The notes under the pieces: model-generated
Seen by the model: the letters and a program-made list of their open reading frames with translations, nothing else
Told to the model about the DNA's origin: nothing
Database searches by the model: none
Part shown: in pieces, positions 1 through 64,000 of the stretch
How the letters are laid out: each line of letters opens with the position of its first letter
Numbering within the stretch: the stretch's first letter is position 1
Sequence record: PZ154895.1
DNA length: 64,000 nt
From: a phage
Strand: one strand, 5' to 3'
Position numbers and translations under genes: made by a program

Positions 1-206
1 AAAAAGAAGCTATTATTTGCAGTATATCCTAAGTTAATCCATCTGTATTGATTACTCGGGAGATTTTCCCCCGAGTTTGTTTTTGTCTCAGCGATTTCTA
101 CAAAATAGTAGAAATTAGCACCAACGTCATCCCAGCGTACTTGCACCTGATTTGCGGATAACTTGGAAATTCTGAGACTAGTGACTGAAGGTGCTTTTAC
201 TGTCAT
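1..206 (-). CDS. 7: baseplate wedge protein gp7, N-terminal fragment (continues beyond window start)
   Basis: ATG at 206-204 overlaps gp6 stop (ATGA); reverse translation begins MTVKAPSVT; synteny 5-5.4-6-7. Confidence 0.7.
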   Translation of the reverse strand, partial: MTVKAPSVTSLRISKLSANQVQVRWDDVGANFYYFVEIAETKTNSGENLPSNQYRWINLGYTANNSFF

Positions 207-2185
207 TGTGATATAGGCTCCAAATCGATAGTTAAGTATTGTGGACGTAAGTCATTTTCAAATACAATCAATGAACCATCGCGAGTAAAGATAACATCAT
301 CGGTTGGGTCAGAATATAATTCAATAGTCTGAACTTCAAATTTTTCAGATGTTAAATTAATTTTAGCGATATTCCAGTAAATCACATCAGCTGGATAATT
401 TATTTCACCGATAACATAGTATTTGTCGCGTCCATCAGAATTTGCTAATTTATTAAAATCGTTGCCTGTATATGGCTGAATGTTTTCATTTTCTGTAACA
501 TCGCCAGAAGCAAATGGACCAATAATAACTTTACCAATTCCTTTAGAATCTCGGTCTGTTGATACTATACGAACGTCATATAATACATCTTCTTCTAAAC
601 CAGTATCAGGATTTACAACCTTTCGTCCGGAATTAAATGAAAACGTATTAGATTCCATAGAACGATCTTTTATTTGATTATTGTATTTAATACCCGCTTC
701 AGGCGTTTTATAGAAGTTTTGTACTTCACGTACTATTTGAATTGTCGCCGATGAGCCAATGATAGAATGATCTGCATCATCTACATATGTCAACATCTTA
801 GATTTAGCGAAAGATGAGTTAAAAATTTCTACATCTTCGGTATAATAACGATCAATTTTATCAATTATTTGACCTTCGAGCCACTGCTCAGATTCTTGCA
901 GCTTATTTAAAGCATATGTGACTTTTAAATTAGTCTTAATAAAAAGATAATTAGGAGAAATAATTGATGGCGTAATAGGAGCTAAATTATAGTCTTTGAG
1001 ATAATTTTTAATATCTTCGCGTTGTACAGTAGTTAAATACAGCCCTGATTTAGGTTTAGCAGCAATAAATGCATAACCAGGTTTAGTAGAATCAGTAAAA
1101 GTCTGAACTGCCTGAATAATAGAACCAAATCTCTCTGAAACGAATGTATCATAGTCAGTCGCAGTTACGCATCGTTGCTGGGTTTCACGTTTAATAGTAC
1201 CCAATTCGCGAATACGCTCAATATCTTCTGGATCACCGCCGCCATCTGCCCCAACAAAATCTGGGTCATCGTTTGGATTTTCATTAATATTGATGACAGT
1301 TATATTTGTTAATGTATCTGCGTATGAAAATCCGACTGCGCCATTCGCATCCGCGCCGTTAGTACTGATGTACTCAATAACAATCGTAGAGTTTTGGGTA
1401 GGCTTAAGACCTCCAATATAATTAGCAGTCAATGCTCCTTCTGCCGCGTTAACAGAAATCTCACCTTCACCAAAATAAAATTCAGTATTTCCATCAATAG
1501 TTTCACGCATGTAGTAAATTGTTGATGTAGAACCAGCATGAACCATTGACTTTCTTGTCCAGTTAATCCATTCTGCTCCATCAACATACAGCTTAACTTG
1601 GTTTCTATCTATATTTTTGTCATAAATGATAATAGGTGTTAATTTATCATAAACGATTTCAGTTCTTACTATACGTCCCTGGGCCAATTTTAAACGTGGA
1701 AAATATTGGTTATTTTTATCACGAATAGCAATAACATCTTCGGTAGAGACAAAGTTATAAGGATTAACAGAAGTATCCTTTGCATATGCTAAAAAGCGAG
1801 TACCACGAGGAATAGTAATGTAATTTCTATTCAATGCGTCTGTACAAGTTAGCATAATTTCAGTTTGAGCAGCTGATTTTGAAGTAGGTAAATATCCATT
1901 ATCTTGTGCAGCTTGAACTACTGAACTACGTAAGTTAGCAGTACGCATAAAGCTTTCATACACGGCAGCATTACCAAACTGCTGAATGTATAATGTGTTA
2001 TAAGCCAAAAGGTCGCACAGAACGTTTAATCTTGAGCCTTCAAAATCATAATCCAAAAATTCGTTTTGACCATTAAGCCATTCAATGAGGTTTTGTTTTA
2101 TTTCAGCAAATGTACCCCCGACGAATATCTCGGGAATAGCATTTGCTGTTCTTGTTAATTGATAATTTACAGGGGTATTTGCCAT
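203..2185 (-). CDS. 6: baseplate wedge protein gp6
   Basis: 660 aa ORF, same length as T4 gp6, position between 5.4 and 7. Confidence 0.9.
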   Translation of the reverse strand: MANTPVNYQLTRTANAIPEIFVGGTFAEIKQNLIEWLNGQNEFLDYDFEGSRLNVLCDLLAYNTLYIQQFGNAAVYESFMRTANLRSSVVQAAQDNGYLPTSKSAAQTEIMLTCTDALNRNYITIPRGTRFLAYAKDTSVNPYNFVSTEDVIAIRDKNNQYFPRLKLAQGRIVRTEIVYDKLTPIIIYDKNIDRNQVKLYVDGAEWINWTRKSMVHAGSTSTIYYMRETIDGNTEFYFGEGEISVNAAEGALTANYIGGLKPTQNSTIVIEYISTNGADANGAVGFSYADTLTNITVININENPNDDPDFVGADGGGDPEDIERIRELGTIKRETQQRCVTATDYDTFVSERFGSIIQAVQTFTDSTKPGYAFIAAKPKSGLYLTTVQREDIKNYLKDYNLAPITPSIISPNYLFIKTNLKVTYALNKLQESEQWLEGQIIDKIDRYYTEDVEIFNSSFAKSKMLTYVDDADHSIIGSSATIQIVREVQNFYKTPEAGIKYNNQIKDRSMESNTFSFNSGRKVVNPDTGLEEDVLYDVRIVSTDRDSKGIGKVIIGPFASGDVTENENIQPYTGNDFNKLANSDGRDKYYVIGEINYPADVIYWNIAKINLTSEKFEVQTIELYSDPTDDVIFTRDGSLIVFENDLRPQYLTIDLEPISQ

Positions 2186-2193
2186 TTTAAATC

Positions 2194-2487
2194 CTATTTA
2201 ATGAATACTTTAGATGATGCCTGAGCCACAGTATCACCGCATGATATTGGATCAGCCATTTGAACAGCTTTCTTTCCAGTGACATATACCTTAGAAGTTC
2301 TAGGTTGTGTCACTCCGCCATGTGTTTCATATGGCTTTTTAATTTCTGTATGTTCTGTAATTGGATCACCTGCTACGAGAACAGCAATTCCTCCGGTGAA
2401 TACTTTACTTTGTGTGGCATTCACAACTGTTGGAGGCCACGCTTCATGGCCAGCAGTAACACACTTATCATAACTTAATCCTGACAT
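2194..2487 (-). CDS. 5.4: baseplate spike tip protein gp5.4 (PAAR-like)
   Basis: 97 aa ORF immediately downstream of gene 5 cluster, same length and position as T4 gp5.4. Confidence 0.8.
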
Positions 2488-3045
2488 TTATGGCCTCTCA
2501 TACACATAGCTTCTCAATTTATTAGCCCAACGACTCCAATTTCCAACTATAGTTTTTGTATAATTTTTAACAAGAGTTTTTCTTATTGGAGCAGGAGGAT
2601 CAGTTGGTTCAGTAGTATCAGAAGATGACCTAGAATTACTGCCAGAACCTCCAGATTCACTTTGTTCTTGGTAGTCATATATTAATGTTACTTCGTAAGT
2701 GAATGTCTTCTGGAGGTTTTGAGGAGCTTTCCATAGATATAACTGAGTATTAGAATCAGTTGGAAGGTCTTCCCATGAAGCAGCAGTTTTAAATTCATTA
2801 TCTAAACGATATTTCAATGCGTCATTTCCAAATCCAAACACAGATTCATACGTTCCATATAAACGATTTTTTTCTACTAAAACCCCAGGAGTTTCTTCGT
2901 AACTAGTTATATTTATAGATACTAACGTTTCACCCGTTTCTAATTGAGCGGTAAAGGTGACGTCGATAGAAGAACCTTCCATGGATTCTCCTAAATCAGC
3001 GCTCATTGGAAGTATATTAGCCAATGTCAATCCTCGATCCATCAA
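2488..3045 (-). CDS. 5.1: gp5.1-like protein; start uncertain (internal ATG at 3006 would avoid overlap with gene 5)
   Basis: 185 aa ORF between gene 5 and 5.4; acidic Ser/Gly-rich C-terminal region. Confidence 0.55.
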
Positions 3046-4744
3046 TTGTGTATTGACCAGATGAAATAGAACTCATAGATGCCATTTTTTCTGTCCAATC
3101 ACCACCAACGTCCCAATCAACTGTCCCAGCAACTTTCCAAGAAAGATTTCCATTTACTGTATTAGTTTGATTTCCTTCAACTAAAGTGGTAGCATCCCCT
3201 TTAACTGTAATGTCAGCATTACCTTCAACTACAATAGTAACATTACCTTTGACTAGGATAGTTCCATTACCTTCAACTGTCTTAGTTTCATCGCCACGCA
3301 CAAATATTGTATTGCTTCCATCTATTTGGTGAAGACGATTATCCATGTTGTAATAAATTTCTGATCCACCGACGTTAGTCTTTTTATCGCCGGCTACTAA
3401 AAAATTACCGTCAGCATTTGTTATATCATACAAATTATCAACAGTTTTTCTTGTTCTTCTTCCTGATGGTGATACTTCCTCATACGTTCCAGTCGGATGA
3501 ACTAATCTGTATCGTTCTTGCCCAGGGGTATCATCAAATTCCTGAATATGACCGCTTTCAGTTTCCATTGTGTGAACATACGGATATTCACCTTTATATG
3601 AAGAAACAGGTTCTTTGAATAAAATTCTCGAATCATTCGGAATAGGAGGGTCAGCCGGGTCAGAAGACTTTGCTACAGTAGCAGCCATTGCTGACAAAGA
3701 CCTAGCTGGCGTTTTCACTTCAATACCGTATGATTCCAAATTCCCTGTAAGAATAATCATGGTAACACGGGATGCACGGCCTTTTGTTTGTTGATACCAC
3801 AATGAATCGCGTCCGGCTTTATATGCTTTTTCCCAATCTCCGGCTAACATAGCAGTTAACATTGTGTTAAATTTAGCTACACCGCCAACGCCCATTTGAA
3901 ATGCCATATTTTCTAACGCCATTTGACGAGAACGATTAACTGCCTGCCAAACTGGGCCAACTTTAGAATGTGATTTAATGTCACGTTGCATATCAGCCAA
4001 ATCACGTTCAAATAAAGCTACCGCTTCTTCCATTGTAATGGAACCTGGATTTCCGGTAATTTCACGACCAACTTGTTTTGATAAAACTTTATTAATTTGG
4101 GCCATATCACGAACTGGCTGCTTCATGATAAGATGACCAATACCAATTGTCGGATATCCTTCGGTATCCCAATAAACTTTTAGTCTTAATCCTTCATCAC
4201 GGCGAAGCATTTCAGCCATTGACATATTTGGATTATCATCAGTTGGAATCTCTGATAGTGGTCTATCATCGGGATTTATCGCAGTATCTAAATTGCTATC
4301 TTGGATAATATTAGAAGACGAATCATATCCTACTTCTCCGCCTTGGTTTAATACGTTAGTATCATTTCCTAGACGTCTAGGATACTGACCAGTTGGGTCA
4401 GAAAATCCTTCAAGTCTATTAGGTTTTTCGCGAACTATTCCGCCATACGTGCCAAGGACAATTCCGTTAGTTTTCCATTTGTCTAAAAAATGACCATAAA
4501 CTCTAGTTCCTTCTACCGGACCAGTAACGGAGCCTCCAATTCCAGACATTGCTGCAGAAGTTATAGGTTGAATAACTGACATCCATGGTAATTTATCAGT
4601 TGGAATACCCATTACGTCGCCTTGCGCTCTTTGAGGTGGATGCAGACCAACTACACGAACACGAACACGACCTAATTTTAATGGGTCCATTCTATCTTCA
4701 ACAACACCAACAAACCAATTAAGGTTATTACTTATCATTTCCAT
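3017..4744 (-). CDS. 5: baseplate hub/cell-puncturing protein gp5 with lysozyme domain
   Basis: 575 aa, same length as T4 gp5; internal T4-lysozyme-like motif GYPTIGIGHL; C-terminal VxGxxxxx beta-helix repeats. Confidence 0.95.
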   Translation of the reverse strand: MEMISNNLNWFVGVVEDRMDPLKLGRVRVRVVGLHPPQRAQGDVMGIPTDKLPWMSVIQPITSAAMSGIGGSVTGPVEGTRVYGHFLDKWKTNGIVLGTYGGIVREKPNRLEGFSDPTGQYPRRLGNDTNVLNQGGEVGYDSSSNIIQDSNLDTAINPDDRPLSEIPTDDNPNMSMAEMLRRDEGLRLKVYWDTEGYPTIGIGHLIMKQPVRDMAQINKVLSKQVGREITGNPGSITMEEAVALFERDLADMQRDIKSHSKVGPVWQAVNRSRQMALENMAFQMGVGGVAKFNTMLTAMLAGDWEKAYKAGRDSLWYQQTKGRASRVTMIILTGNLESYGIEVKTPARSLSAMAATVAKSSDPADPPIPNDSRILFKEPVSSYKGEYPYVHTMETESGHIQEFDDTPGQERYRLVHPTGTYEEVSPSGRRTRKTVDNLYDITNADGNFLVAGDKKTNVGGSEIYYNMDNRLHQIDGSNTIFVRGDETKTVEGNGTILVKGNVTIVVEGNADITVKGDATTLVEGNQTNTVNGNLSWKVAGTVDWDVGGDWTEKMASMSSISSGQYTIDGSRIDIG

Positions 4745-5318
4745 AAGATTTCTCCATTATACGTATAAGGTCGTTCATAAATGAATTGATGTCTGATTTT
4801 GCTATTATTTTTATTTGACGAAGTTTTTCATTTTCAAGAACAGCAGCTTCATACGTATCGACCGCGGCAAGTGCTCCTTCATATTGAGGATATTTTCTAG
4901 CTTTATCGCCTTTGTCATACCAAACATATGGATTATCATCGTATGATATTAAATTATAAAATTTTTCACCGTTTTCATTCACATGATATACTATTTGGTC
5001 TCCACCTACGTTTTTGTATTTTTGTATAGATGCTTGATAAGCAGCTTCCTGCGAAGTAATCCATCCATAATACGGATCATAATTATCATTACACATCAAT
5101 AAAACCCAATACAACTGCGGATTTCCATATATAGTATTTGCTAATTCTTCCGGGCGTGGTGAACCTTTAATATAATAAGTGCGTAAGCGGTATCCCGCAA
5201 GAGCACGTTTGAAATAGTCTTTATAGTTTCTAAAAATATCTGTCATAGGAATAGTCGGCGCGTTTTTATTCACCGTTTTGGCCGCATATTCAATCGGATC
5301 AAAAAATGTAAAGAGCAT
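4728..5318 (-). CDS. 53: baseplate wedge protein gp53
   Basis: 196 aa ORF upstream of gene 5, same length as T4 gp53; TATAAATA late promoter on minus strand upstream. Confidence 0.85.
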   Translation of the reverse strand: MLFTFFDPIEYAAKTVNKNAPTIPMTDIFRNYKDYFKRALAGYRLRTYYIKGSPRPEELANTIYGNPQLYWVLLMCNDNYDPYYGWITSQEAAYQASIQKYKNVGGDQIVYHVNENGEKFYNLISYDDNPYVWYDKGDKARKYPQYEGALAAVDTYEAAVLENEKLRQIKIIAKSDINSFMNDLIRIMEKSYGNDK

Positions 5319-5331
5319 GGGCCCTCCTGTT

Positions 5332-5339
5332 TATAAATA
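5332..5339 (+). promoter_or_regulatory. T4-type late promoter TATAAATA for gene 4
   Basis: exact TATAAATA 27 nt upstream of gene 4 ATG. Confidence 0.6.
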
Positions 5340-5346
5340 TATTATC

Positions 5347-5354
5347 TATTTATA
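5347..5354 (-). promoter_or_regulatory. T4-type late promoter TATAAATA (minus strand) for gene 53
   Basis: reverse complement reads TATAAATA about 30 nt upstream of gene 53 start. Confidence 0.55.
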
Positions 5355-5365
5355 AGGAGAATCCA

Positions 5366-5818
5366 ATGGCATATTCTGGAAAATGGGTTCCTAAAAATAT
5401 ATCAAAATATAGAGGTGACCCTAAAAAAATTACGTATAGATCAAATTGGGAAAAATTCTTTTTTGAATGGTTAGATAAAAATCCAGAAATTATTGCATGG
5501 GGTAGTGAAACAGCAGTAATTCCTTATTTTTGTAATGCAGAAGGGAAAAAACGTAGATACTTCATGGATATTTGGATGAAAGATTCTTCTGGACAAGAAT
5601 TTTTTATTGAAATAAAACCTAAAAAAGAAACACAACCACCAGTTAAACCAGCACATCTAACAACTGCAGCGAAGAAAAGATTTATGAATGAAATTTATAC
5701 ATATTCCGTTAATACTGACAAATGGAAAGCAGCACAAGCTTTAGCTGAAAAGCGTGGAATAAAATTTAGAATTCTAACAGAAGATGGATTACGAGCTCTT
5801 GGCTTTAAGGGGGCATAA
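5366..5818 (+). CDS. 4: head completion protein gp4
   Basis: 150 aa, synteny 53/4/2/3/1; late promoter TATAAATA upstream. Confidence 0.85.
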
Positions 5819-6642
5819 TGGCTATTTTTCAAATAATTAATGAAAGCACTCCCCAAGTTCCAAAGGTTAAGCAATCATTAAACGAAAAGAAATGGATTCA
5901 GATAGGTCTTGAATACAAAAAGGCCAAAGCAAAAGGAATGACAGGAAAGCAATTTGCTGAAGAAAGAGGAATCAAATACTCTACGTTTACTTCAGCAATG
6001 TCAAAATATGCTTCAGGAATTAAAACAGCTGAAAAGATTCAAAAGCTTGAATCAAAACCAATGAATAAACTCAATAAGCAAGAAAGACAACTGCTTATGA
6101 TAAATTCATTCAGGCAAACATTGCGTGATAAAATTCGTAATGAAGGTGCAGCAATTAATAATAAAACTAGAAAGTGGTTTGCTGAAACTATTAAGCAAGT
6201 AAAAGGACATAAAGTTGTTCGCCCGCAGCCGGGACGAATATATGCTTTTGCTTATGATGCTAAACACAAAGAAACTCTTCCTTACTGGGATAAATTTCCT
6301 TTGATAATTTATCTTGGTTTAGGTAAACATAATTTAATGTACGGATTGAACTTGCACTATATTCCACCTAAAGCTCGTCAGCAATTTCTAGAAGAGCTTT
6401 TAAAGCAATATTCAAATACACCTACTATTACTAATAAAACGAAATTAAAAATTGATTGGAGTCAAGTGAAAGGATTTAGGGGTGCAGACCAAATGATTAA
6501 GGCATATATACCCGGTAATATTATGGGTAGCCTTGTTGAAATCGCCCCGAAAGACTGGGCGAACGTTGTGTTAATGCCACTTCAGCAGTTCGTTTCAAAA
6601 GGAAAACGTTTCTCTGCAAACAAAGTCTGGTCAAATATCTAA
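5818..6642 (+). CDS. 2: DNA end protector protein gp2
   Basis: 274 aa, start overlaps gp4 stop, synteny with T4. Confidence 0.85.
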
Positions 6643-6748
6643 TTCTATTATCTTCCATTCTTTTCTATTGTTTGTTCTAATTGGAATTGAATGGAAGGGA
6701 CTTAGACCCATTATACCACCAACATTTATAAAGCATTATGAGGAATAT

Positions 6749-7279
6749 ATGTCGCAAGCACTGCAACAAATTTTTAACCAAGCAAATACAACTAACTTTG
6801 TAGTATCAATACCACATAGTAATACTACATCTGCTTTTACTTTAAATGCTCAGTCAGTTCCTATTCCGGGAATTAGAATACCTGTTACTGATACCGTGAC
6901 TGGGCCGTTTGGACTAGGCCGAGCACAACGTCCAGGAGTTACATTTGAATACGATCCACTCATCGTGAGATTTATAGTTGATGAAGAGCTTAAGTCGTGG
7001 ATAGGAATGTATGAATGGATGCTAGGAACTAGTAACTATCTTACAGGTGAAAATACTGCCCAAAAAACAGGTCCTGAATACATTACGCTTTACATTTTAG
7101 ATAACAGTAAAACTGAAATCGTGATGTCAATAAATTTTTATAAGCCTTGGGTTTCTGACCTGTCTGAAGTAGAATTTAGCTACACGGAAGATTCAGACCC
7201 AGCTTTAGTATGTACAGCAACGATTCCTTATACGTATTTTCAAGTAGAAAAAGATGGTAAAATTATAGCAGAAGTTTAA
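6749..7279 (+). CDS. 3: tail completion/sheath stabiliser gp3
   Basis: 176 aa from ATG 6749 with SD GAGGA; ORF-track start 6668 is an upstream extension. Confidence 0.8.
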   Translation: MSQALQQIFNQANTTNFVVSIPHSNTTSAFTLNAQSVPIPGIRIPVTDTVTGPFGLGRAQRPGVTFEYDPLIVRFIVDEELKSWIGMYEWMLGTSNYLTGENTAQKTGPEYITLYILDNSKTEIVMSINFYKPWVSDLSEVEFSYTEDSDPALVCTATIPYTYFQVEKDGKIIAEV

Positions 7280-7328
7280 TGCTTCAGTTTCATGTGTTAT
7301 AATCTTAACTAAATTTGAGGAGAAACAT

Positions 7329-8053
7329 ATGAAACTAATCTTTTTAAGTGGTGTAAAGCGTAGTGGAAAAGATACTACTGCAGATTTTATCATGAATAAT
7401 TATTCTGCAGTTAAATATCAACTTGCTGGTCCTATTAAAGATGCATTGGCTTATGCATGGGCTGTATTTGCAGCAAACACTGACTATCCTTGCTTAACTC
7501 GTAAAGAGTTTGAAGGAATTGACTATGATCGTGAGACTAATTTGAATTTGACTAAATTAGAAGTAATTACGATTATGGAACAAGCATTTTGCTATCTTAA
7601 TAGTAAAAGCCCAATTAAAGGCGTGTTTGTTTTTGATGACGAAGGAAAAGAATCAGTTACTTTCGTAGCATTTAACAAGATTGCTGACGTTATAAATAAT
7701 ATTGAAGATCAATGGTCAATCCGTCGTCTGATGCAAGCCCTAGGTACGGATTTGATTGTTAATAACTTCGACCGCATGTATTGGGTAAAATTATTTGCTT
7801 TAGATTATCTTGATAAATTTAACTCAGGTTATGATTATTATATCGTTCCTGATACTCGTCAAGATCATGAAATGGATGCGGCTAGGGCGATGGGTGCTAC
7901 AGTAATTCATGTAGTTCGTCCTGGTCAAAAATCCAATGATACTCATATTACAGAAGCTGGATTGCCAATTCATGATGGCGATTTAGTAATTACAAACGAC
8001 GGTTCTCTTGAAGAACTTTTTTCTAAAATTAAAAATACACTAAAGGTACTATA

Positions 8054-8054
<1 letters not shown>
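7329..8054 (+). CDS. 1: deoxynucleoside monophosphate kinase gp1
   Basis: 241 aa, P-loop-like GVKRSGKDT near N-terminus, synteny. Confidence 0.9.
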
Positions 8055-8751
<697 letters not shown>

Positions 8752-8763
8752 TTTCACAAAGTT

Positions 8764-8803
8764 GTTTACATGCTGATGAGGTAGTGATACTATTACCTCA
8801 TCA
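8764..8803 (+). promoter_or_regulatory. early promoter with stem-loop (PeSL-like): GTTTACA-N17-TACTAT inside 10-bp inverted repeat
   Basis: -35 8764-8770, -10 8788-8793; inverted repeat tgatgaggta (8774-8783) / tacctcatca (8794-8803). Confidence 0.6.
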
Positions 8804-8823
8804 AAATTAATTAGGAAAATAAA

Positions 8824-9081
8824 ATGAAAACTTTCAAAGAGTTTGCTACAAAAACTACTATCACTGAATCTTCACACGGTATGGAAGTAAAGCTTGGAAT
8901 GGCTTTAGCTGAAGCTGAGCGTCTTTTATCTCGTATTAAAGAACTTGCTGCTGCAGTCGATCCTTCATCTTTTAAAGGAGACCAAACTAAAGTTAAAGCA
9001 CTTTTAGCATTATGCTCCGATGCAGGAGAAATTGCTAAAAATGGTTCTAAGATGAAGAAACGATTAGAAGATTTAAAATAA
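8824..9081 (+). CDS. internal protein-like (N-terminal capsid targeting sequence MKTFKEF..ITE)
   Basis: 85 aa; CTS-like N-terminus; paralogous to ORF 17106-17387; early promoter upstream. Confidence 0.55.
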   Translation: MKTFKEFATKTTITESSHGMEVKLGMALAEAERLLSRIKELAAAVDPSSFKGDQTKVKALLALCSDAGEIAKNGSKMKKRLEDLK

Positions 9082-9093
9082 TTTCACAAAGTT

Positions 9094-9129
9094 GTTTACA
9101 GAAGGGTAGTAGTGTGATACTATTACCCT
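9094..9129 (+). promoter_or_regulatory. early promoter (PeSL-like), second copy of the same cassette
   Basis: identical 31 nt to 8740-8770 including -35; -10 gatactat; inverted repeat agggta/taccct. Confidence 0.6.
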
Positions 9130-9151
9130 ATCAACTACCGAGGAGAATAAA

Positions 9152-9337
9152 ATGAAACGTTGTGAATTAATTCGAAATGTTGCTATTGCAATTTCTGCTT
9201 CTGCATTTAGCTTTTCAATGTTTGTTGGATTTATATGTGGATTATTAACTACAGCAGAAAATGTGTTTTCACTTGTAGTAGCATTTTTAATTGGTTTAAT
9301 TGCTATCGTTATGGATAAAATTTCTAAAGGTGAATAA
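9152..9337 (+). CDS. small membrane protein
   Basis: 61 aa, two hydrophobic segments, SD GAGGAG upstream. Confidence 0.45.
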   Translation: MKRCELIRNVAIAISASAFSFSMFVGFICGLLTTAENVFSLVVAFLIGLIAIVMDKISKGE

Positions 9338-9738
9338 TGAACGTTGAATACTATGTATATGCGGATTACGAAAATAATCCATCTAAAGATGAAGATAATC
9401 GTTTAGGTGTAGATGCTTTCGATTCCCCTGCAGCGGCATGGCAATGGGTTGAAAGAACCGATATTCCTTACCGTTATATTGAAGTGGTTGACCACGCAGG
9501 AAACAAGTATCCTAAGGAAGCATATGTTCCTTCCGGGAAGGTAAATTTCCTTTTGTTTGCAGGTGATAATTATTATCCACGTGGTGGGTATACTGATTTA
9601 ATTGCGAAAGCCTCCACTGAAGATGAACTTCGTGACATTATCAAAGAAAATGAAAACAAACCGATGTGTGGTTCTAATCGCTTTGATTGGTGGCAAATTG
9701 TAAATGCCAATACGCACACTATTGTTGATGAAGGTTGA
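9337..9738 (+). CDS. hypothetical protein
   Basis: 133 aa ORF, start overlaps upstream stop. Confidence 0.5.
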   Translation: MNVEYYVYADYENNPSKDEDNRLGVDAFDSPAAAWQWVERTDIPYRYIEVVDHAGNKYPKEAYVPSGKVNFLLFAGDNYYPRGGYTDLIAKASTEDELRDIIKENENKPMCGSNRFDWWQIVNANTHTIVDEG

Positions 9739-10028
9739 TAATGATTCTTTATGCGAAAGTATCATCCATTGAAAATGGATATAAATATGATCAAGAAGCA
9801 GCTAAAGCCTTGATTGATGATTATGGCATTTTAACATATTTTGAAGTTGAAAAGGTTTACATTGACCGTTCATCTTCTCAAGTTAAATTAGTGAAGGAAG
9901 ATCGTAAATTTAATACAGTAAATTTTGATTTCTTTATTGAAACAGAAAAAGGTCCTCTTGAATATGATATTTTCAAGAATCCTTTGGGTCTTGAATGCAT
10001 CGTAAATATGTATTATCATAAATGGTAA
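9735..10028 (+). CDS. hypothetical protein
   Basis: 97 aa ORF, ATGA overlap with upstream gene. Confidence 0.5.
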   Translation: MIMILYAKVSSIENGYKYDQEAAKALIDDYGILTYFEVEKVYIDRSSSQVKLVKEDRKFNTVNFDFFIETEKGPLEYDIFKNPLGLECIVNMYYHKW

Positions 10029-10125
10029 ATATGCTTTAAGAATTATTTGTTATTATTAACTCATATCGCACTGATTAATACCCTCTATCATCAAGGGTTC
10101 TTGCTTAAGAGCCTTTGTTAATAAT

Positions 10126-10198
10126 TGGGAATTAGCCAAGTTGGTAAGGCACTGGATTTTGATTCCAGGATGCAAAGGTTCGAGTCCTTTATTCCCAG
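10126..10198 (+). tRNA. tRNA-Gln (anticodon UUG)
   Basis: 7 bp acceptor tgggaat/attccca, anticodon stem ctgga/tccag, loop ttTTGat, T-arm GGTTCGAGTCC. Confidence 0.85.
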
Positions 10199-10199
10199 C

Positions 10200-10286
10200 G
10201 CGAGAATGGTCAAATTGGTAAAGGCACAGCACTTAAAATGCTGCGGAATGATTTCCTTGTGGGTTCGAGTCCCACTTCTCGCACCA
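10200..10286 (+). tRNA. tRNA-Leu (anticodon UAA), long variable arm, encoded CCA
   Basis: acceptor gcgagaa/ttctcgc, anticodon stem cagca/tgctg, loop ctTAAaa, T-arm GGTTCGAGTCC. Confidence 0.85.
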
Positions 10287-10291
10287 AATTT

Positions 10292-10365
<74 letters not shown>

Positions 10366-10369
10366 ATTT

Positions 10370-11020
10370 ATGACTCGTCGTGAGACGCTCAGTTCTTTAT
10401 TAGGGACTGATATGCATTTTTATCTTTATAAAATAACAAATAAAATTAATAATAAAATTTATATTGGTGTGCATTCTACCGAAAATTTAGATGATGGATA
10501 TATGGGTTCTGGTAAATTATTAAAAAGAGCCCAAGACAAGTATGGTATAGAAAATTTTTCTAAAGAAATATTAGAGTATTTTGATGATAAAGAATCTATG
10601 CTTGAAGCCGAGAAAAATATTGTTACAGAAGAGTTTTTAAATAGACCAGATGTGTATAATTTAAAACTTGGCGGTGAAGGTGGATGGGACCACATAAATA
10701 ATTATCCTATGACAGATCAGCAACGCGAATTAATTTCATTGGGTGTTAAAAAGGCACATTCTAACGGAAAATTAAAAGGATGGTCTTCAAATGGATTAAT
10801 GAAGAATGGCTTTGCTGGTAAAACTCATTCTCAAGAAGCTAAACGTAAAATAGCAAAAGCAAACGAAGCAAAAGTTTCTGCGGATGAAAGAAAAAGAAGA
10901 ATAGAAATTTCTAAATTATATGATTTTTCTAAGCGTGGTGAATTATCTAAATATGCTAAGCATATTGGCGTAAGTCATACTCAAGCAAAAAGAATTCTAA
11001 ATCAAATTAACAATATATAA
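10370..11020 (+). CDS. segB: GIY-YIG homing endonuclease (SegB-like) inside the tRNA cluster
   Basis: 216 aa; GIY-YIG motif (FYLYKITN...KIYIGV); embedded between tRNA subclusters as T4 segB is. Confidence 0.8.
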   Translation: MTRRETLSSLLGTDMHFYLYKITNKINNKIYIGVHSTENLDDGYMGSGKLLKRAQDKYGIENFSKEILEYFDDKESMLEAEKNIVTEEFLNRPDVYNLKLGGEGGWDHINNYPMTDQQRELISLGVKKAHSNGKLKGWSSNGLMKNGFAGKTHSQEAKRKIAKANEAKVSADERKRRIEISKLYDFSKRGELSKYAKHIGVSHTQAKRILNQINNI

Positions 11021-11026
11021 ATATTT

Positions 11027-11116
11027 GGAGGCGTGGCAGAGTGGTTTAATGCACCGGTCTTGAAAACCGGCAGTCGCTCCGGCGACTCATAGGTTCAAAT
11101 CCTATCGCCTCCGCCA
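11027..11116 (+). tRNA. tRNA-Ser (anticodon UGA), long variable arm
   Basis: acceptor ggaggcg/cgcctcc, anticodon stem ccggt/accgg, loop ctTGAaa, T-arm GGTTCAAATCC, CCA encoded. Confidence 0.85.
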
Positions 11117-11121
11117 GTTTT

Positions 11122-11197
11122 GCTGATTTAGCTCAGTAGGTAGAGCAACTCACTTGTAATGAGAAGGTCGGCGGTTCGATCCCGTCAATCAGCACCA
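11122..11197 (+). tRNA. tRNA-Thr (anticodon UGU)
   Basis: acceptor gctgatt/aatcagc, D-arm AGCTCAGTAGGTAGAGC, loop ctTGTaa, T-arm GGTTCGATCC. Confidence 0.85.
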
Positions 11198-11198
11198 A

Positions 11199-11273
11199 GG
11201 CCCTGTAGCTGGAAGGTTCAAGCAAGCGACTCATAATCGCCAGATGGTGGTTCAATTCCACCCAGGGCCACCA
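11199..11273 (+). tRNA. tRNA with CAU anticodon (Ile-lysidine type or Met)
   Basis: acceptor ggccctg/cagggcc, loop ctCATaa, T-arm ggtgg-ttcaatt-ccacc. Confidence 0.75.
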
Positions 11274-11282
11274 AATTAATTT

Positions 11283-11369
11283 GGGGAGTTATCCCGTAGA
11301 GGTAGCGGTGTGGACTGTAAATTCATTGTCATTGCGACTCGGGTGGTTCGACTCCATCACTCCCCACCA
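11283..11369 (+). tRNA. tRNA with long variable arm, probable Tyr (anticodon GUA); D-arm non-canonical
   Basis: acceptor ggggagt/actcccc, loop CTGTAAA as in bacterial tRNA-Tyr, T-arm ggtgg-ttcgact-ccatc, CCA encoded. Confidence 0.55.
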
Positions 11370-11373
11370 ATTT

Positions 11374-11448
11374 GGATGTGTAGCTCAATGGCAGAGCGAT
11401 CGCCTGTTAAGCGATTGGTTATAGGTTCGAATCCTATCACGTCCGCCA
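11374..11448 (+). tRNA. tRNA-Asn (anticodon GUU)
   Basis: acceptor ggatgtg/cacgtcc, anticodon stem atcgc/gcgat, loop ctGTTaa, T-arm GGTTCGAATCC. Confidence 0.75.
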
Positions 11449-11452
11449 AATC

Positions 11453-11528
11453 CGAGGCATAGCTCAGAAGGAAGAGCAAGGACCTTCTAAGTCCTAGGTC
11501 GTAGGTTCGATCCCTACTGCCTCGACCA
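11453..11528 (+). tRNA. tRNA-Arg (anticodon UCU)
   Basis: acceptor cgaggca/tgcctcg, D-arm AGCTCAGAAGGAAGAGC, anticodon stem aggac/gtcct, loop ctTCTaa. Confidence 0.85.
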
Positions 11529-11544
11529 ATTAAGTGAGGAAAAT

Positions 11545-11895
11545 ATGAAAGGTAATGTTTATTTAGTAGTTCATGATTTAACATTCTATTTTAATCACAA
11601 TGACACTGTTATTTCTGAACGTGTAATTAATTTGCTTTATCAGCATGCAGATTATGTTTATGTCGAAAACGAATATGGTCATTGGCAATTTCTCAAAAAT
11701 CGTTCATTTGGTTTAGATGGTTACGAATACTTTGAACGTAAAGACCTTTTAGATAAAATTCCGTTATCTACACAATATCAAAATCATAAGTCTTTACATA
11801 AATGCCGTCAAATTCGAAATGCTGAATCTGCGTATGAAGCAATTGATTTATGGCGTAAACGCCGTGAACAGATTGATGCTTTAAAAGAATACTAA
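11545..11895 (+). CDS. hypothetical protein
   Basis: 116 aa ORF directly after tRNA-Arg with SD GAGGAAAAT. Confidence 0.55.
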   Translation: MKGNVYLVVHDLTFYFNHNDTVISERVINLLYQHADYVYVENEYGHWQFLKNRSFGLDGYEYFERKDLLDKIPLSTQYQNHKSLHKCRQIRNAESAYEAIDLWRKRREQIDALKEY

Positions 11896-12234
11896 GAAAC
11901 CGGGTAGCTACCGGTAAGTCGTCGGACTGATGTTCCCTGCGTAAGGACTGGTCTTAATAAATCTTTACGATTTGTTAATATCCCCTTACATCACAGCAGA
12001 AACGGCGCACCGAATTATCGATTCGAGGAAATATCTTTGCCGTAAGCCGAGTAGCGTTTTTGACGGAACGTTCGGATATGGTCGAGATATGGCCTTTTAA
12101 AAATATTGAGTAGCGTCAACTGCTTAATAACCGGGTTCGAATCCCGGCGTTTCGTACAAACACTTGCCTTAGCAGGTGGAACCCCGACAAGGTTGCCGCA
12201 AGGCTTAGCCCCAACCGAAAGGTTGGGGCTTTTT
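11896..12234 (+). ncRNA. candidate stable structured RNA(s), by position analogous to T4 species 1/2 RNAs; ends in terminator
   Basis: 339 nt with no ORF of 60 aa or more; perfect T-arm-like hairpin ccggg-TTCGAAT-cccgg at 12131-12147; palindrome ccgggtagctaccgg at 11899-11915; terminator at 12207-12234. Confidence 0.35.
12207..12234 (+). terminator. rho-independent terminator
   Basis: hairpin agcccca-accgaaaggt-tggggct followed by TTTT. Confidence 0.7.
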
Positions 12235-12284
12235 AGTATAAATATAGTAGTATATTAAATCTACGAATTAAAACAGGAAATAAG

Positions 12285-12758
12285 ATGAAATCATATGCTC
12301 AATTTTTAAATGAAGCGGTGTTAAATGAAGCATCTAGCACCGAAATTCAAGCTGTCGCAAAAGCAGCCATTGCAGCGGGTAAATATTCCTATAAAGATGC
12401 TTCTGACGAATCACGATTCCAATTTGCTCGCGACATGAAAGCAGAAGGATTTACGGGAAATGCGGTTAGTATGGCCTGGAAAAGTTTAGTTGCTACTGGT
12501 GCTGCTTTTGCAAAGGCTTCGGGTAAACCTGCTCCTAAAGCAGATCCTAAAGCTACACAAGAAAAAAATATTGTTAAAGGAATTATCGCTAAGTATGAAG
12601 CTATCCTTAAAGAGCTTTTAGTAATCAAAACCGAAGGCCAAAAGTTAGCCCGTGCCTATAGTTTCAAAGATAATCCACATGTTCACTCTCTTGAGTATGT
12701 TGAAGACATCCAAAAAATTATTAAAGACCGCATTTGGTCTGCTAAACAAATCAAATAA
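12285..12758 (+). CDS. internal protein-like (CTS MKSYAQFLNE-A), Ala/Lys-rich
   Basis: 157 aa; N-terminus resembles T4 internal-protein capsid targeting sequence; followed by terminator. Confidence 0.55.
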   Translation: MKSYAQFLNEAVLNEASSTEIQAVAKAAIAAGKYSYKDASDESRFQFARDMKAEGFTGNAVSMAWKSLVATGAAFAKASGKPAPKADPKATQEKNIVKGIIAKYEAILKELLVIKTEGQKLARAYSFKDNPHVHSLEYVEDIQKIIKDRIWSAKQIK

Positions 12759-12766
12759 CATTCTTA

Positions 12767-12793
12767 ACCCCGACCAAAAGGTTGGGGCTTTTT
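12767..12793 (+). terminator. rho-independent terminator (paralog of 12207 hairpin)
   Basis: ccccgacc-aaaa-ggttgggg followed by CTTTTT. Confidence 0.7.
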
Positions 12794-12914
12794 GGTATCT
12801 AGGCCTTTCCGCGCCTCTCTAGGCATCATTTAGTTTATACACTTTATAATATATTATCCTATCCTTTAATTGCCCATCCCTTCCCTAGAATTCCCTAAAA
12901 CTTTTAAAAAAAAA

Positions 12915-12973
12915 TTTTTCACAAAACTGTTTACATCTCTGTTCTTCCGTGGTACTATACAACTATCAACTAC
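12915..12973 (+). repeat. repeated promoter/leader cassette, copy A1
   Basis: about 58 nt near-identical to 56437-56494 (ttcacaaaactgtttacatc...ggtactatacaactatcaact). Confidence 0.75.
12929..12958 (+). promoter_or_regulatory. early promoter GTTTACA-N17-TACTAT
   Basis: A/T-rich upstream element, -35 12929-12935, -10 12953-12958. Confidence 0.6.
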
Positions 12974-13001
12974 TGATACAGAAAACAACTTGGAGAATGA
13001 A

Positions 13002-13265
13002 ATGGATAATTACGGCGAACTGTTCAACTTCTTTATGAAATGTGTTTCAGAAGATTTCGGTCGTACAGTGAATGATATTAAAGTTATCGGTCCTGACCAT
13101 CCGATGTTTGAAACTTACGCAGTAATGGGTAATGAAGACGGTCAGTGGTATACTGTAAAGGTTGTGATTAACATGTTCACAGCAGAAGGTTATGATAAAC
13201 TGTCTTCTAAAGTTTATCATGATAACGACGAAATCGCAGAAGAATATTTCAATAATATGAAATAA
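13002..13265 (+). CDS. hypothetical protein
   Basis: 87 aa from ATG 13002 (SD GGAG); ORF-track N-terminal extension lies in the repeated promoter cassette. Confidence 0.55.
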   Translation: MDNYGELFNFFMKCVSEDFGRTVNDIKVIGPDHPMFETYAVMGNEDGQWYTVKVVINMFTAEGYDKLSSKVYHDNDEIAEEYFNNMK

Positions 13266-13302
13266 GTTTACACAGGCTCATGATTGAGATATTATGAGCC
13301 TG
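13266..13302 (+). promoter_or_regulatory. early promoter with stem-loop (PeSL-like)
   Basis: -35 GTTTACA at 13266-13272, -10 TATTAT at 13290-13295; 9-bp inverted repeat caggctcat/atgagcctg. Confidence 0.6.
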
Positions 13303-13320
13303 TAATTTGAGGAGAACATT

Positions 13321-13656
13321 ATGAAACGTAACTTTAGTAAAGCTTTTTGTAATCGAAATTATTATCCCGAAGAGCTTTTTGAATCTAAGGAATTTAAAGA
13401 GTTTAACGAACGTTCTCAAAACATGCCTGTGCAGTGGGTATTGGATTATGCCAATCGTATCTTTGAAGGCGTGCGGGATATTTGTCCTGATGATGAAGCT
13501 CCTTATTTTAAAAAGGCTTGGGAACTTGCTAACCAAGCATATATCAATGCTTTAGAATTTTCTAAAGGCACTGACGATGATTTTACTTTATTGGCTATCA
13601 ATGATGCCGTTATCGAAGCCATTGACATCTTTATCGATGAGCTAGACGAAGAATAA
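13321..13656 (+). CDS. hypothetical acidic protein
   Basis: 111 aa ORF, SD GAGGAG, early promoter upstream. Confidence 0.55.
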   Translation: MKRNFSKAFCNRNYYPEELFESKEFKEFNERSQNMPVQWVLDYANRIFEGVRDICPDDEAPYFKKAWELANQAYINALEFSKGTDDDFTLLAINDAVIEAIDIFIDELDEE

Positions 13657-13686
13657 GTTTACAATCTATTAGAAACGTGATATTAT
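13657..13686 (+). promoter_or_regulatory. early promoter GTTTACA-N17-TATTAT
   Basis: -35 at 13657-13663, -10 at 13681-13686. Confidence 0.55.
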
Positions 13687-13713
13687 CTAATTATATCAAC
13701 CTAAGGAAATACT

Positions 13714-14307
13714 ATGAACACACTGAAGAAAATTGTTGAGTTTATTCGCACTAAACTTGGTTCTGCTATGGCTAAAAATTTATCTGTTGAAGAACAGTAT
13801 ACTGCTGCAGCAGCAAAACTACTTGATAAAATTAAAGACCTAAAAACTGCTTCTGTTAAATCTATTAATGAAGAAAAACGTATTCGTGAACTTGTTGTTG
13901 AAAAGAATCGACAGGCCGAATCAAAAGAGCGTGAAATTCGTAAACTTCTTTCCGAAGGTCAAGATGTAACAATGCATGCTAAACTTGGTTTACTATATCG
14001 TCGAACAGCTGAGCAGTTGACTACTAAAGCTGACGGTTATGCTGAAATGCGAATTGAAATCGCCAAGAAAGTAGTTGAGTTAGATGATGCTCGCCAAGAA
14101 CTTGCAGTTAAATTGGAATATATCCGTGAAACTCGTGCAGCAAATGCCCTTGGAATTAGTACTGCCGATGATGTAGTTGAAATCGCAGCGCTGACTAAGG
14201 TTGATATTGAAGATACCCTTGCTCGAGTTGAAACCTTTAACGGTAATATTTCCGGGGTTGAAACTACCTCTGCCGATGTCCAGGAATATATTAATTCTCT
14301 GAAATAA
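13714..14307 (+). CDS. coiled-coil protein of unknown function
   Basis: 197 aa, heptad-rich Lys/Glu sequence throughout. Confidence 0.55.
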
Positions 14308-14348
14308 TGATAAGGGGCTTCGGCCCCTATTACTTGGAGTAAATAGGA

Positions 14349-14957
14349 ATGAAAATGCAAAGTGATTTCAATTCAATGTTTGAAGAGTTCCAAAGACAGG
14401 TTGATGTTCCAGATCAATTATTAAATGCTCTTAAACGTATGGCAGAAGGACGTAATTACTATTGGGGGTCTTCATATGAAACTGATGAAAGTCTTTCTGG
14501 AAGATTTTCTAGAGGTAAAAAGTCTTTAATACGTCCTGGAATACTTATTAACAGTATTGAATCAATTCATTCATTGACGTGTGATTTTGATGTTGAATTT
14601 ACTGATTTCATTTCTCCTGAATGGACAGTATGTTATTTAAACGACGATTTTGATTATCTCGGTGTTTATAGTTTAAGTGACGCATGGTTTAAACGTAACT
14701 TACAAAAGTCAAATTTATTCTATATTGATACTACAGTAAAATTTCAGGGAAAGAAATATTTCTTTACTCTTATAGTTGATTCTGAAACGAAACATGAAAA
14801 TAAACGTATTCTTAGTAAAAGGAATATCTTGAATATTGTTGATGATCTTTTTGATAAATTCGTGGAAAATCCTAGTTTTGAAAGCGATTTATTACTAGAA
14901 AAATTTGTTAAGGAATGTAGAGAATATGTCAAAGCCATCACTATACCTTCCAAGTAA
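14349..14957 (+). CDS. hypothetical protein
   Basis: 202 aa ORF after UUCG hairpin at 14313-14328. Confidence 0.5.
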   Translation: MKMQSDFNSMFEEFQRQVDVPDQLLNALKRMAEGRNYYWGSSYETDESLSGRFSRGKKSLIRPGILINSIESIHSLTCDFDVEFTDFISPEWTVCYLNDDFDYLGVYSLSDAWFKRNLQKSNLFYIDTTVKFQGKKYFFTLIVDSETKHENKRILSKRNILNIVDDLFDKFVENPSFESDLLLEKFVKECREYVKAITIPSK

Positions 14958-15318
14958 ACCTTTGAAGTATGAATTAAAGCGCCAGCTAATTTCTACTGAT
15001 GTATTAATAGGTCCTGTTATACTCATATCATTTGTAATTCTATTGATTATTGGAGGTGTTTTAGATGTTATGACTGATATTGATTCTGGCGAAATACTTG
15101 TGTTAATGCTAATTCTTCCATTAATAGTTCCACTTTTATTAGTACCTGTAAATTGGATAGGATATTGGTATCAAGGAAGACATTATCGTAAACGTGTACG
15201 TGATTGGAAAGCACAGTGTAAAAAGATTAAAAAGGAACACCAGCTTAAACTTGCTGAGTATGAATTTAATGAAATTATGAAATTTGTTAAGGAATCACGA
15301 TGCAAAAGCCAAAACTAA
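14926..15318 (+). CDS. membrane protein (family of three tandem paralogs)
   Basis: hydrophobic helices; C-terminal tail ..KFVKESRCK similar to the next two ORFs; start chosen at ATG 14926. Confidence 0.5.
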   Translation: MSKPSLYLPSKPLKYELKRQLISTDVLIGPVILISFVILLIIGGVLDVMTDIDSGEILVLMLILPLIVPLLLVPVNWIGYWYQGRHYRKRVRDWKAQCKKIKKEHQLKLAEYEFNEIMKFVKESRCKSQN

Positions 15319-15662
15319 ATAAAGTCAAATATTCGTTCCCCGAGGCACTATTAATTCTTGCTGTGTCAGTATTTGCAGCTCTTGCTGGTAGTCTTATTGG
15401 ATTGTTAATTGACTGTATTATTTTAAACATCGATGGTTCAGCAATTATAACAGAGGTTTGGAGTGAACTTCGTTTTACTATAGCGATTACATTATTTTCA
15501 TTCTTTGGTACCATGCTATATTTTCATTATGATAATTTTAAAATAAATTGGCAAAGAAAAAAGGATTACAAAATACAATTAAAGGAATATAATAACTACA
15601 TGTCTTATATTGAAAAAGAATCAATGGAAGAGTTTGTGAGTGATTGTAGGAAAATTAAATGA
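15300..15662 (+). CDS. membrane protein (paralog family)
   Basis: 120 aa, two TM helices, C-terminal ..EFVSDCRKIK. Confidence 0.5.
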   Translation: MQKPKLNKVKYSFPEALLILAVSVFAALAGSLIGLLIDCIILNIDGSAIITEVWSELRFTIAITLFSFFGTMLYFHYDNFKINWQRKKDYKIQLKEYNNYMSYIEKESMEEFVSDCRKIK

Positions 15663-16147
15663 TTTTAAAAACTCGTTGGTATGATTTAGATGATGGGGAC
15701 GATGGCATTTCAGTTGATAGAGTTGACTGGAATGGCTGTTCCGAAGATATGAAAAATTTGCTGATTAGGGAGTTTAGAATGGGATATCAACCAGTTAAGC
15801 CATCTACTGCAACAGATGATAAATTCGTGTGTATTCATAATGGTCGCGCTAAATTAACGAACGCTGATTGGTTCACAGATAAGATTATGATTCTGTGGTA
15901 TATTATTAGTTTTCCTGTGACATCATTTGTATTTTGCTTCTTTGGAGAAAGTCCAGTAGGCAGAACGGGAGATTGGATTCTTTTAATCATACTTGTTAAT
16001 ATTTTTACAGCAGCAGTACTATCAGGAATATGGTGCGTGTTCATTGAAATGCCATGGCGTTTACGTAGGCAGCAAAAGATTTTTGATGAAAAGAAATATA
16101 CTCAAAATTTAAATAATTTTATCACCGAATGCAGGAAATTAAAATGA
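15659..16147 (+). CDS. membrane protein (paralog family)
   Basis: 162 aa, two TM helices, C-terminal ..NFITECRKLK. Confidence 0.5.
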   Translation: MILKTRWYDLDDGDDGISVDRVDWNGCSEDMKNLLIREFRMGYQPVKPSTATDDKFVCIHNGRAKLTNADWFTDKIMILWYIISFPVTSFVFCFFGESPVGRTGDWILLIILVNIFTAAVLSGIWCVFIEMPWRLRRQQKIFDEKKYTQNLNNFITECRKLK

Positions 16148-16584
16148 AAACATTATCAGCTGGTATTATCTTTATGACAGAAGATAAAGATTTATTCATG
16201 GGACGGGTTACTGGTTCTCGTAAGCCTGGAATGATGGCACATCGCTGGGATATTCCAAAAGGCCGTGTAGAAAATTCTGATTTGAGCGCACTAGATGCAG
16301 CACGAAGAGAATGCTTAGAAGAGACCGGTTTTAGCAATTATAATCCAGACCTTCTAGAAGACCTAGGTGTATTTAAATATTCTAGTAATAAAGACTTACA
16401 GTTGTTTTATTATACGATTCCAGTAGAGCATGAGATGTTTAGAAATTGCCATTGTGAGTCTTATTTTGAAAATAAAGATGGCGTTATGATTCCAGAAATG
16501 GATGCTTTTGCTCTTATTCCTCGTACTCAGTGGCAATATGTGATGGGTCCTTCACTTTACCGAATAATGAACAGCCTCTTTTAA
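16144..16584 (+). CDS. nudE: Nudix hydrolase NudE
   Basis: Nudix box (RECLEETGF); immediately upstream of lysozyme gene as T4 e.1/nudE; ATGA-coupled start at 16144. Confidence 0.8.
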   Translation: MKTLSAGIIFMTEDKDLFMGRVTGSRKPGMMAHRWDIPKGRVENSDLSALDAARRECLEETGFSNYNPDLLEDLGVFKYSSNKDLQLFYYTIPVEHEMFRNCHCESYFENKDGVMIPEMDAFALIPRTQWQYVMGPSLYRIMNSLF

Positions 16585-16586
16585 TT

Positions 16587-16607
16587 TATAAATACCTTCT
16601 ATAAATA
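16587..16607 (+). promoter_or_regulatory. two tandem late promoters TATAAATA upstream of e
   Basis: TATAAATA at 16587-16594 and 16600-16607, then SD AGGAGG. Confidence 0.65.
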
Positions 16608-16620
16608 CTTAGGAGGTATT

Positions 16621-17109
16621 ATGAATATATTTGAAATGTTACGTATAGATGAAGGTCTTAGACTGACTTTATACAAAGACACTGAAGGCTTTTGGACGAT
16701 TGGCATAGGCCATTTAGTAACAAAGAACCCGTCTTTAGCCGTAGCTAAAGCTGAACTTGACAGAATGATCGGACGTAAATGCAACGGTACAATTACCCTT
16801 GATGAGGCTGAAAAGCTATTTAATGAAGACGTTGATAAAGCCGTTCGCGGAATCTTGGGTAATGCTAAACTTAAACCGGTATATGATTCTTTAGATGCAG
16901 TTCGTCGATGTGCGTTGGTCAATATGGTCTTCCAAATGGGCGTAGCAGGCGTCGCTGGTTTTACTAATTCTCTTCGTATGCTTCAACAGAAACGTTGGGA
17001 CGAAGCGGCAGTAAATCTAGCCCAATCTAAATGGTATCGTCAGACACCTAATCGCGCGAAACGCGTAATCTCAACATTTAAAACAGGAACTTGGAAAGCG
17101 TATATATGA
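16621..17109 (+). CDS. e: endolysin (T4 lysozyme)
   Basis: 162 aa beginning [15 protein letters not shown]; near-identical to T4 lysozyme as recalled; two late promoters upstream. Confidence 0.97.
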
Positions 17110-17387
17110 AAACATATAGTGAATTTTTATCAGAATCTATTCTTAACGAAGCTACTGACACATTTGCAACTAAGTTAGGTGCAGCTTTGGTTGAAGCCGA
17201 AAGTCTATTAGCACGTATTTCTGAACTTGCTAGTAAGATAGATACTCGCAAATTTGAACGTACCAGCGATATCGTTAAGCTTGAAGCCTTGTTGCGTATG
17301 TGCGATAAACCAGAAGAAATCGCTAAGAACGGCTCGCTAATGAAACAACGTCTTGAAAAATATATTTCAGGCGCTTCAGAAAAATAG
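17106..17387 (+). CDS. internal protein-like ([17 protein letters not shown])
   Basis: 93 aa; paralog of ORF 8824-9081 (shared ..[13 protein letters not shown]..). Confidence 0.55.
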
Positions 17388-17388
17388 T

Positions 17389-17442
17389 GTTTACTTCCTC
17401 CAAGGACTTTGATACTATACATTCATCAACTACTTGGAGGAA
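17389..17442 (+). promoter_or_regulatory. early promoter with stem-loop (PeSL-like) upstream of denV
   Basis: -35 GTTTACT, -10 TACTAT at 17413-17418; 10-bp inverted repeat ttcctccaag (17394-17403) / cttggaggaa (17433-17442) that includes the SD. Confidence 0.6.
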
Positions 17443-17445
17443 GTT

Positions 17446-17862
17446 ATGACTCGTATCAATTTAACACTTGTTTCTGAACTGACCGACCAACATCTTATGG
17501 CTGAGTATCGTGAATTGCCGCGTGTTTTTGGTATAGTTCGTAAACATGCGGCAAATGGTAAGCGGGTTAAAGATTTTAAAATATCTTCCGAGTTTATTTT
17601 AGGCTCTGGTCATGTTACGTTCTTTTACGATAAGTTAGAATTTTTGCGAAAGCGCCAATCAGACATTATAACGGAATGCTTAAAACGTGGGTTTAGTATA
17701 AAAGATACTGAAGTTCCTGACATCAGCGATATTCCAGCAGAATGGAAAAACGATTATAATCCATGCAAATCAGCTATTAAATTGAGTCAACAACGACTCG
17801 ATGAAAAAATTTTAATGAAGCCACACTGGTACAAGTATTACGGCAAAAATATTTACATTTAA
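17446..17862 (+). CDS. denV: endonuclease V (pyrimidine dimer DNA glycosylase)
   Basis: 138 aa beginning [23 protein letters not shown]; matches T4 DenV as recalled. Confidence 0.92.
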
Positions 17863-17871
17863 AGGAAACAT

Positions 17872-18345
17872 ATGAAAACATATCAAGAATTTATCACTGA
17901 AGCAGCTATTAATTCTCAAATTATTGCTGAATCTTTTACTGATCTTTTGAAATTTAAAAAAGGACAGAAAATTACTGCTGTATTAGATGATGGTACAGAA
18001 GTTGAGATGGATGTACAAGGATATAATTATGCAGTAGATGGAAAACTGTATAATAAATCTCATGCTAAATTTGATTCATTTGACGACTTTGTTAATACAG
18101 TTGAAGATGAAAAAACTCGTAGATCCATTGCAACTGGCGATGCTAAGGTTCTTATGGCACACGGTCATGAACGTATTCGCGCTAAACAGAATAAAATGGG
18201 CGAAGATAATTTCGCATTAGTTGGTTATCAATCTGGTAAGCAAACTTATGGCTATCAGCGTACTGCTACCATGTATAATAAAAATGGTAAAATCGCTTTC
18301 GTGAATAGCAAAGGCTCTATTCAGTACGTCAAATCATTCAAATAA
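17872..18345 (+). CDS. internal protein-like (CTS MKTYQEFITE-A)
   Basis: 157 aa; N-terminal 10 residues match the T4 IPIII-type capsid targeting sequence. Confidence 0.6.
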   Translation: MKTYQEFITEAAINSQIIAESFTDLLKFKKGQKITAVLDDGTEVEMDVQGYNYAVDGKLYNKSHAKFDSFDDFVNTVEDEKTRRSIATGDAKVLMAHGHERIRAKQNKMGEDNFALVGYQSGKQTYGYQRTATMYNKNGKIAFVNSKGSIQYVKSFK

Positions 18346-18498
18346 GCAAATAAGAAATATGGGAACAAGCTGGACCTCATGATTCTATGAGGGATTCCCG
18401 CCAACCTGTAATAAGGTCGAGCCCAAGTGCGGTAATGGGTAAATACAGAAATGGACAATTCATGCGCCATGGAATGGCCCAAATTTAGAGAGAATAAA

Positions 18499-19038
18499 AT
18501 GAGAACATTTTTAACTGGTCCTTATCTATCCCTGATGAATGCTTTTACACACCATTCTGATGCTAGAGTAGAAGAAATTTGTAAAAACGATTATATCCCA
18601 CCATTTGAAGACTTACTTAAGCAGTATTGCACACTTCGTTTAGATGGTGGCAGACAATCCGGTAAATCAACTGCTGTGACTAACTTTGCTGCTAATTGGC
18701 TGTATGATGGTGGAACAGTTATTGTTCTTTCTAATACTTCAGCTTACGCTAAAATTTCTGCGGGCCACATTAAAAAAGAATTTTCTCGTTATTCTGGCGA
18801 TGATATTCGATTCCGCTTATTTACCGATTCTGTCCGTAGTTTTATTGGCAATAAAGGAAGCAAGTTCAGAGGTTTATCGCTTTCTCGAATTTTGTATATA
18901 ATCGATGAGCCTGTTAAATCTCCTGATATGGATAAAATTTACGATATTCATATTGAAACTGTGCAACACTGCTGCAATAGTAAATGCTGTACTGGTGGTA
19001 TTACTCGTCCACAGTTTTTCGTAATCGGAATGCAATGA
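18499..19038 (+). CDS. small P-loop NTPase-like protein
   Basis: Walker A GGRQSGKST, Walker B-like ILYIIDE; start taken at ATG 18499 with SD. Confidence 0.5.
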   Translation: MRTFLTGPYLSLMNAFTHHSDARVEEICKNDYIPPFEDLLKQYCTLRLDGGRQSGKSTAVTNFAANWLYDGGTVIVLSNTSAYAKISAGHIKKEFSRYSGDDIRFRLFTDSVRSFIGNKGSKFRGLSLSRILYIIDEPVKSPDMDKIYDIHIETVQHCCNSKCCTGGITRPQFFVIGMQ

Positions 19039-19364
19039 TGACAGATACGCAACTTTTCGAATATCTTTATTTTTCGCCAAAAACTATTAAAAATAAATTG
19101 GTGAATCATTTTGAAATTTTGGCAAATAACAACGTCTTGAGCGAATTTTATCCTAAGCAATACAAATTACAAAAAGGCGTATTCAAAGGATGCAGAGTTT
19201 TGTGCACTGCTCCTAATGCAAAGTTAATGAATAAAATTCCATATTTTACCATGGAATTTATTGATGGACCTTTTAAAGGACTAATTACCCAAAGTTTAAT
19301 GGCATATGATTCTGAGCCATTTTTAATTAAAGAGCAATCTTGGATAAATTTATTTTCTAATTGA
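19035..19364 (+). CDS. hypothetical protein
   Basis: 109 aa, ATGA coupling with upstream gene. Confidence 0.5.
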   Translation: MMTDTQLFEYLYFSPKTIKNKLVNHFEILANNNVLSEFYPKQYKLQKGVFKGCRVLCTAPNAKLMNKIPYFTMEFIDGPFKGLITQSLMAYDSEPFLIKEQSWINLFSN

Positions 19365-19370
19365 GGTTAT

Positions 19371-19733
19371 ATGAAAGCATATCAAATTCTTGAAGGCACA
19401 CATAAAGGTACTATTTATTTTGAAGACGGTATTCAAGCACGAATTATTGTCTCTAAAACTTTTAAAGAGGACTCTTTTGTAGACCCGGAAATTTTCTACG
19501 GTTTGCATGCCCGTGAAATTGAAATTGAAACACAACCTACAGTTAAAATTGAAGGTGGTCAACACTTGAACGTTAACGTTCTGCGTCGCGAAACTCTGGA
19601 AGATGCAGTTAAGCATCCGGAAAAATATCCGCAGCTGACCATCCGTGTATCAGGTTATGCAGTTCGCTTTAACTCTCTGACTCCGGAACAGCAGCGCGAC
19701 GTTATTGCTCGTACCTTTACTGAGAGTTTGTAA
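19371..19733 (+). CDS. autonomous glycyl radical cofactor (GrcA/YfiD-like)
   Basis: 120 aa; C-terminal glycyl radical motif RVSGYAVRF, same class as T4 Y06I. Confidence 0.75.
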
Positions 19734-19954
19734 TGGCAAAGATAATTATTGAAGGTTCTAAAGATGTGCTAAATGCTTTCGCCGAATGGTTTAGTAATTC
19801 AGGCGAGCAGCAATTTAATGAAGCGTGGACCATGGGTGATATTGATGGAATTTATCCTACGACAGAAATTTCTGTTCAAGGATATGGCATTCATGAACCT
19901 ATTCGTTTAGTTGAATATGATTTATGTACTGGTGAGGAAGTAAAATATGATTGA
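19733..19954 (+). CDS. hypothetical protein
   Basis: 73 aa ORF in vs.x region. Confidence 0.45.
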   Translation: MAKIIIEGSKDVLNAFAEWFSNSGEQQFNEAWTMGDIDGIYPTTEISVQGYGIHEPIRLVEYDLCTGEEVKYD

Positions 19955-20213
19955 AGATATTAAGGGTTATAAGCCACATACTGAAGAGAAAATCGGTAAA
20001 GTGAATGCTATCAAAGACGCTGAAGTTCGTTTAGGACTTATCTTTGATGCTTTATATGATGAATTCTGGGAAGCACTGGATAATTGTGAAGACTGTGAAT
20101 TCGCAAAGAATTATGCTGAAAGCCTCGATCAGTTAACTATTGCTAAAACTAAACTCAAAGAAGTCAGTATGTGGGCTTGTCGCGCAGTGTTTCAACCAGA
20201 GGAAAAATATTAA
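19947..20213 (+). CDS. hypothetical protein (contains CEDCEF Cys pair)
   Basis: 88 aa ORF. Confidence 0.45.
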
Positions 20214-20491
20214 TGGCTCAATTAAGCGCAGGGTTTGGTTATGAGTATTATACTGCCCCTCGTCGTGTATCTGTTGCTCCTAAGAAAATTCAAAGTCTTG
20301 ATGACTTCCAGGAAGTAGTCCGTAAAGCTTTCCAGGACTATGCACGTTATCTTAAAGAAGATTCACAGGACTGTCTCGAAGAAGATGAAATTGCTTACTA
20401 TGAGCAGCGTCTTGAACAGCTCAAAAACCTACATGAGGTTCGTGCAGAAGTTTCAAAGTCTATGAATAAATTGATTAGATTTAAAGAATAA
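20213..20491 (+). CDS. hypothetical protein
   Basis: 92 aa from ATG overlapping upstream stop (TAATG). Confidence 0.45.
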
Positions 20492-20493
20492 CT

Positions 20494-20542
20494 GTTTACT
20501 TTTCCTCTTGACTGTGGTATAATTTTTCTATCAGTTAAGAGG
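20494..20542 (+). promoter_or_regulatory. early promoter upstream of regB (GTTTACT-N17-TATAAT) with flanking imperfect inverted repeat
   Basis: -35 20494-20500, -10 20518-20523; cctctt / aagagg arms. Confidence 0.6.
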
Positions 20543-20550
20543 AGAATAAC

Positions 20551-21012
20551 ATGACTATCAACACAGAAGTTTTTATCCGTCGAAATAAGCTCCGTCGTCA
20601 CTTTGAGTCGGAGTTTCGTCAAATTAACAATGAGATTCGTGAGGCATCAAAAGCAGCAGGGGTCTCATCGTTTCATCTAAAATATTCTCAGCATCTTCTT
20701 GATCGTGCAATTCAACGGGAGATTGATGAGACATATGTTTTTGAATTATTCCATAAAATAAAAGACCATGTTTTAGAAGTTAATGAATTCCTGAGTATGC
20801 CTCCGCGTCCTGACATTGACGAGGATTTTATTGATGGGGTTGAATATCGTCCTGGGCGTTTAGAAATCACAGATGGAAATCTTTGGCTTGGATTTACAGT
20901 TTGTAAACCTAATGCGAAGTTCAAAGACCCGTCGCTTCAATGCAGGATGGCAATTATTAACAGTCGTCGTTTACCAGGAAAGGCTTCTAAAGCAGTAATT
21001 AAAACTCAATGA
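20551..21012 (+). CDS. regB: RegB site-specific endoribonuclease
   Basis: 153 aa beginning MTINTEVFIRRNKLRRHFESEF; matches T4 RegB as recalled. Confidence 0.9.
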   Translation: MTINTEVFIRRNKLRRHFESEFRQINNEIREASKAAGVSSFHLKYSQHLLDRAIQREIDETYVFELFHKIKDHVLEVNEFLSMPPRPDIDEDFIDGVEYRPGRLEITDGNLWLGFTVCKPNAKFKDPSLQCRMAIINSRRLPGKASKAVIKTQ

Positions 21013-21019
21013 GGTAAGC

Positions 21020-21565
21020 ATGAGAAAAGCACTACTCGCTGGTCTATTGGCCATTTCAATGATGGCGCATAGCTCCGAGCATACTTTCAGTAATGTCCAA
21101 CTCGATAACATGCGTTACGCGTATCAATTCGGGGAACAATTTTCTAAGGATGGAAAATATAAAACACACAAAAATATCCACAAGAGCGGATTAGGTCATA
21201 TAATGGCTGCTATTTTATGGCAAGAAAGCTCTGCCGGAGTTAATTTAAAATCTAAACCAAAGCATCATGCCTACGGAATGTTCCAAAATTATTTGCCAAC
21301 TATGCGAGCAAGAGTTAAGGAACTTGGTTATAATATGACTGATGCTGAAATAAAAAGAATGTTGAATAAACGGTCCAATTCAGCTTCCTGGGCGTACATT
21401 GAACTTTCTTATTGGTTAAATATACATAAGGGTGATATAAGAAAAGCTATATCCTCTTATAACTCGGGATGGAATGTTAAAGCTGGTTCTAAATATGCTT
21501 CTGAAGTCCTAGAAAAGGCTAACTACCTTAAAAATAATAAACTTTTGGAAATAGTAAATGACTAA
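21020..21565 (+). CDS. secreted lytic transglycosylase-like protein (vs.1 position)
   Basis: signal peptide; SLT-type motifs WQESS and AYGMFQ. Confidence 0.65.
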   Translation: MRKALLAGLLAISMMAHSSEHTFSNVQLDNMRYAYQFGEQFSKDGKYKTHKNIHKSGLGHIMAAILWQESSAGVNLKSKPKHHAYGMFQNYLPTMRARVKELGYNMTDAEIKRMLNKRSNSASWAYIELSYWLNIHKGDIRKAISSYNSGWNVKAGSKYASEVLEKANYLKNNKLLEIVND

Positions 21566-21899
21566 AATTTTGGTTTTATGTATAGGATTAATTTCATTTT
21601 CTGCGTTAGCAAATACATCATATACTGAAATTAGAGAGTATGTAAACCGTACTGCCGCGGATTATTGCGGGAAAAATAAAGCATGCCAAGCTGAATTTGC
21701 GCAGAAATTAATATATGCATATAAAGACGGAGAAAGAGATAAATCAAGCAGATACAAGAACGATACTTTATTAAAACGATATGCTAAAAAGTGGAATACC
21801 TTAGAATGTTCAGTTGCGGAGGAGAAAGATAAAGCCGCCTGTCATTCAATGGTTGACCGTTTGGTAGATTCTTATAATCGAGGATTGAGTACTAGATGA
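21558..21899 (+). CDS. vs: Vs-like secreted protein (valyl-tRNA synthetase modifier position)
   Basis: 113 aa, signal peptide MTKILVLCIGLISFSALA, synteny with regB and tk. Confidence 0.55.
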   Translation: MTKILVLCIGLISFSALANTSYTEIREYVNRTAADYCGKNKACQAEFAQKLIYAYKDGERDKSSRYKNDTLLKRYAKKWNTLECSVAEEKDKAACHSMVDRLVDSYNRGLSTR

Positions 21900-22375
21900 T
21901 TGTAAAATATATCAAGGGCGATATTGTCGCCCTATTTCTTCAAGGTAATATTATTGCGCACGGGTGCAACTGTTTTCATACTATGGGTTTAGGTGTAGCG
22001 GGTCAATTAGCAAGAGCCTATCCTAAAATTTTAGAAATAGATAAAACCACTACTGAGTACGGTTCTCGTGATAAATTAGGTGATATGTCTATTGTTTTTA
22101 AACATAATCCTGCAGGATTTGGTATATGCTATAACCTGTATACGCAATACGAACCGGGTCCTAATCTTGATTATGGTGCTTTAGTAAACTGCATGATAGA
22201 ATTAAATCTACAGGCAGAAACCCTTTTGTTTAAACCAGTAATTTACATTCCACGCATAGGTTGTGGTATTGCTGGCGGTGATTGGGATAAGGTTTCTAAA
22301 TTAATCGACATGTTTACTCCTGATATTGATTTAATAGTGGTGGATTATGAAAGTACATTACCCGCATCCGTTTGA
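21896..22375 (+). CDS. macro-domain protein (ADP-ribose binding/processing), tk.4 position
   Basis: motifs AHGCNC..GLGVAGQLA and IGCGIAGGDWD resemble the two glycine-rich macro-domain loops. Confidence 0.6.
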   Translation: MIVKYIKGDIVALFLQGNIIAHGCNCFHTMGLGVAGQLARAYPKILEIDKTTTEYGSRDKLGDMSIVFKHNPAGFGICYNLYTQYEPGPNLDYGALVNCMIELNLQAETLLFKPVIYIPRIGCGIAGGDWDKVSKLIDMFTPDIDLIVVDYESTLPASV

Positions 22376-22559
22376 TCCTAAAAATAAAGCGGAAATTATT
22401 CGACACTGGACCGAAACACGAGTAACTAAATGCCCTATAAAAAGTCAACACAATACCGATAAATGGTATATCGGCGAATATGTTGAATATACTTTTATAG
22501 ATAAAAATAAACGTAAACAGCATGTAGAAGAATATTGTTTAAAGGTGCAATGGTTATGA
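22347..22559 (+). CDS. hypothetical protein
   Basis: 70 aa ORF. Confidence 0.4.
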   Translation: MKVHYPHPFDPKNKAEIIRHWTETRVTKCPIKSQHNTDKWYIGEYVEYTFIDKNKRKQHVEEYCLKVQWL

Positions 22560-22741
22560 GTCTAAGCATTAGTCAGAAAAGTAGATTATTTGAGCTTATT
22601 CATGAGCTTTTGGATGAGCATACAGAAGCAAACACCTTTTATGATGAATACGGCCCGCTATCTCCCGAACAGCAGGAAGAATTTGCTGATCGGTTTGATA
22701 AGAAAGAAAATGAATTAATAGCTTATGTGAATACGCTTTAA
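22556..22741 (+). CDS. hypothetical acidic protein
   Basis: 61 aa, ATGA coupling. Confidence 0.4.
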   Translation: MSLSISQKSRLFELIHELLDEHTEANTFYDEYGPLSPEQQEEFADRFDKKENELIAYVNTL

Positions 22742-22750
22742 GAAGGTGAT

Positions 22751-23332
22751 ATGGCGAGTTTAATTTTTACTTATGCAGCAATGAATGCTGGAAAATCTGC
22801 TTCTCTTTTGACTGCTGCACATAATTATAAAGAACGTGGAATGAGTGTATTAGTTCTTAAGCCTGCTATTGATACTCGCGATTCTGTCTGTGAAGTCGTT
22901 TCTCGCATTGGAATTAAGCAGGAAGCGAATATTATTACGGATGATATGGATATTTTTGAGTTCTATAAATGGGCTGAAGCACAAAAAGATATTCATTGTG
23001 TATTTGTAGATGAAGCCCAGTTTTTAAAAACTGAACAGGTGCATCAATTAAGCCGAATTGTTGATACATATAATGTTCCTGTTATGGCTTATGGACTAAG
23101 GACTGATTTCGCTGGAAAATTATTTGAAGGTTCTAAAGAACTTTTGGCGATTGCAGATAAACTTATTGAACTAAAAGCAGTTTGTCATTGTGGTAAAAAA
23201 GCTATTATGACAGCTCGATTAATGGAAGATGGAACACCAGTTAAAGAGGGTAATCAAATCTGTATTGGTGATGAAATTTATGTTTCTTTGTGTAGAAAAC
23301 ATTGGAATGAATTAACTAAAAAGCTCGGTTAG
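22751..23332 (+). CDS. tk: thymidine kinase
   Basis: 193 aa; P-loop AMNAGKSAS; C-terminal Cys pairs (CHCGKKA, ICIGDE). Confidence 0.92.
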   Translation: MASLIFTYAAMNAGKSASLLTAAHNYKERGMSVLVLKPAIDTRDSVCEVVSRIGIKQEANIITDDMDIFEFYKWAEAQKDIHCVFVDEAQFLKTEQVHQLSRIVDTYNVPVMAYGLRTDFAGKLFEGSKELLAIADKLIELKAVCHCGKKAIMTARLMEDGTPVKEGNQICIGDEIYVSLCRKHWNELTKKLG

Positions 23333-23341
23333 TGCAAAAGT

Positions 23342-23349
23342 TATAAATA
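23342..23349 (+). promoter_or_regulatory. late promoter TATAAATA upstream of rI region
   Basis: exact TATAAATA 26 nt upstream of ORF 23375. Confidence 0.5.
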
Positions 23350-23374
23350 GGTTTATCTAACTAAAGGGGTATAT

Positions 23375-23587
23375 ATGCTACAATTAACTGAAAAGCAACT
23401 TCGCAATCTTACTGTTCTTCAATTAGATGAAATTCGTAGGGAAGTTGGAAATATCATTTCAGCTTTGCGTCGAGAAGTATCACTCAACCAATCTCCGGCA
23501 GACTATACTAGATTGCGAAATTTTGAAAAATACCTTGATAAAGTTAAGGCCGTGCATCGGCATAAAGTAAATACAGGACAAAAATGA
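23375..23587 (+). CDS. hypothetical protein adjacent to rI
   Basis: 70 aa; late promoter TATAAATA at 23342-23349. Confidence 0.5.
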
Positions 23588-23599
23588 TAGGAGGCCTTT

Positions 23600-23893
23600 A
23601 TGGCCTTAAAAGCAACGGCATTATTTGCCATGCTAGGATTAGCGTTTGCTTTATCTCCACCAATTGAAGCGAATGTCGATCCTCATTTTGATAAATTTAT
23701 GGAATCTGGTATTAGACATGTTTATATGCTTTTTGAAAATAAAAGCGTAGAATCATCTGAACAGTTCTATAGTTTTATGCGAACGACCTATAAAAATGAC
23801 CCGTGCTCTTCCGATTTTGAATGTATAGAGCGAGGCGCGGAGATGGCACAATCATACGCTAGAATTATGAACATTAAATTGGAGACTGAATGA
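23600..23893 (+). CDS. rI: lysis inhibition regulator RI
   Basis: 97 aa with N-terminal signal-anchor MALKATALFAMLGLAFALSPPIEA; matches T4 RI as recalled. Confidence 0.88.
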   Translation: MALKATALFAMLGLAFALSPPIEANVDPHFDKFMESGIRHVYMLFENKSVESSEQFYSFMRTTYKNDPCSSDFECIERGAEMAQSYARIMNIKLETE

Positions 23894-24276
23894 AATTCAG
23901 CGACTTTTCACAAAGCGGAAAACCTTCAAAGGCAGATGAATACTTAGGTTTATTAATGGCTGCGCAAGCTTATTTTCATTCTGCGCATTTTGAAACTAAA
24001 AGTTATGCTAGACACAAAGCATACGATTTTATTTTCTCTGAGTTGCCAGATTTGATTGATAAATTTGGTGAGCAATATTTGGGGTATTCTGGTAGAAAAT
24101 ACACGCCGTCAATTCCGGATGCCAGTAAACTTCCTACCGACACAATTAAAATGATTGATCGTATACTAGACCAATCTAACAGCATTTACAAAGAAATGCC
24201 TCCAGCCATTCAAAGCACGATAGATGATATTACTGGAATGTTTTACCAGAGTAAGTATCTTCTTTCCCTCGAATAA
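23890..24276 (+). CDS. hypothetical protein adjacent to rI
   Basis: 128 aa, followed by terminator at 24281-24304. Confidence 0.5.
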
Positions 24277-24280
24277 CATT

Positions 24281-24304
24281 AGTCTCCTTCGGGAGACTTT
24301 TTTC
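24281..24304 (+). terminator. rho-independent terminator
   Basis: agtctcc-TTCG-ggagact followed by T-run. Confidence 0.7.
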
Positions 24305-24371
24305 ATTTTACCGGTTTACTTTCCATTTGAGCTGTGATACTATACAACCATCAGATAAAGAGGAGAACATC

Positions 24372-24560
24372 ATGAAAATTGAAGCACTTAATCAAGAAGG
24401 AAATATCTACGTCATCATTAATGGTGATTTTTTCGTCGACATGGATGAAGTTACCAGTGAAGAACTTGAAGAACTTCTTAAGAAACGTTATGATATGTGT
24501 GATGAAGCTGCAACTCATATGGCGTGTGCAATATTCTCTCTTTCATATGTGGTGGAATAA
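24372..24560 (+). CDS. hypothetical acidic protein
   Basis: 62 aa from ATG 24372 with SD GAGGAGAA. Confidence 0.45.
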
Positions 24561-24763
24561 TGATTAGTATAGAACAAGCAGATAAAATTAAAGAATTGGT
24601 AGCTTTAATTCGCAAAGCAGACGAGGAACTTAGTGACTTTGCTTGGTTTTCGGCAGGCATTGCAAATAAAGGCGCTGAAGAACTTGAAGCTAAAGTTGAT
24701 AATGCTGTAGAAGCTTTAGATATGTTTCTTGATGAAATTATCGATCATAATACGAGAGTTTAA
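24560..24763 (+). CDS. hypothetical protein
   Basis: 67 aa, TAATG coupling. Confidence 0.45.
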   Translation: MISIEQADKIKELVALIRKADEELSDFAWFSAGIANKGAEELEAKVDNAVEALDMFLDEIIDHNTRV

Positions 24764-24765
24764 GT

Positions 24766-24960
24766 ATGCTAACACGTGAACAGTTTGAAAAAATCATTAA
24801 ATTAGCACGTGATATTGAAATAGATTCATACCAATTGGCAGTTGAGCATTGTGAAGGATATTCATACGATGGTATAGAAGCAGCTAAAAAGGATTTGGAT
24901 AAATCCAAAGCTAAGTTAGTTCAATATCTTGAAATGATTAGGTGGAATAATGAAAACTGA
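24766..24960 (+). CDS. hypothetical protein
   Basis: 64 aa. Confidence 0.45.
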   Translation: MLTREQFEKIIKLARDIEIDSYQLAVEHCEGYSYDGIEAAKKDLDKSKAKLVQYLEMIRWNNEN

Positions 24961-25123
24961 AAAGCAGATGTTTTTAATGAAGCTAATTGAAGAATATGCT
25001 AATGCAGTTTCTGACTATGAGTGTTCTTCTCGGGAAAGAGGTACAGCTTTCGCAAAGGAAGAAATGAAAATCATGGTTGATGCTCACACAAAGCTTCAGA
25101 ATTTTATTGAAAACGTCATTTAA
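24950..25123 (+). CDS. hypothetical small protein (not in ORF track, under 60 aa)
   Basis: 57-codon ORF overlapping upstream stop. Confidence 0.35.
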   Translation: MKTEKQMFLMKLIEEYANAVSDYECSSRERGTAFAKEEMKIMVDAHTKLQNFIENVI

Positions 25124-25290
25124 TGGTTTACAAGTTGGCAAGGTTATGGTATAGTAATCTTGTCAACTGCCAAGGAGAAGAGAATGAAAGTTTTGTTTGT
25201 TGTGTATGTGATGATTCAATATAATTACCCGATGTTTACTTATAATCTGGTGAACAACATTATTGATATTATTCAAAGGAGTATGTAATT

Positions 25291-25848
25291 GTGGGTGAGT
25301 CGAAGAGAATCAATATGAAACGATTAGTATTAGAAGTTAGTCCGCTTTTTGGTGAATTGGCTATAGAAAAAGTAAATAACATGTATCGTTTGACACAAGA
25401 AGACGATATGCTGTATTTTACGCCTAGTGAAATCATTCATTTAACCCAAATTGAATATCCTTATACTGATAAAATAGTAAGCATCAATGATGAGCACAAA
25501 ATTCATTTTTATTCTTCATGCCCAGGATTTAATATTAACAGTGAGTCAATGTGTTTATCAGTTATCCATTGGGATAGTTTTATAGCTAAGATTAAATATT
25601 TTTATTATTCTAATGAAAGAAAACATAGTTTAAAATGGCTTAAAAATTGCAATGCTATTATTACTAACGCTTGCAATCAGAATGATGAAACTCTTTTAAA
25701 TGTATCAAAATGTTATGAAGAGGGAGATGTCTTAACTATTCGTCAAATTGACGATTTTCGATCACATATTGTTACATTTACCAAAGACGAAGCTATTGCG
25801 CTAAAGACTTATCTTGATTCTGTCATTCCAACTATGATTTCAAAGTGA
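25291..25848 (+). CDS. hypothetical protein, paralog A (shared C-terminal motif)
   Basis: 185 aa; C-terminus DEAIALKTYLDSVIPTM similar to next ORF; GTG start with SD AAGGAG. Confidence 0.5.
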   Translation: MGESKRINMKRLVLEVSPLFGELAIEKVNNMYRLTQEDDMLYFTPSEIIHLTQIEYPYTDKIVSINDEHKIHFYSSCPGFNINSESMCLSVIHWDSFIAKIKYFYYSNERKHSLKWLKNCNAIITNACNQNDETLLNVSKCYEEGDVLTIRQIDDFRSHIVTFTKDEAIALKTYLDSVIPTMISK

Positions 25849-25854
25849 GGAAAT

Positions 25855-26376
25855 ATGTTTATTTCAAGTGAAAGCGGTTTAATTCGTGTTGAATTTAAAA
25901 ATGACATCTTCCTTATTCAAGGAGATGATATTATTAAAATGAGTTATGACGAAATCAAGAAAATTTGTCATGCTCTTGAAAGCCATGGAAAAGTAAATGC
26001 TACTATCGATATAGGTGATTTATGGGTGACACTTTATGAAGTATCCGAAGGATTTAACATTGAAGATGAAAATAACATCTTAGCTATTGATAAAAGAAGT
26101 GATTTGTTTGATGTGTTAAAAGTTTATGAACAGTCAAACGGTGGAAGAAAAGCTGCATTGATTTATCAAAAACCACATTCATGTGGAACTGCTTCAATCA
26201 TTTCAAATATTGAAGATGAAACTGATACTTATATGTGTGTTTTAAAGGCTGGTGGTGACCGTCATCCGGATTTTATTTCTATTCGTCAAAACAATGGAGA
26301 AATTTCATTATCAAAATCAGAAGCTGAAGCTATGATTAAGTATTTAACAACTGTTACACCTTCAATGAAAGGATAA
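25855..26376 (+). CDS. hypothetical protein, paralog B (shared C-terminal motif)
   Basis: 173 aa; C-terminus SEAEAMIKYLTTVTPSM. Confidence 0.5.
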   Translation: MFISSESGLIRVEFKNDIFLIQGDDIIKMSYDEIKKICHALESHGKVNATIDIGDLWVTLYEVSEGFNIEDENNILAIDKRSDLFDVLKVYEQSNGGRKAALIYQKPHSCGTASIISNIEDETDTYMCVLKAGGDRHPDFISIRQNNGEISLSKSEAEAMIKYLTTVTPSMKG

Positions 26377-26378
26377 TT

Positions 26379-26840
26379 ATGATTATTAATGAAAGCTCTT
26401 GGCACTATAAATTATTCAAAATGTTTAATGATGAATGGAAACGACCTAAGACACTGTGCGCGTATTTTTGGTCTATTGTTATTCCTACATTTTTCGTTTC
26501 TTTTTTCGGATGTACTATACTCGCAGGTCTAACTATCATCTGTGCAGAAATCATACAGAAATGGCTTATTTTTGGTAGTTTATGGACTCTTATTCCATCA
26601 GCATTTATACTTGCCATTTTGCTTGTTTTACTTATTATTGGTTCATTTGTTATTCCTGCACAACTGCGTGAAAAATATAAAGATTATAAATGGAAAAAGG
26701 ATTATGCTTTACATGTAGAAAATATTGATAGGGCGTATAAAGGTTTACCTCCTATTCAACCTAAGAAATCTATTATCGTCGAATTTTTAAAAGCGCGTAA
26801 AGCTAAAGTATGTCCTGTTATTGAATATAAGGCTGAATGA
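26379..26840 (+). CDS. membrane protein
   Basis: 153 aa with three hydrophobic helices, basic C-terminal tail. Confidence 0.5.
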   Translation: MIINESSWHYKLFKMFNDEWKRPKTLCAYFWSIVIPTFFVSFFGCTILAGLTIICAEIIQKWLIFGSLWTLIPSAFILAILLVLLIIGSFVIPAQLREKYKDYKWKKDYALHVENIDRAYKGLPPIQPKKSIIVEFLKARKAKVCPVIEYKAE

Positions 26841-27850
26841 TGAAAACAGTAATGAAAAGCTATTTTGGTAGTCATCTTTATGGAACTTCTACTCCAGAAT
26901 CTGATGTAGATTTTAAAGAAATCTTTGTTCCTCCTGCTCGCGATATTCTTATCGGAAATGTTAAAGAGCATATGAGTAAAAACACTAACAACACATCATC
27001 TAAAAACACTAAAGATGATATTGACCATGAACTATACAGTCTTAAGTATTTCTTTAAATTAGCAGCAGATGGTGAAACTGTAGCATTGGATATGCTCCAC
27101 ACTCCACCTGAGTTAGTGGTTAAATCTGATTTGCCTGATGTATGGAAGTTTATTCAAGACAATCGTTCTCGTTTTTATACGACTAACATGAAATCCTATT
27201 TAGGATATGTTCGCAAGCAAGCTTCTAAATATGGTGTTAAGGGTTCTCGTTTGGCCGCATTGCGTGATGTATTGAAAGTAGTTAATCAAATCCCTGATCA
27301 GTGGGTTGATTACCAAGAAGACGGTTCCATTAAGCAGCGTCGCACTAAAGTTGAAGATATTAAGCATCGTCTTCCAGAAAACGAGTTCTGTGAATGGGTG
27401 TTCCACAATCATGAGAAAACAGGCCCACAAACGTTCTATACTGTGTTGGGTCGTAAATATCAGACAACTCTTTCTCTTATTGAGCTTAAGCAGTCTTTGA
27501 ATAAACTTGATGCCGAATACGGTGAACGCGCTCGTAAGGCTGAAGCTAATGAGGGCATTGACTGGAAAGCTTTGAGTCATGCTTGTCGTGGTGGACTCCA
27601 ACTATTGGAAATTTACAAAACTGGTGACTTGGTTTATCCACTTAAAGATGCTCCATTTATTCTCGACGTGAAGTTGGGTAAACATCCATTTAAAACTGTT
27701 CAAGAGTTTTTGGAAGATGTGGTCGATCAAGTAGAAGCAGCATCCATTGAAGCTTCTAAGAACGGTATGCAGCAAAAAGTAGACATGGGTTTCTGGGATG
27801 ACTTCCTTGAGAGGGTTTATCTTGAAAACCACCGAAGTTATTATAAATGA
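26837..27850 (+). CDS. Pol-beta superfamily nucleotidyltransferase-like protein
   Basis: 337 aa; N-terminal hGS..G(x5)SDxDh motif (FGSHLYGTSTPESDVDF); strong terminator downstream. Confidence 0.6.
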   Translation: MMKTVMKSYFGSHLYGTSTPESDVDFKEIFVPPARDILIGNVKEHMSKNTNNTSSKNTKDDIDHELYSLKYFFKLAADGETVALDMLHTPPELVVKSDLPDVWKFIQDNRSRFYTTNMKSYLGYVRKQASKYGVKGSRLAALRDVLKVVNQIPDQWVDYQEDGSIKQRRTKVEDIKHRLPENEFCEWVFHNHEKTGPQTFYTVLGRKYQTTLSLIELKQSLNKLDAEYGERARKAEANEGIDWKALSHACRGGLQLLEIYKTGDLVYPLKDAPFILDVKLGKHPFKTVQEFLEDVVDQVEAASIEASKNGMQQKVDMGFWDDFLERVYLENHRSYYK

Positions 27851-27852
27851 TA

Positions 27853-27879
27853 GGGAGCCTTCGGGCTCCCTTTTTTTTT
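27853..27879 (+). terminator. rho-independent terminator
   Basis: gggagcc-TTCG-ggctccc followed by nine T. Confidence 0.8.
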
Positions 27880-27902
27880 GTTTAAAATGACGTCACAAAG
27901 TT

Positions 27903-27932
27903 GTTTACTTCTATCGCAAAGCATATTATAAT
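27903..27932 (+). promoter_or_regulatory. early promoter GTTTACT-N17-TATAAT
   Basis: -35 at 27903-27909, -10 at 27927-27932, preceded by tcacaaagtt UP-like element. Confidence 0.55.
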
Positions 27933-27978
27933 ATATGTGTAGTTAATTAATTGCTCTTTAAAAATTGAGGAGAATACA

Positions 27979-28269
27979 ATGCATATTTTAATGCAATGCC
28001 TTGGCAACAAAATTAATGATTTTAATCATAAGCGTGTTAATGATTACATTAAAGACAAACTTGAGATTAAAGACATACTTTTTAGAGGACTTACAATAGA
28101 GGAAGTGCTATCTTATAAGTTTGAAGTTAATAGGAGAATCAAATTTAAAAGAATAACTTCCTTTAGCAGTGAGTCTCATATAGCTGAAACGTTTGCAGCA
28201 GAACGCTATATGACTAATGCTTTAGTAGTGTTAAAAATGCAAACGTTTTCGACTATTCGACTGCTATGA
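27979..28269 (+). CDS. hypothetical protein
   Basis: 96 aa, early promoter upstream. Confidence 0.45.
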   Translation: MHILMQCLGNKINDFNHKRVNDYIKDKLEIKDILFRGLTIEEVLSYKFEVNRRIKFKRITSFSSESHIAETFAAERYMTNALVVLKMQTFSTIRLL

Positions 28270-28463
28270 TTGACATTTTAGAAAATTTAATCGCAATTGA
28301 AGAATCTGGCCAAACTGACGATGATAAGCTTAACAAGCTTTATGATAATCTTTGTATGGTAGATTATGAAAGAGAGTTTTTACTGCCAACTAATTCTGAG
28401 TTAATAGTTAAAAACATATATTTTGATAGCAAAAAGAACATGCATATAGTAGAAATGGAATAA
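28266..28463 (+). CDS. hypothetical acidic protein
   Basis: 65 aa. Confidence 0.45.
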   Translation: MIDILENLIAIEESGQTDDDKLNKLYDNLCMVDYEREFLLPTNSELIVKNIYFDSKKNMHIVEME

Positions 28464-28483
28464 ATCGACACAAAGGGGGCTAT

Positions 28484-28506
28484 GGTACTATACAACTATC
28501 AACTAC
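28484..28506 (+). repeat. 23-nt core GGTACTATACAACTATCAACTAC (partial cassette copy)
   Basis: exact match to cores at 12951-12973 and 29926-29948. Confidence 0.7.
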
Positions 28507-28528
28507 TGATACAGATTTGGAGAATAAA

Positions 28529-29497
28529 ATGAAAACTGTAACTATCAATAAGGGTATCTACTTTGGTAAAGAAATCTCTGGAACTTTTGAGCTCTTAGGC
28601 GAATGGTTCCCAGATAATGCTCCGGTAGATGCACAAGGAGATGGTAAAGTTTTTGTTGAAATTGACGGTAAACGTCGCGGTGTTTGGGTTTACAAATCAG
28701 ATATTTCATATGATGGTGTAAAAGTTGAAGAAGTTAAAGAATCGTATGAAGATATGAAAACCCGCATTAATAAAAGATTTAATGTTATGGGAATGATGAC
28801 GAACGGTATTATTAATGGAAATATTCGTTCATTAATTATCTCTGGCGCAGCAGGTATTGGTAAAACGTATTCTTTAGATAAAGCTTTAAATAAAGCAAAT
28901 GATATTGGATACATTGAATATAAAAGCATTAATGGTAAAATCTCTGGTATTGGTCTTTATGAGCAGCTTTGGAATAATCGTGAAGAGAATTCTGTCCTTT
29001 TGATTGATGATGTGGATGTTTTCTCTGATATGGACATTCTTAATCTTCTAAAAGCTGCTCTGGACACTGGAGAGACCCGTAAAGTCTGCTGGAGCACTGC
29101 GTCTTCTTACTTAGAAGAAAAAGGCATTGACCGTGAGTTTGAATTTAAAGGAACGATTGTTTTTATCACAAACGTTGACATTGACCGCGAATTAGACCGT
29201 GGTACTAAACTTGCTCCACATTTACAAGCATTAGTGTCCCGCTCAGTTTATTTGGATTTGGGTGTTCACACTAATGAAGAAATTATGGTCAGGGTTGAAG
29301 ATGTTATTCTTTCAACTGACATGATGCAAAAGCGTGGTCTTTCTGATGAAGAAACTTATAAAGCATTATCATGGATGAAAGTTAATGTTAATCGTTTACG
29401 CAATGTTTCACTGCGTACTGCTCTTTATCTTGCTGACTTTATTATGACCGACAAAAACGGTTGGGAAGAAATTGCTGAGGTTACTCTTCTGAAATAA
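28529..29497 (+). CDS. AAA+ family ATPase with N-terminal extra domain
   Basis: 322 aa from ATG 28529; Walker A GAAGIGKT, Walker B LLIDDVD. Confidence 0.65.
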   Translation: MKTVTINKGIYFGKEISGTFELLGEWFPDNAPVDAQGDGKVFVEIDGKRRGVWVYKSDISYDGVKVEEVKESYEDMKTRINKRFNVMGMMTNGIINGNIRSLIISGAAGIGKTYSLDKALNKANDIGYIEYKSINGKISGIGLYEQLWNNREENSVLLIDDVDVFSDMDILNLLKAALDTGETRKVCWSTASSYLEEKGIDREFEFKGTIVFITNVDIDRELDRGTKLAPHLQALVSRSVYLDLGVHTNEEIMVRVEDVILSTDMMQKRGLSDEETYKALSWMKVNVNRLRNVSLRTALYLADFIMTDKNGWEEIAEVTLLK

Positions 29498-29598
29498 TTC
29501 ATAAGAGGACTTCTATGACAAAAAGGCAGTTCAGAAATAGATTATATGGACTGCCATTAAAAAGATGACTAGAATTAAACTGGTGAATGGAGGTAGTG

Positions 29599-29901
29599 AT
29601 GTTATACTCAAAGGCTCGTGAAATTTACGAAACTAAAATTAAAGAAGCAGTATTTCAGTTCGCAACGACAATGCGATGGACAAATGACTGGGAGTATTCA
29701 AAAAATCATAAGAAGCCCATGGTGACAAGAAAGGCTCATATGTTAGTGTTAATAGACCGTGAGCAGATTAAAGCCCGAGAAGCCCTCCAGAATCATAAAA
29801 AGGCTGCCTTTGAATGGTTTATGGATAACACTGCTCCTGAGACTAAGAAAGCAGTGAGCGCATGGTTCAGTGGAAAAAATTGTGAAAGAAGTTTCTTTTA
29901 G
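29599..29901 (+). CDS. hypothetical protein
   Basis: 100 aa from ATG 29599 with SD GGAGG. Confidence 0.45.
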   Translation: MLYSKAREIYETKIKEAVFQFATTMRWTNDWEYSKNHKKPMVTRKAHMLVLIDREQIKAREALQNHKKAAFEWFMDNTAPETKKAVSAWFSGKNCERSFF

Positions 29902-29925
29902 TGGTTTACAAGACTGTTCCTCTGT

Positions 29926-29948
29926 GGTACTATACAACTATCAACTAC
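29926..29948 (+). repeat. 23-nt core GGTACTATACAACTATCAACTAC (partial cassette copy)
   Basis: exact match to cores at 12951-12973 and 28484-28506. Confidence 0.7.
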
Positions 29949-29961
29949 GGAGGAACAGAAA

Positions 29962-30489
29962 ATGAACGCTAAAGATATTTTCAACCTGGTAAATTACAAC
30001 GATGGTAAATTTAAATCTGAAGCACAAAGCAAGTTCTTTAACGACATCTCAATCGGAGGTGAAATCACTGTTGATGGAGGACAAATTTACAAATCCCGTT
30101 GGAACTGGATCGTTATTATTGATGAGATTGGTATTGTCGAAATTTACAAGAATACGAATAAAAATCGTACATTACACTGGTCTCGTGATACTAACGAACA
30201 GTACAAAAAAGATAAAGCATCTAAAATTTCTCGTGTAACTCAAGAAGATATTGAGTTTATCAAGAAAGATATTTTAATGTATGATAACTTAATTGCTGAA
30301 GAGCAAGCTGTTATTGATAAATTTGACGAGATTAAAGCTTCTCGTGAAATTCCTGATTTTATGAAAGAATCAGTAAATGAACGATACACTCTCATTTCAG
30401 AGCGTATTGAAACTTACAAAAAGCAAAGAGCTGAACGCCAAAATACTCTTCGGAAGTTTGAAGAACGGTTAAAGACGGTACTCGCATAA
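29962..30489 (+). CDS. hypothetical protein with C-terminal coiled coil
   Basis: 175 aa; promoter cassette upstream. Confidence 0.5.
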   Translation: MNAKDIFNLVNYNDGKFKSEAQSKFFNDISIGGEITVDGGQIYKSRWNWIVIIDEIGIVEIYKNTNKNRTLHWSRDTNEQYKKDKASKISRVTQEDIEFIKKDILMYDNLIAEEQAVIDKFDEIKASREIPDFMKESVNERYTLISERIETYKKQRAERQNTLRKFEERLKTVLA

Positions 30490-30544
30490 CCGCTTTATAC
30501 CAAGGATGGTATAATGGTTCTAAGCCCTTTTAATTGAGATTATT

Positions 30545-30952
30545 ATGAAACAGTTGATAATTAAAAGATTGAATTTATTGATATGTTGTTTATGTGTAGT
30601 AGTTGCATACGGTTATTACGCAATTAATGATTATATGCATTATAAAGATTATGATGTTACTGTAGTTAATACCATTACAGGAACACAAGGAAAGGGGTCT
30701 AGTTTATCGTTTATTGCCGTATATGAACTCAAAGACGGTTATAGATTTAGTGAATATATTTCCCCAGAGATGTATTTTTCAATAGAAAAGGGTGATAATA
30801 TTACTGTAAGTTTACGTCCTTTCGACGTAAAACAGACACTGTTTGATAATATTGTTTGGTTCTTTGGGATGGTATTAGTTCAATCCGTGTGTGGCGCTTA
30901 TGTAGTCTGTTCAATCATATTCTGTGTATTTAGTAAAATTGAAATTGAGTGA
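30545..30952 (+). CDS. membrane protein
   Basis: 135 aa, N- and C-terminal hydrophobic helices. Confidence 0.5.
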   Translation: MKQLIIKRLNLLICCLCVVVAYGYYAINDYMHYKDYDVTVVNTITGTQGKGSSLSFIAVYELKDGYRFSEYISPEMYFSIEKGDNITVSLRPFDVKQTLFDNIVWFFGMVLVQSVCGAYVVCSIIFCVFSKIEIE

Positions 30953-30959
30953 GGAAAAT

Positions 30960-31850
30960 ATGTCAGTAGTAATTAATAATGTCAATGCAGTAATTAAATC
31001 ATTAGTTAATAAAAAAATGATGAATGAATGGACTGTACTTCGCCGTGGAGAGCCAGATAAATTTTTTCATAGATTTAACCCAACTTTGGATTTGAATGTT
31101 ATCGACAAAGATGTTCATGCAGAAATTTTAGATAAGTTTAAAGTTGATATTGGATTTGGATTAGAAAAACATTTGCAGCGAACAACCGGGTCTGGAATGA
31201 GTTTATCTAATCGCATTATGAAAGCCCTTAATAAAATTGGAGCGTTGTCTCGTATTAATGCGAGCGAAATCCTTCGTAATTATAATAAAGGATATGACCT
31301 TTATGGTCGACTAATGCCAAAATTATCATTCGATCAAATGATTGCGGATTTGTGGGAAAATCAACGACGATTATTAGCATTGGGCGCTCGATTAGCTAAA
31401 GGTCTAGATAAACAAATGATTTTTAAGACCAATAATACAGAAGACCTTAAATGCTTTAAATTTAGTATTCGCGGAGATGATTATTACATCAGAGCTCGCT
31501 CTACAGATTATGTCAATATGGGTCATCATCTCTGTTTAGCTTTTGAAGTTTTAAAAGAAGCTGGAACACTAGAATATTCATCTGGTGCTAAATGCCCTAT
31601 TGGTTCAAGTTGTATTTTAATTTATCGCCCGGATGAATCCAGTTCAACTAAATTGCCTACAAAACCTGTACCAGTTCGTAGTAACGAAAAACATTCTGAA
31701 CAAATTGATTATTTTAATAAGCAGATTGAAGAGCTGAATATTTCTATTCAACAATATGACGATGAAATTTTCAGACTATCTGGACTGAGTAGTAAAGCTA
31801 AATCTGAGCGTGAAAAGTTAATTAAAATTGTTGATTTACTTAAATCTTAA
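30960..31850 (+). CDS. paralog-array protein 1 (C-terminal coiled coil)
   Basis: 297 aa from ATG 30960 (SD GAGGAAAA); about 45 aa heptad C-terminus. Confidence 0.55.
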   Translation: MSVVINNVNAVIKSLVNKKMMNEWTVLRRGEPDKFFHRFNPTLDLNVIDKDVHAEILDKFKVDIGFGLEKHLQRTTGSGMSLSNRIMKALNKIGALSRINASEILRNYNKGYDLYGRLMPKLSFDQMIADLWENQRRLLALGARLAKGLDKQMIFKTNNTEDLKCFKFSIRGDDYYIRARSTDYVNMGHHLCLAFEVLKEAGTLEYSSGAKCPIGSSCILIYRPDESSSTKLPTKPVPVRSNEKHSEQIDYFNKQIEELNISIQQYDDEIFRLSGLSSKAKSEREKLIKIVDLLKS

Positions 31851-31858
31851 GGAATACC

Positions 31859-32887
31859 ATGAAAACTCGTTCTCAAATTGAAGATATGGTTCGTAATGCC
31901 AGCTATACTCGTGATGTTATGACATTTTTGTGTGAAAATAATTTAGACCCTGATAAAGTTAATCGTGTTATTCATCACTTTAAGTATACGAATAGCAGTG
32001 AATGGGTGCGTAATTTTAATAAAGCGGGATATATTACACAAATGACTGCTCGTGAGCAGCTCACCGATTTCTGTAAAACTATTGATTATAAAAATCCTCT
32101 ATTTGTTCAAGGCGTTGGCCAAAGTAAGGTCGATTTATCATCTGGATTTTTCAATCCAAATCATTATCGTATTGAATGGAGATTTATTGCTCTGTTCCGT
32201 AGGCAATTAAAGCAAATTTTATCAACTGCGAGTCGATTAAAAGGTTCTGATATTAATTTAAAGAATCTGAAATTTGATGGTTATACTCTTCAGATGGAAG
32301 TAAGACCATTAAAAGAAAATAACAGAACTGCACGAATTAGCTTTAAACCTAATACAAAAAATTCTCTTTCAATTTGCGAATGCCTTAAATCACAGTTGAC
32401 AGAAGCATTTAAGTATATGGATGTTGTTGCTGCTGTTCAGTCTAAGATTTCACAACATTTCGAACGATTTAAATTAGACACAACAACATATGAACTTGAT
32501 ATGATCGTTTCATTTAAATACGATTTTTTGAGAAAGGACGAAGTCACGCAAGAGAAAAAGCAGGAAGTGCAAGATAACTTAAATTTAAATTTATCCAATT
32601 ACTTATCAAACGATCCTAAATTTTGGATGTATAGTTCAGGTAATAAGGATGAATGGAAATTCAATAAAGTGAATTTTCTTCCTGTTGAAAATCCGAGTCT
32701 TAAACCTGTTGAAAAATGGCATGCAGATGCGATTGAGAAGTCTATCAAGGCAGTAGATGATGAACTCGTTAAAGCAACTAATGAAGTGCTAGAAGCTGAA
32801 AAGATGCTAGAAAAAGCTCAAGAAAAAGTCAAAAATCTCACGAAGCAACGTTCTAAACTGAACAATGCACTAAATGCACTAAACTAG
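31859..32887 (+). CDS. paralog-array protein 2 (C-terminal coiled coil)
   Basis: 342 aa; N-terminus MKTRSQIEDM; C-terminal heptad repeats. Confidence 0.55.
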   Translation: MKTRSQIEDMVRNASYTRDVMTFLCENNLDPDKVNRVIHHFKYTNSSEWVRNFNKAGYITQMTAREQLTDFCKTIDYKNPLFVQGVGQSKVDLSSGFFNPNHYRIEWRFIALFRRQLKQILSTASRLKGSDINLKNLKFDGYTLQMEVRPLKENNRTARISFKPNTKNSLSICECLKSQLTEAFKYMDVVAAVQSKISQHFERFKLDTTTYELDMIVSFKYDFLRKDEVTQEKKQEVQDNLNLNLSNYLSNDPKFWMYSSGNKDEWKFNKVNFLPVENPSLKPVEKWHADAIEKSIKAVDDELVKATNEVLEAEKMLEKAQEKVKNLTKQRSKLNNALNALN

Positions 32888-32916
32888 TTTACTTTGCCAC
32901 AAGGATGTGGTATAAT
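32887..32916 (+). promoter_or_regulatory. early promoter GTTTACT-N17-TATAAT upstream of paralog 3
   Basis: -35 32887-32893, -10 32911-32916. Confidence 0.55.
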
Positions 32917-32944
32917 GTTCTTACTTTCTACTGAGGAGATTAAT

Positions 32945-33946
32945 ATGACTCGCAACGAATATATCAAATCGTTCAACAGCGTTATTGATGATAAAGTTAA
33001 ACCTATGTCTAGTCAGAATAGTTTGATTTCTATTATCAATCAATGGCTCAATAATACTGATGCAAGTATTGTTTCTTCTGGCAAATTTATTCATGAAGTT
33101 CGTGAAATTTCTAGTCGTACAGATAAAGAAGACATTAAGAAAACCTTTAAAGGGTCTCGTCTTCTTTCATACTTAGTCAACAGAGATATTCTTAGTAAAT
33201 TTGGGAAAGAAATTAAACGAACTAAAGATGTAGTAGGATATAATTGGTTCGGTGATGTTAATTCTTATCATCTTAATAATAAAGAAGACCCTGAGAATAT
33301 TTTTACTCGTCGTTGGATTAGTAATTTCAGACTTTTCAAAGGACAAATTCTAAAATCAGCTTCTAAATTATGCTATGGCGATTATCGTCAAATTCATCCT
33401 TTGGCTTCTGATATGATTATCGTAAAAGAATATGAGCTTGATAAAAATAAAGTAGCTATTTTTGTGAATTATGGATTTTTTACACCAAACGCTAACCAAA
33501 AGAATATTAATAAATTTTTCTCAATTGCTAGCACTATAACTTATCAATTAGAGGCGGCTTTGGGCTGTATGGAAACTGTAAAAAGTATTCATACATATCC
33601 TTTCAAAAATATGTGTGGTTGGGAAGGATATAAAATTATAATTAGCCTTCGTGAAGTAAAGCGTGCGTACTCACCGACTGATAAAGAAATTTATCAACAA
33701 AAATGCGAAGAAATTGTGAATACTCCTAAAGAAGAAACTACCCTTGAGGAACTAATGGAATGTCTTGACGATTCACCTGAACCGGTAGAAATTCGTCCAG
33801 AAGTTATTGCATTAGAAAAAGCTTATAAAGAAGCTCTAGAAATTTCTAATAAAGCACAGAAAGAATATGAGAAGACTAAAAGGATTTGGGAAGAATCTGT
33901 TAATCGTCTGGATCGTCTGGAACAAGCTTTACAATTAATTAAGTAA
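32945..33946 (+). CDS. paralog-array protein 3 (C-terminal coiled coil)
   Basis: 333 aa from ATG 32945 (SD GGAG); N-terminus MTRNEYIKSF; own early promoter at 32888-32916. Confidence 0.55.
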   Translation: MTRNEYIKSFNSVIDDKVKPMSSQNSLISIINQWLNNTDASIVSSGKFIHEVREISSRTDKEDIKKTFKGSRLLSYLVNRDILSKFGKEIKRTKDVVGYNWFGDVNSYHLNNKEDPENIFTRRWISNFRLFKGQILKSASKLCYGDYRQIHPLASDMIIVKEYELDKNKVAIFVNYGFFTPNANQKNINKFFSIASTITYQLEAALGCMETVKSIHTYPFKNMCGWEGYKIIISLREVKRAYSPTDKEIYQQKCEEIVNTPKEETTLEELMECLDDSPEPVEIRPEVIALEKAYKEALEISNKAQKEYEKTKRIWEESVNRLDRLEQALQLIK

Positions 33947-33998
33947 TTTAAAGCCAAGGATGGCTCGGAGTATAAATCATTAACCAAGTGAGAAGAAC

Positions 33999-34928
33999 AT
34001 GAAAACTCGTAAACATTATATTGATTATTTTGACAGTCTTATTACTAAACACCGTAATTATCAAATCGGGCACAGAGCAGTAATCAATAATATTCTTCGT
34101 GATTTCCTTCAATATGTTGGCCAGGAAAATCATATCTGTAAAGATACTCAAAACGCTTATTCTCATTCGTTAGGCAATTTGCTTGAATGGTTTAAACGTT
34201 CTCGTATGTTATCTTCTACTGTAGCTCGCGATAACATTAAAAACTTTATGAAGCCGAGCTTTATTAAATCTGAGACATCTATAACTGATTTGGTTGAATT
34301 TACTATTGTTAACGATGTTAAAAAGACTCATTTGGCTGATTGGTTATCTACCATTCCTGAAACTAAATTTGCTGATAAATTTGCTTGTCAATTCAATGAC
34401 CAAGTGAATATGCTTTTTAAGCATGCTCGCAAACTGTTTACCGCGGGTGATGACCGTACAAATACAGTTCATGTTAAGGATTGGGTTATTGCTGATGAAG
34501 TAACACACAAGCCAGGTGGTTCATCAGTATTAATTAATATCCAGGTTCCTTATTATTACTCACGTAATCTCGGCACCATGAATGCTAGAGAAATTAATAA
34601 GCATAACAAAACTATTCGTTCGTTGTCTTATAAACTCCGCATGATGCTAAAAATTATGGACGTAGTGGAAATGTATGACGAAACCGAAGATAATGGTTCA
34701 ATGTTATACAGTTCACGCATTCTAATTAAACTGAAGAACCCTAATACATATAAGCCAGATGTAAAAGAACCTAAAGTAGAAAAGGTTGATAACCTGAGTG
34801 AAGAACGTGAATATCTCAAATCTCGATTGGTTGAAGTTGAAGCCCAGATTGCCGAACACACCAAATTGTTAAAAGCTCTTAATGCAAAAGCAAATGGTTT
34901 ACGTAATGCTATTGAGGTATTGAAATGA
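33999..34928 (+). CDS. paralog-array protein 4 (C-terminal coiled coil)
   Basis: 309 aa; N-terminus MKTRKHYIDYF; C-terminal heptad repeats. Confidence 0.55.
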   Translation: MKTRKHYIDYFDSLITKHRNYQIGHRAVINNILRDFLQYVGQENHICKDTQNAYSHSLGNLLEWFKRSRMLSSTVARDNIKNFMKPSFIKSETSITDLVEFTIVNDVKKTHLADWLSTIPETKFADKFACQFNDQVNMLFKHARKLFTAGDDRTNTVHVKDWVIADEVTHKPGGSSVLINIQVPYYYSRNLGTMNAREINKHNKTIRSLSYKLRMMLKIMDVVEMYDETEDNGSMLYSSRILIKLKNPNTYKPDVKEPKVEKVDNLSEEREYLKSRLVEVEAQIAEHTKLLKALNAKANGLRNAIEVLK

Positions 34929-35242
34929 AAAAGCGTCTATTAGAAGACATTGCAGCTTCAAGTAATTCTAGTCTAATTAAAATTATTATGGCTGGTGAAG
35001 AAGACGATCTGGAAATGCGTGGAAAGATTCATGGTTGTGACGATTTAGATTTTAAACCTCCGGCATGGGATGCTATTATTGTTATGGTTGAACGCCGCGA
35101 AAGGGCTTCTAAGAATGTTCCGAACTGCCCAAAATGTGGTACTGAACAGGTACAATTAGTTCATTGGCAGACTAGTATTCTTCGTTATAAATGTCGTCAT
35201 TGCAAACACCGATTTGACCGAGAAGAAAATGAAAAAGCGTAA
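34925..35242 (+). CDS. zinc-ribbon protein
   Basis: 105 aa; CPKCG...CRHCKH four-Cys motif. Confidence 0.5.
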
Positions 35243-35471
35243 AGAATATATGGAGATTGCTGAAAAGGCAGTCCGTGAATTAGCAATAGCGTATTATAAT
35301 GAACACGGTAAATTTCCTGATAGATACAGCGTGCTTAAATCTGCTTTAACTCGTTCATATAAAAATATGCTATCAGAAGTAAGTGATATTATATACAAAC
35401 ATAAAGAACAAACGGGCCAAAGTCTTGATTACGACGAGACTTTTAAACAAGTACTAGGAATTAAGGAATAA
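35214..35471 (+). CDS. hypothetical protein (start uncertain)
   Basis: 85 aa ORF overlapping upstream gene end. Confidence 0.45.
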
Positions 35472-35472
35472 T

Positions 35473-35736
35473 ATGTTTAAAGTATATGGTTATGATAGCA
35501 ACATCCACAAATGTGTGTATTGCGATAATGCAAAACGTCTCTTGACTGTGAAGAAACAGCCGTTTGAATTTATCAACATTATGCCGGAAAAAGGTGTTTT
35601 TGATGATGAGAAAATCGCTGAGCTTCTGACGAAACTAGGTCGTGATACTCAAATTGGACTGACGATGCCACAAGTATTTGCTCCTGATGGAAGTCATATT
35701 GGTGGATTTGACCAATTGCGGGAATACTTTAAATGA
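35473..35736 (+). CDS. nrdC: thioredoxin/glutaredoxin NrdC
   Basis: 87 aa beginning MFKVYGYDSNIHKCVYCDNAKRLL; CVYC redox motif; matches T4 NrdC as recalled. Confidence 0.92.
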   Translation: MFKVYGYDSNIHKCVYCDNAKRLLTVKKQPFEFINIMPEKGVFDDEKIAELLTKLGRDTQIGLTMPQVFAPDGSHIGGFDQLREYFK

Positions 35737-35948
35737 TGCTCGAAGGAACTGATTATATCCATGACTACCGCGGAAGCGCGGTATATGTAGGTGATGAGGT
35801 TGCAGTTTATTATGGGTATGGAACTTTGATGACAGCAAAGGTTATTCAAATTAAAAATAATCGTGCTAAACTCGAAGTTTATTATTCTAATGGTGAAAAG
35901 TCTATTTCTAAATGGAAATATGGCGATTGCATGGTCAAACTGGGGTAA
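35733..35948 (+). CDS. hypothetical protein
   Basis: 71 aa, ATGA coupling. Confidence 0.45.
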   Translation: MMLEGTDYIHDYRGSAVYVGDEVAVYYGYGTLMTAKVIQIKNNRAKLEVYYSNGEKSISKWKYGDCMVKLG

Positions 35949-35950
35949 AT

Positions 35951-36121
35951 ATGATTTACGATATTAGTGTATCAAGAACTCCGTCAATGGTTACTATTCC
36001 AGCCGAAGAATTAGATCGTCTTCAGAAAATTGAAGAGCTTCTTTGGGAAATTGAATCTGATTTGCCATCAGGACTAGAATCCTGGATTGATTATGAAGAA
36101 CTTAATAAATTGCGAAATTAA
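35951..36121 (+). CDS. hypothetical small protein
   Basis: 56 aa from ATG 35951. Confidence 0.35.
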   Translation: MIYDISVSRTPSMVTIPAEELDRLQKIEELLWEIESDLPSGLESWIDYEELNKLRN

Positions 36122-36131
36122 TTGGTGACAA

Positions 36132-36452
36132 ATGAATATTGAAAATAAATTAGATGTTGATGCAGTTCTGAGTGAAATCATTGAAGACCATGATGCATTT
36201 TCAGAAAACTATGATTTCGATTTTTCCGATTATCTTAAACCTGTCGAAATAGAAGACTGGGTGCAAGACGGTAAATGTCAATATCGTCAGTGTGTTTATT
36301 TTAGTCCAAAACATAACGTTCATGTGTCTGTAAATGAATCTCGCTCAGGTTCTTACCATTCTGACTGGTATTATGCAGTTCCGACTGTTGAACTAGTCGA
36401 GCCCCGTGAACGTGTAGTAACTCAGACAATACGAGAATGGATTACGCTATAA
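36132..36452 (+). CDS. hypothetical acidic protein
   Basis: 106 aa. Confidence 0.45.
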   Translation: MNIENKLDVDAVLSEIIEDHDAFSENYDFDFSDYLKPVEIEDWVQDGKCQYRQCVYFSPKHNVHVSVNESRSGSYHSDWYYAVPTVELVEPRERVVTQTIREWITL

Positions 36453-36557
36453 AACCTTGGTGGGCGGCTAGATGGGAAACAGTAGAGCCAGAACCGGAAG
36501 AACCGGTTTACACTGATGAAGAAACAGTATATAATGAACCTACAATAAATGACATAA

Positions 36558-37022
36558 TTGATATGGAGATGGGACATGATTACAGTAGATAAGTGGTTTA
36601 GAATTAATCGTGCTGATAAAGGGCTGTGTAATTACTGGCCGGAACTTAGTGCAGGTACTGTCTTTAAAGTTCGTGAACTTGCAAAAGAATGTGAAGATGA
36701 TATAGAACCTGATACTGGAATTATTGAAATTGAACTTTCTGACGGAAAGGTTATTAACATCTATGATAAGCCAATTACATATTGGTGCCTATGGAATACT
36801 GAATCAGTAGAAAACGGCGAAATTGAAGAAGTTGTAGAACGAGTTGATCAAGCTATTCATAAACCTAAAGCCGCTTTTCAAGGTGAACGCATTTCATATG
36901 CATTAGCTAAATTAGCTGCGCAAGAAAACAATGATGGCTATGAAGGAAATTTGATGCAAGCTGCGGCAGAATATATTGAATGGCTTGAAACTCAAATTTC
37001 TTTTTCTGACCGAGCGTTTTAA
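36558..37022 (+). CDS. hypothetical protein at the position of T4 pin (Lon protease inhibitor); identity not verified
   Basis: 154 aa ORF immediately upstream of gene 49. Confidence 0.45.
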   Translation: MIWRWDMITVDKWFRINRADKGLCNYWPELSAGTVFKVRELAKECEDDIEPDTGIIEIELSDGKVINIYDKPITYWCLWNTESVENGEIEEVVERVDQAIHKPKAAFQGERISYALAKLAAQENNDGYEGNLMQAAAEYIEWLETQISFSDRAF

Positions 37023-37071
37023 TACTTGAAAATAATAAATACCCTTATCTATTCAAGGTAAGGGTTTTATT

Positions 37072-37545
37072 ATGTTATTGACTGGCAAATTATACAAAGA
37101 AGAAAAACAGAAATTTTATGATGCACAAAACGGTAAATGCTTAATTTGCCAACGAGAACTAAATCCTGATGTTCAAGCTAATCATCTTGACCATGACCAT
37201 GAATTAAATGGACCGAAAGCTGGAAAGGTACGTGGATTGCTCTGTAATCTCTGCAATGCTGCAGAAGGTCAAATGAAGCATAAATTTAATCGTTCTGGCT
37301 TAAAGGGACAAGGTGTTGATTATCTTGAATGGTTAGAAAATTTACTTACTTATTTAAAATCCGATTACACCCAAAATAATATTCACCCTAACTTCGTTGG
37401 AGATAAATCAAAGGAATTTTCTCGTTTAGGAAAAGAGGAAATGATGGCTGAGATGCTTCAAAGAGGATTTGAATATAATGAATCTGACACCAAAACACAA
37501 TTAATAGCTTCATTTAAGAAGCAGCTTAGAAAGAGTTTAAAATGA
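37072..37545 (+). CDS. 49: endonuclease VII (Holliday junction resolvase)
   Basis: 157 aa beginning MLLTGKLYKEEKQKFYDAQNGKCLICQRE; matches T4 gp49 as recalled. Confidence 0.95.
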   Translation: MLLTGKLYKEEKQKFYDAQNGKCLICQRELNPDVQANHLDHDHELNGPKAGKVRGLLCNLCNAAEGQMKHKFNRSGLKGQGVDYLEWLENLLTYLKSDYTQNNIHPNFVGDKSKEFSRLGKEEMMAEMLQRGFEYNESDTKTQLIASFKKQLRKSLK

Positions 37546-39359
37546 CAATTGAAAAAGAAATTGAAGGATTGATTCATAAAACTAATAAAGACCTTTTAAA
37601 CGAGAATGCTAATAAAGATTCTCGTGTTTTTCCAACTCAACGGGACCTTATGGCTGGTATTGTGTCTAAACACATTGCCAAAAATATGGTCCCGTCTTTT
37701 ATTATGAAAGCGCATGAAAGCGGAATTATTCATTTCCATGATATTGATTATTCCCCTGCTCTTCCATTTACTAATTGCTGTTTAGTAGATTTAAAAGGAA
37801 TGCTTGAAAACGGATTTAAGCTCGGCAATGCACAGATTGAAACTCCTAAATCAATCGGCGTTGCTACTGCAATTATGGCACAAATTACTGCACAGGTTGC
37901 TTCCCATCAATACGGTGGAACGACTTTTGCGAATGTAGATAAAGTCCTTTCTCCTTATGTTAAACGCACCTATGCAAAACATATTGAGGATGCAGAAAAA
38001 TGGCAAATCGCTGATGCGTTGAATTATGCCCAATCTAAAACAGAAAAAGACGTATACGATGCATTCCAAGCTTATGAATATGAAGTAAATACTCTCTTTA
38101 GTTCAAACGGACAAACGCCTTTTGTAACAATTACATTTGGTACGGGAACTGACTGGACTGAACGAATGATTCAGAAAGCAATTCTGAAAAATCGTATTAA
38201 AGGTCTTGGTCGTGACGGGATAACTCCTATTTTCCCTAAGCTTGTTATGTTCGTTGAAGAGGGTGTTAATCTTTATAAAGACGATCCGAACTATGATATT
38301 AAGCAGCTTGCTTTAGAGTGTGCAAGCAAAAGAATGTATCCTGACATCATTTCGGCTAAGAACAATAAAGCTATCACCGGTTCATCTATTCCTGTTTCTC
38401 CAATGGGTTGTCGTAGTTTCTTGAGTGTATGGAAAGATTCGACTGGTAATGAAATTCTTGATGGACGTAATAATCTTGGTGTTGTAACACTGAATCTTCC
38501 TCGTATTGCATTAGATTCTTATATTGGAACACAGTTCAATGAACAGAAATTTACTGAATTGTTCAATGAGCGAATGGATTTATGTTTTGAAGCATTGATG
38601 TGTAGAATTAGTTCCTTAAAAGGAGTTAAAGCGACTGTTGCTCCTATTCTTTACCAAGAAGGTGCATTCGGGGTTCGTCTTAAACCTGATGACGATATAA
38701 TTGAGTTATTTAAAAACGGTAGAAGTTCAGTGTCCCTAGGATACATCGGTATTCACGAATTGAATATTCTTGTCGGTCGTGATATTGGACAGGAAATTTT
38801 AACTAAAATGAATGCTCGTCTTAAGCAGTGGACTGAAAGAACTGGTTTTGCTTTTAGCTTGTATTCTACTCCTGCTGAAAACCTGTGCTATCGCTTCTGT
38901 AAACTTGATACCGAAAAATATGGAAGTGTAAAGGATGTTACTGATAAAGGCTGGTACACCAACAGTTTCCACGTTTCAGTAGAAGAAAATATTACTCCGT
39001 TTGAAAAGATTTCTCGAGAAGCCCCATATCATTTCATTGCGACAGGTGGTCACATTTCTTATGTTGAACTTCCTGATATGAAAAATAACCTAAAAGGTCT
39101 TGAGGCTGTATGGGATTATGCTGCACAACATTTAGATTATTTTGGTGTTAACATGCCGGTAGATAAATGTTTTACGTGTGGAAGTACCCATGAAATGACT
39201 CCTACTGAAAACGGATTTGTTTGTTCTATTTGTGGAGAAACTGATCCTAAAAAGATGAACACAATAAGAAGAACTTGTGGCTATTTGGGAAATCCGAATG
39301 AACGCGGATTTAATCTTGGCAAAAATAAAGAAATCATGCATAGGGTTAAACACCAATGA
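37542..39359 (+). CDS. nrdD: anaerobic ribonucleoside-triphosphate reductase NrdD, uninterrupted
   Basis: 605 aa; C-terminal glycyl radical region RRTCGYLG and Cys cluster CFTCGS...CSICG. Confidence 0.95.
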   Translation: MTIEKEIEGLIHKTNKDLLNENANKDSRVFPTQRDLMAGIVSKHIAKNMVPSFIMKAHESGIIHFHDIDYSPALPFTNCCLVDLKGMLENGFKLGNAQIETPKSIGVATAIMAQITAQVASHQYGGTTFANVDKVLSPYVKRTYAKHIEDAEKWQIADALNYAQSKTEKDVYDAFQAYEYEVNTLFSSNGQTPFVTITFGTGTDWTERMIQKAILKNRIKGLGRDGITPIFPKLVMFVEEGVNLYKDDPNYDIKQLALECASKRMYPDIISAKNNKAITGSSIPVSPMGCRSFLSVWKDSTGNEILDGRNNLGVVTLNLPRIALDSYIGTQFNEQKFTELFNERMDLCFEALMCRISSLKGVKATVAPILYQEGAFGVRLKPDDDIIELFKNGRSSVSLGYIGIHELNILVGRDIGQEILTKMNARLKQWTERTGFAFSLYSTPAENLCYRFCKLDTEKYGSVKDVTDKGWYTNSFHVSVEENITPFEKISREAPYHFIATGGHISYVELPDMKNNLKGLEAVWDYAAQHLDYFGVNMPVDKCFTCGSTHEMTPTENGFVCSICGETDPKKMNTIRRTCGYLGNPNERGFNLGKNKEIMHRVKHQ

Positions 39360-39826
39360 ATTACGACAGATTTTATCCCTGCGATTTTGTGAATGGCCCT
39401 GGATGCAGGGTCGTTCTTTTCGTTACGGGGTGTTTGCATAAATGTGAAGGGTGTTATAATAAATCAACATGGAATGCTAGAAATGGCGTTCCATTCACTG
39501 GTGAAACACTAGAACAATTAATTGAATGTTTGAATAATGATTATATAGAAGGATTAACTATAACTGGAGGAGACCCTCTTTATCCTGATAACCGGGATGC
39601 TGTTCATTGCATTGTTCAAACAGTAAAAAATCTTTATCCAAATAAAAGCATTTGGTTGTGGACAGGGTATAAGTTTGAAGATATTAAACAACTAGAAATG
39701 CTTAAATATGTTGATGTTATTATTGATGGGAAGTATGAGAAAAATCTTCCGACCAAAAAGCTGTGGCGAGGATCAGATAATCAGCGACTTTGGTCAAATA
39801 CCGATGGGGTGTGGAAACATGATTAA
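39356..39826 (+). CDS. nrdG: anaerobic RNR activating protein NrdG (radical SAM)
   Basis: 156 aa; CxxxCxxC-type motif CLHKCEGC; ATGA-coupled to nrdD. Confidence 0.9.
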   Translation: MNYDRFYPCDFVNGPGCRVVLFVTGCLHKCEGCYNKSTWNARNGVPFTGETLEQLIECLNNDYIEGLTITGGDPLYPDNRDAVHCIVQTVKNLYPNKSIWLWTGYKFEDIKQLEMLKYVDVIIDGKYEKNLPTKKLWRGSDNQRLWSNTDGVWKHD

Positions 39827-39916
39827 ATTGAATTATATTATGGACACTATAAATGATATGATTTTTCATTTTGGTCCAGAATTTTATTCGCAATATAGTT
39901 TAGTGCTTATCAATGC

Positions 39917-40156
39917 TTGGTTAATCAATTAAGGGTAAATATGTATAAATTTCGTAAAGGTTTAGCTGATTTTCTTACAACTGTAACATTCTTTTTGTTT
40001 ATGGCAGTTGGTGCTATTTTTCTTATTCCTTTTATTGTTATATTTTTCGTGATTAGTTTGATTTATCCAGAAAAAGGCTTATCTTCTAGCGAGTTCAATG
40101 AGCGTCTGGATAAAATTACTAACAAACTGAATTCTGTTCTTGACAAAAAGGCTTAA
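39917..40156 (+). CDS. small membrane protein
   Basis: 79 aa with one long hydrophobic helix. Confidence 0.45.
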   Translation: MVNQLRVNMYKFRKGLADFLTTVTFFLFMAVGAIFLIPFIVIFFVISLIYPEKGLSSSEFNERLDKITNKLNSVLDKKA

Positions 40157-40158
40157 TT

Positions 40159-40470
40159 ATGATTAGTTTTGAGCGGTACGTGGTAGAGAGTTGGAAGGGT
40201 TTTGATATGTTCGGTAATGACTATTATTTCTATGAATGTAGTCTAAATCCTAGTTTTTGGGCTGGACGAGAACGAGAACTCGAAGAAATTAATAACCGTG
40301 CTGAATTGTTAGGTGAATTACCTACGGTGTATTTTACCTTTGACGCATCTGGATTTGTTATCCAGGTTTATTTTCCTGAAGAAAATTCTGGCGATGATTC
40401 TGTTAACCCGCCATACTGGGCTTATCAAGGAATTATTTCTCGTGGAACAAAACTCGAACTTAAAGAATAA
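40159..40470 (+). CDS. hypothetical protein
   Basis: 103 aa. Confidence 0.45.
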   Translation: MISFERYVVESWKGFDMFGNDYYFYECSLNPSFWAGRERELEEINNRAELLGELPTVYFTFDASGFVIQVYFPEENSGDDSVNPPYWAYQGIISRGTKLELKE

Positions 40471-40765
40471 GATTGAAGTCTATGGAATTCCAGATGAAGT
40501 AGGTCGTTGTCCTGGATGTCAATCAGTTACAAAACTTCTAAAGGAGCTCAATGCTCCTTTTACTTTCTATAAAGTTCTTACAAATAATGGTAAGATTGAG
40601 TATGATCGTCCACTAATTGTATCTCTTGCTAAACGAGCTGGATTCACATCTCTTAACATTCGTTATCCAGTCATTTTCATTAATGATTCTAGACAAAAGA
40701 ACATTAAACACTTCAAAGAAACTCTCATTTCACTTGGATATGATAGAGATATCATAGAAGACTAA
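40394..40765 (+). CDS. glutaredoxin/NrdH-like redoxin; start codon uncertain (ATG 40394 or GTG 40442)
   Basis: thioredoxin-fold signature KIEVYGIPDEVGRCPGC; reading frame overlaps upstream ORF end. Confidence 0.55.
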   Translation: MILLTRHTGLIKELFLVEQNSNLKNKIEVYGIPDEVGRCPGCQSVTKLLKELNAPFTFYKVLTNNGKIEYDRPLIVSLAKRAGFTSLNIRYPVIFINDSRQKNIKHFKETLISLGYDRDIIED

Positions 40766-40767
40766 GA

Positions 40768-40790
40768 CGGGCCCTCTGGGCCTTTCTTTC
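40768..40790 (+). terminator. rho-independent terminator
   Basis: ggccc-tct-gggcc followed by TTTCTTT. Confidence 0.55.
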
Positions 40791-40861
40791 TCACATTCTG
40801 TATATTACCATTCTAACTATCATTCACTTCTTATCATTCCCTAAAATAATTTCACAAAGTT

Positions 40862-40891
40862 GTTTACAACAAGTTCAAACTGTGGTATTAT
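40862..40891 (+). promoter_or_regulatory. early promoter GTTTACA-N17-TATTAT
   Basis: 27 nt upstream block identical to 8744-8770. Confidence 0.55.
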
Positions 40892-40921
40892 TAACATATG
40901 AATTGCCTTTGAGGATTTGAT

Positions 40922-41104
40922 ATGGTTGTGGTTGATAAAGAAATTAAAAAGGGACAATATTATTTTATTAATGGTAATGTTGTTCGTGTTACTTACGTAA
41001 ACGGTTTTGAAGTTTATTATCTTATACTCAAGTTACATAAACAGATGATTTGTGATCGTGCTGTATTTAGTTCAGTTGCTAAGGAAATTAAACTCCATGG
41101 GTAA
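40922..41104 (+). CDS. hypothetical protein
   Basis: 60 aa; early promoter at 40863-40891. Confidence 0.4.
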   Translation: MVVVDKEIKKGQYYFINGNVVRVTYVNGFEVYYLILKLHKQMICDRAVFSSVAKEIKLHG

Positions 41105-41390
41105 AACGTATCGTCGTAAAGATTTAAAAGTACGTGATTATGACTATTTTGGAAAGCGCAAAGCTCCTGATGGTGTAAGTCATAAAGATATGGTTGAAAA
41201 CATTTTTCGCTCTGATAAATGGCGTAGAATGAAAGGCATTGATTCAGAAGTTAAAGATGAGCTAAATCGTCAATTACGTAGTGAAGTAAGAAAGTTGAAA
41301 AAATCAGTTTACATTGACGATGATTTTGATTATAATACTTCTCAACGAGTTGCTAAGCGTAAATCAAACGAGTGCTATCGTTACAGCTGA
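41097..41390 (+). CDS. hypothetical basic protein
   Basis: 98 aa from ATG 41097. Confidence 0.45.
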   Translation: MGKTYRRKDLKVRDYDYFGKRKAPDGVSHKDMVENIFRSDKWRRMKGIDSEVKDELNRQLRSEVRKLKKSVYIDDDFDYNTSQRVAKRKSNECYRYS

Positions 41391-41397
41391 GGAAAAT

Positions 41398-41529
41398 ATG
41401 AATATCAAACGAATGCTTTTTAAACAAGGATTATACACTTTAAATGTTGCTCCAAAAGGTGATACGACTAAGTGGTCAATAAATGACTGGATTAAATTCA
41501 TTGATGAAAACGGTAACTGGAAAATTTAA
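41398..41529 (+). CDS. hypothetical small protein
   Basis: 43 aa with SD GAGGAAAA. Confidence 0.35.
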   Translation: MNIKRMLFKQGLYTLNVAPKGDTTKWSINDWIKFIDENGNWKI

Positions 41530-41730
41530 ATGAATCCTGAATCTAAATTATCGCAACGAATTGCTGAAGCTCGTCGCCAGTTCTTTGAAAATATGATATC
41601 TCAAGGTATTGATGACGAAGTTTTTCTAAACTGGTTTTGGAATCACAAATATTCAAGTTGCTCAGGAGCAATATTAATATCAGCCGCAATGATGTACGAA
41701 GGCTGGAAGGGTGCCAAGAAGTTTAGCTAA
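41530..41730 (+). CDS. hypothetical protein
   Basis: 66 aa; terminator at 41731-41747. Confidence 0.45.
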   Translation: MNPESKLSQRIAEARRQFFENMISQGIDDEVFLNWFWNHKYSSCSGAILISAAMMYEGWKGAKKFS

Positions 41731-41747
41731 GGGCTTCGGCCCTTTTT
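41731..41747 (+). terminator. rho-independent terminator
   Basis: GGGC-TTCG-GCCC followed by TTTTT. Confidence 0.75.
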
Positions 41748-41782
41748 GGATAATAAAATTTTAATGTAATTGAGGATAATGT

Positions 41783-42109
41783 ATGACTATTCAAATTAAA
41801 AACGCCATCAATTCTTACGCATATGATAAAGTAGTTTCTTTGCTAGAAAAAGGCGATATTGTAACTCCTCAAATTTTGGATAAATGGGAAAAAGAGCTTC
41901 ATCAGACGATGAAACAGAATGATCAGAAAATTGGACGCAATACTGTCCGTGAATTGTTGGTTCAATATATCTTGTCAGAATTTGATGTTAAAGCTTTTGG
42001 TGTAGAATCTAAAGCTTATCAAAAACATGAAATTTCCGATAAAACTATTCGTCGTATGAAAAATCAACGCAAGAAAAAATTTGCTGACCTGAAAATTGCT
42101 AAGGTATGA
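41783..42109 (+). CDS. hypothetical protein
   Basis: 108 aa. Confidence 0.45.
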   Translation: MTIQIKNAINSYAYDKVVSLLEKGDIVTPQILDKWEKELHQTMKQNDQKIGRNTVRELLVQYILSEFDVKAFGVESKAYQKHEISDKTIRRMKNQRKKKFADLKIAKV

Positions 42110-42327
42110 ATATGAACGAAGCTCTTATTAACGATTTGCGTCTTGCCGGATATGAAGTAAATACAAATGGCATTGGTTTAACTCAAATTGAAGGAAATGG
42201 ATTCATCCTTGAGTATGAATTTAGCCAATGGTGGTTATACGCTAATTATGGCGAATTGATTGAATACGTTGACCAATTTGATTCACTAGATGCAGCTCTT
42301 GAAGCGGCTAAGTTGATGAATGTATGA
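42106..42327 (+). CDS. hypothetical protein
   Basis: 73 aa, ATGA coupling. Confidence 0.45.
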   Translation: MNMNEALINDLRLAGYEVNTNGIGLTQIEGNGFILEYEFSQWWLYANYGELIEYVDQFDSLDAALEAAKLMNV

Positions 42328-42593
42328 AATTTATTAATATTTCTATTACTATTGAAAATTATGGAATTTTCTATGTTGATCAATACATGAAAATTTCATT
42401 TTTCCCAAATAAGACTGGTGTTGGATATTGGGAAAGCCATGTTTCTGAATTAAATGAAAGTGAATATGCTAGCACACATGAAAAGTTTTTAGACTTTTTA
42501 TATCATGCTGATTTAACTAGTCATTATATAGATATTCATGAATTTAAAAAGATGATGGAGAAAGTGTTCCAAGCATACTGCTTACTTAGATAA
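42324..42593 (+). CDS. hypothetical protein
   Basis: 89 aa. Confidence 0.45.
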   Translation: MKFINISITIENYGIFYVDQYMKISFFPNKTGVGYWESHVSELNESEYASTHEKFLDFLYHADLTSHYIDIHEFKKMMEKVFQAYCLLR

Positions 42594-42671
42594 CTGATAT
42601 CCTCTATGCTTTAAGATAGATCTTCAAATATTATGATATAATAGATCTATGAATTGAGCTAAGAGGTGAAA

Positions 42672-43229
42672 ATGTCAGAAACTAAGCCTAAATATAATTA
42701 CGTAAACAATAAAGAGCTTTTACAAGCTATTATTGATTGGAAAACAGAATTAGCAAATAATAAAGACCCAAATAAAGTAGTTCGTCAGAATGATACTATC
42801 GGATTAGCCATTATGCTTATTGCAGAAGGTTTATCTAAACGTTTCAACTTTTCAGGATACACCCAGTCTTGGAAACAAGAAATGATTGCAGATGGTATAG
42901 AAGCTTCTATTAAAGGACTTCATAATTTTGATGAAACGAAATATAAAAACCCACATGCATATATAACTCAAGCTTGTTTTAATGCATTCGTCCAACGTAT
43001 TAAAAAAGAACGTAAGGAAGTTGCAAAGAAATACAGTTACTTCGTTCACAATGTCTATGACAGTCGTGACGACGATATGGTTGCGTTAGTAGATGAAACT
43101 TTTATTCAAGACATCTACGATAAAATGACGCATTACGAAGAATCAACCTATAGAACACCGGGGGCTGAAAAGAAAAGTGTTGTAGACGATTCTCCTAGTT
43201 TGGATTTTTTATATGAGGCTAACGATTAA
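42672..43229 (+). CDS. 55: late-transcription sigma factor gp55
   Basis: 185 aa beginning [23 protein letters not shown]; matches T4 gp55 as recalled. Confidence 0.92.
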
Positions 43230-43431
43230 CCTCTCCGGATTCTTGGAAGAAATACCTGAAGTTGAAGCTATTCCCTATTTACTTAAAATGTATCTCAGGG
43301 AAGTTTTAGCTCTTGACATTGATATTGATCCAGAAAATCCGTATGATACCGCTTTTAAATCTAATGGTGTAGAATTAAACTATCGGTATCATTTAACAGA
43401 TGATGATTTTTATTTTATATTAGAGAAATAA
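43213..43431 (+). CDS. hypothetical protein
   Basis: 72 aa. Confidence 0.4.
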
Positions 43432-43432
43432 T

Positions 43433-43750
43433 ATGACTGATAAACCCGAAATTAATGATGAAGTGGAAAAGCTTATTTCTTCTATTGAAGAAAAGAACCG
43501 TCTTGAAGCAGAAAGAAAAGCAAATAAGTTATTGTCTAAAAATAAACGCGAACTGAACCGTCTTTATAAGCACGCTCAGATTGCAGCTGAAAACAATAAT
43601 TTCGCTCAATACGAATATGCTATCAAGAAAAGTCGGGATATTCTAAAACAGCCATATAACGATGAACTCATTAGTATTCTTTGGAAGACTACTAGATCGC
43701 AGATTGAGGATATGATTGATGCTTACACGCGTAAAATTCAAGCGTCTTAA
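43433..43750 (+). CDS. hypothetical coiled-coil protein
   Basis: 105 aa. Confidence 0.45.
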   Translation: MTDKPEINDEVEKLISSIEEKNRLEAERKANKLLSKNKRELNRLYKHAQIAAENNNFAQYEYAIKKSRDILKQPYNDELISILWKTTRSQIEDMIDAYTRKIQAS

Positions 43751-43922
43751 AATTAATGCAGGATTTACTGAATCTTTGAATGGTCATCTTTGCGTGAAAA
43801 TTTCTGAAAAAGAATACCATGATAGTTCAATTAAAGAAGTTAATCCTCCTATTGTAAGAGCAGACCCTAATATGAAAGTGTGGGTTGATTCCTATCAAGT
43901 CAAAAAATGGTGGCAGCTGTGA
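43716..43922 (+). CDS. hypothetical protein
   Basis: 68 aa. Confidence 0.4.
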   Translation: MMLTRVKFKRLKINAGFTESLNGHLCVKISEKEYHDSSIKEVNPPIVRADPNMKVWVDSYQVKKWWQL

Positions 43923-44115
43923 AAGATGAACACCCAGACTTCTGAAATAGATTATAATAAAATTCGTTCCTCTAAAGTAGAAATGATGAGGCGCTTTAAA
44001 GAGTCTCATGATAAAGCTAAAGCAGAAGGAACTATAACACATAAACGTATAAAATTTAGAAGCTCTAATGAGCCTCTGTATGGCGTATTATGTGGATAGG
44101 AGCTTCGGCTCCTAT

Positions 44116-44141
44116 ATTGCTTTACAAATTTTTGGTAAAAT
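44116..44141 (+). promoter_or_regulatory. candidate MotA-dependent middle promoter for a-gt
   Basis: MotA-box-like ATTGCTTTA followed by -10 TAAAAT at appropriate spacing. Confidence 0.45.
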
Positions 44142-44165
44142 AAACCAAAACAATGAGGATATTAA

Positions 44166-45368
44166 ATGAAAGTATGCATTTTTATGGCTCGAGGTCTTGA
44201 AGGTTGTGGCGTAACTAAATTTTCTCTTGAGCAACGTGATTGGTTTATTAAAAATGGTCATGAAGTAACTTTGGTTTATGCTAAAGATAAATCATTTACT
44301 CGTAATTGCGCACATGATTATAAGTCATTTTCAATTCCGGTTTTATTGGCAAAAGAATACGATAAAACACTTAAGTTGGTAAATGATTGTGATATTCTAA
44401 TTATCAATTCAGTTCCTGCTACTTCAGTAGAAGAAGACACTATTAATAACTATAAAAAAATTATTGATAACATTAAACCTTCAGTTCGTGTTGTAGTTTA
44501 TCAGCATGACCATTCTTCTCTTTCTTTGCGCCGAAATTTGGGATTAGAAGAAACTGTTCGTCGAGCTGATGTTATTTTTAGTCATTCTGATAATGGTGAT
44601 TTTAATAAAGTTCTGATGAAAGAATGGTATCCGGAAACTGTTTCTCTGTTTGATGATATTGAAGAAGCACCGACCGTATATAACTTTCAGCCTCCTATGG
44701 ATATTGCGAAGGTTCGATCAACTTACTGGAAAGATGTTTCTGAAATTAACATGAATATCAACCGTTGGATTGGTCGTACTACTACATGGAAAGGCTTTTA
44801 TCAGATGTTTGATTTTCACGAAAAACATCTTAAACCTGCAGGACTAAGTACTATTATGGAAGGTCTGGAACGTTCTCCAGCGTTCATTCCTATTAAAGAA
44901 AAAGGAATTCCATACGAGTATTATCGTCTTCATCAAGTAGACCAAATTAAAATTGCTCCTAATTTGCCAACGCAAATTCTCGACCGTTATGTAAATAGCG
45001 AAATGCTTGAACGCATGAGTAAATCCGGATTTGGTTATCAGCTGAGTAAATTAGATAAAAAATATCTACAACGTTCTTTAGAATATACTCATCTCGAGCT
45101 TGGTGCATGCGGAACAATTCCAGTATTTTGGAAATCTACTGGCGAAAATTTAAAATTCCGTGTTGATAATACTCCGTTAATTTCTCATGATAGCGGTATC
45201 GTTTGGTTTGATGAAAATGACATGGAATCAACATTTGAGCGTATTAAAGAACTGTCATCTGACCGAGCTCTTTATGACCGTGAACGCGAAAAAGCTTATG
45301 AATTTTTGTATCAGCATCAAGATTCAAGCTTCTGCTTTAAAGAACAGTTTGACATTATTACAAAATAA
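44166..45368 (+). CDS. a-gt: DNA alpha-glucosyltransferase
   Basis: 400 aa beginning MKVCIFMARGLEGCGVTKFSLEQRDWFIKNGHEV; matches T4 AGT as recalled; MotA-box promoter upstream. Confidence 0.95.
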   Translation: MKVCIFMARGLEGCGVTKFSLEQRDWFIKNGHEVTLVYAKDKSFTRNCAHDYKSFSIPVLLAKEYDKTLKLVNDCDILIINSVPATSVEEDTINNYKKIIDNIKPSVRVVVYQHDHSSLSLRRNLGLEETVRRADVIFSHSDNGDFNKVLMKEWYPETVSLFDDIEEAPTVYNFQPPMDIAKVRSTYWKDVSEINMNINRWIGRTTTWKGFYQMFDFHEKHLKPAGLSTIMEGLERSPAFIPIKEKGIPYEYYRLHQVDQIKIAPNLPTQILDRYVNSEMLERMSKSGFGYQLSKLDKKYLQRSLEYTHLELGACGTIPVFWKSTGENLKFRVDNTPLISHDSGIVWFDENDMESTFERIKELSSDRALYDREREKAYEFLYQHQDSSFCFKEQFDIITK

Positions 45369-45369
45369 A

Positions 45370-45384
45370 GGGCTTCGGCCCTTT
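45370..45384 (+). terminator. rho-independent terminator after a-gt
   Basis: GGGC-TTCG-GCCC followed by TTT. Confidence 0.65.
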
Positions 45385-45544
45385 AGCTTTATACGGAGTT
45401 TGATATAATGATATTTCTTGGATATGTGATACTTTTTCTAGCGTTTTATTTGTTCACCAGAGCATGTTGGATTGGGTTCTTTAGTACTCCAGATGGATTT
45501 ATTTCAATAATTTTATTTTGCATTTCAATGACGGTTCTTGATAT

Positions 45545-46168
45545 ATGAAAAAATATATAACTTATTTAACAATATATAGTGGAGATAAACTTCCTCCTTT
45601 TTATATTGGATCTACATCTTTAGACAGGCATTTAGCCGGATATCATGGATCAGTTTTATCTAAAAAGTATAAGAAAATTTATAATGAAGAACTTTCAAAT
45701 AACCCACATTTATTTGATTCATGCATTTTAGATGAATTTGATACACGCGAAGAAGCTATTAAATGCGAGCTATATTATCAACGTTTGCATGATGCGGTTA
45801 AAAATCCATTATTCTTTAATATGTCATATGCTGCTCCAAAAGGTTCATTTGGAAGAGATATTAAAGGACAAAATCATCCATTATATGGTTCTCATAATTG
45901 TAAAGGAAACATACATTCACATGACCCATTAACAGGAAAATCTGCCTTTTTACCGTATATTCCAGAAGGTTATGTAAAAGGAAGGTCAAATAAATTTAAA
46001 GCTTCATCACATAATAAAGGTAAAAAATGGTATAATAACGGAGTTAAGCAAATGTTATGTCATGAACCTCCTGGTCCTGAATGGACAAAAGGAAAAATTA
46101 AAGAACTAGTTTCAAAAGCAGCTAAATTAGGATGGAAAAGACACCATGAAAATACTAAACTTGGGTGA
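45545..46168 (+). CDS. GIY-YIG family homing endonuclease-like protein (seg-like)
   Basis: 207 aa; N-terminal ITYLTIYS...FYIGSTS; inserted between a-gt and gene 47. Confidence 0.65.
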   Translation: MKKYITYLTIYSGDKLPPFYIGSTSLDRHLAGYHGSVLSKKYKKIYNEELSNNPHLFDSCILDEFDTREEAIKCELYYQRLHDAVKNPLFFNMSYAAPKGSFGRDIKGQNHPLYGSHNCKGNIHSHDPLTGKSAFLPYIPEGYVKGRSNKFKASSHNKGKKWYNNGVKQMLCHEPPGPEWTKGKIKELVSKAAKLGWKRHHENTKLG

Positions 46169-47165
46169 TTGGCATTTAGGCGTTAAAGCTGATGATGAAT
46201 GGATTCGCGGTATTCAAATTGATGGAATTAAGCAAGCGATAGAATATTCTAAGAAAAATGGAATTACTGTATGGATTCAATACGGTGATATTTTTGATGT
46301 ACGAAAAGCGATCACGCATAAAACTATGGAGTTTGCCCGTGAAATAGTTCAAATGCTTGATGCCGCTGGAATCACATTACATACTATTGTAGGAAATCAC
46401 GATCTCCACTATAAAAATGTAATGCATCCAAATGCTTCTACTGAGCTTTTGGCTAAATATCCTAATGTTAAAGTATATGATAAGCCTACTACAGTAGATT
46501 TTGACGGATGTTTGATTGATTTAATTCCTTGGATGTGTGAAGAAAATACCGGTGAAATTCTTGAACACATCAAAACTTCATCTGCTTCTTTTTGTGTCGG
46601 TCACTGGGAGCTGAATGGATTTTATTTTTATAAAGGAATGAAATCTCACGGTCTTGAACCTGATTTCCTTAAGACTTATAAAGAGGTGTGGTCTGGTCAC
46701 TTCCATACTATCTCTGAGGCTGCTAACGTCAGATATATTGGGACACCATGGACACTAACTGCAGGTGACGAGAATGACCCTCGTGGGTTCTGGGTGTTTG
46801 ATACAGAAACAGAACGAATGGAATTTATTCCAAACAACACTACCTGGCATCGTCGAATTCAATATCCATTTAAGGGAAAAATTGACTATAAAGATTTTAC
46901 AAATCTATCAGTGCGTGTTATAGTAACTGAAGTAGACAAAAATCTAACGAAGTTCGAATCTGAACTAGAAAAAGTTGTGCATTCATTACGAGTTGTGTCA
47001 AAGATTGATAACTCTGTCGAGTCAGATGATAGTGAAGAAGTTGAAGTTCAATCTCTTCAGACATTGATGGAAGAATACATTAATGCAATTCCAGACATCA
47101 CTGATTCTGACCGTGAAGCACTTATTCAATATGCAAATCAGTTATATGTAGAGGCAACACAATGA
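46146..47165 (+). CDS. 47: recombination endonuclease subunit gp47 (Mre11-like)
   Basis: 339 aa; phosphoesterase motifs (GDWHLG, GNHD). Confidence 0.9.
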   Translation: MKILNLGDWHLGVKADDEWIRGIQIDGIKQAIEYSKKNGITVWIQYGDIFDVRKAITHKTMEFAREIVQMLDAAGITLHTIVGNHDLHYKNVMHPNASTELLAKYPNVKVYDKPTTVDFDGCLIDLIPWMCEENTGEILEHIKTSSASFCVGHWELNGFYFYKGMKSHGLEPDFLKTYKEVWSGHFHTISEAANVRYIGTPWTLTAGDENDPRGFWVFDTETERMEFIPNNTTWHRRIQYPFKGKIDYKDFTNLSVRVIVTEVDKNLTKFESELEKVVHSLRVVSKIDNSVESDDSEEVEVQSLQTLMEEYINAIPDITDSDREALIQYANQLYVEATQ

Positions 47166-47425
47166 CTTTTGATGAATTTAAAAATGATATGATGAGTCAG
47201 CATTTTGAATGCGAAGTAAAAGATGATATTGGGCATAAAGAAATTATTGAATATTGGTTTGAACCGCTAGAAGTTGAAGATAATTGTATTAAAAAGGTTA
47301 CGGTCTGTACTGACTGGGCTGTATCTTTTAACTTCAACATTTTAGATAATGACACACCTAAATCATTACAAGATATGGCTGTATCTTGTATTAAGGATGC
47401 ATACTGTGAAGTTTTCGACATTTGA
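47162..47425 (+). CDS. hypothetical protein
   Basis: 87 aa between 47 and 46. Confidence 0.45.
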   Translation: MTFDEFKNDMMSQHFECEVKDDIGHKEIIEYWFEPLEVEDNCIKKVTVCTDWAVSFNFNILDNDTPKSLQDMAVSCIKDAYCEVFDI

Positions 47426-47612
47426 CATTAACGATGAATTCATAGCAAATATTGATTACACCGAAGAAGATTCTAGATATGTTGGAATAATTTATATCAC
47501 ATCAAAAGCAGCACAAGGTGTTGTTTGCATGGCTGAATTTGATGAATACTTTTTAGATTATGATGATATGATAGAATGGTCTAAAAGATACATTAAAAGG
47601 AATCTTTTGTGA
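47397..47612 (+). CDS. hypothetical protein
   Basis: 71 aa from ATG 47397. Confidence 0.4.
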   Translation: MHTVKFSTFDINDEFIANIDYTEEDSRYVGIIYITSKAAQGVVCMAEFDEYFLDYDDMIEWSKRYIKRNLL

Positions 47613-49297
47613 AGAATTTTAAACTAAACCGAGTTAGGTATCAAAATATAATGTCAGTAGGTGGAAATCCTATTGACATTCAACTAGATAAGGTTCAAAA
47701 AACTCTTATTACTGGGCGAAATGGTGGTGGTAAGTCTACTATGTTAGAAGCCATCACATTTGGGCTTTTTGGCAAGCCATTTCGTGATGTAAAGAAAGGT
47801 CAATTAATAAACAGCACAAATAAGAAAGAACTTTTAGTTGAACTGTGGATGGAATATGATGAGAAAAAGTACTATATCAAAAGAGGACAAAAACCAAACG
47901 TTTTCGAAATCACCGTTAACGGTACACGTCTTAATGAATCTGCCAGCAGTAAAGATTTCCAAGCAGAATTTGAACAGCTTATCGGAATGTCATATGCCAG
48001 TTTCAAGCAGATTGTTGTCCTTGGTACAGCAGGGTATACCCCTTTCATGGGTTTGTCGACCCCTGCGCGAAGAAAGCTTGTGGAAGACCTGCTCGAGGTA
48101 GGAACATTAGCTGAAATGGATAAGCTTAATAAAGCACTAATACGTGAATTAAATTCACAAAACCAAGTGCTTGATGTTAAAAAAGATAGTATTATCCAAC
48201 AAATTAAAATATATAATGATAACGTTGAACGCCAGAAAAAATTAACTGGTGATAACCTTACTCGTCTGCAGAACATGTATGATGATTTGGCAAAAGAAGC
48301 TAGAACGTTAAAATCGGAAATAGAAGAAGCTAATGAAAGATTAGTTAATATTGTTTTGGATGAAGACCCGACTGATGCATTTAATAAAATCGGTCAAGAA
48401 GCATTTTTAATTAAATCAAAAATTGACTCGTATAATAAAGTCATTAATATGTATCACGAAGGTGGATTATGTCCAACCTGTTTGTCACAATTAAGTTCCG
48501 GTGATAAAGTTGTTTCTAAAATTAAAGATAAAGTTTCTGAATGCACGCATTCATTTGAACAGCTTTCAACACATCGTGATAATTTAAAAGTTCTTGTTGA
48601 TGAATACCGAGATAATATTAAAACCCAGCAGACGTTGGCAAATGATATTCGCAATAAAAAGCAATCCTTAATCACGACGGTAGATAAAGCTAAAAAAGTT
48701 AAAGCGGCTATAGAAAAAGCATCATCTGAGTTTATTGACCATGCTGATGAAATAGCACTGCTTCAAGAAGAACTTGATAAAATTGTTAAGACAAAAACTA
48801 ATTTAGTAATGGAAAAATACCACAGAGGAATTTTGACTGATATGCTCAAAGATTCTGGTATTAAAGGTGCTATTATTAAAAAGTACATTCCATTATTTAA
48901 TAAGCAGATTAACCATTATCTTAAAATAATGGAAGCGGATTATGTGTTTACATTAGATGAAGAATTTAATGAAACAATTAAATCCCGTGGTCGTGAAGAT
49001 TTTAGTTATGCTTCATTTAGTCAAGGTGAAAAAGCACGAATTGATATTGCTCTTTTATTTACTTGGCGTGATATTGCTGAAAAAGTTTCAGGTGTTAAAA
49101 TAAGCTGTTTATTTCTTGATGAAGTATATGACGGTGCATTTGATGCTGAAGGTATTAAAAATGTAGCTAAAATTTTAGATGGTTTGAAGGATACCAACTT
49201 CTTCATAATTTCGCATAAAGACCATGACCCACAAGAATATGGTCAGCATATTCAGATGGAAAAAGTTGGTAGATTTAGTTTAGCTAAGATTAGCTAG
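47609..49297 (+). CDS. 46: recombination endonuclease subunit gp46 (Rad50-like)
   Basis: 562 aa; Walker A GRNGGGKST; central coiled coil with CPTC zinc hook; signature SQGEKARI; Walker B FLDE. Confidence 0.92.
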   Translation: MKNFKLNRVRYQNIMSVGGNPIDIQLDKVQKTLITGRNGGGKSTMLEAITFGLFGKPFRDVKKGQLINSTNKKELLVELWMEYDEKKYYIKRGQKPNVFEITVNGTRLNESASSKDFQAEFEQLIGMSYASFKQIVVLGTAGYTPFMGLSTPARRKLVEDLLEVGTLAEMDKLNKALIRELNSQNQVLDVKKDSIIQQIKIYNDNVERQKKLTGDNLTRLQNMYDDLAKEARTLKSEIEEANERLVNIVLDEDPTDAFNKIGQEAFLIKSKIDSYNKVINMYHEGGLCPTCLSQLSSGDKVVSKIKDKVSECTHSFEQLSTHRDNLKVLVDEYRDNIKTQQTLANDIRNKKQSLITTVDKAKKVKAAIEKASSEFIDHADEIALLQEELDKIVKTKTNLVMEKYHRGILTDMLKDSGIKGAIIKKYIPLFNKQINHYLKIMEADYVFTLDEEFNETIKSRGREDFSYASFSQGEKARIDIALLFTWRDIAEKVSGVKISCLFLDEVYDGAFDAEGIKNVAKILDGLKDTNFFIISHKDHDPQEYGQHIQMEKVGRFSLAKIS

Positions 49298-50006
49298 GTT
49301 TATATTTACAGTTATCATTATGCCATCTTGATAAATTTCCGAAAGTGGTAACTTTACCACAATGGACGCAAGTACCAGTCTTTTCAGTTTTCTTGCGTCC
49401 ATTTGGATTTTTCTTGCAGAAATTTCTATGCGCTGCGATAACGCATTTCTTGCCTATCATTCCACAGAATTCGCAGGATGTTTCTTCAAGAACGATTGCT
49501 TTAAGCCCGTTTGAGATATTATTTCTGTGTTCTTTAGACATTGGTGGTCTAACTTTAGGATTAGGGTGATTTGGACAGTTATCAAAATGCCAACGATTCA
49601 TATTCCCGCTTAATCCAGACTTACCGCAATGAGGACAAGTTAGTCTTGCTTTATTAGCTACTGCATCAGACATTTTCTTTCGTGTCTCCTGGGAGAATTC
49701 TTTGTTCTTTTCTATTTCCCAGAGTTTACGACGAATCCAACCGAAAGTTTTATTGTTGCGTTTAGCGTATTTCGTGGAAACTGTCATCATGTTAGCAGCA
49801 TAGACTAATTTTGGTTCAGAAGGATAAATTTTTACTAAAAGTTGATGAGCTACATAGTGCTCTTCTGGCGTTAAATCTACTAAGTTTGAAGCATCATCAC
49901 TACCGTTTAAACAGCGTGGTATAATGTGATGAGATTCAGTATAGCAATCAAGTTTTCGAGATTTAGCATTAGAGATTAACTTTTCATAAATTAGTTTATA
50001 ATTCAT
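49290..50006 (-). CDS. HNH homing endonuclease
   Basis: 238 aa on opposite strand; HNH motif ESHHIIPRCLNGSDDASNLVDLTPEEHYVAH; Cys-rich C-terminal repeats. Confidence 0.85.
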   Translation of the reverse strand: MNYKLIYEKLISNAKSRKLDCYTESHHIIPRCLNGSDDASNLVDLTPEEHYVAHQLLVKIYPSEPKLVYAANMMTVSTKYAKRNNKTFGWIRRKLWEIEKNKEFSQETRKKMSDAVANKARLTCPHCGKSGLSGNMNRWHFDNCPNHPNPKVRPPMSKEHRNNISNGLKAIVLEETSCEFCGMIGKKCVIAAHRNFCKKNPNGRKKTEKTGTCVHCGKVTTFGNLSRWHNDNCKYKPS

Positions 50007-50057
50007 AACATATCCTTTTGATACAGCGAGTGATAAACATATTTATACGGAGGAACT

Positions 50058-50249
50058 GTGGCAGAATATTTAACTGGACAGCATCTATTAACTATTCCTG
50101 AAATAAAACGATATATTCTGAGAAATAATTTTTCTAATGAAGAGCATATAGTTACTGAATCTATGCTTAAGAATGCATTTAAATCAGAATATACGAAAAT
50201 AATGTCCAACAGGAATGAAGCTTGGACTGTTACTGATTATTATGACTAA
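50058..50249 (+). CDS. hypothetical protein (45.2 position)
   Basis: 63 aa. Confidence 0.5.
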   Translation: MAEYLTGQHLLTIPEIKRYILRNNFSNEEHIVTESMLKNAFKSEYTKIMSNRNEAWTVTDYYD

Positions 50250-50258
50250 AGGTGTATT

Positions 50259-50648
50259 ATGACTAAAATTACTGTGAATTATACTGTTGATGTAAAAGAT
50301 ATTCAGCCAAAACACGTGCGTTCTGAATCAAATCCGCAAAACCAAAATAAAATTCGTCGAGCATGGGTTTTGTCTCTTTCTGATAACGCAATGGAAGTTA
50401 TTCAGAATAAAATTAAATCTGCACCTGCTCGTCATGCGTATTATGAAGCTATCGATCGTGAAGTGAGTGATAAATGGATTGAACTAATGCGCAAACATAC
50501 GACAGAATCTCTAAATGCTGGCGCTAAATTTATTATGACTTCATGCGGTGAACGCCTTGAAGATGATTATTGCGGTAATGCAGATGAACGTCTAATTGTT
50601 GCTGCTCAAATTGTTGCGGAAACAATTGCTGCTGATTTTAATCGTTAA
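50259..50648 (+). CDS. rpbA: RNA polymerase binding protein RpbA (by position and length)
   Basis: 129 aa directly upstream of gene 45. Confidence 0.6.
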
Positions 50649-50703
50649 TTGCTTTATTAAATTAGTTATAAAATTAAATCTCATTTGAATTGAAGGAAAT
50701 TAC

Positions 50704-51390
50704 ATGAAACTGTCTAAAGATACTACTGCTCTGCTTAAAAATTTCGCTACTATTAACTCCGGTATTATGCTTAAATCCGGTCAATTTATTATGACTCGCG
50801 CAGTTAATGGTACAACTTATGCAGAAGCAAATATTTCTGACACTATTGATTTTGATGTAGCAATTTACGATTTGAACGGTTTTCTCGGTATTCTGTCTCT
50901 AGTTAATGACGATGCAGAAATTTCCCAGTCAGAAGATGGAAATATTAAAATTGCTGATGCCCGTTCAACAATTTTTTGGCCAGCAGCCGATCCGAGTACA
51001 GTAGTTGCTCCTAATAAACCAATTCCATTCCCGGTAGCATCTGTTGTTACTGAAATTAAAGCTGAAGACCTTCAACAACTGTTGCGTGTATCTCGCGGTC
51101 TGCAGATTGATACAATTGCTATCACAGTAAAAGAAGGTAAAATCGTAATTAACGGTTTTAATAAAGTAGAAGATTCTGCTTTGACCCGTGTTAAATATTC
51201 TTTGACTCTTGGTGATTATGATGGTGAAAATACATTTAATTTCATTATCAATATGGCAAATATGAAAATGCAACCAGGAAATTATAAACTTCTGCTCTGG
51301 GCAAAAGGTAAACAAGGCGCTGCTAAATTTGAAGGTGAACATGCGAATTATGTAGTAGCTCTTGAAGCTGATTCTACCCACGATTTTTAA
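50704..51390 (+). CDS. 45: sliding clamp gp45
   Basis: 228 aa, synteny 45-44-62-regA-43. Confidence 0.9.
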   Translation: MKLSKDTTALLKNFATINSGIMLKSGQFIMTRAVNGTTYAEANISDTIDFDVAIYDLNGFLGILSLVNDDAEISQSEDGNIKIADARSTIFWPAADPSTVVAPNKPIPFPVASVVTEIKAEDLQQLLRVSRGLQIDTIAITVKEGKIVINGFNKVEDSALTRVKYSLTLGDYDGENTFNFIINMANMKMQPGNYKLLLWAKGKQGAAKFEGEHANYVVALEADSTHDF

Positions 51391-51394
51391 TAAA

Positions 51395-51410
51395 GGGCTT
51401 CGGCCCTTTA
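51395..51410 (+). terminator. terminator/attenuator hairpin after gene 45
   Basis: GGGC-TTCG-GCCC followed by TTTA. Confidence 0.6.
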
Positions 51411-51441
51411 TAATTTACACTAAAACTTGAATGAGGAAATT

Positions 51442-52401
51442 ATGATTACTGTAAATGAAAAAGAACACATTCTTGAACAGAAATATCGTCCATCTACTAT
51501 CGATGAATGTATTCTTCCCGCCTTTGATAAAGAAACCTTTAAATCTATTACAAGTAAAGGTAAGATTCCACATATTATTCTTCATTCTCCTTCTCCAGGA
51601 ACAGGTAAAACAACTGTAGCAAAAGCATTGTGTCATGATGTAAATGCTGATATGATGTTTGTGAATGGGTCAGATTGTAAAATTGATTTCGTTCGTGGTC
51701 CTTTGACTAATTTTGCTAGTGCAGCTTCATTTGATGGTCGTCAAAAAGTAATTGTTATTGATGAATTTGACCGTTCAGGGTTAGCAGAGTCTCAGCGACA
51801 TCTTCGTTCCTTTATGGAAGCTTATAGTTCAAACTGTAGTATTATTATTACTGCTAACAATATTGATGGTATTATTAAACCGCTTCAGTCACGCTGCCGA
51901 GTTATTACGTTCGGTCAACCGACCGATGAAGATAAAATTGAAATGATGAAGCAGATGATTCGTCGATTGACTGAAATCTGTAAGCATGAAGGAATTGCTA
52001 TAGCTGATATGAAAGTTGTAGCAGCTTTGGTTAAAAAGAATTTTCCTGATTTTCGTAAAACTATTGGTGAGCTCGATAGTTATTCATCTAAAGGTGTTTT
52101 GGATGCTGGTATTTTATCACTGGTTACTAACGATCGTGGTGCTATTGATGATGTTCTTGAGTCTCTCAAAAATAAAGATGTTAAACAGCTCAGAGCTTTA
52201 GCACCAAAATATGCAGCTGATTATTCGTGGTTCGTTGGTAAACTTGCCGAAGAAATCTATACACGTGTAACTCCGCAAAGTATTATTCGTATGTATGAAA
52301 TTGTTGGTGAAAATAACCAGTATCATGGAATTGCGGCTAATACGGAATTACATTTAGCATATCTTTTCATTCAATTAGCATGCGAAATGCAGTGGAAGTG
52401 A
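51442..52401 (+). CDS. 44: clamp loader large subunit gp44
   Basis: 319 aa from ATG 51442; Walker [11 protein letters not shown]; SRC motif. Confidence 0.93.
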
Positions 52402-52402
52402 T

Positions 52403-52966
52403 ATGAGCTTATTTGAAGATGATATTCAATTAAACGAGCATCAAGTTGCTTGGTATTCAAAAGATTGGACAGCTGTCCAATCTGCTGCTGATTCTTTCAA
52501 GGAAAAAGCTGAAAATGAATTTTTTGAAATAATTGGGGCTATCAATAATAAAACTAAATGCTCTATTGCTCAAAAAGATTATTCAAAATACATGGTTGAG
52601 AATGCATTATCACAATTTCCTGAATGCATGCCAGCTGTATATGCTATGAATTTAATTGGATCAGGTTTAAGCGATGAAGCCCATTTTAATTACCTGATGG
52701 CTGCTGTTCCTCGGGGTAAAAGATATGGTAAATGGGCAAAACTGGTCGAAGATTCTACTGAAGTATTGATTATTAAGTTACTTGCTAAGCGGTATCAAGT
52801 TAATACAAATGATGCAATTAACTATAAATCAATTCTTACTAAAAATGGAAAACTTCCTTTAGTATTAAAAGAACTAAAAGGTTTAGTCACGGATGATTTT
52901 TTGAAAGAAGTGACTAAGAACGTAAAAGAACAGAAACAACTCAAAAAACTAGCATTGGAATGGTAA
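52403..52966 (+). CDS. 62: clamp loader small subunit gp62
   Basis: 187 aa, ATGA-coupled to gene 44. Confidence 0.9.
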
Positions 52967-52967
52967 A

Positions 52968-53336
52968 ATGATTGAAATTACTCTTAAAAAACCTGAAGAT
53001 TTTCTGAAAGTAAAAGAAACTTTGACTCGCATGGGAATTGCTAATAATAAAGATAAAGTTCTGTATCAGTCCTGTCATATTCTTCAGAAAAAAGGACTAT
53101 ACTATATCGTTCATTTTAAAGAAATGCTTCGTATGGATGGTCGCCAGGTTGAAATGACAGAAGAAGATGAAGTTCGTCGTGATTCGATTGCATGGCTGTT
53201 AGAAGATTGGGGGCTGATTGAAATCGTTCCTGGTCAAAGAACTTTTATGAAAGATTTAACCAATAACTTCCGAGTTATTTCTTTTAAACAAAAACATGAA
53301 TGGAAACTCGTTCCAAAATATACGATTGGTAATTAA
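52968..53336 (+). CDS. regA: translational repressor RegA
   Basis: 122 aa, position between 62 and 43. Confidence 0.88.
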   Translation: MIEITLKKPEDFLKVKETLTRMGIANNKDKVLYQSCHILQKKGLYYIVHFKEMLRMDGRQVEMTEEDEVRRDSIAWLLEDWGLIEIVPGQRTFMKDLTNNFRVISFKQKHEWKLVPKYTIGN

Positions 53337-53337
53337 T

Positions 53338-53559
53338 ATGACTGCTATAACCCCGCAAGAATACATGGCGTCTCTTAAAGAAAAATATAATCTTTCTGCA
53401 ACAGAAACACTTTTTGATTTACCAGAAAATCTCCAACTAAAATTTCAGGTAGAATTTCAAAAATTAGTTCACCCAGAACAAAAACACTTTACCGCAGTGG
53501 TTAAGTCAATTAATGCAGATGGATTGACAATTTTTCACCGACAAATGGTATTAATTTAA
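53338..53559 (+). CDS. hypothetical protein
   Basis: 73 aa from ATG 53338; terminator at 53563-53583. Confidence 0.45.
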   Translation: MTAITPQEYMASLKEKYNLSATETLFDLPENLQLKFQVEFQKLVHPEQKHFTAVVKSINADGLTIFHRQMVLI

Positions 53560-53562
53560 GCA

Positions 53563-53583
53563 AGGGGCTTCGGCCCCTTATTT
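53563..53583 (+). terminator. terminator hairpin upstream of gene 43
   Basis: AGGGGC-TTCG-GCCCCT followed by TATTT. Confidence 0.6.
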
Positions 53584-53637
53584 AGAGTATAATATATCAA
53601 GAGCCTAATAACTCGGGCTATAAACTAAGGAATATCT

Positions 53638-56334
53638 ATGAAAGAATTTTATATCTCTATCGAAACAGTCGGAAATAATATTGTTGAGCGTTATATTGAT
53701 GAAAACGGAAAGGAACGTACTCGTGAAGTAGAATATCTTCCGACTATGTTTAGGCATTGTAAGGAAGAGTCAAAGTACAAAGACATTTACGGTAAAAATT
53801 GCGCTCCTCAAAAATTTCCATCAATGAAAGATGCACGAGACTGGATGAAGCGAATGGAAGACATCGGTCTCGAAGCTCTTGGTATGAACGATTTTAAACT
53901 CGCTTATATCAGTGATACATATGGTTCAGAAATTGTTTATGACCGAAAATTTGTTCGTGTAGCTAACTGTGACATTGAGGTTACTGGCGATAAATTTCCT
54001 GACCCAATGAAAGCAGAATATGAAATTGATGCTATCACTCATTATGATTCAATTGACGACCGTTTTTACGTCTTTGATTTGTTGAATTCAATGTACGGTT
54101 CAGTATCAAAATGGGATGCAAAGTTAGCTGCTAAACTTGACTGTGAAGGTGGTGATGAAGTTCCTCAAGAAATTCTTGACCGAGTAATTTATATGCCATT
54201 TGATAATGAGCGTGATATGCTCATGGAATATATTAATCTCTGGGAACAGAAACGACCTGCTATTTTTACTGGTTGGAATATTGAGGGATTTGACGTTCCG
54301 TATATCATGAATCGCGTTAAAATGGTTCTTGGTGAACGTAGTATGAAACGCTTCTCTCCAATCGGTCGAGTAAAATCTAAACTAATTCAAAATATGTACG
54401 GTAGCAAAGAAATTTATTCTATTGATGGCGTATCTATTCTTGATTATTTAGATTTGTACAAGAAATTCGCATTTACTAATTTGCCATCATTCTCTTTGGA
54501 ATCAGTTGCTCAACATGAAACCAAAAAAGGTAAATTGCCGTACGATGGTCCTATTAATAAACTTCGTGAGACTAATCATCAACGATACATTAGTTATAAC
54601 ATTATTGACGTAGAATCAGTTCAAGCAATTGATAAAATTCGTGGGTTTATCGATCTAGTTTTAAGTATGTCTTATTATGCTAAAATGCCTTTTTCTGGTG
54701 TAATGAGTCCTATTAAAACTTGGGATGCTATTATTTTTAACTCACTGAAAAGTGAACATAAGGTTATTCCTCAACAAGGTTCGCACGTTAAGCAGAGTTT
54801 TCCAGGCGCATTTGTGTTTGAACCTAAACCGATTGCCCGTCGATACATTATGAGTTTTGACTTGACATCTCTGTATCCTAGCATTATTCGTCAGGTTAAC
54901 ATTAGTCCTGAGACTATTCGTGGACAGTTTAAAGTTCATCCAATTCATGAATATATCGCAGGAACAGCTCCTAAGCCAAGTGATGAATATTCTTGTTCTC
55001 CGAATGGATGGATGTATGATAAGCACCAAGAAGGTATCATTCCAAAGGAAATCGCTAAAGTATTTTTCCAGCGTAAAGATTGGAAAAAGAAAATGTTCGC
55101 CGAAGAAATGAATGCCGAAGCTATTAAAAAGATTATTATGAAAGGTGCAGGGTCTTGCTCAACTAAGCCAGAAGTTGAACGATATGTTAAGTTCAGTGAT
55201 GATTTCTTAAATGAATTATCGAATTACACCGAATCTGTTCTTAATAGTCTGATCGAAGAATGTGAAAAAGCAGCTACACTTGCTAACACAAATCAGCTGA
55301 ACCGTAAAATTCTTATCAACAGTCTTTATGGTGCTCTTGGTAATATTCATTTCCGTTACTATGATTTGCGAAATGCTACTGCTATCACAATTTTTGGTCA
55401 AGTTGGTATTCAGTGGATTGCTCGTAAAATTAATGAATATCTGAATAAAGTGTGTGGAACTGATGGTGAAGATTTCATCGCAGCAGGTGATACTGATTCG
55501 GTATATGTTTGTGTAGATAAAGTAATTGAAAAAGTAGGTCTTGACCGCTTTAAAGAACAAAATGATTTAGTTGAATTCATGAATCAGTTTGGTAAGAAAA
55601 AGATGGAACCTATGATTGATGTTGCATATCGTGAGTTATGTGATTATATGAATAACCGCGAGCATCTGATGCATATGGACCGTGAAGCTATTTCTTGCCC
55701 TCCACTCGGTTCAAAGGGTGTTGGTGGATTTTGGAAAGCGAAAAAACGTTATGCTCTGAACGTTTATGATATGGAAGATAAGCGATTTGCTGAACCACAT
55801 CTAAAAATCATGGGTATGGAAACTCAACAGAGTTCAACACCAAAAGCAGTGCAAGAAGCTCTCGAAGAAAGTATTCGTCGTATTCTTCAGGAAGGTGAAG
55901 AGTCTGTCCAAGAATACTATAAGAACTTTGAGAAAGAATACCGTCAACTTGACTATAAAGTTATTGCTGAAGTAAAAACCGCGAACGATATAGCAAAATA
56001 TGACGATAAGGGTTGGCCAGGATTTAAATGTCCGTTCCATATTCGTGGTGTGCTAACTTATCGTCGAGCTGTTAGCGGTTTAGGTGTAGCTCCAATTTTG
56101 GATGGAAATAAGGTAATGGTTCTTCCGTTACGTGAGGGAAATCCATTTGGTGACAAGTGTATTGCTTGGCCGTCGGGCACAGAACTTCCAAAAGAAATTC
56201 GTTCTGATGTACTGTCTTGGATTGACTACTCAACTTTGTTCCAAAAATCGTTTGTTAAACCGCTTGCGGGCATGTGTGAATCGGCAGGTATGGACTATGA
56301 GGAAAAAGCTTCGTTAGACTTCCTGTTTGGCTGA
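53638..56334 (+). CDS. 43: DNA polymerase gp43 (family B)
   Basis: 898 aa; exonuclease and polymerase motifs (YGDTDS-like AAGDTDSVY). Confidence 0.96.
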   Translation: MKEFYISIETVGNNIVERYIDENGKERTREVEYLPTMFRHCKEESKYKDIYGKNCAPQKFPSMKDARDWMKRMEDIGLEALGMNDFKLAYISDTYGSEIVYDRKFVRVANCDIEVTGDKFPDPMKAEYEIDAITHYDSIDDRFYVFDLLNSMYGSVSKWDAKLAAKLDCEGGDEVPQEILDRVIYMPFDNERDMLMEYINLWEQKRPAIFTGWNIEGFDVPYIMNRVKMVLGERSMKRFSPIGRVKSKLIQNMYGSKEIYSIDGVSILDYLDLYKKFAFTNLPSFSLESVAQHETKKGKLPYDGPINKLRETNHQRYISYNIIDVESVQAIDKIRGFIDLVLSMSYYAKMPFSGVMSPIKTWDAIIFNSLKSEHKVIPQQGSHVKQSFPGAFVFEPKPIARRYIMSFDLTSLYPSIIRQVNISPETIRGQFKVHPIHEYIAGTAPKPSDEYSCSPNGWMYDKHQEGIIPKEIAKVFFQRKDWKKKMFAEEMNAEAIKKIIMKGAGSCSTKPEVERYVKFSDDFLNELSNYTESVLNSLIEECEKAATLANTNQLNRKILINSLYGALGNIHFRYYDLRNATAITIFGQVGIQWIARKINEYLNKVCGTDGEDFIAAGDTDSVYVCVDKVIEKVGLDRFKEQNDLVEFMNQFGKKKMEPMIDVAYRELCDYMNNREHLMHMDREAISCPPLGSKGVGGFWKAKKRYALNVYDMEDKRFAEPHLKIMGMETQQSSTPKAVQEALEESIRRILQEGEESVQEYYKNFEKEYRQLDYKVIAEVKTANDIAKYDDKGWPGFKCPFHIRGVLTYRRAVSGLGVAPILDGNKVMVLPLREGNPFGDKCIAWPSGTELPKEIRSDVLSWIDYSTLFQKSFVKPLAGMCESAGMDYEEKASLDFLFG

Positions 56335-56347
56335 TAGAATAAATCTA

Positions 56348-56368
56348 GGGACCTCCGGGTCCCTTTTT
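56348..56368 (+). terminator. rho-independent terminator after gene 43
   Basis: gggacc-TCCG-ggtccc followed by TTTTT. Confidence 0.75.
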
Positions 56369-56436
56369 CATACAAGTAATATAAATCTATACTTAGGAAA
56401 AATAGATGATTCTAGGTCCTGTAAATTCATTAAAAA

Positions 56437-56494
56437 TTTTTTCACAAAACTGTTTACATCCCCGTTCTTCCATGGTACTATACAACTATCAACT
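56437..56494 (+). repeat. repeated promoter/leader cassette, copy A2
   Basis: near-identical to 12915-12973; spurious upstream ORF extensions translate to the same peptide FFTKLFTS.FF.GTIQLST. Confidence 0.75.
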
Positions 56495-56515
56495 GATATG
56501 GATTTGGAGAATAAA

Positions 56516-56752
56516 ATGAAAATTGTTTATGGTTGTTTAGCAGTGTGTTTAGTTGCATTAGCAACTGTTCCATTTATTGATATTGAAAATGACACTCAGA
56601 ATGTGATTGAATCTAATACTATTATTCACATGAATGGTAAAGTATCAACAAAAATTGATGATAATCTTCATATGAATACTAATGGAACGTTGGGTGTTCA
56701 ATTAGGTAATACCTGTGTAAGCACTACTGGAGTAATTACTACTTGTATTTGA
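56516..56752 (+). CDS. small secreted protein
   Basis: 78 aa from ATG 56516; N-terminal signal peptide; preceded by repeated promoter cassette. Confidence 0.5.
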   Translation: MKIVYGCLAVCLVALATVPFIDIENDTQNVIESNTIIHMNGKVSTKIDDNLHMNTNGTLGVQLGNTCVSTTGVITTCI

Positions 56753-56762
56753 GGAAATTATT

Positions 56763-57143
56763 ATGAAAATCGCTATTTTGGTTATTGCATTAGGTCTTAC
56801 TGGCTGTGTAGCTCAAGGACCAGTAGTAAATCAGTCTGATGTAGGAAAAATTGTAAACTGTTCAAGCAAATTTTATAATCCTAACGTCAAGTGTTATAAA
56901 GAAGCTCCAAAACAGACAGTAGAACAAATGCAGGCGAATTTTGACGAAGCTATTCGTCCAGATGAATCTGCTCAAGCATATCGTAATTCAGATGTGATTA
57001 CACGTGAAGAAAAAATTGAAAACTACTGTGCTGAACTTTGGGCAAATTGGGCTAATAATTACCAATGGCGTACCGGTAAAAATGCTCCGATGGAGTATGT
57101 AGTAAATTCTTATAATTCATGCGTAAAAAATTTGACTAAGTGA
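56763..57143 (+). CDS. lipoprotein
   Basis: 126 aa; lipobox LTGC after hydrophobic signal. Confidence 0.55.
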   Translation: MKIAILVIALGLTGCVAQGPVVNQSDVGKIVNCSSKFYNPNVKCYKEAPKQTVEQMQANFDEAIRPDESAQAYRNSDVITREEKIENYCAELWANWANNYQWRTGKNAPMEYVVNSYNSCVKNLTK

Positions 57144-57150
57144 GGAAAAC

Positions 57151-57402
57151 ATGGAAACTTTAGTAGCAGGTTCAATTTTTATGGTTTTAGTTTCAGGCGT
57201 GTTGGCTATTATTATATACATGCTTCCATGGTTCATCGCCTTGATGCGTGGGTCAAAATCGACAGTAGGAATCTTTTTCACATCTTTACTGTTTAACTGG
57301 TCAATCATTGGTTGGTTTATTACATTTATTTGGTCAATTGCAGGTGAAACTAAAAAATCTGTACAGCAAAATCAAGTAATTATCATCAGAGAGAAGGAAT
57401 GA
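57151..57402 (+). CDS. imm: superinfection immunity membrane protein Imm
   Basis: 83 aa, two TM helices, position between 43 and 42. Confidence 0.75.
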   Translation: METLVAGSIFMVLVSGVLAIIIYMLPWFIALMRGSKSTVGIFFTSLLFNWSIIGWFITFIWSIAGETKKSVQQNQVIIIREKE

Positions 57403-57548
57403 AAAGCAAAATTTTAGCAGTATTGCTTTTAATCTTGATGATTATAATAAGTATATACTATAGCGTAACAGTTCCTTGTATGATTCCAACGCTTATTATA
57501 GGGTGGAGTTTATTACTGTTACAAGTTAAATATGAATGCATCAATTGA
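57399..57548 (+). CDS. small hydrophobic peptide
   Basis: 49 aa two-helix membrane peptide, ATGA-coupled to imm; not in ORF track. Confidence 0.35.
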   Translation: MKSKILAVLLLILMIIISIYYSVTVPCMIPTLIIGWSLLLLQVKYECIN

Positions 57549-57555
57549 GGTTTAA

Positions 57556-58296
57556 ATGATTAACGATTATATGACAGTTGAAGAAATCCGTCTTGATTTG
57601 GGTCTTGCATTAAAGGAAAAAGATTTCGTAATTGATAAAACCGGTGTTAAAACTATTGAAATTATTGGTGCATCATTTGTAGCAGATGAACCTTTTATTT
57701 TTGGCGCTCTTAATGATGAATACATTCAACGTGAACTTGAATGGTATAAGTCTCAAAGTCTGTTTGTTAAAGATATTCCAGGTGAAACGCCGAAGATTTG
57801 GCAGCAGGTAGCATCTTCTAAAGGCGAAATTAACTCGAATTATGGTTGGGCCATCTGGTCAGAAGATAACTATGCCCAGTATGATATGTGTTTAGCTGAA
57901 CTTGGTCAAAATCCTGATTCTCGACGCGGTATCATGATTTATACTCGTCCATCCATGCAGTTTGACTACAATAAAGATGGTATGTCAGATTTCATGTGTA
58001 CGAATACAGTACAGTACCTGATTCGTGATAAGAAAGTCAATGCAGTAGTAAGCATGCGTTCAAATGACGTAGTCTTCGGATTCCGTAATGATTATGCGTG
58101 GCAAAAATACGTACTAGATAAATTAGTATCTGATTTGAATGCAGGTGATTCAACTCGTCAGTATAAAGCAGGTTCCATTATATGGAATGTCGGGAGCCTT
58201 CATGTGTATTCCCGTCATTTTTATTTGGTTGACCATTGGTGGAAAACTGGCGAAACTCATATTGCGAAAAAAGATTATAACGGTGAGTGGAAATGA
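57556..58296 (+). CDS. 42: dCMP hydroxymethylase gp42
   Basis: 246 aa thymidylate-synthase-like fold signature, synteny. Confidence 0.9.
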   Translation: MINDYMTVEEIRLDLGLALKEKDFVIDKTGVKTIEIIGASFVADEPFIFGALNDEYIQRELEWYKSQSLFVKDIPGETPKIWQQVASSKGEINSNYGWAIWSEDNYAQYDMCLAELGQNPDSRRGIMIYTRPSMQFDYNKDGMSDFMCTNTVQYLIRDKKVNAVVSMRSNDVVFGFRNDYAWQKYVLDKLVSDLNAGDSTRQYKAGSIIWNVGSLHVYSRHFYLVDHWWKTGETHIAKKDYNGEWK

Positions 58297-59135
58297 TTCA
58301 ATTCGTAATTCCAAGCTATCAACGCGGAGGGGCAGTTTCTGCCCTTGATATGTTTCCGACTGATTATGAACCTCATATTGTAGTACGTGAACACGAAGAA
58401 AAAGCTTATTATGACGCTTACGGGTCTAGAGCTAAAATTATAACTATTCCTGATGATGTTAATGGAATTGCTGGTACTCGTAAAGCAATTACTGATATGT
58501 ATGCAGGTCAACGAATCTGGATGATTGATGATGATACTACTATTCGTATGAGTTCAATGCGAAAGAAAGATGATCGTCGCTGTGTAGATAAAATTAATCA
58601 ATTAACTCGTGAACAGTTCTATGAATTGATTCAATACGTGGAAGATGCCATGGATTGCGGGTATTATCACGGCCATGCTCGTCTACCTATTTTTAAAATT
58701 ACTTCATCTTGGGGTAATTATCGTGAAAATTCATACGGATTCACGAATACCTGGTATGATTTAGGAAAACTTACAACAGAACAAATTGGGTATGGAAAAA
58801 TTGATTTATGCGAAGATATGTATGCATTTCTCAATTTAATTAATCAAGGTTATCCGCATTTGGCCTTGTTCAAATATCTAGTTGTATCTGGAAAAGCGCA
58901 AGCTCCTGGCGGATGTAGTTCAATTCGTAGTAATTCAAAACATAATAGAGCTCTTGAGCAAATCAATAGAGAGTTTCCAGAGCAAGCTCGTTGGAAAACT
59001 TCTAATATTGAAAAACGAAAATCGTTGGGTGAAGAAGACGAGCCATTAAAGGTTCTTCGCATGTGTGTTTCGCGCAAAGAAAAGTCAGAAGCATTTCATA
59101 AGTTTAATGCTATTCATCCAATAGCAGTTGATTAA
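58287..59135 (+). CDS. DxD glycosyltransferase at the position of T4 beta-gt (possibly beta-alpha-glucosyltransferase of T2/T6 type)
   Basis: 282 aa; DxD motif WMIDDDTT; shorter than T4 beta-gt (351 aa). Confidence 0.55.
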   Translation: MEMIQFVIPSYQRGGAVSALDMFPTDYEPHIVVREHEEKAYYDAYGSRAKIITIPDDVNGIAGTRKAITDMYAGQRIWMIDDDTTIRMSSMRKKDDRRCVDKINQLTREQFYELIQYVEDAMDCGYYHGHARLPIFKITSSWGNYRENSYGFTNTWYDLGKLTTEQIGYGKIDLCEDMYAFLNLINQGYPHLALFKYLVVSGKAQAPGGCSSIRSNSKHNRALEQINREFPEQARWKTSNIEKRKSLGEEDEPLKVLRMCVSRKEKSEAFHKFNAIHPIAVD

Positions 59136-59212
59136 TGCCTAAATTTATTGTGTTATAATTACCCTATCTTTAACCAGTGAGGAAAATATAATGATGCCTA
59201 TGGAAAAAATGA

Positions 59213-60394
59213 ATGTCTATTGCAGATTTAAAATCCCGTTTGATTAAAGCTTCCACTTCTAAAATGACTGCTGAACTGACTACATCTAAATTCTTTAATG
59301 AAAAGGATGTAATCCGTACAAAAATCCCAATGCTTAATATCGCTATTTCCGGTGCGATTGATGGTGGAATGCAGTCTGGTTTAACCATTTTTGCAGGTCC
59401 TTCTAAACACTTTAAATCAAATATGTCTTTGACTATGGTTGCGGCGTATTTGAACAAATATCCTGATGCGGTTTGTTTATTCTATGATAGCGAATTTGGT
59501 ATTACTCCAGCTTATTTGCGATCCATGGGAGTTGACCCGGAACGAGTAATTCATACACCAATTCAGTCAGTTGAACAGCTGAAAATTGATATGGTGAATC
59601 AGCTTGAAGCTATTGAGCGCGGTGAAAAGGTTATTGTATTCATCGACTCAATCGGTAATATGGCTTCTAAGAAAGAAACGGAAGATGCCTTGAATGAAAA
59701 ATCTGTGGCAGATATGACTCGTGCTAAATCACTGAAGTCATTATTCCGTATTGTTACTCCTTATTTTAGTATCAAAAACATTCCATGTGTTGCGGTTAAC
59801 CATACAATTGAAACAATTGAAATGTTTAGTAAAACCGTGATGACAGGTGGTACAGGCGTAATGTATTCGGCTGATACTGTATTCATTATCGGTAAGCGTC
59901 AGATTAAAGATGGTTCTGATCTTCAGGGGTATCAATTTGTTCTAAATGTAGAAAAATCTCGTACCGTCAAAGAAAAAAGTAAATTCTTTATTGATGTTAA
60001 ATTTGACGGTGGTATCGATCCTTATTCTGGATTGTTAGATATGGCTCTTGAATTAGGATTTGTAGTAAAACCTAAAAATGGCTGGTATGCTCGTGAATTT
60101 CTTGATGAAGAAACCGGCGAGATGATTCGCGAAGAAAAATCTTGGCGCGCAAAAGATACCAACTGTACTACATTCTGGGGTCCTTTATTTAAGCATCAAC
60201 CATTCCGAGATGCTATTAAACGCGCTTATCAGTTGGGTGCTATTGATAGTAATGAAATTGTTGAAGCTGAAGTTGATGAATTAATTAACTCAAAGGTTGA
60301 AAAATTTAAATCTCCAGAAAGTAAAAGTAAATCAGCAGCTGATTTAGAAACTGACCTAGATCAGTTAAGTGATATGGAAGAATTTAATGAATAA
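59213..60394 (+). CDS. uvsX: recombinase UvsX (RecA-like)
   Basis: 393 aa beginning MSIADLKSRLIKASTSK; Walker A GPSKHFKS; near-identical to T4 UvsX as recalled. Confidence 0.95.
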   Translation: MSIADLKSRLIKASTSKMTAELTTSKFFNEKDVIRTKIPMLNIAISGAIDGGMQSGLTIFAGPSKHFKSNMSLTMVAAYLNKYPDAVCLFYDSEFGITPAYLRSMGVDPERVIHTPIQSVEQLKIDMVNQLEAIERGEKVIVFIDSIGNMASKKETEDALNEKSVADMTRAKSLKSLFRIVTPYFSIKNIPCVAVNHTIETIEMFSKTVMTGGTGVMYSADTVFIIGKRQIKDGSDLQGYQFVLNVEKSRTVKEKSKFFIDVKFDGGIDPYSGLLDMALELGFVVKPKNGWYAREFLDEETGEMIREEKSWRAKDTNCTTFWGPLFKHQPFRDAIKRAYQLGAIDSNEIVEAEVDELINSKVEKFKSPESKSKSAADLETDLDQLSDMEEFNE

Positions 60395-60731
60395 AGATGA
60401 TTTGGATTTAGATCTAGAAATTATCGACGAATCCCCCTCTTCGGAGGGGGAAGAAGAAAGAAAAGAACGTCTTTTTAATGAATCTCTTAAGATAATTAAA
60501 TCTGCCATGGAAAATGTTATCCAGGAGATTGTCATTAAACTAGAAGACGGTTCTACACACATTGTGTATGTGACAAAATTAGATTGGGTTGATGGAAAAG
60601 TCGTAATGGACTTTGCTGTTCTTGACCAAGAAAGAAAAGCTGAGTTAGCTCCTCATGTAGAAAAATGTATTACAATGCAACTACAAGATGCATTTAATAA
60701 AAGGTCAAAGAAAAAATTTAAATTCTTTTAA
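60387..60731 (+). CDS. 40: gp40-like protein (start uncertain, 60369 alternative)
   Basis: acidic ORF between uvsX and 41. Confidence 0.6.
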   Translation: MNKDDLDLDLEIIDESPSSEGEEERKERLFNESLKIIKSAMENVIQEIVIKLEDGSTHIVYVTKLDWVDGKVVMDFAVLDQERKAELAPHVEKCITMQLQDAFNKRSKKKFKFF

Positions 60732-60740
60732 GGAGTAAGT

Positions 60741-62168
60741 GTGGTAGAAATTATTCTTTCTCATCTCATATTTGATCAAGCTTATTTTTCAAAAGTTTGG
60801 CCATATATGGATTCAGAATATTTTGAAAGTGGTCCAGCTAAAAATACATTCAAATTAATTAAATCTCATGTTAATGAATACCATAGCGTTCCATCTATTA
60901 ATGCGTTAAATGTTGCATTAGAAAATAGTTCATTTACTGAAACAGAATATTCTGGTGTAAAAACACTTATTTCAAAACTGGCCGATTCTCCGGAAGACCA
61001 TAGCTGGTTAGTAAAAGAAACAGAAAAATATATTCAGCAAAGGGCGATGTTTAACGCCACATCTAAAATAATTGAAATTCAAACTAATGCTGAGCTTCCT
61101 CCGGAAAAACGAAATAAGAAAATGCCAGATGTAGGTGCTATTCCTGACATCATGCGCCAAGCATTATCAATTTCATTTGATAGCTACGTTGGTCATGATT
61201 GGATGGATGACTACGAAGCACGTTGGCTATCTTATATGAATAAAGCTCGTAAGGTTCCATTTAAACTCAAAATTCTAAATAAAATTACTAAAGGCGGAGC
61301 TGAGACTGGAACACTGAACGTTTTAATGGCTGGTGTTAACGTTGGTAAGTCATTAGGATTGTGTTCATTGGCAGCAGATTATTTGCAGCTCGGACACAAT
61401 GTTCTTTACATTTCCATGGAAATGGCAGAAGAAGTCTGCGCTAAGCGTATTGACGCTAACATGCTCGATGTTTCTCTTGATGACATTGATGATGGGCATA
61501 TTTCTTACGCTGAATATAAAGGAAAAATGGAAAAATGGCGTGAGAAATCTACTCTTGGACGTTTAATCGTTAAACAGTATCCTACTGGTGGAGCAGACGC
61601 TAATACATTTCGGTCGCTTTTAAATGAATTAAAGCTCAAGAAGAATTTTGTTCCAACAATCATTATTGTTGACTATCTGGGTATTTGTAAATCTTGCCGC
61701 ATTAGAGTTTATTCAGAAAATAGTTACACAACTGTTAAAGCCATCGCAGAAGAATTGCGTGCTCTGGCTGTTGAAACCGAAACTGTTCTTTGGACTGCAG
61801 CACAGGTTGGTAAGCAAGCTTGGGATTCTTCTGATGTTAACATGAGCGATATTGCAGAATCTGCCGGTCTTCCAGCAACAGCCGATTTTATGCTTGCGGT
61901 CATTGAAACCGAGGAGTTAGCAGCTGCTGAACAACAACTCATTAAGCAAATCAAATCACGATACGGTGATAAGAATAAATGGAATAAGTTTTTGATGGGT
62001 GTTCAAAAAGGAAATCAGAAATGGGTAGAAATTGAACAAGATTCTACTCCAACTGAAGTGAACGAAGTAGCAGGTTCACAGCAGATTCAGGCTGAACAGA
62101 ATCGCTATCAAAGAAACGAATCCGCTCGAGCTCAGTTAGATGCTTTGGCAAATGAATTAAAATTTTAG
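60741..62168 (+). CDS. 41: replicative DNA helicase gp41
   Basis: 475 aa, GTG start, beginning MVEIILSHLIFDQAYFSKVWPYMD; Walker A GVNVGKS; matches T4 gp41 as recalled. Confidence 0.95.
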   Translation: MVEIILSHLIFDQAYFSKVWPYMDSEYFESGPAKNTFKLIKSHVNEYHSVPSINALNVALENSSFTETEYSGVKTLISKLADSPEDHSWLVKETEKYIQQRAMFNATSKIIEIQTNAELPPEKRNKKMPDVGAIPDIMRQALSISFDSYVGHDWMDDYEARWLSYMNKARKVPFKLKILNKITKGGAETGTLNVLMAGVNVGKSLGLCSLAADYLQLGHNVLYISMEMAEEVCAKRIDANMLDVSLDDIDDGHISYAEYKGKMEKWREKSTLGRLIVKQYPTGGADANTFRSLLNELKLKKNFVPTIIIVDYLGICKSCRIRVYSENSYTTVKAIAEELRALAVETETVLWTAAQVGKQAWDSSDVNMSDIAESAGLPATADFMLAVIETEELAAAEQQLIKQIKSRYGDKNKWNKFLMGVQKGNQKWVEIEQDSTPTEVNEVAGSQQIQAEQNRYQRNESARAQLDALANELKF

Positions 62169-62207
62169 TTTACAAGCCGACAAGACTATGGTATAGTAGT
62201 CTTGTTG
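62169..62207 (+). promoter_or_regulatory. early promoter with stem-loop (PeSL-like) upstream of dmd
   Basis: -35 GTTTACA, -10 TATAGT at 62193-62198; inverted repeat acaagact/agtcttgt. Confidence 0.55.
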
Positions 62208-62226
62208 GTTAAATGAGGAGATTTTT

Positions 62227-62409
62227 ATGGAATTGGTAAAGGTAGTTTTTATGGGGTGGTTTAAGAATGAAAGCATGTTTACTAAAGAAATCACAATGAT
62301 GAAAGATGACGTTCAATGGGCTACTACTCAATATGCTGAAGTTAATAAAGCGCTAGTTAAAGCTTTCATTGATGACAAGAAAGTATGCGAAGTGGATTGC
62401 CGAGGATAA
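62227..62409 (+). CDS. dmd: Dmd-like antitoxin (inhibitor of RnlA/LsoA)
   Basis: 60 aa ORF immediately downstream of gene 41 beginning MELVKVVFMGW; length and position match T4 Dmd. Confidence 0.7.
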   Translation: MELVKVVFMGWFKNESMFTKEITMMKDDVQWATTQYAEVNKALVKAFIDDKKVCEVDCRG

Positions 62410-62410
62410 T

Positions 62411-62668
62411 ATGCATATTGTTTTATTTAAACCTACTCCGTATAACGTCAGGAAAAATACTCAATTCAAAGCACTTATCGCAGATACGTGGGAATTGGTA
62501 TTAGATATTCCAGCAGAAGAAAGCCCTCCATTTGGTCGAGTGGAATTTATTAAGTTTGCTGTGCGCCCTACGAAGCGACAGATTCGTCAATGCAAAAGAT
62601 ACTTTCGTAAAATCGTCAAGTTAGAGAAACAGTTTGTAACATGTGATTATACAGAAGTTTTAAAATAG
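62411..62668 (+). CDS. hypothetical protein
   Basis: 85 aa from ATG 62411 with SD GAGGA. Confidence 0.45.
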   Translation: MHIVLFKPTPYNVRKNTQFKALIADTWELVLDIPAEESPPFGRVEFIKFAVRPTKRQIRQCKRYFRKIVKLEKQFVTCDYTEVLK

Positions 62669-62670
62669 TA

Positions 62671-62713
62671 GTTTACAAGCTGATAGAGTTGTGTTATAGT
62701 AATTCTATCAGCT
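62671..62713 (+). promoter_or_regulatory. early promoter with stem-loop (PeSL-like)
   Basis: -35 GTTTACA at 62671-62677, -10 TATAGT at 62695-62700; 10-bp inverted repeat agctgataga/tctatcagct. Confidence 0.55.
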
Positions 62714-62731
62714 AATCGCGGAGAAAAGAAA

Positions 62732-62986
62732 ATGATGCTAGTTAATAGAGAATATCAGTTTAAATCAGAAGAAGATTTGGAAAAATTCGCGAGTGGTTGT
62801 GAACTGAATAGACGCACAGCTAAAGTCATAGGATTAAAACCCTTTACAGTTCTAGATTGTGAAGTTTCTAAATTCCGCAGAGGGTGTTCTATTAGCAGTC
62901 ATGCTCTGGTTGATGGGAACACATTTTTCTTTGTTTTTAGCGTCAGAGAACTTTTATTGATTAACGAACTTGAGGAAATAAAATAG
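62732..62986 (+). CDS. hypothetical protein
   Basis: 84 aa; early promoter upstream. Confidence 0.45.
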   Translation: MMLVNREYQFKSEEDLEKFASGCELNRRTAKVIGLKPFTVLDCEVSKFRRGCSISSHALVDGNTFFFVFSVRELLLINELEEIK

Positions 62987-63050
62987 TTTACTTTTGTTTT
63001 AAACATGTTATTATAGACCTATCAAAACAAACGAGTAAATGGAGAATAAA

Positions 63051-63230
63051 ATGTCTAAAGTATCAGGTTATCAATTATTAACACAAGAACAACGTTCAGA
63101 GATGGATTCTTTACAAGAACGGTGTCAGCATAGAAATAACGCACTTGATTCATTTTTATTAATTGAATATGAAAACTTGTGCTCTAGACTTGAAAAAGAA
63201 TATGTTCATCAACATGGAGGAGAAGAATGA
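63051..63230 (+). CDS. hypothetical small protein
   Basis: 59 aa from ATG 63051 with SD GGAG. Confidence 0.4.
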   Translation: MSKVSGYQLLTQEQRSEMDSLQERCQHRNNALDSFLLIEYENLCSRLEKEYVHQHGGEE

Positions 63231-63333
63231 AACTGAAATCACCAATTATTGTAATTTGTCTGTTTGCTTCTACTAGTGTTTACTTTTGTTGAAAATTGAG
63301 ATACTATAAACATAAACTACTGAGGAGATTATC

Positions 63334-63627
63334 ATGAAAAAATTTATCTTTGCTGCAATTTTTGCTTTATCTTCTTGCGCTGCTCAGCCTACTATGGCAG
63401 GCTATGATAAAGATTTGTGTGAGTGGTCTATGACTGCAGATCAGACTGAAGTTGAAACTCAAATTGAAGCCGATATTATGAATATCGTTGAGCGTGATCG
63501 TCCTGAAATGAAAGCTGAAGTGCAAAAACAACTTAAGTCTGGTGGTGTAATGCAGTATAATTATGTTCTGTATTGCGATAAAAACTTTAATAATAAAAAT
63601 ATCATCGCTGAAGTGGTAGGTGAGTAA
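63334..63627 (+). CDS. lipoprotein
   Basis: 97 aa; signal peptide with lipobox LSSC. Confidence 0.55.
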   Translation: MKKFIFAAIFALSSCAAQPTMAGYDKDLCEWSMTADQTEVETQIEADIMNIVERDRPEMKAEVQKQLKSGGVMQYNYVLYCDKNFNNKNIIAEVVGE

Positions 63628-63639
63628 ATAGAGGTTAGT

Positions 63640-63996
63640 ATGTATAGTTCTGAATTTTCATATTTAAAAATGGAAAAAATTTCATACGATTTCATAGATG
63701 AAAAGATTTATTACAGTTTCCATGAACCACGTTTTAATAGTGAAGTTGGGTTTATTGTAGTAAAAGACAATTTCATTTTAAAAATATATTCGGCATTAAA
63801 GGATTTTCACTACGAAAATATTAACCTAAAATTTGATAAAGAAAACGTTCGTAATTGCGCAGTAACAATTACAGGAAATAAAGGTACATGCGTTATGCTA
63901 TCTGATGAAATTAATGATTTGTTAAATGATGCCGAAAAGGTTGCTATTCCATCGATTGATGACCAAATTTTTAATGCTTTTATGAATAGAGGTTAA
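63640..63996 (+). CDS. hypothetical protein
   Basis: 118 aa ORF. Confidence 0.45.
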   Translation: MYSSEFSYLKMEKISYDFIDEKIYYSFHEPRFNSEVGFIVVKDNFILKIYSALKDFHYENINLKFDKENVRNCAVTITGNKGTCVMLSDEINDLLNDAEKVAIPSIDDQIFNAFMNRG

Positions 63997-64000
63997 TATG

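Follow-up and report, generated by a model that had tools for sequence, protein, structure and literature searches.

A shared C-terminal peptide in the early genes e.5 to e.2 of a T4-like phage, three of which encode predicted membrane hairpins

Introduction

T4 is the best-studied large phage, and to our knowledge about half of its genes, e.2–e.8 among them, are without a known role. The locus described here lies in a 64-kb stretch of DNA from a T4-like phage (the window, analysed over its full length of 64,000 nt, to which all coordinates refer) and contains three consecutive small ORFs that read as membrane proteins. What are these genes, are they related to one another, and what might they do together? 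They had been described, from the letters of the sequence, as a triplet of tandem paralogs with possible roles in superinfection exclusion or lysis timing.

Results

Locus and gene identity

The DNA of the window is 95–97% identical to Tequatrovirus genomes, and its gene order is that of T4 (NC_000866), e.8..e.2-nudE-e-denV. The three ORFs had been placed exactly at 14926–15318, 15300–15662 and 15659–16147. The comparison with T4 e.2–e.6 that the original prediction proposed gave full-length PHROG matches and conserved synteny, on which grounds the ORFs are the orthologues of the T4 early genes e.4, e.3 and e.2. The genes of the locus are as follows.

14349..14957, + strand: e.5 orthologue, 202 aa, soluble; PHROG 2607
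14926..15318, + strand: e.4 orthologue, ATG to TAA, 130 aa; PHROG 2604
15300..15662, + strand: e.3 orthologue, ATG to TGA, 120 aa; PHROG 2330
15659..16147, + strand: e.2 orthologue in its full-length form, ATG to TGA, 162 aa; PHROG 2203
16129..16584, + strand: nudE (Nudix hydrolase), downstream of e.2 and overlapped by it; Pfam NUDIX (E 1e-13) and T4 synteny

The e.4 protein aligns to phrog_2604 over residues 1–130 of 130 (E 1.2e-70), and its gene occupies the same place in the e-segB region as in T4, with e.5 on one side and e.3 on the other; its homologues form 98 clusters, all with a precomputed PF26873 assignment. Synteny with T4 is also kept for e.3 (phrog_2330, E 1.9e-57; 46 clusters of homologues), the product of which is 78% identical to the T4 protein, and for e.5 (PHROG 2607, E 7.5e-109). 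The e.2 protein matches phrog_2203 ('membrane protein', E 1.1e-79) and its homologues carry PF26896; they are few, with 16 cluster representatives in a set of 1.84 billion proteins. Phage genomes that have the e.2–e.4 genes number roughly 500–670. In Tequatrovirus and in T4-like contigs L037–L039 e.2 adjoins nudE; in Dhakavirus and contigs L040/L041 one small acidic ORF separates the two.

Local searches of Pfam-A, NCBIfam and PADLOC returned no family match for e.5, e.4, e.3 or e.2, and no PDB entry matched e.5, e.6 or the e.2 profile in sequence searches. The names 'sulfurtransferase' and 'DNA primase' given to e.3/e.4 in GenBank are not supported by Pfam-A/NCBIfam searches, and a PspA/ESCRT-III-like assignment of the coiled-coil protein e.6 was dropped, having no sequence support in Pfam or PDB. 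Text searches on e.2–e.6 gave no functional study and no published function for e.2, e.3 or e.4; e.2–e.6 do not appear in the main text of the HIDEN-SEQ preprint. These are genes already known from T4, and they reveal no new kind of system.

Their early character, also predicted, agrees with published T4 data, in which the e-gene RNAs are early and all of the proteins were detected (PMC9697503 supplement). CRISPRi-ART in T4 scored e.2–e.6 as 'Not Fit', i.e., knockdown carried no fitness cost (PMC11879866 supplement), and T4's own e.2 is frameshifted. We infer that the phage can do without the e.2–e.5 module in laboratory E. coli.

Predicted membrane topology

Helices were called with our own GES and Kyte-Doolittle scripts rather than a dedicated topology predictor, using 20-residue segments and a GES cut-off of -20 kcal/mol. 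By these scripts, transmembrane (TM) helices are predicted in all three proteins, each of which has exactly two 20-residue segments with GES values (-27 to -48) far under the cut-off.

e.4, + strand, aa 27–46 (nt 15004–15063): TM1, by GES
e.4, + strand, aa 57–76 (nt 15094–15153): TM2, by GES
e.4, + strand, aa 77–130: predicted basic cytoplasmic tail after TM2; the N-terminus is also basic and the loop acidic
e.3, + strand, aa 18–37 (nt 15351–15410): TM1, by GES
e.3, + strand, aa 57–76 (nt 15468–15527): TM2, by GES
e.3, + strand, aa 77–120: tail after TM2
e.2, + strand, aa 1–75: predicted cytoplasmic N-domain with the conserved pattern W..LDDG..GI....VDW.GC
e.2, + strand, aa 76–95 (nt 15884–15943): TM1, by GES
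e.2, + strand, aa 110–129 (nt 15986–16045): TM2, by GES
e.2, + strand, aa 130–162: tail after TM2

The loops between the helices carry 0–1 K/R and 2–4 D/E and the flanks are rich in K/R; the N-terminus and a long basic C-terminal helix of each protein are of cytoplasmic-type composition, the tails having K+R/D+E counts of 15/6 (e.4), 10/8 (e.3) and 9/4 (e.2). This charge pattern predicts N-in/C-in two-helix hairpins in the inner membrane, with periplasmic loops of just 10–19 residues and most of each protein in the cytoplasm. An AlphaFold2 (AF2) model of e.4 (pLDDT 66) has helices at 24–49, 54–105 and 111–127, in agreement with the GES helices; that of e.2 (pLDDT 49.5) has the same TM helices at low confidence and is unusable for the fold of the N-domain. 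The predicted arrangement of hydrophobic helices followed by a basic tail is thereby borne out. When the e.4 model was compared with viral structures by Foldseek, its own orthologue was the sole match. The e.5 protein has no GES segment and so no TM helix. Within the families, column entropy is 0.13–0.20 bits in the tails against 0.39–0.93 in the TM helices and loops; by this measure conservation is highest in the cytoplasmic tails and lowest in the loops.

A C-terminal motif in four consecutive genes

The e.4 protein ends in ..KFVKESRCKSQN, e.3 in ..EFVSDCRKIK and e.2 in ..NFITECRKLK, and the related C-terminal motif that had been noticed is indeed present in all three. The set is not a triplet, however, because the soluble e.5 protein, encoded just upstream of e.4, ends in ..EKFVKECREYVKAITIPSK and is a fourth carrier.

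14904..14921, + strand: motif copy 1, FVKECR, in e.5
15283..15300, + strand: motif copy 2, FVKESR, in e.4; AAGGA within it is a Shine-Dalgarno (SD) sequence 6 nt before the e.3 ATG
15633..15650, + strand: motif copy 3, FVSDCR, in e.3; AGGAAA ('RK') just after it is the SD of e.2
16118..16135, + strand: motif copy 4, FITECR, in e.2; AGGAAA just after it is the SD for the nudE ATG at 16144

Across the six frames of the window the pattern F[IV].[ED][CS]R occurs five times against 0.44 expected from composition, and four of the five matches lie in the four consecutive genes, 9–17 residues before their stops. With a looser pattern, none of the ORFs in the remaining 106 kb of T4 carried a copy. The C-terminal motif is not a chance occurrence. 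It is kept in three genera (Tequatrovirus, Gaprivervirus and Dhakavirus) and recurs in metagenomic e.2 relatives of 22–35% identity, in which I155, C158 and R159 are invariant; the full set of invariant e.2 residues is I2, W7, D11, G16, W24, C27, I155, C158 and R159. The e.4 motif deviates, with S, I or V for C and a Cys two residues later, or absent in SP18. The predicted architecture common to e.4, e.3 and e.2 is N-in, two TM helices, a basic tail and a terminal F-[IV]-x-[ED]-C-[RK], with the substitution just given for e.4. Two other matches to the e.2 profile were set aside: P0199 (2100 aa) was a spurious repeat match, and the window ORF 26379–26840, a weak match (E 0.008) lacking the motif, was not counted as a member.

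The motif Arg is encoded by CGT, CGC, CGA, AGA and AGG, and the Cys by TGT and TGC. Since both Arg codon families are used, the motif peptide is, as judged from its codons, under selection at the protein level, though it often overlaps the ribosome-binding site (RBS) of the next gene.

Gene junctions and gene gain or loss

As predicted, all three genes overlap their neighbours: by 32 nt (e.5/e.4), 19 nt (e.4/e.3), 4 nt (e.3/e.2, ATGA) and, for e.2/nudE, either 19 nt if nudE starts at 16129 as annotated or 4 nt (ATGA) if it starts at the ATG at 16144, which is better supported and probably the true start. The overlaps, and only these, suggest translational coupling. Every downstream gene has an SD of its own; the junction RNAs are unstructured (z +1.4, -0.06, -1.6 and +1.0), and therefore nothing enforces coupling. 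A search of Rfam with 11500–17500 gave no match.

At five junctions the 'KE' of the motif is AAGGAA, 6–9 nt ahead of the next ATG, and at the e.3 and e.2 junctions the 'RK' is AGGAAA, serving as the SD of the next gene. This double role of the motif codons had been missed in the first reading. Part of the tail conservation is owed to dual coding, through the gene overlaps and the SD. Three further elements were recorded around the junctions.

14901..14916, + strand: exact 16-nt direct repeat AAATTTGTTAAGGAAT, copy 1, at the e.5/e.4 junction
15280..15295, + strand: exact 16-nt direct repeat AAATTTGTTAAGGAAT, copy 2, at the e.4/e.3 junction
13658..13686, + strand: best-scoring sigma-70-like promoter candidate upstream of e.6, TTTACA-17-TATTAT with TG, a consensus match only

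The last is the nearest strong + strand promoter candidate upstream of the run e.6-e.5-e.4-e.3-e.2-nudE. Co-transcription of the module is read solely from such consensus promoter scans.

Genomes of the JS98 type lack e.4, and the ends of the gap coincide exactly with a pair of similar start regions (..GGTTCnnAATG). Other T4-like contigs have an extra 101-aa hairpin protein that ends in FIKECRGK, and in related phages another tandem family (..WVSSSxxC*) also keeps its C-terminus together with a TAAGGA junction. Such features raise the question of whether the motif is a duplication relic with no function as protein, its copies kept alike by the RBS and start codons of the next gene and by recombination homogenising the junction repeats. 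The SD sequences contained in or next to the motif, the exact 16-nt repeat at two junctions, the near-identical start regions bordering the gain or loss of e.4, and the parallel behaviour of the second tandem family would all fit. On the other hand, the position of the SD within the motif differs from gene to gene while F, I/V, C and R stay in register, and the Arg alternates between CGN and AGR codons. In the e.5-like proteins of SP18 and JS98, 40 nt lie between the motif and the next ATG, which is served by an SD of its own, and the distant e.2 relatives keep F, I, C and R with little or no variation despite different downstream genes. A relic of this kind is thus unlikely, although it retains some weight.

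Homology of the tails

Profile-profile alignment (hhalign) joined e.4 to e.3 over 43 columns (probability 92%, E 7e-7) and e.3 to e.2 over 37 columns (probability 94–95%, E 5e-8 to 1e-7). These pairs score 43–50, and controls (reversed and 40 column-shuffled) score at most 20.6. Between e.4 and e.2 the direct alignment spans 11 columns only (E 0.002–0.003, probability 9–12%). The e.5 tail aligned to e.2 at E 7e-5 and to e.3 at E 2e-4, with scores of 31–35. Plain pairwise BLASTP among the three proteins is weak (E 0.006–0.1), and HMM-versus-sequence comparisons between the families reached just E 0.08–0.9, with E 0.08–0.14 in the test of e.4, e.3 and e.2 as one family. By profile comparison the tails are homologous, directly for e.4-e.3 and e.3-e.2 and only transitively, via e.3, for e.4-e.2. 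The predicted paralogy accordingly holds for the first two pairs (E 7e-7 and about 1e-7) and is not directly significant for the third; alignment statistics likewise place the C-terminal similarity above the controls for e.4-e.3 and e.3-e.2 and leave it marginal for e.4-e.2.

The same data can be read differently: the genes may not be full-length paralogues but unrelated membrane genes that, like e.5, each gained the same C-terminal cassette and start region by junction recombination. Similarity indeed does not extend beyond the tail in e.4-e.3 and e.3-e.2, or beyond 11–17 residues for e.5 and for e.4-e.2, soluble e.5 has nothing else in common with the others, and junction recombination is documented. 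Against this, the two longer alignments start at the end of TM2 and extend well past the motif cassette, the architecture of e.4, e.3 and e.2 is the same, and e.4 and e.3 also share an N-terminal M-x-K-P-x-L...K-Y. UFV05/06, moreover, carry a natural in-frame hybrid, e.4(1-31)::e.2(86-162), joined within TM1 at a TCCTGT microhomology, at equivalent TM1 positions of the two genes. Independent acquisition of a cassette is distinctly improbable in the light of these observations.

Discussion

Taken as a whole, the observations are best explained, in our opinion and by a modest lead over doubt, by an early accessory module in which the homologous tails of e.4, e.3 and e.2, anchored by hairpins, and the e.5 protein use their shared peptide to reach a common partner or to co-assemble. 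The genes e.5, e.4, e.3 and e.2 would form one co-transcribed early unit that may have grown by duplication and by recombination at alike gene junctions. The hairpin would be mainly an anchor and the cytoplasmic tail the working end, with the terminal peptide allowing the four proteins to dock one cytoplasmic partner on the inside of the membrane, or to bundle together. The low column entropy of the tails speaks for the tail as the working end, and the natural hybrid, the e.4-less genomes, the 16-nt junction repeat and the extra 101-aa hairpin protein speak for interchangeable hairpins and recombination at the junctions. This docking or assembly step is pure inference. The role of the module would most likely be specific to certain hosts or conditions, such as takeover, counter-defence or exclusion.

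The more specific suggestion of the original prediction, that e.4, e.3 and e.2 might serve superinfection exclusion or lysis timing, taken here to mean Imm/Sp-type or holin/antiholin-type factors, did not find backing. Imm, Sp and RI of T4 are small early membrane proteins that are dispensable in the laboratory. The e.4, e.3 and e.2 products resemble them as small, early, non-essential inner-membrane T-even proteins, and the periplasmic loop, as their most variable part, might suit a surface that meets other phages. Yet the loops are very short and the conserved parts lie on the cytoplasmic rather than the periplasmic side. Profiles of the three families matched no further ORF of the window or of T4 significantly (including the sp, ac, rI, rIII and t loci), and no relation to T4 ORFs outside the cluster was found. 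No homology to Imm/Sp was detected, Pfam at E up to 1 yielding chance-level matches only; neither homology to holin/antiholin proteins (T, RI, RIII) nor a single TM/SAR segment with a periplasmic domain was found in the three; and PADLOC, NCBIfam and PDB gave no match to anti-phage-defence or counter-defence families. Knockdown in T4 produced no phenotype (PMC11879866 supplement). We regard an exclusion or lysis-timing function of these types as very unlikely. That the conserved element acts as RNA, as a site for a RegA- or RegB-type regulator or nuclease or as a structured coupling element, is scarcely credible: the 16-nt repeat AAAUUUGUUAAGGAAU is A/U-rich, sits at start regions and is, we presume, loosely like the RegA SELEX consensus, but codons vary while amino acids stay, the junctions have neither stable structure nor an Rfam match, and there is no GGAG RegB site inside the motif.

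Within the accessory-module explanation, a bolder version can be considered, in which the peptide is an assembly code: the terminal helices of e.5, e.4, e.3 and e.2 would pack into a single hetero-oligomer on the cytoplasmic side of the inner membrane, and the conserved Cys/Arg might hold a metal, a ligand or a partner (e.g., a host factor or the NudE protein, whose gene is always adjacent). We consider this a long shot. If true, the locus would encode a multi-subunit membrane machine of T-even phages that had gone unrecognised, and not be a set of four unrelated orphan genes. Even in its more general form, the module reading lets the four orphan ORFs be treated as a single testable unit with F, C and R as defined residues. 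The locus also illustrates two effects of overlapping gene junctions in the hyperplastic regions of T4-type genomes, which limit how protein ends can vary and provide a route by which genes are gained and lost. In practical terms the value is moderate.

Comparison with known systems

The closest counterparts are T4 e.4, e.3 and e.2 themselves (NP_049740, NP_049739 and NP_049738), annotated as 'conserved hypothetical, predicted membrane protein' and arranged as in the window in the order e.5-e.4-e.3-e.2-nudE-e, with protein identities of 78–96% across the sampled Tequatrovirus records. The e.2 of the window is the full-length form (162 aa), whereas that of the T4 reference has 102 aa through two compensating frameshifts. 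T4 Imm, Sp and RI/RIII/T are alike in being small, early or accessory membrane-associated T-even proteins that are dispensable in standard hosts; they differ in having no detectable sequence relation to e.4, e.3 and e.2, which conserve a cytoplasmic tail and terminal peptide and not a periplasmic domain. C-terminal docking motifs such as clamp-binding and ClpX-recognition tails are similar in that a short conserved peptide ends otherwise different proteins of one genome, but F-[IV]-x-[ED]-C-[RK] matches none of them, and the likeness is one of analogy, not of membership. Arbiol, Comeau and Krisch are said to have described, in 2010, modular shuffling at short junctions and promoter-early stem-loop cassettes in the hyperplastic regions of T4-type phages. 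As in such shuffling, short boundary repeats here accompany small early genes that are gained, lost or duplicated (the presence or absence of e.4 and the e.4::e.2 hybrid); unlike the promoter-early stem-loop cassettes, the repeat consists of coding sequence and a Shine-Dalgarno sequence, and the junction RNA is unstructured.

Identity and gene order

The 2.35-kb stretch around e.4, e.3 and e.2 is 95–97% identical to many Tequatrovirus genomes, with the plus strand of the window corresponding to the minus strand of T4. The genes here run e.8, e.7, e.6, e.5, e.4, e.3, e.2, nudE, e (lysozyme) and denV, an order identical to that in T4. Three tandem ORFs had been described upstream of nudE; their coordinates, start and stop codons and quoted C-terminal tails were all verified in the window. 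They are members of the catalogued T4 e.4, e.3 and e.2 families, an object already known:

14926–15318, plus strand, e.4 orthologue (130 aa), full-length match to PHROG 2604
15300–15662, plus strand, e.3 orthologue (120 aa), full-length match to PHROG 2330
15659–16147, plus strand, e.2 orthologue (162 aa), full-length match to PHROG 2203

Precomputed Pfam annotations of homologues list PF26873 (e.4) and PF26896 (e.2); a search with a Pfam copy older than these two entries returned no family match. Several deposited genomes carry GenBank product names such as 'sulfurtransferase' or 'DNA primase' (e.3, e.4) and 'host specificity protein' (e.6), none of which is backed by a Pfam or NCBIfam model. 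Just upstream of the module, e.6 (window 13714–14307) specifies a helical protein of 197 aa that is coiled-coil-like by eye; sequence searches returned no Pfam or PDB relative, and a suspected PspA-like fold was without sequence support.

A shared C-terminal motif

Across the six reading frames of the 64-kb window there are five copies of the pattern F[IV].[ED][CS]R, compared with 0.44 expected, and four of the five lie in four consecutive genes, 9–17 residues before their stops. The original observation of a related C-terminal motif is borne out for all three ORFs but not as a triplet, since the soluble e.5 protein (C-terminus ..EKFVKECREYVKAITIPSK) is a fourth carrier. A looser pattern gave no copy within an ORF in the rest of T4 (106 kb).

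The motif is both a protein motif and a nucleotide signal, with the protein level dominating. At five junctions the 'KE' codons (AAGGAA or AAGGAG) form a Shine-Dalgarno (SD) sequence 6–9 nt before the next ATG, while at the ends of e.3 and e.2 in the window the SD is AGGAAA ('RK') instead, so that it occupies varying positions in a motif whose F, I/V, E/D, C and R remain in register. Codon use differs among the 25 DNA versions distinguished at 22 loci: CGT, CGC, CGA, AGA and AGG all serve for Arg, TGT and TGC for Cys, and ATT and ATC for Ile. In SP18 and JS98, the motif of the e.5-like proteins (FIAECREY) lies 40 nt ahead of the following start, and that start has a separate SD. The overlap of SD and motif codons is real, and would suit a relic of duplication kept by dual coding, but the switching between Arg codon families and the conservation of the motif away from start sites make this explanation unlikely. 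Only 16 relatives of e.2 emerged when 1.84 billion representative proteins were searched with a profile; in those of 22–35% identity the invariant residues are I2, W7, D11, G16, W24 and C27 of the N-domain and I155, C158 and R159 of the motif, with F154 nearly so.

Pairwise BLASTP matches were weak (E 0.006–0.1). Comparison of profiles (hhalign, members drawn from three genera) gave a probability of 92% and E = 7e-7 over 43 columns for e.4–e.3, and 94–95% with E = 5e-8 to 1e-7 over 37 columns, from the end of transmembrane helix 2 (TM2) to the C-terminus, for e.3–e.2. Values were E = 7e-5 (14 columns) for e.5–e.2, 2e-4 for e.5–e.3 and 0.002–0.003 (11 columns) for e.4–e.2. Real scores of 43–50 (e.4–e.3, e.3–e.2) and 31–35 (e.5 comparisons) exceed those of reversed and 40 column-shuffled templates (≤20.6), and the C-terminal similarity is in this way backed by alignment statistics (E = 7e-7 and about 1e-7 for the two main pairs). 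Judged by these scores, the tails of e.4/e.3 and of e.3/e.2 are homologous, e.4 is related to e.2 only via e.3, and e.5 has only the terminal peptide in common with the others. That a cassette spread between genes with no relation to each other is doubtful, given alignments extending over 37–43 columns and the common architecture.

Membrane topology and conservation

Hydropathy scans (our own GES and Kyte-Doolittle scripts; GES cut-off about −20 kcal/mol) found exactly two segments each in e.4, e.3 and e.2 (−27 to −48 kcal/mol, GES) and none of that kind in e.5. The inter-helix loops contain 0–1 K/R and 2–4 D/E and the N-flanks and tails are K/R-rich, so that by the positive-inside rule the three proteins are predicted to be N-in/C-in hairpins. 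This agrees with the hydrophobic helices and basic cytoplasmic tail originally described for each ORF, as do the AlphaFold2 helices of e.4 (24–49, 54–105, 111–127; pLDDT 66) and e.2 (69–95, 103–161; pLDDT 49.5, at which the N-domain model is not interpretable).

Among cluster representatives within Tequatrovirus, column entropy was 0.13–0.20 bits in the cytoplasmic tails, 0.19–0.31 bits in the N-terminal parts and 0.39–0.93 bits in the TM helices and periplasmic loops; gene overlap accounts for just the first or last 6–10 residues of the low-entropy pattern. The conserved surface is thus on the cytoplasmic side. The hairpin resembles an anchor or, alternatively, the periplasmic loop may be diversifying. 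The original suggestion of superinfection-exclusion or lysis-timing proteins is improbable, more so than a spreading cassette, as the conserved parts are cytoplasmic and the proteins have neither homology to any other T4 ORF nor a family match. No likeness was found to Imm, Sp, holins, antiholins, or defence or counter-defence families.

Gene junctions and expression

As had been noted, the ORFs overlap their neighbours, at all junctions measured: by 32 nt (e.5/e.4), 19 nt (e.4/e.3), 4 nt (ATGA; e.3/e.2) and, under the usual annotation, 19 nt (e.2/nudE; 16129–16147). No SD precedes the annotated nudE start, ATG 16129; ATG 16144 has AGGA 8 nt upstream and shares ATGA with the e.2 stop, so NudE is probably 146 aa rather than 151. 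An exact 16-nt repeat (AAATTTGTTAAGGAAT) is found at the e.5/e.4 and e.4/e.3 junctions. An RNA element is hardly credible, the junction RNAs being unstructured (z +1.4, −0.06, −1.6, +1.0) and an Rfam search returning no match. In the e.6–e.5 spacer (window 14313–14328) lies a perfect, GC-rich hairpin capped by a UUCG loop (AGGGGCUUCGGCCCCU), as is typical of the intercistronic stabiliser hairpins of T4.

Consensus scans returned sigma-70-like promoter candidates before e.8, e.7 and e.6; matches between e.5 and nudE were all inside ORFs and scored no higher, a pattern consistent with co-transcription of the cluster. In T4, the e.2–e.6 RNAs belong to the early class and every one of the proteins has been detected, e.4 and e.5 as early, e.2 and e.6 as middle and e.3 as late (PMC9697503, supplement). 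CRISPRi-ART scored e.2–e.6 as 'Not Fit', i.e., no fitness cost on knockdown, and their prior essentiality status was given as unknown (PMC11879866, supplement). In the T4 reference (L001, NC_000866; 2560–2961, minus strand), e.2 is annotated with only 102 aa, lacking TM2 and tail, owing to a −1 in an A-run with a compensating +1 77 nt later; the out-of-frame stretch has a stop, beyond which the remainder of the 162-aa ORF is intact (compare window 15890–16060). Resequenced T4 (MT984581) also gave a two-piece match to e.2.

Evolution of the cluster

About 670 phage records contain both e.4 and e.3, and 540 contain e.2. JK45-type Tequatroviruses have e.5-e.4-e.3 and no e.2 at that position. In Dhakaviruses some 4 kb separate e.2 from the e.3-like gene. 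JS98-type genomes are without e.4, the breakpoint falling in two start regions (A-rich SD, GGTTCnnAATG) that are nearly identical and lie on either side of e.4 in SP18. An in-frame e.4(1–31)::e.2(86–162) hybrid is present in UFV05 and UFV06, with its fusion point within TM1 at a TCCTGT microhomology and the whole of e.3 gone. T4-like contigs L040 and L041 specify a further two-TM hairpin protein (4008–4313, 101 aa) ending ..NFIKECRGK (..NLENFIKECRGK); between it and e.2 is a conserved 228-aa ORF (MNxxKxFxSQARAVG...EFPMEGW), also present upstream of e.2 in Dhakaviruses. These arrangements fit a cluster that grew and shrank by recombination at similar junctions; they also show that each of the genes can be dispensed with individually.

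In two short ENA contigs (P0143, P0206), the e.4 N-terminus (1–35) and the final 21 residues of the e.2 tail are each joined to portions of an HTH_11-type ORF, which suggests that a foreign gene took the place of e.4C-e.3-e.2N in some phage. Directly downstream of the e.3-like gene in JK45 (L003, 3231–4025), SP18 (L004, 2984–4252) and JS98 (L006, 1147–2389) is an array of 3–5 small soluble proteins, absent from the window and T4, that all end G-x-W-V-S-S-S-x-x-C followed by TAA-GGA, the stop and next codon making the SD of the following gene; this gives a second example of tandem paralogues whose C-terminus and junction are conserved. Elsewhere in the window, the ORF at 26379–26840 (153 aa) has a basic tail and two or three hydrophobic helices; its match to the e.2 profile was weak (E = 0.008, 1038 ORFs searched) and it lacks the F-I-x-E-C-R motif.

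Discussion

The cluster specifies three two-helix hairpin proteins that are related, have conserved tails and are predicted to be oriented N-in/C-in; they have a protein-level terminal peptide in common with soluble e.5. In T4 the genes are expressed early and are dispensable in the laboratory. The reading we favour, at somewhat better than an even chance, is that the e.5, e.4, e.3 and e.2 products act as a single module. The hairpins would tether the tails to the inner side of the membrane, and the shared peptide would dock all of them to one partner or bundle them together, which is the weakest step. The role would be accessory (host takeover, counter-defence or exclusion) and host- or condition-dependent.

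Within the searches made, the shared terminal peptide, including that on e.5, the tail homology that connects e.4, e.3 and e.2, the concentration of conservation on the cytoplasmic side and the natural hybrid and loss variants appear to be unreported. The shared motif lets four orphan genes be tested jointly, while tandem small membrane paralogues in a T4 hyperplastic region would not surprise the specialist.

Follow-up and report, generated by a model that had tools for sequence, protein, structure and literature searches.

A diverged allele of T4 tk.4 (adfM) encodes a stand-alone macrodomain that probably strips ADP-ribose from phage DNA

The 64,000-nucleotide stretch of phage DNA analysed here (sequence record PZ154895.1, referred to below as the window) carries on its + strand, at 21896..22375, a gene for a 159-residue protein that, judged by its position and its sequence, is an orthologue of T4 tk.4, now called adfM, in the form of a diverged allele. 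The product, a macrodomain that stands alone as a single domain, belongs to the ALC1-like class together with TARG1, DarG, SCO6735 and Poa1p, and is best described as a member of a separate, mostly phage-borne branch that would resemble SCO6735 in its working. The protein is probably a hydrolase that strips the ADP-ribose attached by DarT2 to thymidines in single-stranded phage DNA. The DarTG2 genetics concern the 57%-identical T4 orthologue and the biochemistry concerns SCO6735, and for the window allele we infer the same substrate as well as the catalytic details.

Background

DarTG systems ADP-ribosylate phage DNA and thereby block replication. T-even phages appear to carry layered erasers of these marks, which comprise AdfA, the NADAR enzyme AdfN, directed at guanosine modification, and the macrodomain protein Tk.4/AdfM, directed at thymidine modification. 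When a T4 transposon library was examined by HIDEN-SEQ on a DarTG2 host, tk.4 was the sole significant hit, a clean T4 tk.4 knockout was found to be sensitive to DarTG2, and the gene was renamed adfM, for anti-DarT factor Macrodomain (bioRxiv 10.1101/2025.11.20.689424). The HIDEN-SEQ authors proposed, on a genetic basis and without biochemistry, that the protein removes ADP-ribose from DNA (bioRxiv 10.1101/2025.11.20.689424). Moreover, neither adfN nor adfA is needed for the resistance of T2 and T4 to DarTG2 (PMC11825919), which fits the requirement for tk.4. The preliminary description of the window gene had offered the countering of ADP-ribosylating defence as one of several roles, and this option is backed by the DarTG2 sensitivity of the T4 tk.4 knockout.

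Gene position and orthology

The window is a segment of a Tequatrovirus (T4-like) genome in an orientation that is the reverse of the T4 map, and over 24 kb it shares about 96% identity with phage HY01. The macrodomain gene begins with an ATG at 21896 and ends with a TGA stop codon at 22373-22375, exactly as first described. Its start overlaps the stop codon of vs in the sequence ATGA (21896-21899), and a Shine-Dalgarno-like GAGGA/GAG lies 6-12 nt 5' of the ATG. The local order, regB, vs.1, vs, the macrodomain ORF, tk.3, a tk.2-like ORF, tk, rI.1 and rI, is that of T4. The vs gene, which encodes the valyl-tRNA synthetase modifier (21558..21899, + strand), specifies a product 96.5% identical to T4 Vs. 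On the other side, the tk.3 homologue (22347..22559, + strand; 70 aa, DUF7202, Pfam PF23832, E=5e-37) is 71% identical to T4 Tk.3, and has 29 nt in common with the 3' end of the macrodomain gene. It is followed by the tk.2-like ORF (22535..22741, + strand; 68 aa, DUF7438, Pfam PF24219, E=3.4e-16), which is 44% identical to T4 Tk.2, and by the thymidine kinase gene tk (22751..23332, + strand), whose product is 99.5% identical to T4 Tk. The gene had initially been placed next to vs and tk; the first of these neighbours is indeed adjacent, to the point that its stop codon overlaps the start of the gene, while tk is set apart by tk.3 and the tk.2-like ORF.

In T4, the slot between vs and tk.3 is held by tk.4 (NP_049723). 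The window protein aligned with T4 Tk.4 over its full length, without gaps, at 57% identity, and it is this full-length similarity, combined with the conserved location in a genome of Tequatrovirus type, flanked by vs and tk.3, that places the two genes in one orthologous group. The proteins are of the same length class, T4 Tk.4 having 155 residues against 159 in the window protein, which has four additional C-terminal residues encoded in the overlap with tk.3. The residues that are invariant across the family, G8, H22, G23, N25, C26, G33, A35, D49, G62, N80, Y82, Q84, P119, G122, G124 and W130, are common to both. The preliminary description had missed the identity with T4 tk.4, as well as the glutamine that replaces the catalytic lysine of TARG1 and DarG.

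The annotation of the gene is uneven. A1pp is an older name for the macro domain. In the T4 reference record tk.4 appears as 'phosphatase; contains A1pp phosphatase motif', and the name given to PHROG 335 is 'phosphatase'. Some GenBank records call the 159-aa allele of the window type 'macro domain protein' (e.g. QHR64662.1, phage teqdroes), and others label the T4-type allele 'Poa1p-like family protein'. Since its annotation as macro/A1pp is of long standing, the macro-domain nature of the gene was already known, as was, from the preprint, the anti-DarTG2 role of the T4 orthologue. As a separate matter of annotation, a ModA-like protein of 161 aa gave no match in a Pfam search and was related to T4 ModA and ModB by BLASTP.

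Fold and family

The Pfam Macro profile PF01661 matched the window protein with 30.9 bits, where the gathering threshold of Pfam is 22 (E=2.8e-7), residues 22-136 corresponding to profile positions 2-117 of 118, that is, 116 of the 118 positions. The significant matches in a plain sequence search of the PDB were all macrodomains (BT1257, Poa1p, SCO6735, DarG and TARG1), and a family profile built on 51 homologues matched the PDB sequences with E values from 1e-18 through 1e-11 (1e-18 for BT1257, 3e-17 for TARG1). Homologues were present in 2,746 of 50,697 phage records searched with tblastn. An AlphaFold2 model calculated from a 50-sequence alignment, from which the T4 sequence had been left out, had a mean pLDDT of 93.3 and a pTM of 0.88, with disorder confined to the last five residues, and the predicted structure was an alpha/beta macro fold with a central beta-sheet. 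The assignment to the macro domains, made initially from two glycine-rich loops, both of which were found, is thus borne out by the profile match and by the predicted structure; a predicted structure without a macro fold would, according to the preliminary description, have refuted it.

When the model was compared with the PDB by Foldseek, TARG1, Poa1p, BT1257, DarG and SCO6735 were matched with a probability of 1.00 and TM values of 0.7-0.84, and after a marked drop came coronavirus, alphavirus, PARP and MacroD-type macrodomains, none of them above 13.7. Loop 1, with its Asn and G-x-G, and the glycine-rich loop 2, which line the ADP-ribose cleft, were recognisable in the alignment of the 51 homologues. 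The nearest neighbours were TARG1, DarG, SCO6735/BT1257 and Poa1p, and not the MacroD, PARG or viral Mac1 types, a pattern that places the protein in the ALC1-like/TARG1-like class.

Human TARG1 (OARD1) and yeast Poa1p were the top Foldseek matches, with TM values of 0.73-0.84, and the loop-1 histidine is common to all three proteins. Both relatives are eukaryotic, TARG1 acting on protein and DNA and Poa1p on a metabolite. The rank of Poa1p among the best sequence and structure matches and the 'phosphatase' labels carried by T4 Tk.4 (through its A1pp motif) and by PHROG 335 would suit a hydrolase of small ADP-ribose derivatives, either a Poa1p-like ADP-ribose-1''-phosphate phosphatase or an O-acetyl-ADP-ribose deacetylase, that clears NAD-derived metabolites and does not repair DNA. 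The Poa1p residues that were mutated in deposited structures, H23 and S30, also align with H22 (identical) and T29 (a conservative replacement), residues that relatives other than phosphatases have as well. We regard a small-molecule substrate as improbable, because the sole phenotype known for an orthologue is sensitivity to DarTG2, which modifies DNA, and because the 'phosphatase' names are transferred annotations and not assays. Furthermore, Appr-1''-p is a by-product of RNA repair of the Tpt1/KptA type, a pathway foreign to the T4-type RNA repair by Pnk/Rnl1, which does not use it.

The active site

The loop 1 region, H22-A39 (HGCNCFHTMGLGVAGQLA; 21959..22012, + strand), contains H22, C24, N25, C26 and G31-x-G33 and, at residues 23-39, the first glycine-rich stretch, GCNCFHTMGLGVAGQLA. 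In the family alignments H22, N25 and C26 were invariant and C24 nearly so. N25 aligned with the conserved macrodomain Asn (N27 in SCO6735, N23 in PhiKZ AdfM), and H22 aligned with H24 of SCO6735 and H23 of Poa1p. The second motif, N80-L-Y-T-Q84 (22133..22147, + strand), was positioned by profile alignment to TARG1 and by multiple alignments with DarG, PhiKZ gp104, SCO6735 and BT1257. Its counterparts are Y-L-I-T-K84 in TARG1, N-F-P-T-K80 in DarG and M-F-P-T-K in PhiKZ gp104. Q84 therefore sits at the position of the catalytic lysine, K84 in TARG1 and K80 in DarG, and is equivalent to Gln85 of SCO6735. Both N80 and Q84 were invariant in 51 of 51 aligned homologues, T4 Tk.4 included.

Loop 2, the glycine-rich diphosphate-binding loop P119-D131 (PRIGCGIAGGDWD; 22250..22288, + strand), includes the second glycine-rich stretch, IGCGIAGGDWD, at residues 121-131 (nt 22256-22288). 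Among the 51 homologues, P119, G122, G124 and W130 were invariant and A126, G127 and G128 at least 90% conserved, and the pattern PRIGCGLAGGxW is common to SCO6735 and BT1257. The second catalytic residue of TARG1, D125, aligned with A126 of the window protein in the profile alignment. H22, C24, N25, N80, Q84, P119, I121, G122, G124 and W130 were invariant when the phage proteins were considered together with SCO6735 and BT1257; K60 was nearly invariant in the phage family and missing from SCO6735 and BT1257. The preliminary description had made its assignment depend on conservation of the loop residues, and H22, N25, G31, G33, G122, G124 and W130 were invariant or nearly so in the 51 homologues.

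Since the counterparts of Gln85, Asn27 and His24 of SCO6735 are all present and the catalytic lysine is replaced, the best guess is a mechanism that does not require lysine, and catalysis is probably of the SCO6735 type, unlike that of TARG1 and DarG, whose chemistry depends on the lysine. The replacements of K84 by Q84 and of D125 by A126 remove both catalytic residues of TARG1 and could be taken to mean that the protein is a non-catalytic ADP-ribose binder, which would either sequester an immune signal derived from NAD or inhibit DarT2 through binding and not through hydrolysis. A precedent for inhibition by binding is the catalytically dead Q85A mutant of SCO6735, which still inhibits DarT through an interaction (PMC9411070). 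Nevertheless, a pure binder is the reading to which we give the least credence, because the whole family has, without variation, the Gln/Asn/His constellation of SCO6735, a very active enzyme, and because the window protein is without an extra toxin-binding domain, its 159 residues aligning with positions 2-142 of a DarG model of 338 positions. The analysis likewise yielded no support for the countering of NAD-derived defence signalling, which had been among the roles first suggested.

Comparison with characterised macrodomains

SCO6735 rapidly removes thymidine-linked ADP-ribose from DNA, is inactive on guanosine-linked ADP-ribose and rescues DarT toxicity (PMC9411070). Its activity was wholly lost in the Q85A and Q85E mutants and nearly wholly lost in N27S, and in the mechanism proposed for it, Asn27 locks Gln85, which in turn positions the distal ribose, and a water held by the backbone starts catalysis (PMC9411070). 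The window protein has the residues that mark the Gln-type subclass of SCO6735 and BT1257, Q84, N25 and H22 being equivalent to Gln85, Asn27 and His24, and is 26-29% identical to these two proteins. It also differs from SCO6735. First, it does not have the five-residue extension by which the 'mobile loop' of SCO6735 exceeds those of DarG and TARG1, the stated hallmark of the SCO6735 subclass, there being a gap of five columns after Q84-Y85 in the window protein and all phage homologues. Second, the lysines that position DNA in SCO6735, K34 and K89, have no counterpart in the phage proteins; K34 aligns with L32 and K89 falls in the five-residue insertion that the phage proteins lack. SCO6735 is, in addition, a cellular protein of Streptomyces coelicolor, and BT1257, of the same Gln-type subgroup, is a protein of Bacteroides thetaiotaomicron, whereas the window protein is a phage gene product. 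We know of no DarT role in S. coelicolor.

Several observations led us to reject membership of the DarG family, 1) the NCBIfam DarG equivalog model NF048014 gave 26.4 bits against a cut-off of 250, with positions 2-142 of 338 aligned, 2) the PADLOC DarG model gave 26.6 bits, 3) the catalytic K80 of DarG, in the motif FPTK, corresponds to the invariant Q84, in the motif LYTQ, of the window protein, and 4) the protein ends at residue 159, with no C-terminal DarT-binding domain, and the gene has vs and tk.3 as its neighbours, with no adjacent darT. From these sequence features the window protein is classed as other than a DarG.

The name AdfM was also given, independently, to gp104 of phage PhiKZ (Cell Reports 2026, PMC13309987), which removes DarT2-made ADP-ribose from DNA in vitro (PMC13309987). 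The two proteins are not to be equated. PhiKZ gp104 is of the true DarG type, with 90.7 bits to the DarG of M. tuberculosis and the FPTK motif, and its similarity to the window protein was almost undetectable by BLASTP (E=0.002 over 23 residues). The name AdfM thus covers two different macrodomain subfamilies, a coincidence of two independent papers.

Proposed mechanism and substrate

The macrodomain protein would be made from the early/middle vs-tk transcription unit, its start codon overlapping the vs stop. It would bind the ADP-ribose moiety in the cleft between loop 1 (H22-A39) and loop 2 (P119-D131) and hydrolyse the N-glycosidic bond that joins ADP-ribose to the thymidine bases modified by the host toxin DarT2 on single-stranded phage DNA. 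Gln84, held by Asn25, would position the distal ribose, and the chemistry would be carried out by a water molecule activated by the backbone. With the ADP-ribose removed, replication would be restored and the phage would escape the abortive DarTG2 defence.

Some features of the window protein count against this reading. As many as 43% of the residues differ from those of the T4 protein that was tested, loop 2 included, and the protein is missing not only the counterparts of K34 and K89 of SCO6735 but also the lysine that is essential in DarG and in PhiKZ AdfM.

The relatives of the window protein also accept other substrates. SCO6735 and TARG1 hydrolyse Glu/Asp-linked protein ADPr, although SCO6735 favours DNA over protein in competition (PMC9411070), and TARG1, DarG and SCO6735 all strip uracil-linked ADPr from ssRNA (PMC13036486). 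Because the enzyme class is promiscuous in this way, the physiological substrate could be broader or different, and the phage protein may have RNA and protein activities alongside the DNA activity. None of the rival explanations considered here has direct support for the phage protein.

One of these is that the main substrate is ADP-ribosylated RNA, with uracil- or phosphate-linked ADP-ribose, the protein shielding phage transcripts from RNA-targeting ADP-ribosyltransferases and repairing DNA only secondarily. The activity of the closest characterised relatives, TARG1, DarG and SCO6735, on uracil-ADPr ssRNA fits such a role, as does the neighbourhood of the gene, where RNA-related functions (regB and vs) abound. 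We think it unlikely, since the T4 phenotype is directed against DarT2, a modifier of DNA thymidine, and since we know of no phage-relevant uracil-ADPr writer in E. coli. In addition, T-even phages that possess tk.4 are still sensitive to the mRNA ADP-ribosyltransferase system CmdTAC (PMC11618068); the CmdTAC paper mentions macrodomains in its reference list only.

Another is that the protein erases or tunes the ADP-ribosylation of proteins, either the marks placed by the phage enzymes Alt, ModA and ModB on RNA polymerase, S1 and EF-Tu or those of host transferases. T-even phages do encode several ADP-ribosyltransferases (modA and modB in T4), and the cleavage of Glu/Asp-linked protein ADPr by SCO6735 and TARG1 provides a chemical precedent. 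However, Alt, ModA and ModB modify arginine, and the arginine-ADPr linkage is, to our knowledge, not one that macrodomains of the TARG1 class cleave. The preference of SCO6735 for DNA also weighs against this explanation, as does the T4 screen, in which tk.4 was reported solely as a DarTG2-host-specific hit, and we consider a protein substrate very improbable. Regulation of phage-induced ADP-ribosylation had been proposed at the outset, and the analysis found no support for an effect on the phage's own Alt/ModA/ModB modifications. The removal of ADP-ribose from thymidine in phage DNA is retained below as the preferred function.

If this is correct, the identity of the gene with tk.4/adfM gives a concrete function to a gene that is labelled 'phosphatase' or 'hypothetical protein' in many of the phage records examined, and it bears on the host range to be expected of therapeutic T4-like phages where E. 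coli strains carry DarTG2. What is of residual value is the Gln-type, in place of Lys-type, active site in a minimal scaffold, and the existence of two deeply diverged alleles, which might differ in specificity, in otherwise near-identical genomes; the basic picture is unchanged by either.

Two diverged alleles

The macrodomain gene lies in a mosaic cassette that is hyperdivergent relative to T4 (21934..22750, + strand) and comprises most of tk.4, tk.3 and the tk.2-like ORF, bordered on the right by tk. The cassette has no counterpart of T4 tk.1. Of 155 aligned residues, 87-88 are shared by the window protein and the T2, T4 and T6 proteins (57%), among which those of T2 and T4 are identical and that of T6 differs at two residues. 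The flanking proteins, in contrast, are 96-100% identical to those of T4 (99-100% for RegB, Vs.1, Tk, RI.1 and RI.-1, about 97% for Vs and RI). The nucleotide identity to T4 was 95-100% outside the cassette, up to about 21930, fell stepwise to 92% and 85% in two successive 60-nt blocks that reach to about 22004 and then to 0-77% (about 22005-22750), and was again about 98% at the start of tk. The lowest value belongs to a gapped stretch just 5' of tk, where T4 tk.1 is without a counterpart.

Synonymous divergence was saturated in the cassette, with a dS of about 2.1 for codons 40-155 of tk.4 and about 2.05 for tk.3, compared with 0.09-0.11 in tk and vs.1. This difference between a dS of about 2 in the cassette and about 0.1 in its flanks is the mark of an old allele that was imported by recombination. 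The dN/dS between the two alleles was about 0.25-0.3, which indicates that both are under purifying selection. Rapid evolution in situ, recent hypermutation and decay were rejected as causes of the 57% identity on account of the saturated dS and the low dN/dS.

Both forms are widespread. Matches of at least 90% identity to the window-type allele were present in 312 phage records, and the T4-type allele was found in 224 phage records, with another 159 at 80-90%. They differ in loop 2, which reads IGCGIAGGDW in the window protein and IGAGIGKGNW in the T4/T2/T6 type. It is the window sequence, GCGIAGGDW, that follows the pattern of the wider family and of SCO6735/BT1257, and the T4-type GAGIGKGNW that is deviant.

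A more far-reaching interpretation, which we put forward tentatively and hold to be doubtful, is that Tequatrovirus maintains at least two anciently diverged alleles that are exchanged by recombination and possibly differ in function. On this view the locus would serve as a cassette in an arms race and not as a single conserved counter-defence. The alleles might fit different DarT2 variants or different substrates, DNA thymidine as against RNA uracil, or, alternatively, one of them might evade a host factor by which the other is sensed or inhibited. The protein would also represent a natural, minimal DNA de-ADP-ribosylase of the Gln type, independent of the catalytic lysine, that has neither the mobile loop nor the DNA-binding lysines found in SCO6735.

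Transcription signals

A promoter scan of 19300-23700 found 14 sigma-70-like sites where 15.3 were expected and was therefore uninformative. A pattern scan located a terminator-like, GC-rich hairpin followed by a T-rich tail at 21915..21933 on the + strand, within codons 7-13 of the macrodomain gene. Its minimum free energy was -12.9 kcal/mol, and the stem was identical in T4, T2, T6, teqdroes and ECO07P3. The first mismatches to T4 come directly after this conserved hairpin. In one GenBank record, the features listed under the match to tk.4 include a 'terminator'.

The divergent tk.4-tk cassette

Alignment with T4 showed a drop in identity over a block of ~800 bp (21934-22750) that comprised most of tk.4, the macrodomain gene, together with tk.3 and a tk.2-like ORF, while the surrounding sequence was 95-100% identical to T4. 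Within the block, identity was ~90% at the left edge and fell stepwise to 0-77% past ~22005, reaching its minimum in a gapped stretch preceding tk. The dS relative to T4 was ~2 inside the block and ~0.1 outside. Two small plus-strand ORFs that follow the macrodomain gene matched Pfam DUF7202 (tk.3, 22347-22559, E=5e-37) and DUF7438 (the tk.2-like ORF, 22535-22741, E=3.4e-16); they lie within the divergent cassette and co-vary with the macrodomain allele. Comparison with T4 revealed no counterpart of T4 tk.1 in the block. Other phages with the window-type tk.4 allele, such as teqdroes, carry an extra ~370 bp and one additional small ORF ahead of tk; the interval between tk.4 and tk is thus a mosaic cassette that varies between phages.

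The onset of the similarity decay coincided exactly with a GC-rich 8-bp hairpin followed by a T-rich tail (21915-21933, plus strand; AGGGCGAtatTGTCGCCCT, -12.9 kcal/mol), located within the macrodomain gene at codons 7-13. The hairpin stem was unchanged across T4, T2, T6, teqdroes and ECO07P3, and a "terminator" was one of the features somewhere under the tk.4 match of one GenBank record. The hairpin could serve as an attenuator following vs or, alternatively, mark a recombination border.

Loop 2 and the two AdfM proteins

The window allele retained the consensus sequence of loop 2, the glycine-rich diphosphate-binding loop (IGCGIAGGDW), which is common to >90% of homologues, whereas the experimentally studied T4/T2/T6 allele has the non-consensus sequence IGAGIGKGNW (residues 121-130 of T4 Tk.4; L001:4423-4890, minus strand). 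The Gln-type relatives SCO6735 and BT1257 have the same consensus as the window allele, unlike T4 Tk.4. The lysine of the T4 Tk.4 loop aligned with R126 of human TARG1.

The name AdfM was coined independently for two macrodomains of different subfamilies (bioRxiv 10.1101/2025.11.20.689424; PMC13309987). T4 Tk.4 is Gln-type and the evidence is genetic only (bioRxiv 10.1101/2025.11.20.689424), while PhiKZ gp104 is Lys-type and resembles the antitoxin DarG, with biochemistry reported (PMC13309987). Passing annotation between the two proteins would blur a real mechanistic difference.

Other observations

A paralogue of ModA and ModB, two ADP-ribosyltransferases of T4, was found in split form on the plus strand at 27979-28463. 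The 161-aa protein, uninterrupted in phages ECO07P3 and T2, was 28-30% identical to ModA and ModB by BLASTP (E=5e-10 and 4e-15, respectively), and the R, S-x-S and E-x-E motifs were visible; a Pfam search with it gave no match. In the window copy, a 1-nt deletion in an A-run at 28233-28237 (A5, not A6) resulted in ORFs of 96 and 65 aa, reflecting either a real frameshift or pseudogene, or else a homopolymer sequencing error.

In the distant Vibrio phage Dax (MT459144.1, 106831-107244), the macrodomain homologue adjoins a ribose-phosphate pyrophosphokinase gene; this neighbor hints that some phages link the family not with the vs-tk context but with NAD or nucleotide salvage.

Follow-up and report, generated by a model that had tools for sequence, protein, structure and literature searches.

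Tandem MobD.1-family paralogs in the early region of a T4-like phage, each with three predicted PC4/PUR-like repeats

The mobD.1 locus and its neighbours

The window analysed here, a 64,000-nucleotide stretch of phage DNA (PZ154895.1), represents the Tequatrovirus rI–nrdC early region, with its + strand opposite to the T4 map. Hundreds of Tequatrovirus (T4-like) genomes match the 1.9-kb region around the two genes of interest, hereafter A and B, at 97-99% identity. On the + strand, the gene order reads tk, rI.1, rI, rI.-1, mobD.5 to mobD.2, A, B, membrane protein, and nrdC.11, and the locus is colinear with the rI - mobD.x - nrdC.11 region of T4, ime09, GEP001, NBEco003, APCEc01, and VR26. A consensus scan located a TG-extended promoter-like site 5′ of mobD.2, A, and B (gGTTTACA-17-TATAGT, 10/12 match; 25127..25155, + strand), which resembles the T4 early-promoter consensus. 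It precedes a mobD.2 homolog of 34 aa (25184..25288, + strand), whose translation is nearly identical to T4 MobD.2 and for which no Pfam match was obtained. Directly upstream lie mobD.4, mobD.3, and mobD.2a (24560-25123), themselves three tandem paralogs, all assigned to Pfam DUF7438 (E 4e-16, 1.5e-17, and 3.7e-15, respectively).

ORF A (25291..25848, + strand), called 'mobD.1a' in phage ime09, is the ortholog of T4 MobD.1, which we take to be UniProt Y05I (PF24449 + PF24448; PHROG 1502). There are two start candidates for A. GTG at 25291 has AAGGAG 8 nt upstream, lies 2 nt past the mobD.2 stop, and is replaced by ATG in homologs; the alternative, ATG at 25315, is the start of A in the GenBank annotation of relatives. 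The N-domain of A (predicted repeats 1 and 2) covers ~25324-25614 and its C-domain (predicted repeat 3) ~25627-25836, the protein ending in the tail IVTFTKDEAIALKTYLDSVIPTMISK (25768..25845). ORF B (25855..26376, + strand), the tandem paralog named 'mobD.1' in ime09, has its N-domain at ~25858-26139, its C-domain at ~26158-26367, and the tail EISLSKSEAEAMIKYLTTVTPSMKG at 26299..26373. These ORF coordinates and tail sequences agree exactly with the first-pass annotation, which had singled out the pair for its related C-termini.

The gene directly 3′ of B (26379..26840, + strand) encodes an RB69ORF104c-like membrane protein of ~150 aa (phrog_944, E 3e-49), in which an alignment of six loci revealed the motifs SWH, LCxYFW, and EFxKARKxKxCP. 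It had been described as a three-helix membrane protein; its nature and position are borne out, but the figure of three is not established, as hydropathy places the hydrophobic region at residues 25-98, with room for 2-4 helices. The last gene of the unit, nrdC.11 (26837..27850, + strand), encodes an RlaP-like nucleotidyltransferase (Pfam RlaP, E 3.6e-11; phrog_388, E 7e-137). An intrinsic-terminator-like hairpin followed by a T-run, found by scan at 27852..27871 (+ strand), closes the unit; a matching hairpin lies upstream at 24281-24298, and both sites are annotated as terminators in phage JB75. A sub-threshold Rfam match to L20_leader (31.7 bits against a gathering score of 58.7; 27723-27886), which overlaps the terminator hairpin at nrdC.11, is probably a chance one. 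In every T4-like lineage examined, the membrane protein stands directly 3′ of the repeat-3-bearing gene, and in most of them NrdC.11 comes next. The placement of A/B, the membrane protein, and NrdC.11 between a promoter-like site and terminator-like hairpins suggests that they constitute a functional module.

A-type genes in GenBank/RefSeq relatives (e.g., GEP001, HY01, NBG2) widely appear as 'molybdopterin-guanine dinucleotide biosynthesis protein MobD', apparently an error that spread from the T4 name mobD.x, and their NrdC.10/11 neighbours are variously labelled 'thioredoxin'.

Full-length paralogy, the shared tail, and the wider family

A and B are full-length tandem paralogs within the known, Pfam-listed T4 MobD.1 family. 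Both carry, in N-then-C order, PF24449 (T4_y05I_N; E 1.1e-38, 132.3 bits for A and E 8.6e-33, 113.4 bits for B) and PF24448 (T4_y05I_C; E 6e-21, 75.0 bits and E 1.8e-23, 83.1 bits, respectively), exceeding the Pfam cut-offs of 24.9 and 27 for the two families. Furthermore, phrog_1502 matches both proteins from end to end (E 4.6e-80 for A, 1.1e-66 for B), and an hhalign comparison of A-clade with B-clade profiles returned a probability of 97.5% (E 6e-12, 160 columns). With the last 30 residues removed, the bodies still align with z-scores of 6.6 (local) and 7.2 (global), and none of 2,000 shuffles scored as high. Hence the paralog pair reported at first pass is genuine. The accompanying remark that the bodies differ is right as far as identity goes (just 19% between the N-domains) but wrong as to homology (z≈7, shared Pfam domains), and the picture of divergent N-terminal domains under a shared module has to be abandoned, both proteins being full-length two-domain members with PF24449 and PF24448.

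BLASTP with composition adjustment reported no match between A and B. This failure is an issue of sensitivity, which permutation and profile methods resolved: identity between the two proteins rises from 19% in the N-domain to 27% in the body of the C-domain and 35% in the tail, and because of this gradient only the tail is visible by eye while BLASTP stays blank. An HMM scan of all six-frame ORFs of the window detected no third MobD.1-family paralog; nrdC.8, which is similar in size, falls outside the family. Neither A nor B matched the PADLOC and NCBIfam models, which were searched for anti-phage defence and counter-defence families.

Aligned with an offset of one residue, the last 25 residues of A and B share nine identities and reach a BLOSUM62 score of 39, which none of 20,000 end-anchored shuffles attained (maximum 31); the best 25-mer score anywhere in A and B was matched by 11 of 5,000 shuffles. 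The tail similarity is thus beyond chance by permutation, as had been claimed. It could in principle be a by-product of recent gene conversion between the neighbours, given that tandem copies can exchange sequence and that a natural A/B fusion exists. However, the tail DNA of A and B is 51% identical, with 9 of 25 third positions identical and five of nine codons identical at conserved residues, which argues for conservation at the protein level and against a recent conversion. Moreover, the motif persists in distant genera with different codons. Orthologs from Mosigvirus (…DKDEAVALKAYLDSIIPTLK), Gaprivervirus (…AKDELKVLVKYLNTVIPTMNA), and Tegunavirus keep the tail despite many synonymous DNA differences, indicating purifying selection, and the stand-alone C-domain proteins described below keep it as well, so the expected conservation among orthologs is found. 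We therefore give practically no weight to chance or gene conversion as the source of the similarity.

Among seven divergent full-length family proteins, the tail is the most conserved block, with the motif h-T/S-K-x-E-A-x-A-L/M-x-x-Y-L-x-x-V-x-P-x-M. In the predicted model of B, it corresponds to strand E148-153 and helix H154-167 of repeat 3 (DSSP). The tail of A was mapped, through alignment to the model of B and with the help of a per-block conservation profile, to the closing strand and helix of repeat 3 plus an IPTM cap. Residues A157, L/M160, Y163, L164, and V167 line a single side of the helix, with P169 and M171 after it. In the model originally offered, a short C-terminal targeting or interaction tag sits on two unrelated N-terminal domains. 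The tail is indeed the best-conserved segment and, with BLASTP blank, the sole similarity that meets the eye. Yet the N-domains are homologous by Pfam, body alignment, and hhalign, and the tail, rather than a free tag, is predicted to be integral to a folded domain of ~70 residues, which ends in this β-strand and α-helix. In addition, no protein was found that bears the tail on a different N-terminal fold, P0078 being merely an N-truncated relative. A tag of this kind is very improbable. What does behave as a C-terminal module is the ~70-aa C-domain, which occurs as stand-alone genes, and not the 20-aa tail. The 'common interaction' suggested for the tail motif is plausible.

Phage records with a B-type gene (at least 80% identity) number 434, and those with an A-type gene, whichever its allele, number 729. 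A HMMER scan of 1.84 billion representative proteins yielded just 25 matches, so the family is narrow; the long multi-stretch matches P0059, P0061, P0062, and P0065 were left out, without inspection, as probable repeat artefacts. T4-like phages that infect Klebsiella, Yersinia, Serratia, and Salmonella have the C-domain as a stand-alone gene, which is always followed by the same membrane protein and, in most lineages, by the nucleotidyltransferase NrdC.11. Their products, of 65-87 aa, end in …(F/L)TKxEAxALvxYLNSVIPTMK, fHe-Yen9-01 gp119 (74 aa) being an example. In SEA1-type phages, two C-domain-only genes (78 aa and 76 aa, the second at 23.4 bits, just under the Pfam threshold) stand in tandem before the same membrane protein. 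Salmonella phage SEA1 itself holds, twice, a cassette of Phage_tudor (PF24144), C-domain-only y05I gene(s), and the membrane protein (L008/L009 2652-3960 and 4873-5987), and it is the first copy that carries both tandem genes.

Recombination has left its marks on the locus. The alternative A allele of NBEco003/Sf22-type Tequatroviruses is ~47% identical to A with an identical tail. Selection as the reason for this identity was rejected: in a sliding comparison with NBEco003, DNA identity jumps from ~55% to 100% at 25750..25780, inside the tail codons, so a mosaic recombination junction accounts for the shared tail, and this case does not count as separate evidence for selection. Just ahead of this junction lies a perfect inverted repeat, TCGTCAAATTGACGA (hairpin 25740-25754). 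In the natural A/B fusion mentioned above (P0011, 179 aa, six metagenomic contigs), the switch from the N-part of A to the C-part of B comes after 'NDET'. A 9-nt direct repeat, GATGAAACT, is present in A (25684-25692) and B (26215-26223) and is likely the deletion junction of this fusion. The fused gene (loci L014-L016) is followed, as usual, by the membrane protein and NrdC.11. A 210-aa protein on a 2.4-kb metagenomic contig (P0050) combines the first ~50 residues of A with the C-terminal part of NrdC.11, implying a ~2-kb deletion of most of A, B, and the membrane gene.

Predicted fold, pairing, and possible function

The AF2 model of B (pLDDT 84.9, 34-sequence alignment) consists of three ββββα units: repeat 1 with strands 2-29 and helix 31-43, repeat 2 with strands 49-78 and helix 81-94, and repeat 3 with strands 100-153 and helix 154-167. 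The C-domain modelled alone reached a pLDDT of 78.9. The predicted models show the ββββα repeat topology of the PC4-like superfamily, with two repeats making up one domain. Their nearest structural matches were Pur-alpha, MRP1/2, Whirly p24/StWhy2, PC4/Sub1, and YdbC; SsgA/SsgB and the KhtT N-domain were also among the top matches, and single-repeat PC4/PUR proteins matched at lower Z. At the level of sequence, none of the PUR, PC4, and Whirly Pfam families matched A or B at E≤1, and a PDB sequence search with full-length and C-domain profiles gave noise, with none at E≤0.1; Foldseek against the PDB returned no significant match. Each protein is predicted to contain three ββββα repeats of PC4/PUR/Whirly-like fold, an assignment that comes from predicted models based on shallow alignments (34 and 20 sequences). 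The profiles of repeat 1 and repeat 3 match each other (87.6% probability, E 3.5e-6), LtQedDxixi..ei of repeat 1 aligning with IrQxddxVtFTKxEAxAL of repeat 3. This match indicates that the tail motif is one copy of an internal repeat. The Pfam family DUF7189 (65-71 aa; L011 2491-2688, L006 2276-2491) looks like a stand-alone repeat 1 (…ITLQQENDMICLTAEQVEVLY…), and residues 16-38 of B (25900-25968) match it below threshold at E 2.4e-4.

A PC4-like domain comprises two ββββα units that pack against one another through swapped helices; in Pur-alpha, repeats I-II constitute an intramolecular domain and repeat III an intermolecular one (PMC7549692). From the predicted Pur-alpha-like three-repeat layout of the MobD.1 family, we infer that the tail helix is the pairing surface. 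The best explanation overall, with a probability of roughly 0.6, is that A and B are MobD.1-family paralogs with three PC4/PUR-like repeats that pair through repeat 3. Repeats 1 and 2 would form an intramolecular 'type I' domain, and repeat 3 would be a lone half-domain, of the kind seen in Pur-alpha repeat III, PC4/Sub1, and Borrelia Pur-alpha, whose fold is completed by pairing with a second copy. Repeat 3 would owe its closing strand and its amphipathic helix to the tail, and on this proposal the tail is the most constrained segment because it contributes the hydrophobic core and the pairing surface of the half-domain. A and B may form homo- and/or A-B heterodimers in this way, which would bring two acidic type I domains together. 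Dimerisation via repeat 3 is the most likely arrangement; as for the ligand, nucleic acid is one candidate, and in view of the acidity a protein, or a partner that itself binds nucleic acid, is another. SEA1-type phages, too, have repeat-3-bearing genes in tandem pairs. T4 has neither B nor the membrane protein beside A, so an A-B heterodimer cannot be obligatory.

The charge of these proteins makes nucleic-acid binding doubtful. A has a pI of 5.5 and a net charge of -6, B a pI of 4.8 and a net charge of -10, and homologs go down to -20, a strongly negative charge across the family; the conserved turn and strand motifs (QEDD, NIExE) are acidic as well. In contrast, PC4, MRP1/2, and Whirly, the nucleic-acid-binding members of the fold, are basic. 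SsgA/SsgB and the KhtT N-domain, both among the top structural matches, use the same fold for protein-protein interactions. Since the family is acidic and the fold serves such roles in SsgA/SsgB, we find it conceivable but doubtful that the family is an ssDNA/RNA-binding transcription or replication factor in which the tail is part of a nucleic-acid-binding PC4-like domain. That reading does have several points behind it: Pur-alpha, MRP1/2, Whirly p24/StWhy2, PC4/Sub1, and YdbC are described as binders in PDB titles or the PC4 review, the Pfam label reads 'putative transcription factor', the UniRef name agrees with it, and phage T5 has a PC4 homolog (PMC7549692).

A more far-reaching reading takes the MobD.1 family to be a phage-specific acidic offshoot of PC4/PUR proteins, in which the tandem repeat-3 units heterodimerise (type II). 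The partners would be A with B, or the two C-domain-only proteins in SEA1-type phages, and the complex would mimic nucleic acid or serve as an adaptor, acting jointly with the membrane protein and NrdC.11 as an early host-takeover or counter-defence module. We consider this unlikely; if true, it would make the family the first reported outside Pur-alpha with type I and type II PC4-like domains, according to the PC4 review. Quite unlikely, too, is a docking role, in which the membrane protein encoded downstream, and perhaps NrdC.11, would bind to repeat 3 and its tail. Much as KhtT is linked to the KhtU antiporter by its N-domain, soluble A/B might regulate, or localise to, the membrane protein. 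However, T4 MobD.1 is present without the membrane protein, and synteny in a colinear phage region is weak evidence of physical contact. Besides, our search of the literature on KhtT did not find this role of its N-domain.

A and B are real but fairly ordinary paralogs with an unexpected predicted fold, and novelty is limited to the fold reading (Pur-alpha-like type I + type II, acidic) and the conserved link to the membrane protein. A T4 family labelled 'hypothetical' or mislabelled MobD thereby gains a testable architecture of three predicted PC4/PUR-like repeats, the last of which is the probable pairing module. If pairing is confirmed, it would also show how the T-even hyperplastic region assembles proteins from single ββββα units, of which the DUF7189-like repeat 1, the stand-alone y05I_C, and the natural A/B fusions are examples. 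Apart from dispensability and the site of the mobD insertion, our search of the literature on y05I, mobD.1, and nrdC.11 brought up nothing on function. Loss of the T4 fragment nrdC.11-mobD.3 was observed in viable genome-reduced mutants (PMC9825161); as mobD.1 lies within this fragment and has no known phenotype, its practical impact is limited.

Comparison with known systems

T4 MobD.1, the ortholog of A, occupies the same locus between mobD.2 and nrdC.11, and B has the same two domains. T4 has one MobD.1 copy, followed by the HNH homing-endonuclease gene mobD, and lacks B, whereas the present phage, like most Tequatroviruses, has two tandem copies and the membrane protein without mobD. The position of mobD within the module varies: in T4 (L003 7430-8209) it stands where B and the membrane gene would be, and in VR26 it separates the membrane gene from nrdC.11 (L006 3526-4290).

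Whirly proteins and MRP1-MRP2, like the SsgA/SsgB-like proteins, are type I representatives of a Whirly-like fold with no sequence matches to A or B. Whirly proteins are tetramers with a KGKAAL motif, which is absent from the translations of A and B, and SsgA-like proteins are actinomycete cell-division proteins. The KhtT N-domain (PDB 7agw/7agv) shows 15% identity, and A and B are devoid of the RCK_C domain; the parallel of a membrane partner is one of analogy alone. Among type II proteins, PC4/Sub1, YdbC, Borrelia Pur-alpha, and the PC4-like protein of T5 have no sequence relationship to A and B, and the phage proteins studied here lack their basic character. Pur-alpha (PUR repeats I-III; PDB 3k44, 5fgo, 8chw) has the same three-repeat arrangement as that predicted for the MobD.1 family. 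A review names Pur-alpha as the sole reported protein that combines the intramolecular and intermolecular arrangements (PMC7549692). If pairing through repeat 3 is confirmed, the MobD.1 family would be the second example, after Pur-alpha, of both kinds of PC4-like domain in one protein.

Follow-up and report, generated by a model that had tools for sequence, protein, structure and literature searches.

NrdC.11 of a T4-like phage: a predicted nucleotidyltransferase of a long RlaP subfamily and its possible part in RNA repair

Phages can counter host defences by repairing RNA, and the Pnkp/Rnl1 pathway of phage T4 is the founding example of this strategy. In 2008 it was proposed that nucleotide excision by anticodon nucleases such as RloC is irreparable by the phage (PMC2610378), and Iyer et al. 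(2021; PMC7824862) predicted that phage RlaPs restore the nucleotides removed by RloC-type nucleases before ligation. Two bacterial members of this family, PfRlaP from P. fluorescens and PaRlaP from P. aeruginosa, were characterised by Carruthers, Fatma and Huang in an unreviewed preprint that itself states open problems (bioRxiv 10.64898/2025.12.29.696909, December 2025). RNA was the sole E. coli macromolecule labelled by the two enzymes, which extended RNA 3′-OH ends by one or two NMPs (or dNMPs) and then stopped, depended on or preferred Mn2+, and were inactive on DNA, on protein and on 3′-phosphate ends. On a mimic of cleaved tRNA they preferred the end at the broken anticodon loop; full-length tRNA and rRNA were also extended at their 3′ ends, with little NTP specificity, and a tRNA ligated after the loss of one nucleotide was reported to be better aminoacylated with their help. 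The crystal structure consists of an NTase domain and a helical domain with a basic cleft. T4 NrdC.11 is named in the same preprint as a family member “of unknown function”, and T4 tolerates deletion of the nrdC.11 gene on a laboratory host (PMC9825161), as is expected for a conditional counter-defence gene.

We analysed a 64,000-nucleotide stretch of DNA (the window) from a T4-like phage of the genus Tequatrovirus. An ORF of 337 aa with the N-terminus MMKTVMKSYFGSHLYGTSTPESDVDF lies between rI and nrdC at 26837–27850 (+); both its limits and this location had been given correctly in an initial annotation made from the letters of the window. The protein is 98% identical in amino acids to T4 NrdC.11 (NP_049709.1), a relation that the initial annotation had not recognised, and shares with it the length, the orientation and the position upstream of nrdC.10. 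That the ORF is the ortholog of T4 nrdC.11, and that its enzymatic class is nucleotidyltransferase, is close to certain from this identity together with the Pfam and PHROG assignments given below. Its true start is likely the second ATG, at 26840, because the T4 protein (336 aa) and most orthologs begin there. T4 NrdC.11 is a “nucleotidyltransferase” in RefSeq and an [quoted passage not shown] under its database name; many GenBank and UniRef records of the protein carry the wrong label “thioredoxin”.

At the DNA level the ORF is 98.1% identical to phage W143 and matched 672 phage records by megablast, and tblastn found nrdC.11 in 1,506 phage records with identities down to 30%. The T4-like carriers infect Escherichia, Klebsiella, Aeromonas, Acinetobacter, Vibrio and other hosts. 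The gene itself is therefore broadly conserved although its neighbours vary, so that the term “hypervariable”, which the initial annotation had applied to the region, describes the neighbours and not nrdC.11.

The conservation extends over the whole protein. With E ≤ 1e-3, an exhaustive HMMER search reached 3,418 representative clusters, of which 828 also passed E ≤ 1e-30, and nearly all of these matches are 300–350 aa long and align end to end at about 34–59% identity. PHROG 388 (“nucleotidyltransferase”) also matches over the full length (E = 7e-137). The initial annotation had described about 300 residues without obvious similarity behind the catalytic motif, a description that these alignments contradict; it had overlooked the conservation of the whole protein, and also the translational coupling to the upstream ORF that is described below.

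The Pol-beta signature that the initial annotation had picked out proved to be real and not a chance resemblance. The Pfam family RlaP (PF10127, “RNA repair pathway DNA polymerase beta family”) matches with 43.7 bits, where the gathering cutoff is 23 bits (E = 3.6e-11), over aa 7–135 only and over profile positions 23–142 of 249. The same family is matched by 67 of 67 diverse relatives and is the precomputed assignment of 120 of 120 close homologs. Residue conservation was taken from an alignment of 146 sequences, 145 of which are relatives at about 34–59% identity. In the active-site motif F10-G11-S12...S22-D23-V-D25-F26 (26864–26914, +), which combines hG-S with a DxD carrying two metal-binding carboxylates, G11 and S12 are conserved in 100% and D23 and D25 in 99% of the sequences. 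D63 (27023–27025, +), on the strand formed by residues 62–68 of the structural model, is 97% conserved and is the predicted third catalytic carboxylate; D61 is 95% conserved, and the acidic D85 (27089–27091, +), in the helix after the NTase core, 96%. Beyond the core, conserved motifs are found at Y124, Q128, Y132, G136, YGxR (228–231), DWKAxSHAxR (242–251), P268, K279 and G281, with low conservation at aa 140–225. In the signature of the helical domain, D242-W-K244-A-L-S-H248-A-C-R251 (27560–27589, +), K244, H248 and R251 are invariant. Sequence searches of the PDB, with the single sequence and with a 67-sequence profile, returned nothing meaningful.

The AlphaFold2 model built from the 67-sequence alignment (mean pLDDT 94.2, pTM 0.81) has an alpha/beta NTase domain at about aa 1–115 and a helical C-terminal region at 214–336 that ends in a helix at 317–336. 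Between the two lies a putative subfamily-specific insertion at about aa 119–225 (27191–27511, +; approximate limits), made of a long helix (119–150) and a poorly conserved beta-rich module (155–209). The nearest solved folds are all NTases, namely HalB, 3c18, LinB and KNTase, and short phage NTases found by Foldseek in BFVD match the model over both halves. KNTase (1kny), LinB (3jyy) and the uncharacterised NTase-like 3c18, which are among the best structural matches, carry a helical substrate-binding domain behind the NTase domain, an order also seen in NrdC.11. The Hailong protein HalB (9dbh/9dbj), which synthesises oligodeoxyadenylate and acts together with the HalA channel, is 16% identical to NrdC.11. 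CD-NTases, OAS, cGAS and CCA-adding enzymes have only the generic Pol-beta core (hG-S, DxD and a third carboxylate) in common with it. The NTase fold proposed in the initial annotation is thus backed by Pfam, by residue conservation, by the predicted fold and by the profile alignment to canonical RlaP described next. Taken together, these results support NrdC.11 as a Pol-beta-superfamily NTase of the RlaP family, predicted to be active from its intact hG-S...DxD.

For comparison with canonical RlaP we used a profile of 14 such proteins drawn from the bacterial loci of NrdC.11-like genes. The profile of NrdC.11-like proteins aligned with it over the NTase core with a probability of 94% (E = 1.5e-7), placing GS and DxD on SGS...DSDYD, D63 on the invariant D72 and D85 on the invariant E94. 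Membership of the Pfam family and the core of GS, DxD and third Asp are thus common to both. When the insertion was cut out and the C-terminal half aligned with canonical RlaP by hhalign, the result was not significant (E = 0.08–0.17, probability <1%). The alignment is nevertheless collinear: K244, H248 and R251 fall on K149, Y153 and R156, which are invariant in canonical RlaP, P268 falls on its PP motif, and the D242–R251 signature has the matching K-x3-[HY]-x2-R spacing. Because the alignment is not significant, we regard homology of the C-terminal parts as a hypothesis. Between the acidic helix residue and the Lys there are 55 aa in canonical RlaP (E94–K149) and 159 aa in NrdC.11 (D85–K244), which fits an insertion of about 100 aa, predicted as the long helix and beta module, in NrdC.11-like proteins. 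NrdC.11 is about 80–90 aa longer than the ~250-aa canonical proteins.

Since the core aligns, the C-terminal part diverges and an insertion of ~100 aa appears to be present, we treat the NrdC.11-like proteins (~320–340 aa) as a distinct long subfamily of RlaP. In agreement with this, T4 NrdC.11 falls into a separate cluster (5 versus 1a) of the similarity network of Carruthers, Fatma and Huang. Compared through its published description, the PfRlaP crystal structure appears to share the two-domain plan of NTase and helical domains with the NrdC.11 model; in PfRlaP the last helix packs back on the NTase domain, and the terminal helix 317–336 is present in the model. Because the C-terminal 200 aa align without significance, the substrate specificity of NrdC.11 may differ from that of the characterised RlaPs.

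The surroundings of nrdC.11 were considered in the phage itself and then among its relatives. The initial annotation had given the gene its own transcription unit, which the packing of the ORFs contradicts. An ORF for a 153-aa membrane protein (26379–26840, +; PHROG 944) lies directly upstream, and its stop codon overlaps the start of nrdC.11 in ATGATGA (26837–26843), an arrangement of translational coupling. The three ORFs upstream of nrdC.11 are closely packed (gaps of 6, 2 and −4 nt), forming a block from 25291 to 27850, behind an early-type promoter-like site, TTTACA-17-TATAGT with TG (25127–25155, +), where the unit probably starts. Because of the overlap, the short gaps and this promoter-like site, nrdC.11 appears to be the final gene in a unit of four. 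Sigma-70-like sites at 26583–26638, candidates for an internal promoter just upstream of nrdC.11, are too weak, as is a MotA-box-like TATGCTTTA found by eye at 26703–26711, which has a poor −10.

The unit is closed by the intrinsic terminator at 27852–27880 (+), whose strength had been recognised in the initial annotation. It has an 8-bp G+C-rich stem with six G-C pairs, a UUCG loop and T9, the hairpin at 27852–27871 having a folding energy of −16.2 kcal/mol (z = −4.05 versus shuffles). It is the sole strong terminator-like site between 25 and 30 kb of the window, and phage W143 keeps it with a shorter T-run. An early-type promoter-like site, GTTTACT-17-TATAAT (27904–27932, +), would start the next unit and mark the 3′ boundary.

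In T4, the homing endonuclease gene mobD lies upstream and overlaps the start of nrdC.11, whereas in the source phage a second y05I/MobD.1-like gene and the membrane-protein gene replace it. The source phage also differs from T4 in an additional, apparently frameshifted gene for a small ADP-ribosyltransferase-like protein between nrdC.11 and nrdC.10; the putative frameshift is at an A-run near 28233. The membrane-protein ORF precedes the nrdC.11 homolog in 38 of 78 viral loci, and a nrdC.10-like AAA ATPase gene follows it in 37 of the 78, only among relatives with at least 52% identity and always with variable inserts. The ATPase was rejected as a functional partner on these counts and on the terminator and promoter that separate the two genes in the source phage.

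Repair genes are scarce around the viral homologs. Within the 64,000-nt window there is no RNA ligase, Pnkp or second RlaP, and in T4 pseT and rnlA lie about 80 kb from nrdC.11, so that neither phage has the gene linked to pseT, rnlA or rnlB. Pnkp was nearby in none of the 78 viral loci and a ligase in one, a viral contig (L072) in which an Rnl1-type ligase (PF09511), a metallophosphatase and a P-loop kinase are encoded directly upstream of the NrdC.11 homolog.

A scan of 100,044 species genomes added 78 bacterial and archaeal loci, whose NrdC.11-like proteins have 24–43% identity. When the neighbours were clustered, a single partner stood out: in 18 of the 68 loci whose sequence was long enough, a canonical RlaP of full length (PF10127 positions 1–248 of 249, E = 1.3e-78) is encoded on the same strand, 15–110 bp downstream. 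In 5 of the 43 loci flanked by at least 4 kb on either side, bacterial Pnkp (kinase-phosphatase-ligase, PF16542) and Hen1 (PF12623) were present as well. Of the 18 tandems, 15 have the motif G[SA]...DxD in their long as well as their short gene; in the three others (L104, L122 and L127) the gene calls are unreliable, and the long gene of L126 is also unresolved. That bacteria keep the two forms in tandem with intact catalytic motifs suggests that the forms are not redundant.

In about 70% of the bacterial loci no repair genes lie within reach, and the roughly 50 bacterial loci with neither RlaP nor Pnkp have no recurrent partner, the top Pfam family accounting for 3 of 148 neighbours. Given the linkage to RlaP, Pnkp/Hen1 and Rnl1 and no other recurrent partner, RNA repair enzymes that use 5′-P/3′-OH ends are the only recurrent association of the NrdC.11 subfamily, in a minority of loci. 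In this the subfamily differs from the RlaPs typified by PfRlaP and PaRlaP: its partners are Pnkp, Hen1 and Rnl1, with 5′-P ligases, and not RtcB/RtcA.

Our preferred interpretation is that NrdC.11 is probably an RNA 3′-end NTase, replacing nucleotides that cleaved tRNA, or another RNA, has lost before resealing by Pnkp and Rnl1/Rnl2. We infer RNA as its substrate, and likewise the number and identity of the nucleotides that it would add and its target in vivo, from the family and its gene partners. D23, D25 and D63 would hold two metal ions, Mn2+ being preferred in the characterised family members, and the damaged RNA would lie in the cleft that separates the NTase domain from a basic helical C-terminal domain. 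One or a few NMPs would then be moved from NTPs onto the 3′-OH of the damaged RNA. During infection this could restore nucleotides trimmed by host anticodon nucleases or ribotoxins, for example after excision of the wobble base by RloC, and T4 Pnkp, which heals the ends, and Rnl1/Rnl2, which need 3′-OH and 5′-P, would reseal a functional tRNA. The T4 ligases could chemically accept the 3′-OH product, in contrast to the RtcB problem raised by Carruthers, Fatma and Huang. The separation of nrdC.11 from repair genes in the window, in T4 and in most other loci speaks against this interpretation, as do the divergent C-terminal part, the Pfam match confined to aa 7–135 and the apparent non-redundancy of long and short forms.

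Among the functions listed in the initial annotation, repair or modification of RNA is the one favoured by RlaP membership and by the linkage of the subfamily to Pnkp, Hen1 and Rnl1. RNA could also be the substrate at natural 3′ termini, where NrdC.11 would act in tailing or in CCA-like repair of tRNAs attacked at that end, in maturation of the phage tRNAs or in tagging RNAs of host or phage for decay. The characterised RlaPs do extend intact tRNA and rRNA with little choice of NTP, nine tRNA genes of the phage itself are clustered 15 kb upstream of nrdC.11, and the divergent C-terminal domain together with the non-redundancy of the tandems would allow a different RNA end to be recognised. Nevertheless, we consider a role at natural 3′ ends unlikely, as the sole recurrent gene partners are break-repair enzymes, and T4 tRNAs without an encoded CCA rely on the CCA enzyme of the host. 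NrdC.11 also showed no similarity to poly(A) polymerases or to CCA-adding enzymes: neither Pfam nor NCBIfam gave such a match at E ≤ 1, and the top fold matches held one weak match to Cid1 (probability 0.07).

In another interpretation NrdC.11 nucleotidylates a protein or a small molecule, by AMPylation like the MntA antitoxin or like KNTase and LinB, and so inactivates, for instance, a host HEPN-type toxin or another defence protein. We judge this less probable than action on natural RNA ends. Identification with the MntA/MNT antitoxin of type VII TA systems, one of the families invoked in the initial annotation, was rejected: the only NCBIfam match is a sub-threshold one of the MntA model to the GS...D motif (NF047752, 13.2 bits against a cutoff of 60), the protein has 337 aa, and no HEPN gene was found among the neighbours scanned. 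The Rx4-6H RNase motif of HEPN type is likewise absent from the C-terminal bundle of NrdC.11, H248-x2-R251 having the wrong order and spacing.

The nucleotide signal suggested in the initial annotation, or a nucleotide or oligonucleotide decoy that manipulates host immunity in the manner of CD-NTase/OAS-like enzymes or of HalB and its oligodeoxyadenylate, is very improbable, for its only support is a fold similarity to HalB at the level of generic NTase cores, while the protein has no PADLOC match and no CD-NTase or OAS match in Pfam, no cGAS-like, CD-NTase or OAS structure is among the top 50–60 fold matches listed, no HalA-like partner was found beside nrdC.11, the recurrent neighbours are repair enzymes and not effectors or sensors, and enzymes of the RlaP family need an RNA 3′-OH primer and stop after one or two additions.

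Databases and papers already contained the gene, with its fold class, its Pfam family and the hypothesis of RNA repair, and to that extent our results are a rediscovery. What the analysis adds is the conservation over the whole length and the assignment of D63 as a catalytic residue, the placement of NrdC.11-type proteins in a long-form subfamily with a predicted insertion and a divergent C-terminal domain, and the tandem of long and short forms in Pnkp/Hen1 cassettes, whose hint of non-redundant activities is of interest to the RNA-repair field.

Beyond a role of NrdC.11 at RNA 3′ ends, one can speculate that the long type is a functionally distinct second RNA-end NTase, in which the C-terminal domain and the ~100-aa insertion confer another nucleotide or substrate specificity, and which in T4-like phages is the missing third component of tRNA repair by Pnkp and Rnl1, reversing excision of the RloC type. 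This is a tentative idea, and it would account for the long form being kept beside canonical RlaP in the Pnkp/Hen1 cassettes. If NrdC.11 does restore trimmed nucleotides, T4-like phages would have a three-enzyme repair system that defeats “smart” ribotoxins of the RloC type, the question standing since 2008 (PMC2610378) would be answered, and the RlaP biochemistry of 2025 would be extended to phages.

The interval between nrdC.11, which encodes the long-form RlaP-family nucleotidyltransferase (NTase), and nrdC.10 holds two small ORFs in the window (27979-28269 and 28266-28463, together spanning 27979-28463), whose counterpart in phage W143 lies at 7140-7625 of locus L003 and is one gene of 161 aa. 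The A-run near 28233 is A5 in the window whereas it is A6 in W143, a 1-nt deletion that splits the 161-aa gene. The split is either a frameshift in the window or a homopolymer sequencing error. The first piece carries an R motif (FRG) and an STS-like motif (SFSS) and the second an ExE motif (YEREF); on the basis of these motifs, 27979-28463 is predicted to be a small stand-alone Alt-like ADP-ribosyltransferase. The intact W143 protein matches PHROG 832, “RNA polymerase ADP-ribosylase” (E=7e-24). When the window was compared with T4, this small gene was absent from T4.

Just 3′ of the split gene, 64 bp of W143 (about 7645-7710 of L003) are absent from the window at about 28480-28490, and the absent segment includes both the 3′ half and T-run of a terminator hairpin and the −35 element (GTTTAC) of a promoter upstream of nrdC.10. 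In the window, a terminator and a promoter stand between nrdC.11 and nrdC.10. The nrdC.10 ortholog itself (28517-29497; PHROG 1250) encodes a 326-aa protein, an AAA/STAND-like ATPase with a Walker-A motif, for which the AAA_14, nSTAND3 and clamp-loader-like matches were all weak. An nrdC.10-like gene follows nrdC.11 in 37 of the 78 viral loci, with variable inserts between the two.

Upstream of nrdC.11, two tandem paralogous genes for y05I/MobD.1-like putative transcription factors were found (25291-25848 and 25855-26376), each with PF24449 and PF24448. Together with a gene for a 153-aa membrane protein, they hold the site that the mobD homing endonuclease occupies in T4. The window also contains a nine-gene tRNA cluster (10126-11528; Gln, Leu, Gly, Ser, Thr, Met/CAU, Tyr, Asn and Arg), in which a 660 bp gap separates tRNA-Gly from tRNA-Ser.

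Many GenBank and UniRef entries call nrdC.11 orthologs “thioredoxin”, a label inherited from the nrdC.x gene name; a single public ortholog record is labeled “HNH homing endonuclease”. Both labels are annotation errors that are still propagating.

A compact phage cluster in a single orientation (991-6311 of L072, viral contig IMGVR_UViG_3300022221_000194) encodes, in order, an Rnl1-type RNA ligase, ThyX, a metallophosphatase, a P-loop (AAA_33) kinase and the NrdC.11 homolog, and looks like a split-Pnkp repair cassette. In each of five bacterial loci (L106, L114, L122, L126 and L159), a cassette at about 8001-9800 comprises four genes, those for Hen1 and Pnkp together with one for a long NrdC.11-like NTase and one for a short canonical RlaP; the tandem of long and short NTases, counted alone, occurs in 18 bacterial loci. 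Catalytic motifs are present in both members in 15 of the 18 tandems, gene calls being unreliable in the other three, which suggests that the long and short NTases are two non-redundant end-filling enzymes of bacterial Pnkp/Hen1 RNA repair.
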